Virus record (IMG/VR): IMGVR_UViG_3300020409_000071
Location: 1 to 25,355 of that record
Origin: a virus
Taxonomy: Duplodnaviria > Caudoviricetes
Direction: 5' to 3' (one strand)
Length of the DNA stretch: 25,355 nt
The notes beneath the pieces are model-generated. The model was not told where the DNA came from, did no database searches, and was given only the letters and a program-made list of their open reading frames with translations. Shown here piece after piece: positions 1-25,355 of the stretch; within the stretch, counting starts at the first letter, position 1, and each line of letters opens with the position of its first letter. Both the position numbers and the translations under genes were made by a program.

Positions 1-164
1 TTATTTTGAAATTGCACAGCCTGATTGGTAACATTTCCTGTTGCTGCTGCCACAGGGTTGGACGAGTTATTGGTGTCTCCTTCCGCATATATTGGTGTTA
101 TTGTGAGAATACAGAAAGCGAGGTAGTAGTAGAGTTTATTGTATAGTTTCTTGTGGTATCCCAT
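1..164 (-). CDS. Hypothetical exported protein, N-terminal part only (runs off window edge)
   Basis: Not in the ORF track. Manual translation from ATG at 164: MGYHKKLYNKLYYYLAFCILTITPIYAEGDTNNSSNPVAAATGNVTNQAVQFQN..., open to position 1. Basic N-terminus, hydrophobic core and IYA|E suggest a signal peptide. Overlaps the 3' end of the upstream gene. Confidence 0.7.
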   Translation of the reverse strand, partial: MGYHKKLYNKLYYYLAFCILTITPIYAEGDTNNSSNPVAAATGNVTNQAVQFQN

Positions 165-457
165 TGTTCTACTAATCCAGCTGATCTTGTTGTGACTTCT
201 AGTGACCAAGGTAGAGTGTTGTCAGTAACTGTAAATACTGCGTCTCCACCACTAATACCAGCACTTGCTGATGATGTGATGTTAGACCCATTCCAAGTCT
301 TGACTTCAGCCCCAAAAACTTGACGCTGTTCTACTTCGGTTATAGTCTGTGTGGTAGTGGTCGTTGAGTTCATCGACCCTGTGGTAAACTGAGGTGTAAC
401 GGTATTAGCATATGCACCTGCAGGTAGCAGTAGCATAGCAATAAGTAATTTTCTCAT
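98..457 (-). CDS. Hypothetical Thr/Ser-rich exported protein (119 aa)
   Basis: The track starts it at 490, but ATG at 457 overlaps the upstream stop (ATGA) and gives a clean signal peptide, MRKLLIAMLLLPAGAYA|N. Confidence 0.75.
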   Translation of the reverse strand: MRKLLIAMLLLPAGAYANTVTPQFTTGSMNSTTTTTQTITEVEQRQVFGAEVKTWNGSNITSSASAGISGGDAVFTVTDNTLPWSLEVTTRSAGLVEQWDTTRNYTINSTTTSLSVFSQ

Positions 458-771
458 GTTTTGGGTTTGTCTTTGTTTGCCATAGGACATACAGGTGGTT
501 TGCTACTGCCATTCTTACCAGTAGTAAGACCAAATGTAGCAAGTGCTCCAGTAAAAACGCTGGCTACAAAAGTGATGTCAGAGTTGCCAGATTTTTTAAC
601 CATAGGTATATCTACATAGTTCATAGTAATAATAAAACCAGACCATACTACAACTCCTAATCTGACAAAAGTGCCTAGTATTTCTATTTGATGTTCTTTA
701 TCTTCTACAACTTCTTTTAGTTTTTTTGTGAAACTTCTGGGTTGCCCTTTGATAACCTTATCTTCTTCCAT
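454..771 (-). CDS. Small two-TM membrane protein (holin-like candidate)
   Basis: 105 aa with two hydrophobic segments (ILGTFVRLGVVVWSGFIITM; ITFVASVFTGALATFGL), charged termini, and a late position after the tail fibres. Holin role is inference only. Confidence 0.65.
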   Translation of the reverse strand: MEEDKVIKGQPRSFTKKLKEVVEDKEHQIEILGTFVRLGVVVWSGFIITMNYVDIPMVKKSGNSDITFVASVFTGALATFGLTTGKNGSSKPPVCPMANKDKPKT

Positions 772-1106
772 GCTGTTTTAAGTATTGGTTTCATAGCTGT
801 AACTACCCATTTAAAGGCTGCTGTTGCAGTTAAAGTTGCAGCTACAGAAACGACTGCTGTAGTAGAAGCCGTTATAAGTATTTCATTTTCTGGTAAAGGC
901 ATTTTGAAATCTATAAATGGTATATCAACCTGCCTAATTCCAGTTGGTTCTTCTTCTGTAGTTTCTGGCTGTGTGCCTTCTGGTTCTCTAAGATCACTAG
1001 GAGGCACTACCAAAGGTACATAAGTAGGTATGTTACCCGTGGGTAGCGGTATAGATATAGTGTCTATTTTTTCTACCGTTGGTAAATAAATAGCAGGTAC
1101 ATCCAT
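717..1106 (-). CDS. Hypothetical membrane-anchored protein (Pro/Glu-rich N-terminus, C-terminal TM)
   Basis: 129 aa, ATG directly abuts the fibre stop at 1107. Hydrophobic stretch ILITASTTAVVSVAATLTATAAFKWVV is followed by a Lys-rich tail. Confidence 0.7.
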   Translation of the reverse strand: MDVPAIYLPTVEKIDTISIPLPTGNIPTYVPLVVPPSDLREPEGTQPETTEEEPTGIRQVDIPFIDFKMPLPENEILITASTTAVVSVAATLTATAAFKWVVTAMKPILKTAWKKIRLSKGNPEVSQKN

Positions 1107-2987
1107 TTAGGTTTTCATGATATAACAAAGAGCATAGTAAGGTGATCTTGTATCAATACTTACTGTGTCTGAACCAGAAATGTTTACTGTATCAGAACCA
1201 GATCCAGAGAAGTTAAAACCATGAGCATGAGTTGTAGTACCCCAATAATAGTTGTTCATGTTTTTGTATTGAACACCAGTACCATTATAACCATATAAGT
1301 TAGTACTACCAAAGTTACCAAATTCATTACCTGTTGTACCAGATCCAGATACACTTACGTTTACAGTATCAGATCCAGAAATGTTAACTGTATCTGTAGC
1401 AGTATTATTACCACCTGTATTTCCTACAGCGTAAGAGTTACCAGCACCAACAACAAACCTGTCTCTAAGATCGGGTGTGCTGTTAGATCCATTACATAGT
1501 ACAAATCCACTAGGAATACTACCTGTAGATCCAGACCACAATAGAATCATACCAGAAACAAACGATTCAACACCTGTTAAGTTTGCACCACTACCAACAA
1601 AACTGTCAGCATATATAGTTGCAAATCTTACAGAGTTTGTACCTAAGTTTCTAGAGCTGTCTGCATCAGGTGTGATATTTTCACAAGTTACATTACCTGT
1701 AAACTCACCACCAGCCAATGGCATTTTAGTAGCAATACTGTTAGTTACAGTTGTAGAGAAGTTAGCATCGTCACCCATAGCTGCTGCTAACTCGTTAAGA
1801 GTATTAAGAGCACTTGGGGATGAGTCTACTAAGTTTGATATAGCTGTATCTGTGTACGCAGTTGTAGCAACCTTTGTTGAAGCATCACCTGCAGATTGTG
1901 TTGTTGCAGTTACACCGTTAAGTATAACACCGTTTGAAGTAGTTAATGCGTCAAGTTTTGCATGGTCAGCATCAGTAAATACATTACTGTCACTAGCAGC
2001 TGCTACGGCTGCTCTAATTTCTGCATTACTTTGATCTCCTGTCGCACCACTTTCTATACCGTTTAGTTTGGAATGGTCTGCATCTGTAAATACATTAGAA
2101 TCTGAAGCTGACTCTACAAGAGTTCTTATCTCAGCAGCAGTTTGATCTGCAGTAGCTGCAGTTTCTATGCCATTTAACTTAGTATGGTCAGCGTCAGTAA
2201 ACACGTTACTGTCAGATGCTGCTTCTACAAGTGTACGTATTTCAGCAGCAGTCTGGTCAGCAGTAGCAGACGCTTCGATACTATCCAGTTTACCACCGTC
2301 AGTAGCTATGTCTCTACCGTCAACTGTTCCTGTACATGTGATGTTTCCTGTTACGTCAATACCAGCACCAAAATCTGTATTACCAGCTATAGAAACTGTA
2401 CCATCACTTACAATACTAAGTCTTGTATCGTTTGAACTGGTCGCATCAATAATTCTAAAGACACCATTATGATTCCATATTCCGAAGTCAGGGTTGTTAT
2501 CTGTGTCACTTAAATATATTTGAGGTGTAGTATTACTTAAAGTTAAAGTTCCAGTTGATGTAATAGCTCCAGAACCTAAAGTTCCAGTTGTAACTATATT
2601 TTGAGATCCAAAGTTAGGAGATATTTTAGTTCCAGCTATTGCAGCAGAGGCGTTAACGTCTGCGTTTACGATTGTTCCGTCAACTATGTCTGCGGATTCG
2701 ATTGTTAGATTACCAGACACGTTAGCATCTTGTATCTTTACGTCTGAGGGTAGTGTACCAGCAGCAATCTTACTTACTGCTATAGAATCATTACTTAACC
2801 TACCAGCAATCGTTGAACTGGATACGTTATTTAAGTCCTCTCTTGCAAGAGCTCTTCCTCCTGTTGTACTACCGTCATGTACGACAGCAGTATCTTTTGT
2901 GGTATCTATAGTTACTTCACCTTCAGCACCAGTAAATGACCCGTGCTGAGTTGTAGTACCACGTCTTAATTTTAATAATTTTGCCAT
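1107..2987 (-). CDS. Second (distal) tail fibre: Mtd_N-like N-terminus, repeat shaft, tail-collar-like C-terminal domain
   Basis: N-terminus LKLRRGTTTQHGSFTGAEGEVTIDTTKDTAVVHDGSTTGG matches the major-tropism-determinant N-terminal motif. It also has a SPSALNTLNELAAAMGDDANFSTTVTN fibre motif, a collar-like GMILLWSG...IPSGFVLCNG...PDLRDRFVVGAG, and the end PYYALCYIMK. Confidence 0.88.
   Translation of the reverse strand: MAKLLKLRRGTTTQHGSFTGAEGEVTIDTTKDTAVVHDGSTTGGRALAREDLNNVSSSTIAGRLSNDSIAVSKIAAGTLPSDVKIQDANVSGNLTIESADIVDGTIVNADVNASAAIAGTKISPNFGSQNIVTTGTLGSGAITSTGTLTLSNTTPQIYLSDTDNNPDFGIWNHNGVFRIIDATSSNDTRLSIVSDGTVSIAGNTDFGAGIDVTGNITCTGTVDGRDIATDGGKLDSIEASATADQTAAEIRTLVEAASDSNVFTDADHTKLNGIETAATADQTAAEIRTLVESASDSNVFTDADHSKLNGIESGATGDQSNAEIRAAVAAASDSNVFTDADHAKLDALTTSNGVILNGVTATTQSAGDASTKVATTAYTDTAISNLVDSSPSALNTLNELAAAMGDDANFSTTVTNSIATKMPLAGGEFTGNVTCENITPDADSSRNLGTNSVRFATIYADSFVGSGANLTGVESFVSGMILLWSGSTGSIPSGFVLCNGSNSTPDLRDRFVVGAGNSYAVGNTGGNNTATDTVNISGSDTVNVSVSGSGTTGNEFGNFGSTNLYGYNGTGVQYKNMNNYYWGTTTHAHGFNFSGSGSDTVNISGSDTVSIDTRSPYYALCYIMKT
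1950..2290 (-). repeat. About 3 tandem 111-bp (37-aa) repeats in the distal fibre
   Basis: Unit DHTKLNGIETAATADQTAAEIRTLVESASDSNVFTDA. The NVFTDA-coding anchor recurs at about 1969, 2080 and 2191 (111-nt spacing). Confidence 0.9.
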
Positions 2988-5900
2988 TTAAAGTGTACCG
3001 AAATCTATTTGTAAGTTGTCTCCGCTAACAGTTCCTACCTCAGTAAGACTATTGTTATTGCAATCTAGTGTAGCAACTAATTCTGGAGAAGTGTCGTCAG
3101 CTACGTTTTGAATACCAGAGTTAGATGTAATACCTAACCATGCAGAACCGTTGTAGTTTTTCAAAGTGTTAGTACTTGTGTCAAACCACAAATCTCCAGC
3201 ACTAGGACTGTTAGGTGCAGAACTAGAAATCTTGTATTCATTTGCATATCTATTTACGTCAGATATAGAACCAGAAACTGTATTTATATTTGTAGCGTTA
3301 GAAACTGCTGAGTTAATGTTTGAAGCATTATTGTGTACGCTGTTAACATTAGATATATTATTACCTACTGAGTTTACATTAGATATATTAGTTGCAACTG
3401 TATTAATGTTTGTAGCGTTGGAAACAACAGCATTAATATTTGAAGCGTTGCTAACAGCAGCATTGATATTAGAAGCGTTAGCTTGTACGGCGTTAATGTT
3501 TGTTGCGTTTCCTTGTACTGCATTTATATTTGTTTCGTTATCAGCAACAGCAGTTATGTTAGTAGCATTACTTACTGCAGCGTTAATATTTGATGCGTTA
3601 CTTACAGCAGCATTTATATTGCTTTGATTAGAAACGGCTGCATTTACATTAGATATATTATTTGCAACTGTAGTTACGTTAGAAGCTATACCACCAACCG
3701 TTGTAACATCAGACGCAATATCAGCTACAGCTTTGACAGGATCTTCTACTACGGTAATACTATTACCCATACCAGTACCATGCACAGAACAATAGTACTT
3801 AAATGTGTTTGGTTGTGTTTCTGGTATTTTAATAACAACTTTAGCACCTGCTTGACCAGCTGTACCAGTTGATGTTACATTTGTTGTATATGCACTACCG
3901 CCAGATTGAAATACTAACGGATGGTTAGCATTACTACTATTACTTAAATCAAATGTATATGTCCAACCTTTATGTAATGAAATAGCTTTAGCAGGATTTG
4001 AAGTGTCACCGTCAAATACATATTTATTACCACCAGAGTTTACAACTGAAACCATAATGGTTATTTCATCTTCTAAAGCATCTGCAACTATATCAAGTGA
4101 ACCGTTAGAACTACCTGTTGTTACAGAATCACTTATAAGACCTAAATCTTCGCTATATGTTATAGCTCCAGAAACAATAGCTACGTCATCAAGAACTGCT
4201 TGAGAAGGTGTAATAATAGCCCACGCACTTCCGTTCCAAACACGTAAGTCATCGTTACTGTTGTTAAACCATAAGTCACCATCTTGTAATGATGTACCGT
4301 CAGCTCTTTGTGTAGGAGCACTTCCTGATATTTGATATAAGTCAGCAAAGTTATTTATATCAGCTACGTTAGCACCTGCATTAACAATGTTAGTAATATT
4401 TTGTGCAACAGTATTAACTTGTGTTGCTATAGGTACTAATCTATGGAAAGTGTATGTATGTGTTGTAGATGTAGATTCTACTAAGAAACCAAAGTTTTGT
4501 GGTATTGCTGTAGGTACACCTGTTACAGTCACTGTGTTTCCTGACCCTGCACCATTTGCAATAGTAAGAGTCGTACCGCTAGGGGTTAATGTTGTACTTG
4601 CAGCAGCAACACTTAATATAGCTGATTGACCTGTAGCTCCTTGTGGGTTTGTTGTAGGAAAGCTAGTTTCGTTAGCAATAGCTGTAAAACCACCAACCTC
4701 GTCAATAAGGTCAACAATACGAGCGTTAATTGCAGCAGTAGTAGCTACAAATGCGTCAGAGTTTGACCATGATACACCACTAGCAATAGTTTCTGAACTG
4801 TCTTGTCTTAAAAATCTAGCTTCAGCTTCTGTTTCTGTGTAGTATCTACCATCAAGAGCACCATTTGTAAGTTCTGTTTCTGTAAAATACCTAGTATCTA
4901 AAGATGTTGTATTCATCTCAGACAAGGTAAGTTTGTCAGATTGTAATAGTGTTTTGATTTCACTAGCGGTTTGATCTGCAGTAGCTGCAGTCTCTATACC
5001 TGCTAGTTTACTTTGCTCTGCATCACTAAACTCGTTAGTGTCAGCATTGGCTTCGTATGCAGCTTTTATCTCTGCATTAGTTTGGTCTGCTGTAGCTCCA
5101 GTTTCTATACCGTTTAGTTTAGTATGATCTGCGTCAGTAAAGACATTACTGTCTGTAGCAGCTTCGGTAAGAGTTCTTATTTCTGCTGCTGTCTGATCGG
5201 CTGTAGCTGCAGTTTCAATACCGTCTAGTTTAGCACCATCAGCTGCTACGTCACGTCCATCAACTGTGCCAGAAATTGTTATGTTTCCTGTAACAGTATG
5301 AGCTCCACTAGCCAGTGTACCCGTTGTTGATATGTTTTGTGTATCAAAAGCAGGGTTAACTTTAGTACCAGCTATGGCAGCTGACGCATTAATATCAGCG
5401 TTAACTATAGTGCCATCTACAATATTAGTGCTTGATACTGTAATGTCAGTTGGTAAAGCTCCTCCTTCTAGTTTTCCTAAAGAAACAGAGTCATTAGCTA
5501 ACTTATCACCATCTATATTAGCACTGGAGTTAATGTCAGCATTTACTATAGTACCATTTACAAGGTTAGTACTTGCTACTGTAATATCTGTAGGCAGAGC
5601 ACCTGATCCTAATTTTGCTAAAGTAACAGAATCATCGGCTAGTTTTGTACCAGCTATATCTGCACTAGCATTTATATCTGCATCGACTATAGTACCATCT
5701 ACGATATTAGCACTTGCCACAGTTATATCTGTTGGCAATGTACCTGAGCCTAGTTTATCTAAGGTTACAGAGTCATCTAACAGCTTAGATCCCTGTATAT
5801 CGGCATTTGCGTTTATATCAGCATTTACTATAGTACCGTCAGTTATCATTGTAGATGTAACTGAACCAGTATCTGTAGTTTTGACTACTAAGTCTACCTG

Positions 5901-6383
5901 TCCTAGACTGTTATATATTTTACCTTCTAAATCAAAGGCTTTATTTCTAGCTTCTTGTGCAGTAAAATTAGATTCTCGTGCTGAGTTGTTGAGATCAGTA
6001 GCTCTAATTGTACTACCACTAGCAAAACTTGTATATGTACCGTCTGCATCTCTAGTTCTACGCTCACAAAATACTACTGCACCTTGCGGTAGGGCAGAGT
6101 TGAACGTAATGGTATTGTTATCAGTGGAAAGTTGGTAGTTATATAAAGTTGTACCCGCTGAAACTGCAGGATAGTATAATCCATCTGTGTTGTTCACCTG
6201 TGGGTGACTAGATTGTGCAGTACTACCAGTAGACTGGCGTAACTGTAGCACTCTAGTACCACCCGACAATGTGACATAAACATCTAGATCATCTTGGTTA
6301 TTCAGTTGTATACCTACAGGAGTAAATGCTGTTGTAGTAGCATTACTCGTGGCAGGAAAAAGTTTTTTAGTTGTAACTGCCAT
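2988..6383 (-). CDS. gp17: Tail fibre protein (T7 gp17-like N-terminal adaptor)
   Basis: 1131 aa immediately after gp16. N-terminal gp17-like segment (...DDLDVYV...ERRT...FASGSTIRATDLN), several repeat blocks, C-terminal LQIDFGTL. Confidence 0.88.
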   Translation of the reverse strand: MAVTTKKLFPATSNATTTAFTPVGIQLNNQDDLDVYVTLSGGTRVLQLRQSTGSTAQSSHPQVNNTDGLYYPAVSAGTTLYNYQLSTDNNTITFNSALPQGAVVFCERRTRDADGTYTSFASGSTIRATDLNNSARESNFTAQEARNKAFDLEGKIYNSLGQVDLVVKTTDTGSVTSTMITDGTIVNADINANADIQGSKLLDDSVTLDKLGSGTLPTDITVASANIVDGTIVDADINASADIAGTKLADDSVTLAKLGSGALPTDITVASTNLVNGTIVNADINSSANIDGDKLANDSVSLGKLEGGALPTDITVSSTNIVDGTIVNADINASAAIAGTKVNPAFDTQNISTTGTLASGAHTVTGNITISGTVDGRDVAADGAKLDGIETAATADQTAAEIRTLTEAATDSNVFTDADHTKLNGIETGATADQTNAEIKAAYEANADTNEFSDAEQSKLAGIETAATADQTASEIKTLLQSDKLTLSEMNTTSLDTRYFTETELTNGALDGRYYTETEAEARFLRQDSSETIASGVSWSNSDAFVATTAAINARIVDLIDEVGGFTAIANETSFPTTNPQGATGQSAILSVAAASTTLTPSGTTLTIANGAGSGNTVTVTGVPTAIPQNFGFLVESTSTTHTYTFHRLVPIATQVNTVAQNITNIVNAGANVADINNFADLYQISGSAPTQRADGTSLQDGDLWFNNSNDDLRVWNGSAWAIITPSQAVLDDVAIVSGAITYSEDLGLISDSVTTGSSNGSLDIVADALEDEITIMVSVVNSGGNKYVFDGDTSNPAKAISLHKGWTYTFDLSNSSNANHPLVFQSGGSAYTTNVTSTGTAGQAGAKVVIKIPETQPNTFKYYCSVHGTGMGNSITVVEDPVKAVADIASDVTTVGGIASNVTTVANNISNVNAAVSNQSNINAAVSNASNINAAVSNATNITAVADNETNINAVQGNATNINAVQANASNINAAVSNASNINAVVSNATNINTVATNISNVNSVGNNISNVNSVHNNASNINSAVSNATNINTVSGSISDVNRYANEYKISSSAPNSPSAGDLWFDTSTNTLKNYNGSAWLGITSNSGIQNVADDTSPELVATLDCNNNSLTEVGTVSGDNLQIDFGTL
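3255..3720 (-). repeat. Degenerate 30-bp (10-aa) Asn-rich tandem repeats in gp17
   Basis: Consecutive units such as NINAAVSNAS / NINAAVSNAT / NINAVQGNAT / NVNSVGNNIS, more than 10 copies. Likely a trimeric coiled-coil shaft. Confidence 0.85.
5360..5840 (-). repeat. Three full plus one partial 141-bp (47-aa) tandem repeats in gp17
   Basis: Unit DGTIVNADINA...KL.DDSVTL.KLGSG.LPTDITVAS.NIV. The (D/N)GT-coding anchor recurs at 5831, 5690, 5549 and 5408 (141-nt spacing). Confidence 0.9.
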
Positions 6384-6395
6384 TGATAATCAATG

Positions 6396-9300
6396 TTATT
6401 TTGGAAATTTATAAATTAAGTTTTCTATTGCATCATAATTACCTTGTTTACCTATCAACCTTTGATCTGTTCTCTCTCTAAACTTAAGATCTAAGTCTGG
6501 ATTGTTTCTACGTAGTTCAAGCCAAGCTATTTTTTTAGCTCTTCTAAACTCTTCAGCAATCAATCTATAGAATCTTTGTTCGTATAGTTTGAACTCAGTT
6601 TGTCGTAAACCTCTACTCTTATATAAATCAAGCTCTCTTCTCCATGTACCACCTTCACGCATAATGTTTTCTAATCTTTCTCTAAGATCACCCATAGACA
6701 TATACTTAGATAACTCAGATTTTTCTCTAGAAGTTAGCTTTACACCTTTGTATGTGTCCATAATCTCAGGTAAATTAAAGCTCATTTCCATCAATCCTTC
6801 TTTTACAAAGTCCCCGTCAGGTGCTGTTATAGCAATAGGGCTAAATGAGTTAAATATACGCCAAAAAGGACTACCTACAGGGGCTTTGTAAGGTACACCT
6901 GACCTATCTTTTGCCAATATATCGTACTTAGGAGGTATGGTAGACTTAAATATAAAGTCACGTTTGCGTAAAGTCTCTAAAAATGTATTAGCTTCTTTCT
7001 CGTTAGCATCTACAATGTCACCAAGTTGACCTAAAATACCATATCCTGGAGCCATAGTACGTAGACCTCGTGTAAATATGTTACTAACTTGACCACCTGC
7101 AGAGTCTGCATTTAATAATACAGCAAGATCTTCTACACCAGCTAACATAGACTTATCAACAAAGACTGCTGTAGCCATCCATACTAGCTTTTCACCCCAT
7201 TCATCTCGCCAATCTGTGCCAAGTACGTGTTGATAGTTAGCAAAGTTAGCAGTAGCAGCCAATAATGTGTTAAAAGGCTCTACATCTCTGTAAGATATGT
7301 AAACATCACGGTTTCCTACTCTTGCTTTGAATGAATATGGCTGTATACCCTGTAATCTCCAAAGATCTCTAGTTTCTTTGTCAAATGGTAAGTCACCATA
7401 TAGATTACCAGCATAAGCTGCTGCTGCAGCTGCCCCAATAAACGTAGTTCCTATTGCTATACGACCTTTTATAAGGGCTTGTTCTTGCTTTAGTGTACCT
7501 TTAGTAATACCATACTCTGCTAATACATCCCAGTTAGGTTTTTCAGACATAATATCTGCAAACCTTTTGGTTGCCATTTCTAAAGGTGTATGGGCCCAAC
7601 TTAAACGTAAGGCATTATAACCTGTACGTACAAATGGGAAGAAAAATAGACCGCCAGGAATTTTATTTAAAGATTCAAATATTCTTAAACTGTCAGGTAA
7701 AGCTGTAGTTAGTGTAGCTTCGTTTCCAGCCATCTGAGCTGCCTCATCGCTGATAATAAACTTACCATCTTTTTCTTTAAAGATCATATTTCTAAAATCA
7801 ACTTCTTTTTTAGCTGCATATTCAGTTAGATTTTTAATATCTACACCTTGTTCTATGCCTTCTCTAGCAGCTCTCATACGCATTTCTAGTCTACCAATAA
7901 CTGTACGAGCCATAGCGTCACCAGCTCCCATAGCGTTTTGACTAAATCTTACAAATGGGTTGGTGTTGAAGTCAGCTATAGTAGTTAAAACTCCATATGC
8001 ACGTTTTTGGTTATCAGTACCATATTTTTCAACTAATCGTTTTTGACGATGTAGTTCAGCTATATCTTTAGCTTGGTCAAAACGTCCTACATAACTTTGG
8101 TTCTTTCTGTTCATGCCATTTTTAAAGTTATACATAAACATATCTAAACCTTCTGTATATGCCTTACCTATAGCATCTATACCAGCTGCTGCTATTGCTG
8201 CAGTCTGTTTATCACCAGCTATTCTAGCCCCAATATATGCTGTAAACGGACGTAAAAGTGTAATAAAGTTAGTACCAACTATAGCTCTAATAGGAGTTTT
8301 TAAACTACTAAGTATTGAGTTATAATAAGTTGATGTTAACTCTGTATATAGTCGTGGACTAATCCTATTACCGTCTATAGTACCACCTAAAACACTACCA
8401 AATCTAAACCTTAAATAGTCATTAATATGTTCAAGTGTGTTAATGTTACCGTCAGAGGCAGCATATAACTCAATCAAATCATTTAGCTTATCTGGGTTGT
8501 TAGTATCATTAGCTAACTCTTCTAAATTTTTTCGGTATTGTTTTTGCTGAGATTCTATACGTTTTAAATTTTTAGTTACTCTTTTTTTAAATCCACCCGA
8601 AGTTTCAAATACACCTTTCTGTACAGCCAGTTCATTACCTGTCATCCAGCCAATCTTTTTATGTTCAATCATGGCTATTTCCATTCTGTCCAGAATCATC
8701 TGTATCTGTCTTTTCTTGTTAATACGCTTGGGTAGCTGTATTGTACCAGATGATATGTCAGATAGTTGTTTAGCTAGAGTCTGTATAACTAATCCAAGAG
8801 CTGCCTTTTGTTGACCAGTACCAGTAACTATCTTGTTACCGTCATGTACCCATTGAATAAAGTTATCAGAACCTTCTGTACCAAATAAATTTCTAATTTG
8901 GTTAACACCATCATCAGCTGATAACATACCATAGATCTCTTGCATCTGTCTAATAATACTAGCCTTAACCTCTGCGTAGGGCATAGCAGTATCAATGTCT
9001 TGAAATGCTTTTTCTGATATATTTTCTGCTATTTCTAAAATGTACTGACGGATGTTTTTGTCACCCATAGACATTTCTCTAAGTGCAGTTTCTGTTAATA
9101 AATTAGTAGAGCTTACTGGTCTGTTACCTATTTTGTTTTGTATAGCAGACTCGTTAAGGTTTTTGACTACAGGATTTTTACCTTCTATCTCCATACTTGT
9201 AGTAGCTCTTGCAGAGTCGTCAAACTTCTCTGGGTTGTTGGTTGGGTCTGCTTTACGAAACCTGTCAACCATGTCTTGTCTACTACTTTTACCTAAAGTA

Positions 9301-11150
9301 TTATCCCATACATCACCTTTTGACGCTCCAATTTTCATAGCAAATTTTATTATGCTTTGAATCTCAGCTGCTTTTGGGTCTGCTTTTTCTAAGTTAAGTT
9401 GTTCAGCAGGGTTCCAATAAATACGCACTTGATGTAAGCGTTTACCTTTACCAGCCTTATAACCACCTTCATGAGTAAATCCACCAAATCCTAATTCTTT
9501 AAATCTTTCTTTAAATGGATTAATAAACCATTCATTTATACCATACCAATCAACACCATCATCATAATAATTATCATCTTTTATGACATAACGTAATTCG
9601 TCAAAAAATTCAGCAAGAGTTGCATCATCATCAACATTTTCAAAGGCTTCTCTTACAGCAGCATGAAAAGCATCTTGTTCTGTATATTTTTGACCAAGAT
9701 ATTCTTTCTCTTCAAAAGCATCGTCAGCATACTTTTTAATAAAAGCTATTGCCTCAGAATCCATAGGTTTATCTAAGTCTATAAATTTTACTTCAGTTTT
9801 ATCTATACCTCTGTAAACTATAGGTTTAGTTTTTTCACCTCTAGCTTTAGCTGCTTTTAGACCTTTCTTAGTGTACTTTTTAGCTGTAACAAAATCTTCT
9901 GTAGTGTATAAACCATCACCATAAATTCCAGGAGTTACCCCTTCTTCTAAAGCATTATAGTCTTTATCTAAGGTAAATTGTTGACGTGTACCATGATAAT
10001 ATGTACCATCACCACGAGTATCTATTGCAGCTTGATTAATTTTTTTACCTACAAATATTTGTTGTAGTGCTGTGTAATCATCTTCGTCTAGGTGTGTTTT
10101 TAGGTATTCATCAAAGTAATCTCTGTTGTCACGTATACCGTTACCTTGAACAAACTCTTGTTCAGCTCTTTCTGTATTAGCTAGGGCATCTTCCTTAACA
10201 CCTTTTTTAACAGTTTTTTCTAGTTCTTTAGTACCAGCTATATTAGCCTCCTCTACAGTTTTACCAGATTTTTTAGCTTTTTTAGCTGCTTTCATACCTC
10301 TTACAAGACCTATCAAGTAGTGTCCTGTAATATTCATACCAGCTCCTGCAGCAACTGTCTTAATCCTAGCTAACCAAGGGTTATCATCTTCTTGAACAGA
10401 CAAGGCTTCGCTAAGTGGTAAAAAAGGAGCATGTTCATTGACAAGGTTTGCTATGTTACCCATCTCAGAACTTTGTGTAATTAAATCAGCAACACCACCC
10501 TCAGATGCAATTTTACCAAATTTACCTATAGCTTTACCTTTACCAGTAGATAAAAATTTTACAATTTTACCACTAGGTTTTGCTAATCCTAGAGCTTTAC
10601 CAAATCTACCACCGTAAGTACCTAGTTTAGCAGCTTTAGCTCCTGTACCTAATGCACTACCAGCTCCAGCTGTAGCCCAAGAAAGTAGACCAAACTCTAC
10701 TAAACCTCTTGTAAGTCTACCTAGACCAGATCTATTTTGTGGTGTAAGATGGTCAGGTATAATATCTGTTTTACTAGAATAGTCTTTATGAAATATATTA
10801 GTAGAAGGATCTTGTAAATCTTGTGATCCATATAAAGTAGATATACCAGTTTGTATTGTATCACCACTTAATTTAAGAATACTACCAACACTTTCTATAG
10901 CATCTATACCACCACCTACTACAGCAGAAGCTACTTCTCCTACAGCTTGTATTGGATTGTTTGCTATAAAACCTTGTTCTTTACTTTCGTCTTGCCCTTG
11001 TTCTTTAAGTAATTCAGCTTGTTCTTCTTCTGTTGTTACTATTTGTCTTGCCTGTTCTGCAGCTGCTTCCCAGTTAGTCTGATCGTGTACTAAATCACTA
11101 TGACTTTGTAGTATTGATTCGTCTGAGTTTTGTATTAAGTTGTCACTCAT
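6396..11150 (-). CDS. gp16: Internal virion / ejection protein D (gp16-like) with an internal ADP-ribosyltransferase-like domain
   Basis: 1584 aa, last of the internal-virion genes before the fibre (T7 synteny). Residues ~380-585 carry the motifs YYHGT...GIYGDGLYTT...AKKY...GFGGFTHEGG...HQVRIYWNP. Confidence 0.8.
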   Translation of the reverse strand: MSDNLIQNSDESILQSHSDLVHDQTNWEAAAEQARQIVTTEEEQAELLKEQGQDESKEQGFIANNPIQAVGEVASAVVGGGIDAIESVGSILKLSGDTIQTGISTLYGSQDLQDPSTNIFHKDYSSKTDIIPDHLTPQNRSGLGRLTRGLVEFGLLSWATAGAGSALGTGAKAAKLGTYGGRFGKALGLAKPSGKIVKFLSTGKGKAIGKFGKIASEGGVADLITQSSEMGNIANLVNEHAPFLPLSEALSVQEDDNPWLARIKTVAAGAGMNITGHYLIGLVRGMKAAKKAKKSGKTVEEANIAGTKELEKTVKKGVKEDALANTERAEQEFVQGNGIRDNRDYFDEYLKTHLDEDDYTALQQIFVGKKINQAAIDTRGDGTYYHGTRQQFTLDKDYNALEEGVTPGIYGDGLYTTEDFVTAKKYTKKGLKAAKARGEKTKPIVYRGIDKTEVKFIDLDKPMDSEAIAFIKKYADDAFEEKEYLGQKYTEQDAFHAAVREAFENVDDDATLAEFFDELRYVIKDDNYYDDGVDWYGINEWFINPFKERFKELGFGGFTHEGGYKAGKGKRLHQVRIYWNPAEQLNLEKADPKAAEIQSIIKFAMKIGASKGDVWDNTLGKSSRQDMVDRFRKADPTNNPEKFDDSARATTSMEIEGKNPVVKNLNESAIQNKIGNRPVSSTNLLTETALREMSMGDKNIRQYILEIAENISEKAFQDIDTAMPYAEVKASIIRQMQEIYGMLSADDGVNQIRNLFGTEGSDNFIQWVHDGNKIVTGTGQQKAALGLVIQTLAKQLSDISSGTIQLPKRINKKRQIQMILDRMEIAMIEHKKIGWMTGNELAVQKGVFETSGGFKKRVTKNLKRIESQQKQYRKNLEELANDTNNPDKLNDLIELYAASDGNINTLEHINDYLRFRFGSVLGGTIDGNRISPRLYTELTSTYYNSILSSLKTPIRAIVGTNFITLLRPFTAYIGARIAGDKQTAAIAAAGIDAIGKAYTEGLDMFMYNFKNGMNRKNQSYVGRFDQAKDIAELHRQKRLVEKYGTDNQKRAYGVLTTIADFNTNPFVRFSQNAMGAGDAMARTVIGRLEMRMRAAREGIEQGVDIKNLTEYAAKKEVDFRNMIFKEKDGKFIISDEAAQMAGNEATLTTALPDSLRIFESLNKIPGGLFFFPFVRTGYNALRLSWAHTPLEMATKRFADIMSEKPNWDVLAEYGITKGTLKQEQALIKGRIAIGTTFIGAAAAAAYAGNLYGDLPFDKETRDLWRLQGIQPYSFKARVGNRDVYISYRDVEPFNTLLAATANFANYQHVLGTDWRDEWGEKLVWMATAVFVDKSMLAGVEDLAVLLNADSAGGQVSNIFTRGLRTMAPGYGILGQLGDIVDANEKEANTFLETLRKRDFIFKSTIPPKYDILAKDRSGVPYKAPVGSPFWRIFNSFSPIAITAPDGDFVKEGLMEMSFNLPEIMDTYKGVKLTSREKSELSKYMSMGDLRERLENIMREGGTWRRELDLYKSRGLRQTEFKLYEQRFYRLIAEEFRRAKKIAWLELRRNNPDLDLKFRERTDQRLIGKQGNYDAIENLIYKFPK

Positions 11151-14100
11151 CGTTCTTTAGCTCCTTTCTAAGAAAATTGTAAAATCTTTGTTTCATTTCT
11201 TTTTCAGCAACAACTGCTCTGTCATCAAAAGGATTTAACACAGAAAGAAAACCTAATTCATCTATAGTTTTACTGAAAGCATAGTTATCTTGTTTTTGAA
11301 ACTTCGCTATTAGTGCATTGTAAGGGTCATCAAGAGAGTTAGCAACCTTACCTTCATTAAAATGTCCAGCTCTAACCATTAATTTGATAGTAGCTAAATC
11401 CTCAAAACTTGGTTTCCAGTTTGTACCATCCCAACTCTTATGGTCGTCAGATAAAACTTCTTTACCTGCAATTTTGTTTTCAATTAAAGTTTTATGTTTT
11501 TCCCACTTAACATGCTCTGGATTTTTGCCTTCTATTATTTGACCGCTAAAATTCATTTTAACATATTTTTCTGGCTCTAAACTATTAAGAGTTTTTAGAT
11601 CAGTGTTTAACTGTTCTAAATTACCTGTACCAGACTCCTTAATAAACTTAACTAATGATGAACCTTGTTGTTCTACAGCAGCTATACTCATTGCTGGGAA
11701 ACCATCAGAAAGATTAGATGTATCTCCAGAATAGTAACTATTAAGTATACTAAACGAGAAATCTTTATCATCCATAATCTTATCAGTCAAACTGTTGTTA
11801 GTCATCATACTTTTGTACTGACTCATGTTTTCTTTACCGTTTTTAAAGGAGTATGCTACTTTTAATATAGCCTCATTTTTATTATCGGTAGTTCCTACAG
11901 CAGTTTGTATTAAGTCATTAATGTATTCACCACGTATTTTTTCTTTTAGCTGTACATCACTATTATAATCTTCCATAGAAATGCCTTTGTCATTTAGTAT
12001 TGCAACTAAATCATTTTCATTAATAGGTACATTATACAATGAATTAGCAATATAAGCTGTAGAAATAGCACCCATTTCATCTATAGCACTTTCTACTTCA
12101 CTTGTACTGTCAGAGTTTAAGGCTGCACGTAGATGTGGAAATTTCTCCTCTAACTCTTTAGCTATAGTTTGTGAGGCTTCATCAAGATCTTCTAACTTAA
12201 TTAAATCGTCTTTTGTACCTCCAGCAGCTAGTATTTGAGCATTTACTATTTCGTATTTAGGTCTAGCAAAAGTGTCAAGTTTTTGTAGTTGTGTAACTCC
12301 AGAACCAAACCCTATAATTTTACCTTTGTCATTTTTAATAGGTTCTAATCCTTGTAGACTAAGTAAATTTTTTTCACTAATTGCATCACCATTACTGTAA
12401 GTTATTTCATTAACTAATTTATCTCTAGCTACAATACTATCATTTAATAATAACTGTGCATCTACAATTCTATCTGGGTTTGTATTTTTAAAACCCTCTG
12501 TAGTATCAAAGTAATAAGTAGAATCTTTATTATTTCTATTATCCTTCATTTCTTGAACCATAAACTTAGCAGCTGCATCTAATGCTTGAGCTTTAGTTGT
12601 ATACTTTTCAGTAGCCCAAAATTGTTTAGCTATTACTGTTAACTCAGATTCAGCATATGCTATTGCATCCTCAACACTATTTGTAACAAAGTCAGTGTTA
12701 GTTTTATTAGCTCCAGCTATATCTTTTAGTTCTTTTGAGATACGGTCATTAGCATCAGATAGTGCCTCTTTGTAACCTTCTTCATCAAAACCCCAAGCAC
12801 CTTCAACAAGTATACCGTCTTTTTTAACCAAGGCTTTAATAGTAGGATGAAGTCTGTTATACTCGTCTCTAGTAATTTCTCCTTTTACAACTTTAATTTG
12901 GTTGTAATATTTTAATGATGCTTTTTCTGTTAACTGTATAGGATCCCATTCTCGTGCTGTTTCAATCAATGTATCGTAATTATCTAAACTTTGAAGATCA
13001 GGATTTGCAGCAAGAAAGTCATCAAGTCCATCTTTGTAATCTTCTAGTGAAAAATCTACATTAGGTGTAGCTGGGTTGTTATCATGATCTACACCATTAC
13101 GGTATTGATTCTTTAAAGCATTTACACCATCATTAAATCTACGTTTACCTATTGTTTGAAAAGCTTGTGCTTTTTGAGCATCTTGTTGTTCTGCATCAGC
13201 TATAATTTTATCAATATCAAAATCATTTAGAAAATGCTCTTCTAGTAACTTTTCACCTTGTCCTGGCAGATTAAATTTCTTTTGCTCTAAATACTGTTTA
13301 ATTTCAACTCTAGTATCAGCATCAGCATTTGTTATCCATGTAGTTAAATCTTTAATTACCTGTTCTCTGTTAGCAAGATTACTACCAGCAGAACCTCTAA
13401 ATTCATGACTAAGTGGCCCTAGATTTAACATTTCTTGTATTATATCTCCAGCATCTTTTACTTGAGCATTTACTACATTTTCTTTTTTTGAGTAATCTAG
13501 AGTTTCATCAAAATCAAAACCTGTAGATGTAGAAAATAATCTAGTTCTTCTATCTAAAATCTCATTGTCACCAATTATTCTCTTATCTCTTTGATACTCT
13601 TCTTCTCTATAGTCATCTGTTGTTTGTGTAACACTTTTAGTTAGGTAACGATAGACTATACTTGGAGAGGCGTTGAAAGGGTTGTTATCTTCAATATATT
13701 TATTTTCAATATAATTTTCAATATAACCTTTAATTTTAGGATCAGTTAGTGTGTTATAATCTTTTATCATAACTTCTCCACCACCTAGTTCTTCTGGTAG
13801 TGGTATTACTTCTTCACTAGATTTTAACTCTGCTTCTAAGTAAGGTTTGTAACCTAATGCAGCTTCATTAAAATGACCTTTCATGTAACCGTAAGCTACA
13901 TTAGAACCAAGTTTTCTTATATTTAACGCTTGATATTTTTGTGTTAAATTTAATCTAGCTTCATCTTCTAAAAATACTTTACTTGCTTCGATAGCTTTAC
14001 GTTTTTGCTCTTCAATTTTTTTCTCAATTTCATCTAGCTGTTCTTCTTGTAAAGCTACTTTAGCAATAGCTTCTTCGTCACCTGCTTTGACTTTACGAGC

Positions 14101-14412
14101 TAATTCTATACCTTCTTCACGTTTAGCATCAATGTATGCTTTACCTAAATTTTCTGCTGATGTTTTCATCAAGTCATTTAGATAATTACTAAATTGACCT
14201 AACTGTTTTATTTGAAACTGATCGTTTGCTGAAAGGACTGTATCTTGTCTTTGTAACTCAGTAAGTTGTCCAGCAGCTTGCCGTTGGAAGTTGTTAACAT
14301 CTTGAGCTCTTCTTGAATCTAGTTGTTTTGCTTTTCTGGCAATGTCCGTAGACACATCAACTACCGCTCTATTTTTGAAGTTAACAGCTTTTGTACTGGG
14401 TGTGTATGCCAT
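11143..14412 (-). CDS. gp15: Internal virion / ejection protein C (gp15-like)
   Basis: 1089 aa, largely helical and acidic, positioned between gp14 and gp16. Confidence 0.72.
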   Translation of the reverse strand: MAYTPSTKAVNFKNRAVVDVSTDIARKAKQLDSRRAQDVNNFQRQAAGQLTELQRQDTVLSANDQFQIKQLGQFSNYLNDLMKTSAENLGKAYIDAKREEGIELARKVKAGDEEAIAKVALQEEQLDEIEKKIEEQKRKAIEASKVFLEDEARLNLTQKYQALNIRKLGSNVAYGYMKGHFNEAALGYKPYLEAELKSSEEVIPLPEELGGGEVMIKDYNTLTDPKIKGYIENYIENKYIEDNNPFNASPSIVYRYLTKSVTQTTDDYREEEYQRDKRIIGDNEILDRRTRLFSTSTGFDFDETLDYSKKENVVNAQVKDAGDIIQEMLNLGPLSHEFRGSAGSNLANREQVIKDLTTWITNADADTRVEIKQYLEQKKFNLPGQGEKLLEEHFLNDFDIDKIIADAEQQDAQKAQAFQTIGKRRFNDGVNALKNQYRNGVDHDNNPATPNVDFSLEDYKDGLDDFLAANPDLQSLDNYDTLIETAREWDPIQLTEKASLKYYNQIKVVKGEITRDEYNRLHPTIKALVKKDGILVEGAWGFDEEGYKEALSDANDRISKELKDIAGANKTNTDFVTNSVEDAIAYAESELTVIAKQFWATEKYTTKAQALDAAAKFMVQEMKDNRNNKDSTYYFDTTEGFKNTNPDRIVDAQLLLNDSIVARDKLVNEITYSNGDAISEKNLLSLQGLEPIKNDKGKIIGFGSGVTQLQKLDTFARPKYEIVNAQILAAGGTKDDLIKLEDLDEASQTIAKELEEKFPHLRAALNSDSTSEVESAIDEMGAISTAYIANSLYNVPINENDLVAILNDKGISMEDYNSDVQLKEKIRGEYINDLIQTAVGTTDNKNEAILKVAYSFKNGKENMSQYKSMMTNNSLTDKIMDDKDFSFSILNSYYSGDTSNLSDGFPAMSIAAVEQQGSSLVKFIKESGTGNLEQLNTDLKTLNSLEPEKYVKMNFSGQIIEGKNPEHVKWEKHKTLIENKIAGKEVLSDDHKSWDGTNWKPSFEDLATIKLMVRAGHFNEGKVANSLDDPYNALIAKFQKQDNYAFSKTIDELGFLSVLNPFDDRAVVAEKEMKQRFYNFLRKELKNDE

Positions 14413-14414
14413 TA

Positions 14415-15146
14415 TTAATCAAAGAATTGTTGGAAGTATCCTTCACCACCTAATGTCCCAGCTGTACCTATTGCAGTACTTATACCGCCAAGTATTGGCC
14501 CAAGTGGGGATGGTTTAGGAGGAGGATTTTGTTTAATTGGTTCTATTGTTTTAAAGGATGCGGATGGGGCAACTGATGCAGTCGTTGTTATAGCATTAAA
14601 TGAAGATACATTTGAAGAGTACTGATCTAAGTCTATACCAAATTGTTTTATACCGTATGCTCTAGTAGCATCATATACTGTAGCATCCAGTTGTGCTTGT
14701 TCAAACCCAAACTCTCTTTCGGCTTGATCTAATGTTAGCATCATGGATTGTCCAGATTGTTGTCCACTGGCTAATATTGTTCCTTGAGCTTGTACCGCTT
14801 TTGCTAAATTAGTTTGACTTTCAAACATAGTCTTGTTTACTTTTTCACGTAACTCTGCTTGAGCAGCCTCAGAAGCTCTGTTAGCTTCTATTTGGTTAAT
14901 GTTTTTCTTATTATAGTATGCCGATCTAGCTGCTGCGTCAGCTTGTAACTGTGCGGTAAATACTTCACCTTTGCGTTGGTCGTTGAAGGCTGATATTGTT
15001 ATATCATTTATGTACTTTTGTCTCGCCATTGCATTAGAACGGTTGACAGCATCGACTCTTGCTCGATGTGCTCTGTTCTGTTCAGCAATACCAGTTACAG
15101 CTTGTGCACCACCTACAACTAGACCTATCGCTAAGGGATTGCACAT
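14415..15146 (-). CDS. gp14: Internal virion / ejection protein B (gp14-like)
   Basis: 243 aa with an MCNP start, hydrophobic Gly/Ala N- and C-terminal segments and an Ala/Gln-rich helical middle. Synteny fits. Confidence 0.78.
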   Translation of the reverse strand: MCNPLAIGLVVGGAQAVTGIAEQNRAHRARVDAVNRSNAMARQKYINDITISAFNDQRKGEVFTAQLQADAAARSAYYNKKNINQIEANRASEAAQAELREKVNKTMFESQTNLAKAVQAQGTILASGQQSGQSMMLTLDQAEREFGFEQAQLDATVYDATRAYGIKQFGIDLDQYSSNVSSFNAITTTASVAPSASFKTIEPIKQNPPPKPSPLGPILGGISTAIGTAGTLGGEGYFQQFFD

Positions 15147-15577
15147 GGTTTAATAAATTGTATTAAGGGGACTCCATTGTAAACATGATATTCGATAAAG
15201 GTAAATCCTAAAAGTTTTAGTAGTTTTATGTGTGATTCATTCCGCATATCTGCTTGATTGAATAGATAAGGATTGAGTAAACTGTTTACCCAGCGTTTAG
15301 CTTCCCTCACAAATGTATGTGGATATTCTGTACTAGCATCAGTACATAGCATCCATATTACATTCTGTGGAGTCACTCCTGCCACTCCAGCAGCCTTGCC
15401 GTTGGGAACCTTAAAATATACAGAATATGCTGAATTATAAAAAGATTCAATTATAGAAGCCTCTGCACATAAACCAGAAGTCTCCTCTGTCTCACGTCTA
15501 TCTTCATAGCGTAAGTTCAGACCTACACTTAGAGCTAACTCTGGTGTGCAAGTCTGAATATACTTACCTTCGTACAT
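15131..15577 (-). CDS. gp13: gp13-like internal virion protein A / GNAT-fold acetyltransferase-like protein
   Basis: Between gp12 and gp14. Motifs LRYEDRRE, AGVAGV...IWMLCT, N...IKLLKLLGFTF are typical of this GNAT-like family. Start at ATG 15577 (MYEGK) preferred over 15601 because the overlap with gp12 is shorter. Confidence 0.72.
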   Translation of the reverse strand: MYEGKYIQTCTPELALSVGLNLRYEDRRETEETSGLCAEASIIESFYNSAYSVYFKVPNGKAAGVAGVTPQNVIWMLCTDASTEYPHTFVREAKRWVNSLLNPYLFNQADMRNESHIKLLKLLGFTFIEYHVYNGVPLIQFIKPCAIP

Positions 15578-18575
15578 GTCGTCTGTTATGGTAAATGCCA
15601 TCCCAGCTTCCTGAGATTATGGCAGTAGAAAAAGGGTCGGGTATTTGTATTTGTAGTGTATATTTCTCGTTCTTACGTTGTATTGGTACTCGTACACTGC
15701 GAGCTAACTCTGCAGGAGGCTCATCAAATACAGAAGAATTAGATAATATACCAGACTCAAATTGTACATAATCGTCTATATCTTTAGTAACATTGCCATT
15801 AGCATCTACATATGAGTATGGTGATGTAAGATGAAACTCTATAGGGCCACCTACACCTAACTCAAAATTGATGCCATTTATACGTAGATCTCCGTCCACA
15901 TCATAGACGTTTTGACCTACGTTTAAGTAGTATGTTGGTAATTCAATAGTACTTGTGTACTTATATCCTACAGCAACTTTGGCTGCACTATGTAAGTTAA
16001 TATTATTAAATGTTACACTGTTAGTACCTACAGCATCAGCTGGTCTTACAACCCCAGCTATAGAGTTACCATCGCTATCGTTACCAGATAAACCAACCAT
16101 AACTAAATTTGTAGTGTTAGCAGGTGTATATGGTATTGTAAGTACAGTTTTTTCTGGAGCTGTAGTTGTTTGAGCTGACCCAGCTACGTTTGTAGCTATT
16201 GTCATATTATCTAAATGTGCCTCAAACTGTCTTGCAGTTTTAAGAGGAGAACCTATATCACTAGCAGAACCACCTAATACATATGCTCTATTAGTGTTTG
16301 AATCTGTAACATACTCATATCTACATAGTTTATATGTATTATCATGTAGTGTAACTGCAAAGAAACTACCACCTGTATACAATGTATGTTGTGCTGTGCC
16401 TGTTAATGTCCAGCTATACCACGCTGATTGCTCACGTTTGTTACCTGTATTGTAGTATTTATAATGATATACAACACTATCTCCTTTTTTACTATAGCTG
16501 ACAATACCTATAGCTGTAGAATTAGCAGATTTAGTTATATCTTTAGGTAAAAATTCTGGTACAACTCTTGTCTGTTCTATAATCTGAGGCGGTGTATCAT
16601 CATCTATTATCGTAGCTTCAAATGCTCTAGCATACGCTGCTACGTTTGATGTAAATAGTATTGATGTACCTAGATCCACAGGCTGTATAGAGGAGTCACA
16701 CTCATAACTAGCTAACTTCTTTAATCTAGCAGTTTTAGGACTAAATATATCTGACTCTGTAAATAATAAGAATTGACCATTATCACTAAACATCATCAAA
16801 CCTTTTTGTATTGGTAAGACGTGGTTAATAAATGCTGGTTTTACATCAGATACTGTAATATCTATAGGGTTATCATCACTGAAAGATATAGCAGATACAA
16901 TAAAAAAGTTAAAATAACTTCCTGGCTGACTTAGTATTATATTTTCTCCAGAAACAAAACCTAATCTATTTCTGTGAAAAAACATTTGCTGTATTTTATG
17001 ACCAGTAAATGTAGGAAAAGGATTAGATACGTCATCACCTACATCTCTATCTTTCCAATAGTTATCATTGTTAGCAGCGTTTGCAGTAGCCTCATCTAGC
17101 TTGGCAAAAGTAAATGTACCATTACGGTTGTTTATCAAAGCATGTGGCATTGTTGCAGGATTAAAACCTTTCAACATTGGGTCACTTCCAGAGCCATCAA
17201 AGTTGTGAGGTCGTACAGTTTCTTCATAACTACCTGCCCCAGAAACACCATTATTAGCTTCAAACTCTACATAGTAATCATCAGTATCTAAATCAGCTGC
17301 GTTAGATACTTGAGCTACATAACCATGCTTATTCATAGCTGGTAGTCTAGTAATATCTTGTGCTCTTTGACCAATGACACTCATGTTTTCATTAACAGCT
17401 CCACCAAGAAAGTTAACACCATCTGCAGCTGAACCGTGCATGTATAAACCACTACCAATAACCTCAGCTGTTACGTTTGATAAATTACTATTAACAGAAT
17501 TTTTTAAACCATTAAGAATAGTAGCCATAGATATAGCACCGTTCTCTTGGTTTTTAGGTGTTTTGTGGTAGCCTATACCAGATACGTCTTGATATGTTGT
17601 GACTGGTTCAACAGCTTCAACGGATACACGATAGACAATGCCTTCTATAGTAACGTCTACAAATAAACCTTCAGCTGTAGATTGGTTGGTGGTCTTAATT
17701 AAACCGCCATCTCGTAATGTTACTGTAGCTGTGTAACGTATATCATAGTCTTGAGTATACCCTAAAAAGTCAGAACTCGCTGTACTGTTTCCATTAAAGT
17801 TTGCTACGTTATTAGCAATATAGCTGTTACCGTTTACTTGTAAACTGCCTTCAATATTTTCTGTGATATTTGTACCACCTACCTCAGCACCGCTTGTATC
17901 TACTGCACTACCCCCAGAAAATGACCAAGTTAGTGTACCAGACTTTTGCTGATTTTCATTTGTGTCATTCCATGTTGGGCCTTCTGCAGTGCCACCATTC
18001 ATCCTGTCTACCTTTACAGAAGTAACCCTGTAAAATGTATTGGGTGTGGGAGCTGTACCAGTATATAAAATATATTCAGTATTGTAAGCAACAGTATCCA
18101 GCCTAGCAAATGAGTAATCTCCATTGTTAATTGGTGCGGATGTAGTTGCAGTAGATTTCTCTACAACTTTGTTTGGGTTAGCTATTATAGTATAGTCTTG
18201 AATTGTGGTAACTGCATAGGGTGATGTAGCTCCAGCTAAATAACTAAATAAAGAATCTCCGCTAGAATTTGTCAGAGATTTTTCAGTACCATCTGCTAGA
18301 TCCCATACTCGTATAGGCATACTACCACTGTTAGATGGAGTGATTTGTACAATGTACTTTTCATCACCATCTCTAATTATGTCATACCAATGTCCACTTG
18401 TATTAGCATTGGTAAGTGTTCCTACAAACTCTGCAGGAGGGCGTTTCTTCAACCCAAATGTAACGTCTGGGACAGCGTTATCACATACTCTTAACTGTCC
18501 TGGAAATTTAATTTTATCTGGCTGTTGAGATACACCTCCTAGAAAGTTAGGAATACGTTGGTTGATTGCTGCCAT
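15564..18575 (-). CDS. gp12: Tail tubular protein B (nozzle)
   Basis: 1003 aa. N-terminal INQRIPNFLGGVSQQPD...GLKKRPP, TMPHALI, WKDRDVGDDVSNPFPTF, FFHRNRLGF and DDNPIDI are hallmark T7 gp12 motifs. Confidence 0.95.
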   Translation of the reverse strand: MAAINQRIPNFLGGVSQQPDKIKFPGQLRVCDNAVPDVTFGLKKRPPAEFVGTLTNANTSGHWYDIIRDGDEKYIVQITPSNSGSMPIRVWDLADGTEKSLTNSSGDSLFSYLAGATSPYAVTTIQDYTIIANPNKVVEKSTATTSAPINNGDYSFARLDTVAYNTEYILYTGTAPTPNTFYRVTSVKVDRMNGGTAEGPTWNDTNENQQKSGTLTWSFSGGSAVDTSGAEVGGTNITENIEGSLQVNGNSYIANNVANFNGNSTASSDFLGYTQDYDIRYTATVTLRDGGLIKTTNQSTAEGLFVDVTIEGIVYRVSVEAVEPVTTYQDVSGIGYHKTPKNQENGAISMATILNGLKNSVNSNLSNVTAEVIGSGLYMHGSAADGVNFLGGAVNENMSVIGQRAQDITRLPAMNKHGYVAQVSNAADLDTDDYYVEFEANNGVSGAGSYEETVRPHNFDGSGSDPMLKGFNPATMPHALINNRNGTFTFAKLDEATANAANNDNYWKDRDVGDDVSNPFPTFTGHKIQQMFFHRNRLGFVSGENIILSQPGSYFNFFIVSAISFSDDNPIDITVSDVKPAFINHVLPIQKGLMMFSDNGQFLLFTESDIFSPKTARLKKLASYECDSSIQPVDLGTSILFTSNVAAYARAFEATIIDDDTPPQIIEQTRVVPEFLPKDITKSANSTAIGIVSYSKKGDSVVYHYKYYNTGNKREQSAWYSWTLTGTAQHTLYTGGSFFAVTLHDNTYKLCRYEYVTDSNTNRAYVLGGSASDIGSPLKTARQFEAHLDNMTIATNVAGSAQTTTAPEKTVLTIPYTPANTTNLVMVGLSGNDSDGNSIAGVVRPADAVGTNSVTFNNINLHSAAKVAVGYKYTSTIELPTYYLNVGQNVYDVDGDLRINGINFELGVGGPIEFHLTSPYSYVDANGNVTKDIDDYVQFESGILSNSSVFDEPPAELARSVRVPIQRKNEKYTLQIQIPDPFSTAIISGSWDGIYHNRRHVRR

Positions 18576-19213
18576 TACATTCTTCTTAGTACTTTAAATG
18601 GTCTATATGTTGTGTTAGCATCTTGCTGATACTGAAAGTCACTAAAGATATTATGGTCAGATTGTTTCATCTCATACTCCACCGCTAAAGCTCTTGCAGC
18701 AGCTTCATCTGATTCTAATAATTTAGCAGATGGCTGACTGTTTACCATACGGTTAGAGGCGATTCTGGATGCTCTGGTAGTAATATAGTCTTTAAAGGCT
18801 TGTGGTAGATCTTCAAAATCTAACATCCATACAATGTCAAAATATAATTTACTACAATTTTCAAAGGTAAAGCTATGATTCTTTTTATCGTATACCTTCA
18901 TTACACCATTGTCACTACGTCTAACTATATCATAATCTTTACCGTGTTCAAATATGTTTAGGTCTAGTTGTAGAACATTGTTTGGTATAATACACTGATT
19001 GTTTGTATCGAGGTTTATAGGATACTGGTTCTCTGTGTTGTATGACCATCCCTCAGCTTGTATCTCACGGCAGACTTGCCTTAGAGTATTTTGTGCTATA
19101 ACCACTTCTGGGCTTTGCACCGTTAATGTATTAACTGGGGTTTCTCCAACGCTCATCAGGATTGAATTTACAGCATCTAGTTCGGTAGACACTCCGTAAG
19201 ATATTTGTGCCAT
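18575..19213 (-). CDS. gp11: Tail tubular protein A (adaptor/gatekeeper)
   Basis: 212 aa with TELDAVNSILMSVGETPV, IQAEGWSYNTE and FEDLPQAFKDYITTRASR motifs. Follows the capsid gene. Confidence 0.95.
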   Translation of the reverse strand: MAQISYGVSTELDAVNSILMSVGETPVNTLTVQSPEVVIAQNTLRQVCREIQAEGWSYNTENQYPINLDTNNQCIIPNNVLQLDLNIFEHGKDYDIVRRSDNGVMKVYDKKNHSFTFENCSKLYFDIVWMLDFEDLPQAFKDYITTRASRIASNRMVNSQPSAKLLESDEAAARALAVEYEMKQSDHNIFSDFQYQQDANTTYRPFKVLRRM

Positions 19214-19215
19214 AT

Positions 19216-19238
19216 AAAAAAGGGGGGCGAGTGCCCCC
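19216..19238 (-). terminator. Rho-independent terminator after the capsid gene (T7 Tphi-equivalent position)
   Basis: Minus strand reads GGGGGC-ACUC-GCCCCC-C-UUUUUU, about 15 nt after the capsid stop. Confidence 0.88.
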
Positions 19239-19253
19239 GTATAAATGTATATA

Positions 19254-20423
19254 TTATGAGAAAGCTGCTGGCTTTGTAGTTGTTCCTGCGAACAATTCTA
19301 CACAAGCTGCTGGGTTCACATAATCTGCTCCCATAGCCATGCGTCCTAGGATGACATCGCCTTGGTATACCACTGAAACGTCTCCAGAAGTTACTTGAAC
19401 TTGTGGGCCAATGGTTTCAACAACACCTGCAGCTTCTCTTTGGAAGATAAGTCCACATGTGTTTGCAAAGTTAGAGGCAGCACCGTAGTTTTGGCGAGGG
19501 CCATAGTTGTTACCTGTAACTGTTGTAGCTGTTTCGATTGCCTCAGATACGAAATCACCTGTGTTGCCAGGATCTACTGTATCAAGGTCAGTAGCAGCTG
19601 AAGCACCACTTGAAGGTGCATACTTAGTACCATACTTAGAGAAGAATGGGACGTTCATTGATTTGTAGATTTGAATACCTGCAATTTCAATTACACCCTT
19701 TCCGCTTTGTAAAGCTGTACCTTGTACATCTCTGTTAATTAGTCCGTTAGAACCAGCTTCTGTGATAAGAGCGTAGTACTGTCTTGGGTTAAGAACAGCT
19801 ACTCTTCCATCATCAGATACACCTTTTTCATCTAGTGCAGCTGCAGCATCATAAAATGCTGTTACTAACTTAGAAGAATCAAGAGCATCGTCAGCGTTAG
19901 AACCTGCACCAACTCTAATTTGTGTACCGCCTGGCTCTGTAAAGTTAGACATAGAAACAGGAGAAGCCTGTCTAGCACCTTTAGCAATAGCTCTGAAGAT
20001 TAGTCTGTCATACTTTTGTGCAAGTGCATAACCGATCTTCCTAGAAATCTCTCCTCTTAACTCATAGTGTGAAAGTGTCTCGTCTAGCTCATAAACAAAT
20101 GCAGAGCTGATTAATAGGTCATCTACTGTAATTGTTTTTTCTGCTACTGGTGGAGTTTTGTCAGAGTTTCCTAATATACTGTTGCCAGGAGTGTGGTATT
20201 CCGCACTTGTACGTCCAGTATAGATGAACTGTAAACTCTTACCGTTTGTGAGTGTACGCTTCATAACGAGATCTCTTGCGATTGTCTCTCTTTGGAAGCC
20301 AGTAAACATCTCACCTGAGAACAACTTTAAATATAAATCTCTGTTATTTGAAGCGTTCCCTGTTGCATTAATCCTACCTAGAAAGGTTTGTGAGGTAGGG
20401 TTATTTGTTGACTGTTGTGCCAT
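19254..20423 (-). CDS. gp10: Major capsid protein
   Basis: 389 aa with LYLKLFSGEMFTGF, RTLTNGKSLQF, EKTITVDDLLIS and GYALAQKYDRLI motifs of T7-type gp10A. Confidence 0.97.
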   Translation of the reverse strand: MAQQSTNNPTSQTFLGRINATGNASNNRDLYLKLFSGEMFTGFQRETIARDLVMKRTLTNGKSLQFIYTGRTSAEYHTPGNSILGNSDKTPPVAEKTITVDDLLISSAFVYELDETLSHYELRGEISRKIGYALAQKYDRLIFRAIAKGARQASPVSMSNFTEPGGTQIRVGAGSNADDALDSSKLVTAFYDAAAALDEKGVSDDGRVAVLNPRQYYALITEAGSNGLINRDVQGTALQSGKGVIEIAGIQIYKSMNVPFFSKYGTKYAPSSGASAATDLDTVDPGNTGDFVSEAIETATTVTGNNYGPRQNYGAASNFANTCGLIFQREAAGVVETIGPQVQVTSGDVSVVYQGDVILGRMAMGADYVNPAACVELFAGTTTKPAAFS

Positions 20424-20444
20424 TATTTTGTAGGGTTATATGTA

Positions 20445-20590
20445 TCGTCTCTAGATCTAGAATTATAGGAATCTTAATTGTATCAGCTAAGACTCAAGCT
20501 GTTTGTGGTCTATCCCACCGTCATGACGGCATAAGGTATCTCCGTAGAGGCTCATACCAAGTGTAGAGGGAGGCATTGCACCTCCCGTGT
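20445..20590 (-). promoter_or_regulatory. Structured non-coding leader of the capsid gene (several hairpins and palindromes)
   Basis: GGGAGG-UGCAAUG-CCUCCC (20568-20586); GGUAUGAG/CUUAUGCC stem enclosing CUC-UACG-GAG; perfect palindrome CCGTCATGACGG (20518-20529); GUGG-GAUAGA-CCAC; CAGCU-n8-AGCUG; palindrome TCTAGATCTAGA (20450-20461). Confidence 0.55.
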
Positions 20591-20593
20591 CGC

Positions 20594-20725
20594 TTAACGA
20601 ACTACTTTATGATAATGTATATTTGGTCGTTTTTCAGTCATGTGTGTTTTAATGTGGCTTAATTCTAAAGCACCCATTATAAGAGCTAGACCTATTATGC
20701 CGAACCAAATTGCTTTGTCATTCAT
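20594..20725 (-). CDS. Small single-pass membrane protein (43 aa)
   Basis: Not in the track. MNDKAIWFGIIGLALIMGALELSHIKTHMTEKRPNIHYHKVVR. ATG overlaps the YRG-peptide stop (ATGA). One TM segment then a His-rich tail. Confidence 0.65.
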   Translation of the reverse strand: MNDKAIWFGIIGLALIMGALELSHIKTHMTEKRPNIHYHKVVR

Positions 20726-20775
20726 TTAATAATTTTGGTGTAAGCAACGCCACGATATACGTAAGTTACTGTCAT
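20722..20775 (-). CDS. 17-aa YRG 'downstream peptide' (DUF4278-like)
   Basis: Not in the track. MTVTYVYRGVAYTKIIK, with SD GGGAG (20782-20786) 6 nt upstream. The YRGVAY motif is the signature of peptides that follow Downstream-peptide RNAs. Confidence 0.8.
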   Translation of the reverse strand: MTVTYVYRGVAYTKIIK

Positions 20776-20787
20776 GGTAAACTCCCA

Positions 20788-20845
20788 TATACCAAAGCCC
20801 CGTTCCATGCTTTGGTGTCATGCGTCCCGAAGGATGAACGGACGT
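20788..20845 (-). ncRNA. Glutamine-II riboswitch (Downstream-peptide RNA motif)
   Basis: RNA reads GUCCGUUCAUCCUUCGGGACGCAUGACACCAAAGCAUGGAACGGGGCUUUGGU. P1 CCGUUC/GAACGG, P2 UCC-UUCG-GGA, and pseudoknot-type pairing ACCAAAGC/GCUUUGGU. Directly upstream of a YRG peptide. Confidence 0.88.
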
Positions 20846-20849
20846 AGCG

Positions 20850-21362
20850 TTATTGATTAAGGTATGTGTGTACAACGTATCTATATCCTTTAGGACAAGA
20901 TACTGTATGAGGGTGTGTATAATATACAGGATATATTAAAACCTCACCTCGTTGTAAAGTTGTGGTAAGTTCTTGATTAGGAAACTCATACTCACCGCCT
21001 TCATAATCATTATTCAAGCCGATAGTAAGACCAACCGTTCTTAACTTGCCATCATCATGTGAGCCAAACAAACCGTTAGCGTGGAACTTTGTAGCACCGT
21101 AAATCTTTCTTAGTAAGTAACCATCATCTCCAGAAAATTGTGCAAACGTATAGTCCTTAACATACTCTGTAAGTACTTCTTTAATTTTTTTCAAAATAAA
21201 GTCTACGTATTTTCTCTCACTTAGATATAAATTATGACCCAAGTGATCTCCTGTACCTAGTCCTTGATAGGCTAATTCTGAATTTGATTCATAGTAGTCA
21301 ACGAGTTCTTTACAATACTCCTTACTAAAAACGTCACCGTACTTTGCGATACCGTCTTTCAC
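20850..21362 (-). CDS. 2OG-Fe(II) oxygenase (prolyl-4-hydroxylase-like)
   Basis: GTG start 4 nt after the hli stop. Motifs FSKEYCKELV, LNNDYEGGEYEF, RGEVLIYP, THPHTV and GYRYVV. The first metal motif reads H-A-N. Confidence 0.85.
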   Translation of the reverse strand: MKDGIAKYGDVFSKEYCKELVDYYESNSELAYQGLGTGDHLGHNLYLSERKYVDFILKKIKEVLTEYVKDYTFAQFSGDDGYLLRKIYGATKFHANGLFGSHDDGKLRTVGLTIGLNNDYEGGEYEFPNQELTTTLQRGEVLIYPVYYTHPHTVSCPKGYRYVVHTYLNQ

Positions 21363-21366
21363 TGAC

Positions 21367-21495
21367 TTATAAAATTCCAGGAATTATCTGACCTGTGGTA
21401 GCATACGCTCCAACAGCAGCAACAAAGCCTATCATAGCTAACCAGCCATTTAGTCTCTCAGCGTTTTCCCAGTGTGTGTGGTTGTGGTGTGTCAT
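21367..21495 (-). CDS. hli: High-light-inducible protein (42 aa)
   Basis: Not in the track. MTHHNHTHWENAERLNGWLAMIGFVAAVGAYATTGQIIPGIL contains AERLNGxLAMIGF and TGQIIPGI, typical of phage/multicopy Prochlorococcus HLIPs. ATGA-coupled to the upstream gene. Confidence 0.95.
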   Translation of the reverse strand: MTHHNHTHWENAERLNGWLAMIGFVAAVGAYATTGQIIPGIL

Positions 21496-21725
21496 TTTCT
21501 TCGTTTATGGTTGTAGTTAATTCTACGTGAACTTGTTTTAGATTTTCTAAATCTTGATTTTTCACCGCTAGACATCTCTTTAGTAGTCTTTGGTGTTTTG
21601 GATGAGACTCTGCGAGATGGACGACAAGCGGGGTAGCCTTTACGCTTTTCGCCTTTCTGTCTGCCACATGGCTTACCAGTTTTTACGTCCACCCACTTCT
21701 CTTTAAACCATCTTCTTAGACTCAT
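21492..21725 (-). CDS. Basic protein resembling the DUF5872 C-terminal half (77 aa)
   Basis: LRRWFKEKWVDV...CGR...YPACRPSRRVSSKTPKT motif, ATGA overlaps at both ends. Family name from recollection of the motif. Confidence 0.75.
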   Translation of the reverse strand: MSLRRWFKEKWVDVKTGKPCGRQKGEKRKGYPACRPSRRVSSKTPKTTKEMSSGEKSRFRKSKTSSRRINYNHKRRK

Positions 21726-21883
21726 CTCTTTCCTCTAGTATATCCTTTAGCGGTCTTTCTTTTACCACCAGATTTTACTTGTCCTTTACATACCTTTACA
21801 GCGTAAGCATTAGCATATGCTGAGGGGTATACCTTGAACTTTCTTTTCGCAGCTGCTTTACCACGGGGACATAGTTTAGCCAT
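21722..21883 (-). CDS. Basic protein resembling the DUF5872 N-terminal half (53 aa)
   Basis: Not in the track. MAKLCPRGKAAAKRKFKVYPSAYANAYAVKVCKGQVKSGGKRKTAKGYTRGKR. TAATG overlap upstream, ATGA downstream. Confidence 0.78.
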   Translation of the reverse strand: MAKLCPRGKAAAKRKFKVYPSAYANAYAVKVCKGQVKSGGKRKTAKGYTRGKR

Positions 21884-21939
21884 TACTTCTTCTTGCCTCC
21901 GTGTTTACAGCCACACTTAGATCCTTTCTTGTGTGCCAT
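21883..21939 (-). CDS. 18-aa basic Cys/His micro-peptide
   Basis: Not in the track. MAHKKGSKCGCKHGGKKK exactly fills the gap between two genes, with TAATG overlaps on both sides. Confidence 0.65.
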   Translation of the reverse strand: MAHKKGSKCGCKHGGKKK

Positions 21940-22184
21940 TAGCATTTCCATCTACGTAGTGCCAACGCTTTACGGGTTGGCTTTCCGTTGGGCTTTTTCA
22001 TTGGCCCTTTTACTCCCTTCATGCGAGCACAAAAGGAACGCTTACGAGCCCCACCTTGAGGCTGAGGAGCCTTGAGGTTGGAGCCAGTAGCCCTATTATA
22101 TTTACGCCTACCCTTGGCAGTAAGCCCACCTTTACGGGACTTCTCTCCTCGACCTAGAGATAGGCTTACGCCTCTCCTAGCCAT
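21939..22184 (-). CDS. Basic protein, DUF6321-like (81 aa)
   Basis: GGLTAKGRRKYNRATGSNLKAP...RKRSFCARMKG...KPTRKALALRRWKC motif. TAATG-coupled on both sides. Confidence 0.78.
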   Translation of the reverse strand: MARRGVSLSLGRGEKSRKGGLTAKGRRKYNRATGSNLKAPQPQGGARKRSFCARMKGVKGPMKKPNGKPTRKALALRRWKC

Positions 22185-22315
22185 TACTTTTTCTTACCGA
22201 GTATTTTCTTTTGTACTGCTTTTGGTAACTTAGATAAACCTTTGCTCATCTTCTTACCGTTCTTTGCAGGTGGTCTACCTTTCTTACTTCCGTAAGTTCC
22301 CTTACCCATTGGCAT
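22184..22315 (-). CDS. 43-aa Lys-rich protein
   Basis: Not in the track. MPMGKGTYGSKKGRPPAKNGKKMSKGLSKLPKAVQKKILGKKK. SD AGGAG overlaps the scaffold stop, and its own stop overlaps the next ATG. Confidence 0.75.
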   Translation of the reverse strand: MPMGKGTYGSKKGRPPAKNGKKMSKGLSKLPKAVQKKILGKKK

Positions 22316-22327
22316 TTTTTTAGTCTC

Positions 22328-23176
22328 CTATACTTTTAAGTTTGATGCGGATAGTTTTCTTAGAACATCATCTCTGTATGCTTCATCAGTCTGATATTCT
22401 GGTTTGTTCATGTCTCTGACAACCTCAGCCATACTTCTATAACTTTCAGTAGCTGACTCTTTGCCAGTAACTACACGGGAATCTCGTCCCTGTGAATCTT
22501 CGTATTTTCCCATTAGTGCTGTAACTGCAAATTTAATAGCTGATTTGTTTCCTGTTTTCAATACATCATCGTAATCATTCTGTGCTTCTTTATCTAGGTT
22601 TTGACCAGCCCACTCCATGAGAGCCTTATAGCCTTCTTCACCGTTAGCTATACCTTTTATCTCATTAACTTCTGCATCAGTTAATACAGGTTCTGCTTCT
22701 TGATAACCTACTTCTTCACGGACACCTTTTAAATATGAGTCAACTAACTGTCTATTTAAACCAGCTTTACCAAGTTTGTCATACATTTCATCAGACAAAG
22801 TACCATTGTTCTCCTCAAAATGTTTATTCATTTCAAAAGGATCTATGCTGTTGTCTTTAAATATGTTACCTAGTTGTTCACCGTATACTTCGTTAGCTGT
22901 ATCATAATTAACAGACCCATCCTCAGAATAGAATTGATATTCTGTTGTAGGTTCTGCTGTCTCTTCAACTTTTTCTGTAGGTGTCTCACCTAGTTTCTTT
23001 TGCAGTTCATTGTAAGCTGCCTCTAAATCTTCGACATTCTTGTACTTACCAGCAAGCATTTTCTCTTGCTTTGCCATAAGCTCTTCGCCTATCTTTAGAG
23101 ACTCAGCTTCTTTTTCTGCAATTTGTTGTGCTGCTACAGGATCATCTGATGTATCGTAGCGGATTGTTTCTGCCAT
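22328..23176 (-). CDS. gp9: Capsid assembly (scaffolding) protein
   Basis: 282 aa, acidic. LAGKYKNVEDLEAAYNELQKKLG and C-terminal YRSMAEVVRDMNKPEYQTDEAYRDDV motifs. Follows the portal. Confidence 0.93.
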   Translation of the reverse strand: MAETIRYDTSDDPVAAQQIAEKEAESLKIGEELMAKQEKMLAGKYKNVEDLEAAYNELQKKLGETPTEKVEETAEPTTEYQFYSEDGSVNYDTANEVYGEQLGNIFKDNSIDPFEMNKHFEENNGTLSDEMYDKLGKAGLNRQLVDSYLKGVREEVGYQEAEPVLTDAEVNEIKGIANGEEGYKALMEWAGQNLDKEAQNDYDDVLKTGNKSAIKFAVTALMGKYEDSQGRDSRVVTGKESATESYRSMAEVVRDMNKPEYQTDEAYRDDVLRKLSASNLKV

Positions 23177-23178
23177 AG

Positions 23179-24762
23179 TTATTGTGGTGGGGTTGTTCCA
23201 GATAGTGCTGCTGCTATTGCATTAGGTGCTTCTGGGTTTTTAGATGGGTCTAATAATGGAGTGCTTGCAAGTTGACCAGCTTGGTCAGTTAATGACTGCA
23301 TCTGTTGTGCTTGCATTGCTTGTTGTTGTTCTTGATTACGCTCGTCCACACTCTTAACAAGGTTCAGTATGTCGATACCTTGTGAAGCTGCTAGACGTTT
23401 GATAGCTTCATCAGCGTTCATGTACTGCTGTAAAGCCTGTGGCCCCATTGTTTGGGACACAGTAGTTATAAACTGTACAAGAGCATCTCTGTCCTGTCCT
23501 CTACCTAGTGCATTTATACCTGCTACAATGGTAGGTTTAACTAGATTAGATGGTACAGAAGGTATCTTCTTAGATCTAGTTAGTGTGTGCATAGTACGTC
23601 CAAGGTAAGGTATTAAGAACTCTGTAGTTAACAAACTGAATAGTCCACCCAGCTGTCTTTCTAGCTCCATCTGTGTCATCCTTACTTCTTCCGCTGTAGT
23701 ACGTTCTGACTGACGTGGATTGAGAATCAAAAATGCTTCTGACAATCTCTTCTCCAACATGTTTATCATTTGATATGCAGTTTGAAAGTCAGCAGTTTTA
23801 CCTACTTGTACCACACCTATCTCATCAGGTCTACCCTGTATGATAGCACCATTACCAGCGTTAGCTAAAGCTGCAGGTTTTGTTGTAGCTGAAGGTGATA
23901 CAGTAAATACAACTTTGGCTGCAGCTGCACTGCCTTCAACGACAGCTTGCATCAATGCCTCTAAAGATTTCAAGTCCCCAAGGAACTCTTCAACTCTAGA
24001 ACGTCCGTAATCTTCTCCGTCTACAGTGACAAAACGTAGTGGTAGCCAGGGGGTCTTGTCCTTGGGTGCTTTACCTACACTGTCAGGTAAGACCATATCG
24101 TTAGCTTCTTGATGCCAACGCCAACCATTATTATATAGTTTTACACATGTATATACATCTACATCTTTCGTACCTTTATAGTCACCTTTGGAGTCATCAT
24201 TAGGACTGTTCTCTTCTTCTATTTCTGGCAACCCTAATAATTTTTTACTGACTCGTTCTTTAGTAACAATCTCAACCACGTTTCCATTACCATCTCTCTC
24301 AACTACATAGCGATTAAGTGGGTATACTTTCATACCTTCCTTTGCCATATAAACAAGAGCGTTGCCTGTCACGACTAGATGTTTTAGTGCTGCAAATATT
24401 TGAACTCTGTCTGTGGAGGCAGCAATGCTCTCCATAATCATACGCTCTATCTTTGCAAAACTAAGATCTAATTCACTCTTTGCTTCGGGTGGTATCTCTA
24501 CACCTAGTTTAGAATCATCTAGCTGTAGTTTAAAAAAACTGGTTGACGGAGGTAGGAGTCCTAGCATAAGTTTTGAACTCAGCGTGGTAACTCCTTTGGC
24601 TCCGACTGATTGCCAAGGTGTTGCAAAACTTTGATATAAAGCATCACCTTCATTTCTCATTAGTAATGTTGGAATGGTTAACTCCGCACATTCATAAGCG
24701 ACATGTAAGAACTGTTCACGGTGACTCGATAACTCGTTGTATCGTTGCCGTGCGTTTTTCAT
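23179..24762 (-). CDS. gp8: Portal / head-to-tail connector
   Basis: 527 aa with PWQSVGAKGVTTLSSKLMLGLLPP, GEDYGRSRVEEFLGDLKSLE, ERTTAEEVR and ALGRGQD motifs. Confidence 0.97.
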   Translation of the reverse strand: MKNARQRYNELSSHREQFLHVAYECAELTIPTLLMRNEGDALYQSFATPWQSVGAKGVTTLSSKLMLGLLPPSTSFFKLQLDDSKLGVEIPPEAKSELDLSFAKIERMIMESIAASTDRVQIFAALKHLVVTGNALVYMAKEGMKVYPLNRYVVERDGNGNVVEIVTKERVSKKLLGLPEIEEENSPNDDSKGDYKGTKDVDVYTCVKLYNNGWRWHQEANDMVLPDSVGKAPKDKTPWLPLRFVTVDGEDYGRSRVEEFLGDLKSLEALMQAVVEGSAAAAKVVFTVSPSATTKPAALANAGNGAIIQGRPDEIGVVQVGKTADFQTAYQMINMLEKRLSEAFLILNPRQSERTTAEEVRMTQMELERQLGGLFSLLTTEFLIPYLGRTMHTLTRSKKIPSVPSNLVKPTIVAGINALGRGQDRDALVQFITTVSQTMGPQALQQYMNADEAIKRLAASQGIDILNLVKSVDERNQEQQQAMQAQQMQSLTDQAGQLASTPLLDPSKNPEAPNAIAAALSGTTPPQ

Positions 24763-25097
24763 TATCCTCCGTATGAACCTGTACCACCGCCACCGCCAGT
24801 ACCAGTGTTAGTACCTTGAGGTGTGTTGATTCCCTGTAGTCCACCTGACTCAGGTTTCGGTGTAGCTAGTGCTTGGGTTCCTGTCTGTCCTTGACCTTTC
24901 TTAGCTCTTTTCTTAGATCTAACCTTTGCCTTTCTCTTTGTCTCATCCTCTGAAATAGGAGTAGGAGTAGGAGCTGTTGGAGCTTCAACAGGAGCTGTCT
25001 GTATTGGTAGTGGGGGTGGTGGAGTTGTTGGTGGAGCGGGTACGGGTGGTGGTGGTGGAGCTGATCTACGTCCTCCAAATAAACTTCCGATACACAT
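24762..25097 (-). CDS. Pro-rich small virion protein (T7 gp6.7/gp7.3 position)
   Basis: 111 aa, MC start, polyproline tract, basic middle, Gly-rich end. TAATG-coupled to the portal, SD GGAG upstream. Confidence 0.75.
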   Translation of the reverse strand: MCIGSLFGGRRSAPPPPPVPAPPTTPPPPLPIQTAPVEAPTAPTPTPISEDETKRKAKVRSKKRAKKGQGQTGTQALATPKPESGGLQGINTPQGTNTGTGGGGGTGSYGG

Positions 25098-25099
25098 AA

Positions 25100-25282
25100 T
25101 TATTCTCCTTTAAGTTTTTCTTTTAGTATACGTATTATTGATAGTTGACCAGCTCTATAAGATATTTCTTTCTCTGATAGGGTGTGGTCTGGAAACTTGT
25201 CTGGGAACTGTTCATCCAGCTCATCAACGATAAGTTGGATACGTCCCCAATCAAGCGTACTTGGGTAAATTGGTGTTGGCAT
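25100..25282 (-). CDS. Hypothetical protein (60 aa)
   Basis: ATG at 25282 gives MPTPIYPSTLDWGRIQLIVDELDEQFPDKFP...ISYRAGQLSIIRILKEKL. Preferred over the track's TTG at 25324, which lies deeper inside the upstream ORF. Confidence 0.75.
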   Translation of the reverse strand: MPTPIYPSTLDWGRIQLIVDELDEQFPDKFPDHTLSEKEISYRAGQLSIIRILKEKLKGE

Positions 25283-25355
25283 GTTCAAAAAATGCGGGCA
25301 TGCGGGCTCGCTTAGTGTCGGCAAGCTGTGGAGCTTTACCTTCGTACATGAGACG
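25251..25355 (-). CDS. C-terminal fragment of an upstream gene (truncated by window edge)
   Basis: Open frame from the edge: RLMYEGKAPQLADTKRARMPAFFEHANTNLPKYA, with TGA at 25251-25253. Product not identifiable. Confidence 0.6.
   Translation of the reverse strand, partial: RLMYEGKAPQLADTKRARMPAFFEHANTNLPKYA

Follow-up and report, generated by a model that had tools for sequence, protein, structure and literature searches.

The window analyzed here, i.e., the whole 25,355-nt stretch of viral DNA in IMGVR_UViG_3300020409_000071, corresponds to the structural half of the genome of a T7-like cyanopodophage, with every gene on the minus strand. Its genes succeed one another in the order portal, scaffold, small basic ORFs, hli, 2OG-Fe(II) oxygenase, switch region, gp10, tail tube and nozzle, internal virion proteins, and tail fibers. 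The major capsid gene gp10 (19254..20423, minus strand; Pfam Gp10A-like, E = 1.7e-70) shows 68 to 74% identity to the closest T7-like cyanophage records, and a terminator scan placed a terminator 3′ of it at 19238-19223 (minus strand). Upstream of the switch, hli (21495-21367) and the oxygenase gene (21362-20850) together occupy the slot (20850..21495, minus strand) filled by psbA in most relatives. The interval between scaffold and hli holds five short, very basic ORFs (77, 53, 22, 81, and 43 aa) arranged head to tail at 21492-22315 (minus strand), two of which carry DUF5872 and DUF6321 matches. Nine terminator-like sites were found within 18500-23500. None of them lies on the minus strand within 20850-20424, as originally predicted for the region before gp10, but this interval is far from empty and contains a conserved structured RNA, hereafter the capsid leader. 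An antisense terminator-like hairpin (20484-20501, plus strand) lies inside this leader. Three sigma-70-like sites on the minus strand within the 43-codon ORF described below were not used, the scan having returned 14 sites versus 11.5 ± 3.6 by chance.

Ten nucleotides after the stop codon of the upstream gene, inside the phage late operon, begins a Glutamine-II (Downstream-peptide) aptamer (RF01704; 20843-20791, minus strand), the sole Rfam match at gathering score in the whole window. The Rfam covariance model aligns over its full length (1-60) with 50.0 bits versus a gathering score of 33 (E = 1.5e-9), which confirms the intact aptamer that had been proposed from the letters. P1 carries a UUCG loop and P2 has 8 bp. 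The 50 nt from C1 (20840) to the end of P2 (20791) align one to one with the crystallized construct of PMC6698751, and on this mapping to the structure reported there the ligand-contact and core nucleotides are complete (C1, G2, C39, G40, G18, C19:G41, and A33:G42). The Shine-Dalgarno (SD)-like GGGAG (20786-20782, minus strand) follows P2 after 4 nt. It is the 3′ strand of P2 that ends so close to this site and not, as had been thought, that of the pseudoknot, which spans 20805-20801 (G36-G40 ends at 20801) and terminates 14 nt before the SD. The ORF for a 17-aa single-repeat YRG peptide (20775-20722, minus strand; PHROG 5049, E = 0.023) starts with the ATG at 20775, 15 nt 3′ of P2, and its 3′ end overlaps by an ATGA the start of a 43-aa ORF (orf43; 20725-20594, minus strand); both ORFs, the SD, and the overlap are in the sequence as described. 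A 28-aa version of the YRG ORF was rejected because its upstream ATG, in the aptamer loop, belongs to the conserved aptamer. The distance of about 350 nt to gp10 holds when counted from the YRG start (352 nt to the gp10 start) and fails when counted from the end of the 43-aa ORF, which lies 170 nt before gp10. The aptamer is placed to control translation of the YRG peptide in the late operon of a T7-like cyanophage.

The switch is real, and it is a known riboswitch type. The motif was defined upstream of ORFs of 17 to 100 aa in PMC2864571, whose 2010 alignment, in the portion available, includes a copy from cyanophage P-SSP7 (NC_006882.1/19588-19642). This copy sits between psbA and gp10, the same place as in the window, so novelty of the switch itself is not supported. 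The accessible portions of PMC6698751 and PMC6212724 report L-glutamine binding by the class and increased expression of the ORF that follows; PMC6212724 adds ammonium-induced expression from a Prochlorococcus copy, a link of the ORFs to DUF4278, and the absence from them of the C terminus that binds glutamine synthetase (GS). The main text of PMC6212724, in the version accessible, makes no mention of phage; PMC9004378 describes glutamine riboswitches in other marine phages, as far as its available text goes. The accessible texts of PMC12379486, PMC12695635, PMC7885011, PMC7760959, PMC8092223, and PMC10134795 do not treat the element, and none of the records fetched has the switch annotated. 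Scanning viral contigs with a pattern yielded at least 120 switch loci, with an estimated ∼1800 viral stretches stored. Among the viral matches listed, 116 of 120 have a YRG ORF 3′ of the aptamer, the four misses being cut contigs, and 112 of 120 have psbA, hli, gp9, gp10, gp222, or orf43 beside it. At gathering score, Rfam recovered the aptamer in 14 of 20 named cyanopodophage records, and missed it in S-B28, S-CBP2, P60, and Syn5 within the same set. S-SBP1 has a half-lost aptamer, with the 3′ half only (L003:2503-2536) and an intact peptide, and S-CBP3 (L251) a divergent one that Rfam misses. The aptamer core was also present in 29 of 41 loci chosen by the capsid leader alone with 1100 nt of upstream sequence. 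The switch is thus near-core in T7-like marine cyanophages and no curiosity of a single phage.

A predicted anti-RBS strand (20838..20842, minus strand), which includes aptamer C1-G2-U3, is complementary to 20788-20784 (duplex energy, −5.9 kcal/mol). Without glutamine, the 5′ strand of the aptamer would pair with the ribosome-binding region, whereas ligand binding would lock this strand in the pseudoknot and free the ribosome-binding region. Of 127 leaders, the 12 of one class have a matching complementary tail in 12/12 cases, which is found in 0/115 other leaders, although these 12 are probably one lineage; in the class to which the window belongs, 85 of 98 leaders carry a GGA/GAG tail. Own leader-tail duplexes are modestly more stable than swapped ones (−6.66 versus −5.67 kcal/mol; better than the median in 58%). 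When the start region is opened in a bound-like state, the energy needed is lower at 79 of 118 loci and higher at 5 (48 and 15, respectively, with 15 more nucleotides), a test that favors a fall by construction, because blocking the aptamer removes pairing partners. In the window, equilibrium folding shows no switch, with the SD paired in both states and opening costs of 4.09 versus 4.07 and 5.31 versus 5.76 kcal/mol. ON-switching here is likely, mainly on the published behavior of the class.

The phage peptides are short (13 to 22 aa in 77 of 114), whereas their host counterparts have 33 to 72 aa (73 of 120 genome loci gave a peptide, the rest including noncyanobacterial pattern matches) and those shown consist mostly of repeated YRG-type units. 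The YRG residues are conserved between phage and host proteins, which suggests a protein function. The original prediction looked for this function in GS and lysis, i.e., a cassette built for the purpose, its YRG peptide inhibiting the GS of the host as IF17 does and its second, orf43-encoded membrane peptide timing lysis. The aptamer class is compatible with such a design, and so are four longer phage peptides that match DUF4278 weakly (E = 0.005 to 0.065), all of which, at 14 to 18 bits, fall below the curated cutoff of 25.3; PMC6212724, in its accessible part, suggests an IF17-like function for the host proteins. The window peptide itself has no Pfam match and does not reach the DUF4278 (PF14105) cutoff, and its 17 aa are the YRG unit only, without the C-terminal region by which IF7 and IF17 bind GS. 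According to the text available of PMC6316151, the N-terminal part of IF17 covered by DUF4278 is stabilizing and dispensable for function; since this is the part that the phage peptides resemble and the window peptide lacks a Pfam match, the case for GS as the target is weak. The Prochlorococcus proteins likewise lack C-terminal residues needed for GS binding (PMC6212724, accessible portion). The YRG peptide itself is thus probably not a GS inactivator. A tentative alternative, somewhat less probable than not, is that the peptide acts as a one-repeat mimic of the host proteins with two to four YRG (DUF4278-like) repeats and would take up their partner when nitrogen is ample. PirA was considered as a closer relative of the peptide and discarded: no paper in the literature searched joins PirA and DUF4278, and the available text of PMC8092223 gives PirA as absent from marine picocyanobacteria.

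The second member of the proposed cassette, orf43, encodes a predicted single-pass membrane peptide with one hydrophobic segment (best 17-residue hydropathy value, 2.11; residues 6 to 22). The hydrophobic segment of the original description thus holds, while "His-rich" amounts to 4 of 43 residues, though these are invariant in 8/8 aligned copies. Its pN/pS of 0 to 0.51 against six copies, with five synonymous and no replacement changes relative to the nearest one, marks orf43, as judged from these alignments, as a real gene under purifying selection. It is lineage limited, with four homologues in the protein database and no named family in Pfam, PHROG, or Atlas, where it forms its own unnamed cluster at 0.93; the Atlas rows that do bear names score 0.79 to 0.80, which is chance level, and were rejected. 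Fetching loci by the 3′ end of orf43 gave 44, of which 39 were resolvable. The switch and an ATGA-coupled YRG ORF precede orf43 in 33 of these 39, whereas in the other 6 (5 distinct, with two deletion types) orf43 is intact and switch and peptide are both lost. One contig from an RNA library skips 20723-20852, which is the same 128-nt loss. Relatives' contigs from four RNA runs cover the aptamer, orf43, and the capsid leader, but they do not prove expression because neither strand nor ends are visible in them. Seen from the switch, orf43 is rare (4 of 120 loci among the viral matches listed). A census of the slot after the YRG stop started from 127 distinct loci, of which 94 were resolved to the leader (30 were too short or unparsed and 3 had no peptide): the slot is empty in 52 and filled in 42, with gp222, acidic peptides resembling the capsid N terminus, Cys-rich peptides, or orf43 (4 of 94, window included). 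The acidic peptides (41 to 57 aa, with a start like the gp10 N terminus) are frequent (loci L011, L022, L031, L041, L046, L052, L057, L072, L081, L100, and L121) and mostly coupled via a 1-nt stop/start overlap. At loci L004, L028, L029, L043, L045, L048, L056, L059, L063, and L084, gp222 (∼120 aa, with a signal peptide-like start) lies directly 3′ of the YRG ORF, and it is a better candidate for glutamine co-control than orf43. The coupling in 33 of 39 orf43 loci makes co-regulation real within this lineage, where control of orf43 by the switch is likely, yet incidental, and the two peptides do not make up a unit. Purifying selection on orf43 and its coupling speak for the GS-and-lysis cassette; its rarity beside the switch, its persistence after switch loss, and its lack of a family match speak against it. 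Neither GS inhibition nor lysis timing finds support in these data, and we regard that reading as very unlikely.

BLAST of the region revealed a second noncoding block before gp10, which is also found in phages without the switch and falls in the 170 nt between orf43 and gp10 that had been overlooked. Its 5′ module is a mini-tRNA-like element (20561..20605, minus strand; fold z, −2.35) composed of a short acceptor-like stem, a small hairpin, and a T-arm (20586-20568); the loop of the small hairpin is the stop codon of orf43 (20596-20594). A T-arm occurs in 48 of 115 distinct leaders, and in 48/48 of them 8 or 9 nt separate the end of the T-stem from the next module, as at the 3′ end of a tRNA. 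An acceptor-like run of at least 5 bp accompanies 67% of the T-arm leaders versus 16% of shuffles. In 4 of 115 leaders, ARAGORN detected tRNAs that keep this register, most other T-arm leaders having mini-tRNAs; at the window leader, neither ARAGORN nor Rfam reported a tRNA gene, and no cloverleaf with an anticodon arm is found. In the predicted fold, the T-arm is stacked on the acceptor-like stem, at tRNA spacing from the 3′ cut site. Host RNase P/RNase Z-type cleavage at the mini-tRNA (at a real tRNA in some relatives), with a slightly better than even chance, would set the 5′ end of the capsid mRNA at 20560. Such tRNA-like cutting cannot be the sole route because 64 of the 115 leaders have a different conserved hairpin in this slot and no T-arm; 3 leaders are unclassified. 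The alternative hairpin (e.g., loci L031, L130, and L246) has a fixed ∼19-nt top on a variable stem and no Rfam match. A tRNA-Asn lies between the scaffold and capsid genes in the distant T7-like phages RHEph01 (L306:738-808) and LUZ100 (L309:432-507), and an 18-nt motif of the leader occurs in the tRNA cluster of a 68-kb contig without gp10 (L135:1201-1218).

The module that follows is the core of the capsid leader (20528..20560, minus strand), an outer stem with a 1x4 internal loop (C opposite AUAC) beneath a UACG-capped hairpin. Next come a self-complementary octamer between two stems (20520..20527; 12 nt with its flanks, 20529-20518), a hairpin with a GAUAGA-type hexaloop (20505..20518), and a second perfect palindrome (20450..20461), all on the minus strand. 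Across 101 distinct sequences, 97.7% of 1715 cells in the leader stems pair and 9 of 17 pairs are changed on both sides, counts that relatedness inflates; none of 500 shuffles paired as well, and slid controls reached 29 to 58%. In the octamer, 100% of cells pair in the 101 sequences, 12 of them changed on both sides, and compensated variants of the hexaloop stem appear among loci not selected by the hexaloop-hairpin motif. The covariance model CM R1 found clade B-like leaders, with 15 of 21 sources recovered at E < 1e-7, and missed distant ones, so a simpler pattern was used for the latter. The core loop was present in 129 of 132 leaders, many of which had been selected by a neighboring leader motif, and before the capsid gene of 23 of 27 named T7-like phages versus 3 of 1080 shuffles. 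This pattern was written after sequences had been seen, and the sequences are related, so that the counts are not independent. Carriers include P60, Syn5, P-SCSP1a, two pelagiphages, a roseophage, and a Rhizobium phage; among the 27 named phages, the core was missed in S-CBP2, S-CBP4, LUZ100, and T7. A blind pattern scan that required neither pairing nor context returned 73 matches, of which 72 have a paired stem and 70 lie before a capsid gene (29 distinct). A search of the sense strand over the full window gave a single core loop, and gp9 upstream regions gave none (0 of 7). Its variants are C opposite AUAC, ACAC, ACAA, or AUAA (C/AYAM) under hairpin loops UACG, UGCG, or UAAG. In the leader census, 80.5% of 118 leaders have a second palindrome of at least 10 nt, a share that drops to 12.4% in shuffles and 2.5% in controls from gp10 coding sequence. 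The palindrome varies between phages, with 57 different sequences. By eye, an extra palindrome of 6 to 8 nt is often seen in the A-rich linker from the hexaloop hairpin to the last palindrome (e.g., loci L127, L137, and L156). No SD-like site precedes gp10 in 117 of 118 leaders. With about even probability, the C/AYAM loop would serve as an operator bound by a head protein of the phage or by a factor of the host, with palindromes that let leaders pair mutually.

Besides the aptamer, Rfam 15 gives nothing better than E = 3.4 in 20380-20900, and at the leaders of 20 named phages it gives nothing except one genuine tRNA and a T-arm fragment of 17 nt. The literature searched, a set without subscription papers on P-SSP7 transcription, contained no paper on either the capsid leader or the phage peptide. 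The switch is catalogued; the uncatalogued part is the capsid leader, a folded RNA absent from Rfam and the literature searched, and a better lead than the cassette. An abiF RNA match lies upstream of one capsid leader (L128:1336-1372, minus strand) and a group I intron match at another locus (L193:592-837, minus strand).

The block before gp10 might instead act as DNA, as a promoter for the phage RNA polymerase or as a cruciform or protein-binding site. The T7 phi10 promoter has the same position, perfect palindromes read identically on both strands, and in LUZ100 a local phage promoter drives capsid expression (PMC10134795, available text). The stems, however, show G-U-type changes and compensatory pairs, their hairpins are capped by UACG/UGCG/UAAG loops, real tRNAs fill the upstream module in relatives, and it is the sense strand that gives the covarying structure (−17.8) while the antisense strand does not (−11.9; z, −0.02). 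A DNA element is thus hardly probable. In T7, the gene 10 transcript begins at the phi10 start with bases (L304:1205-1217) that resemble the 3′ side of the hexaloop hairpin (window 20516-20502), which may be chance.

Control of capsid output by the switch was the remaining part of the original prediction. For a translational switch, with gp10 at a variable 227 to 1383 nt from the aptamer core in relatives, simple read-through is unlikely; an indirect route could run via the mini-tRNA. In such cis coupling, the peptide would be mainly a track for ribosomes: glutamine would promote translation, whose termination within the mini-tRNA (relayed by orf43 here) would unfold this element and alter cleavage and stability of the capsid mRNA, so that host nitrogen status sets capsid output. 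The route is opened by the position of the stop codons inside the mini-tRNA. The YRG stop lies 8 to 18 nt before the T-stem, inside the element, in 33 of 42 mini-tRNA leaders, and the orf43 stop does so in 5 more, the window, with its stop codon as a hairpin loop, providing an example; the C-terminal VVR tail of orf43 is the same as that of some YRG peptides. In leaders with the alternative hairpin, the YRG stop is nearby in just 8 of 63, and the upstream stop lies 5′ of the stem in 51 of 56. Switch-less alleles nevertheless retain orf43 and the mini-tRNA, P60 has a T-arm element at the gp9 end without a switch, the overlap of stops may be genome compaction inherited by few lineages of shared ancestry, and the conservation of YRG residues with host proteins points to a protein function. 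We therefore hold cis coupling to be unlikely. The best explanation, which we consider probable, is a translational ON switch for the YRG peptide, probably with orf43 as an ATGA passenger, and a gp10 under its own conserved RNA leader, predicted to be released by cleavage at the mini-tRNA and recognized by a separate factor.

Capsid protein accounts for a large share of the nitrogen that infection costs, so that a nitrogen sensor beside the capsid gene lends itself to direct tests in phages for which genetic tools exist. The boldest extension of these data, a rather improbable one, is an RNA-only wiring from nitrogen status to capsid, in which glutamine-gated ribosomes stop in the mini-tRNA and thereby decide on release of the capsid mRNA by host tRNA-processing nucleases, the released leader carrying the operator loop and self-associating palindromes. 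If true, the operator loop would be common to T7-like phages of SAR11, Roseobacter, and Rhizobium. Taken together, the tRNA punctuation signal, the loop that phages of two bacterial phyla have in common, and the palindromes independent of sequence would yield a first model of how these phages synthesize their most abundant protein although their capsid genes hardly ever have an SD.

Elements of this locus have parallels in known systems. tRNA punctuation and tRNA-like processing signals are substrates of RNase P and RNase Z. The leader shares with them the order of T-arm, 8 to 9 nt, and next RNA, and relatives have a full tRNA-Gly, -Leu, or -Asn before gp10; the window differs in the lack of an anticodon arm, an acceptor-like stem of 4 to 6 bp, and the overlap with the stop codon of the upstream gene. 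With the C-loop motif and with translational autoregulation of the P22 scaffolding protein, the leader has in common an internal loop that is small, asymmetric, and C-containing and lies ahead of a head gene. The window has a 1x4 loop under a UNCG-type hairpin before gp10, a likeness at the level of secondary-structure pattern alone. Unnamed candidate RNAs before PHA00201 capsid genes are listed without function in the accessible part of PMC10690425 (DNAVirus_231, _3706, _3823, _3864, and _5397); compared by description only, they are similarly short, of aquatic-phage origin, and within 25 bp of the major capsid gene, two being flagged as palindromic, and part of the capsid leader may already be among them. 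The gifB/IF17 leader with its Glutamine-I (glnA) switch (RF01739) resembles the locus in glutamine-activated translation and in YRG-type segments (DUF4278; PF14105), but it uses another aptamer class, and the 17-aa phage peptide has neither the C-terminal GS-binding part nor a Pfam match. RF01704 itself, as far as the available texts of PMC2864571, PMC6212724, and PMC6698751 describe it, has the same aptamer in the same place before a short YRG ORF; in the window, it sits in a phage late operon before one YRG unit instead of the host repeats, and behind this unit come a gene slot of variable content and the structured leader of the capsid gene.
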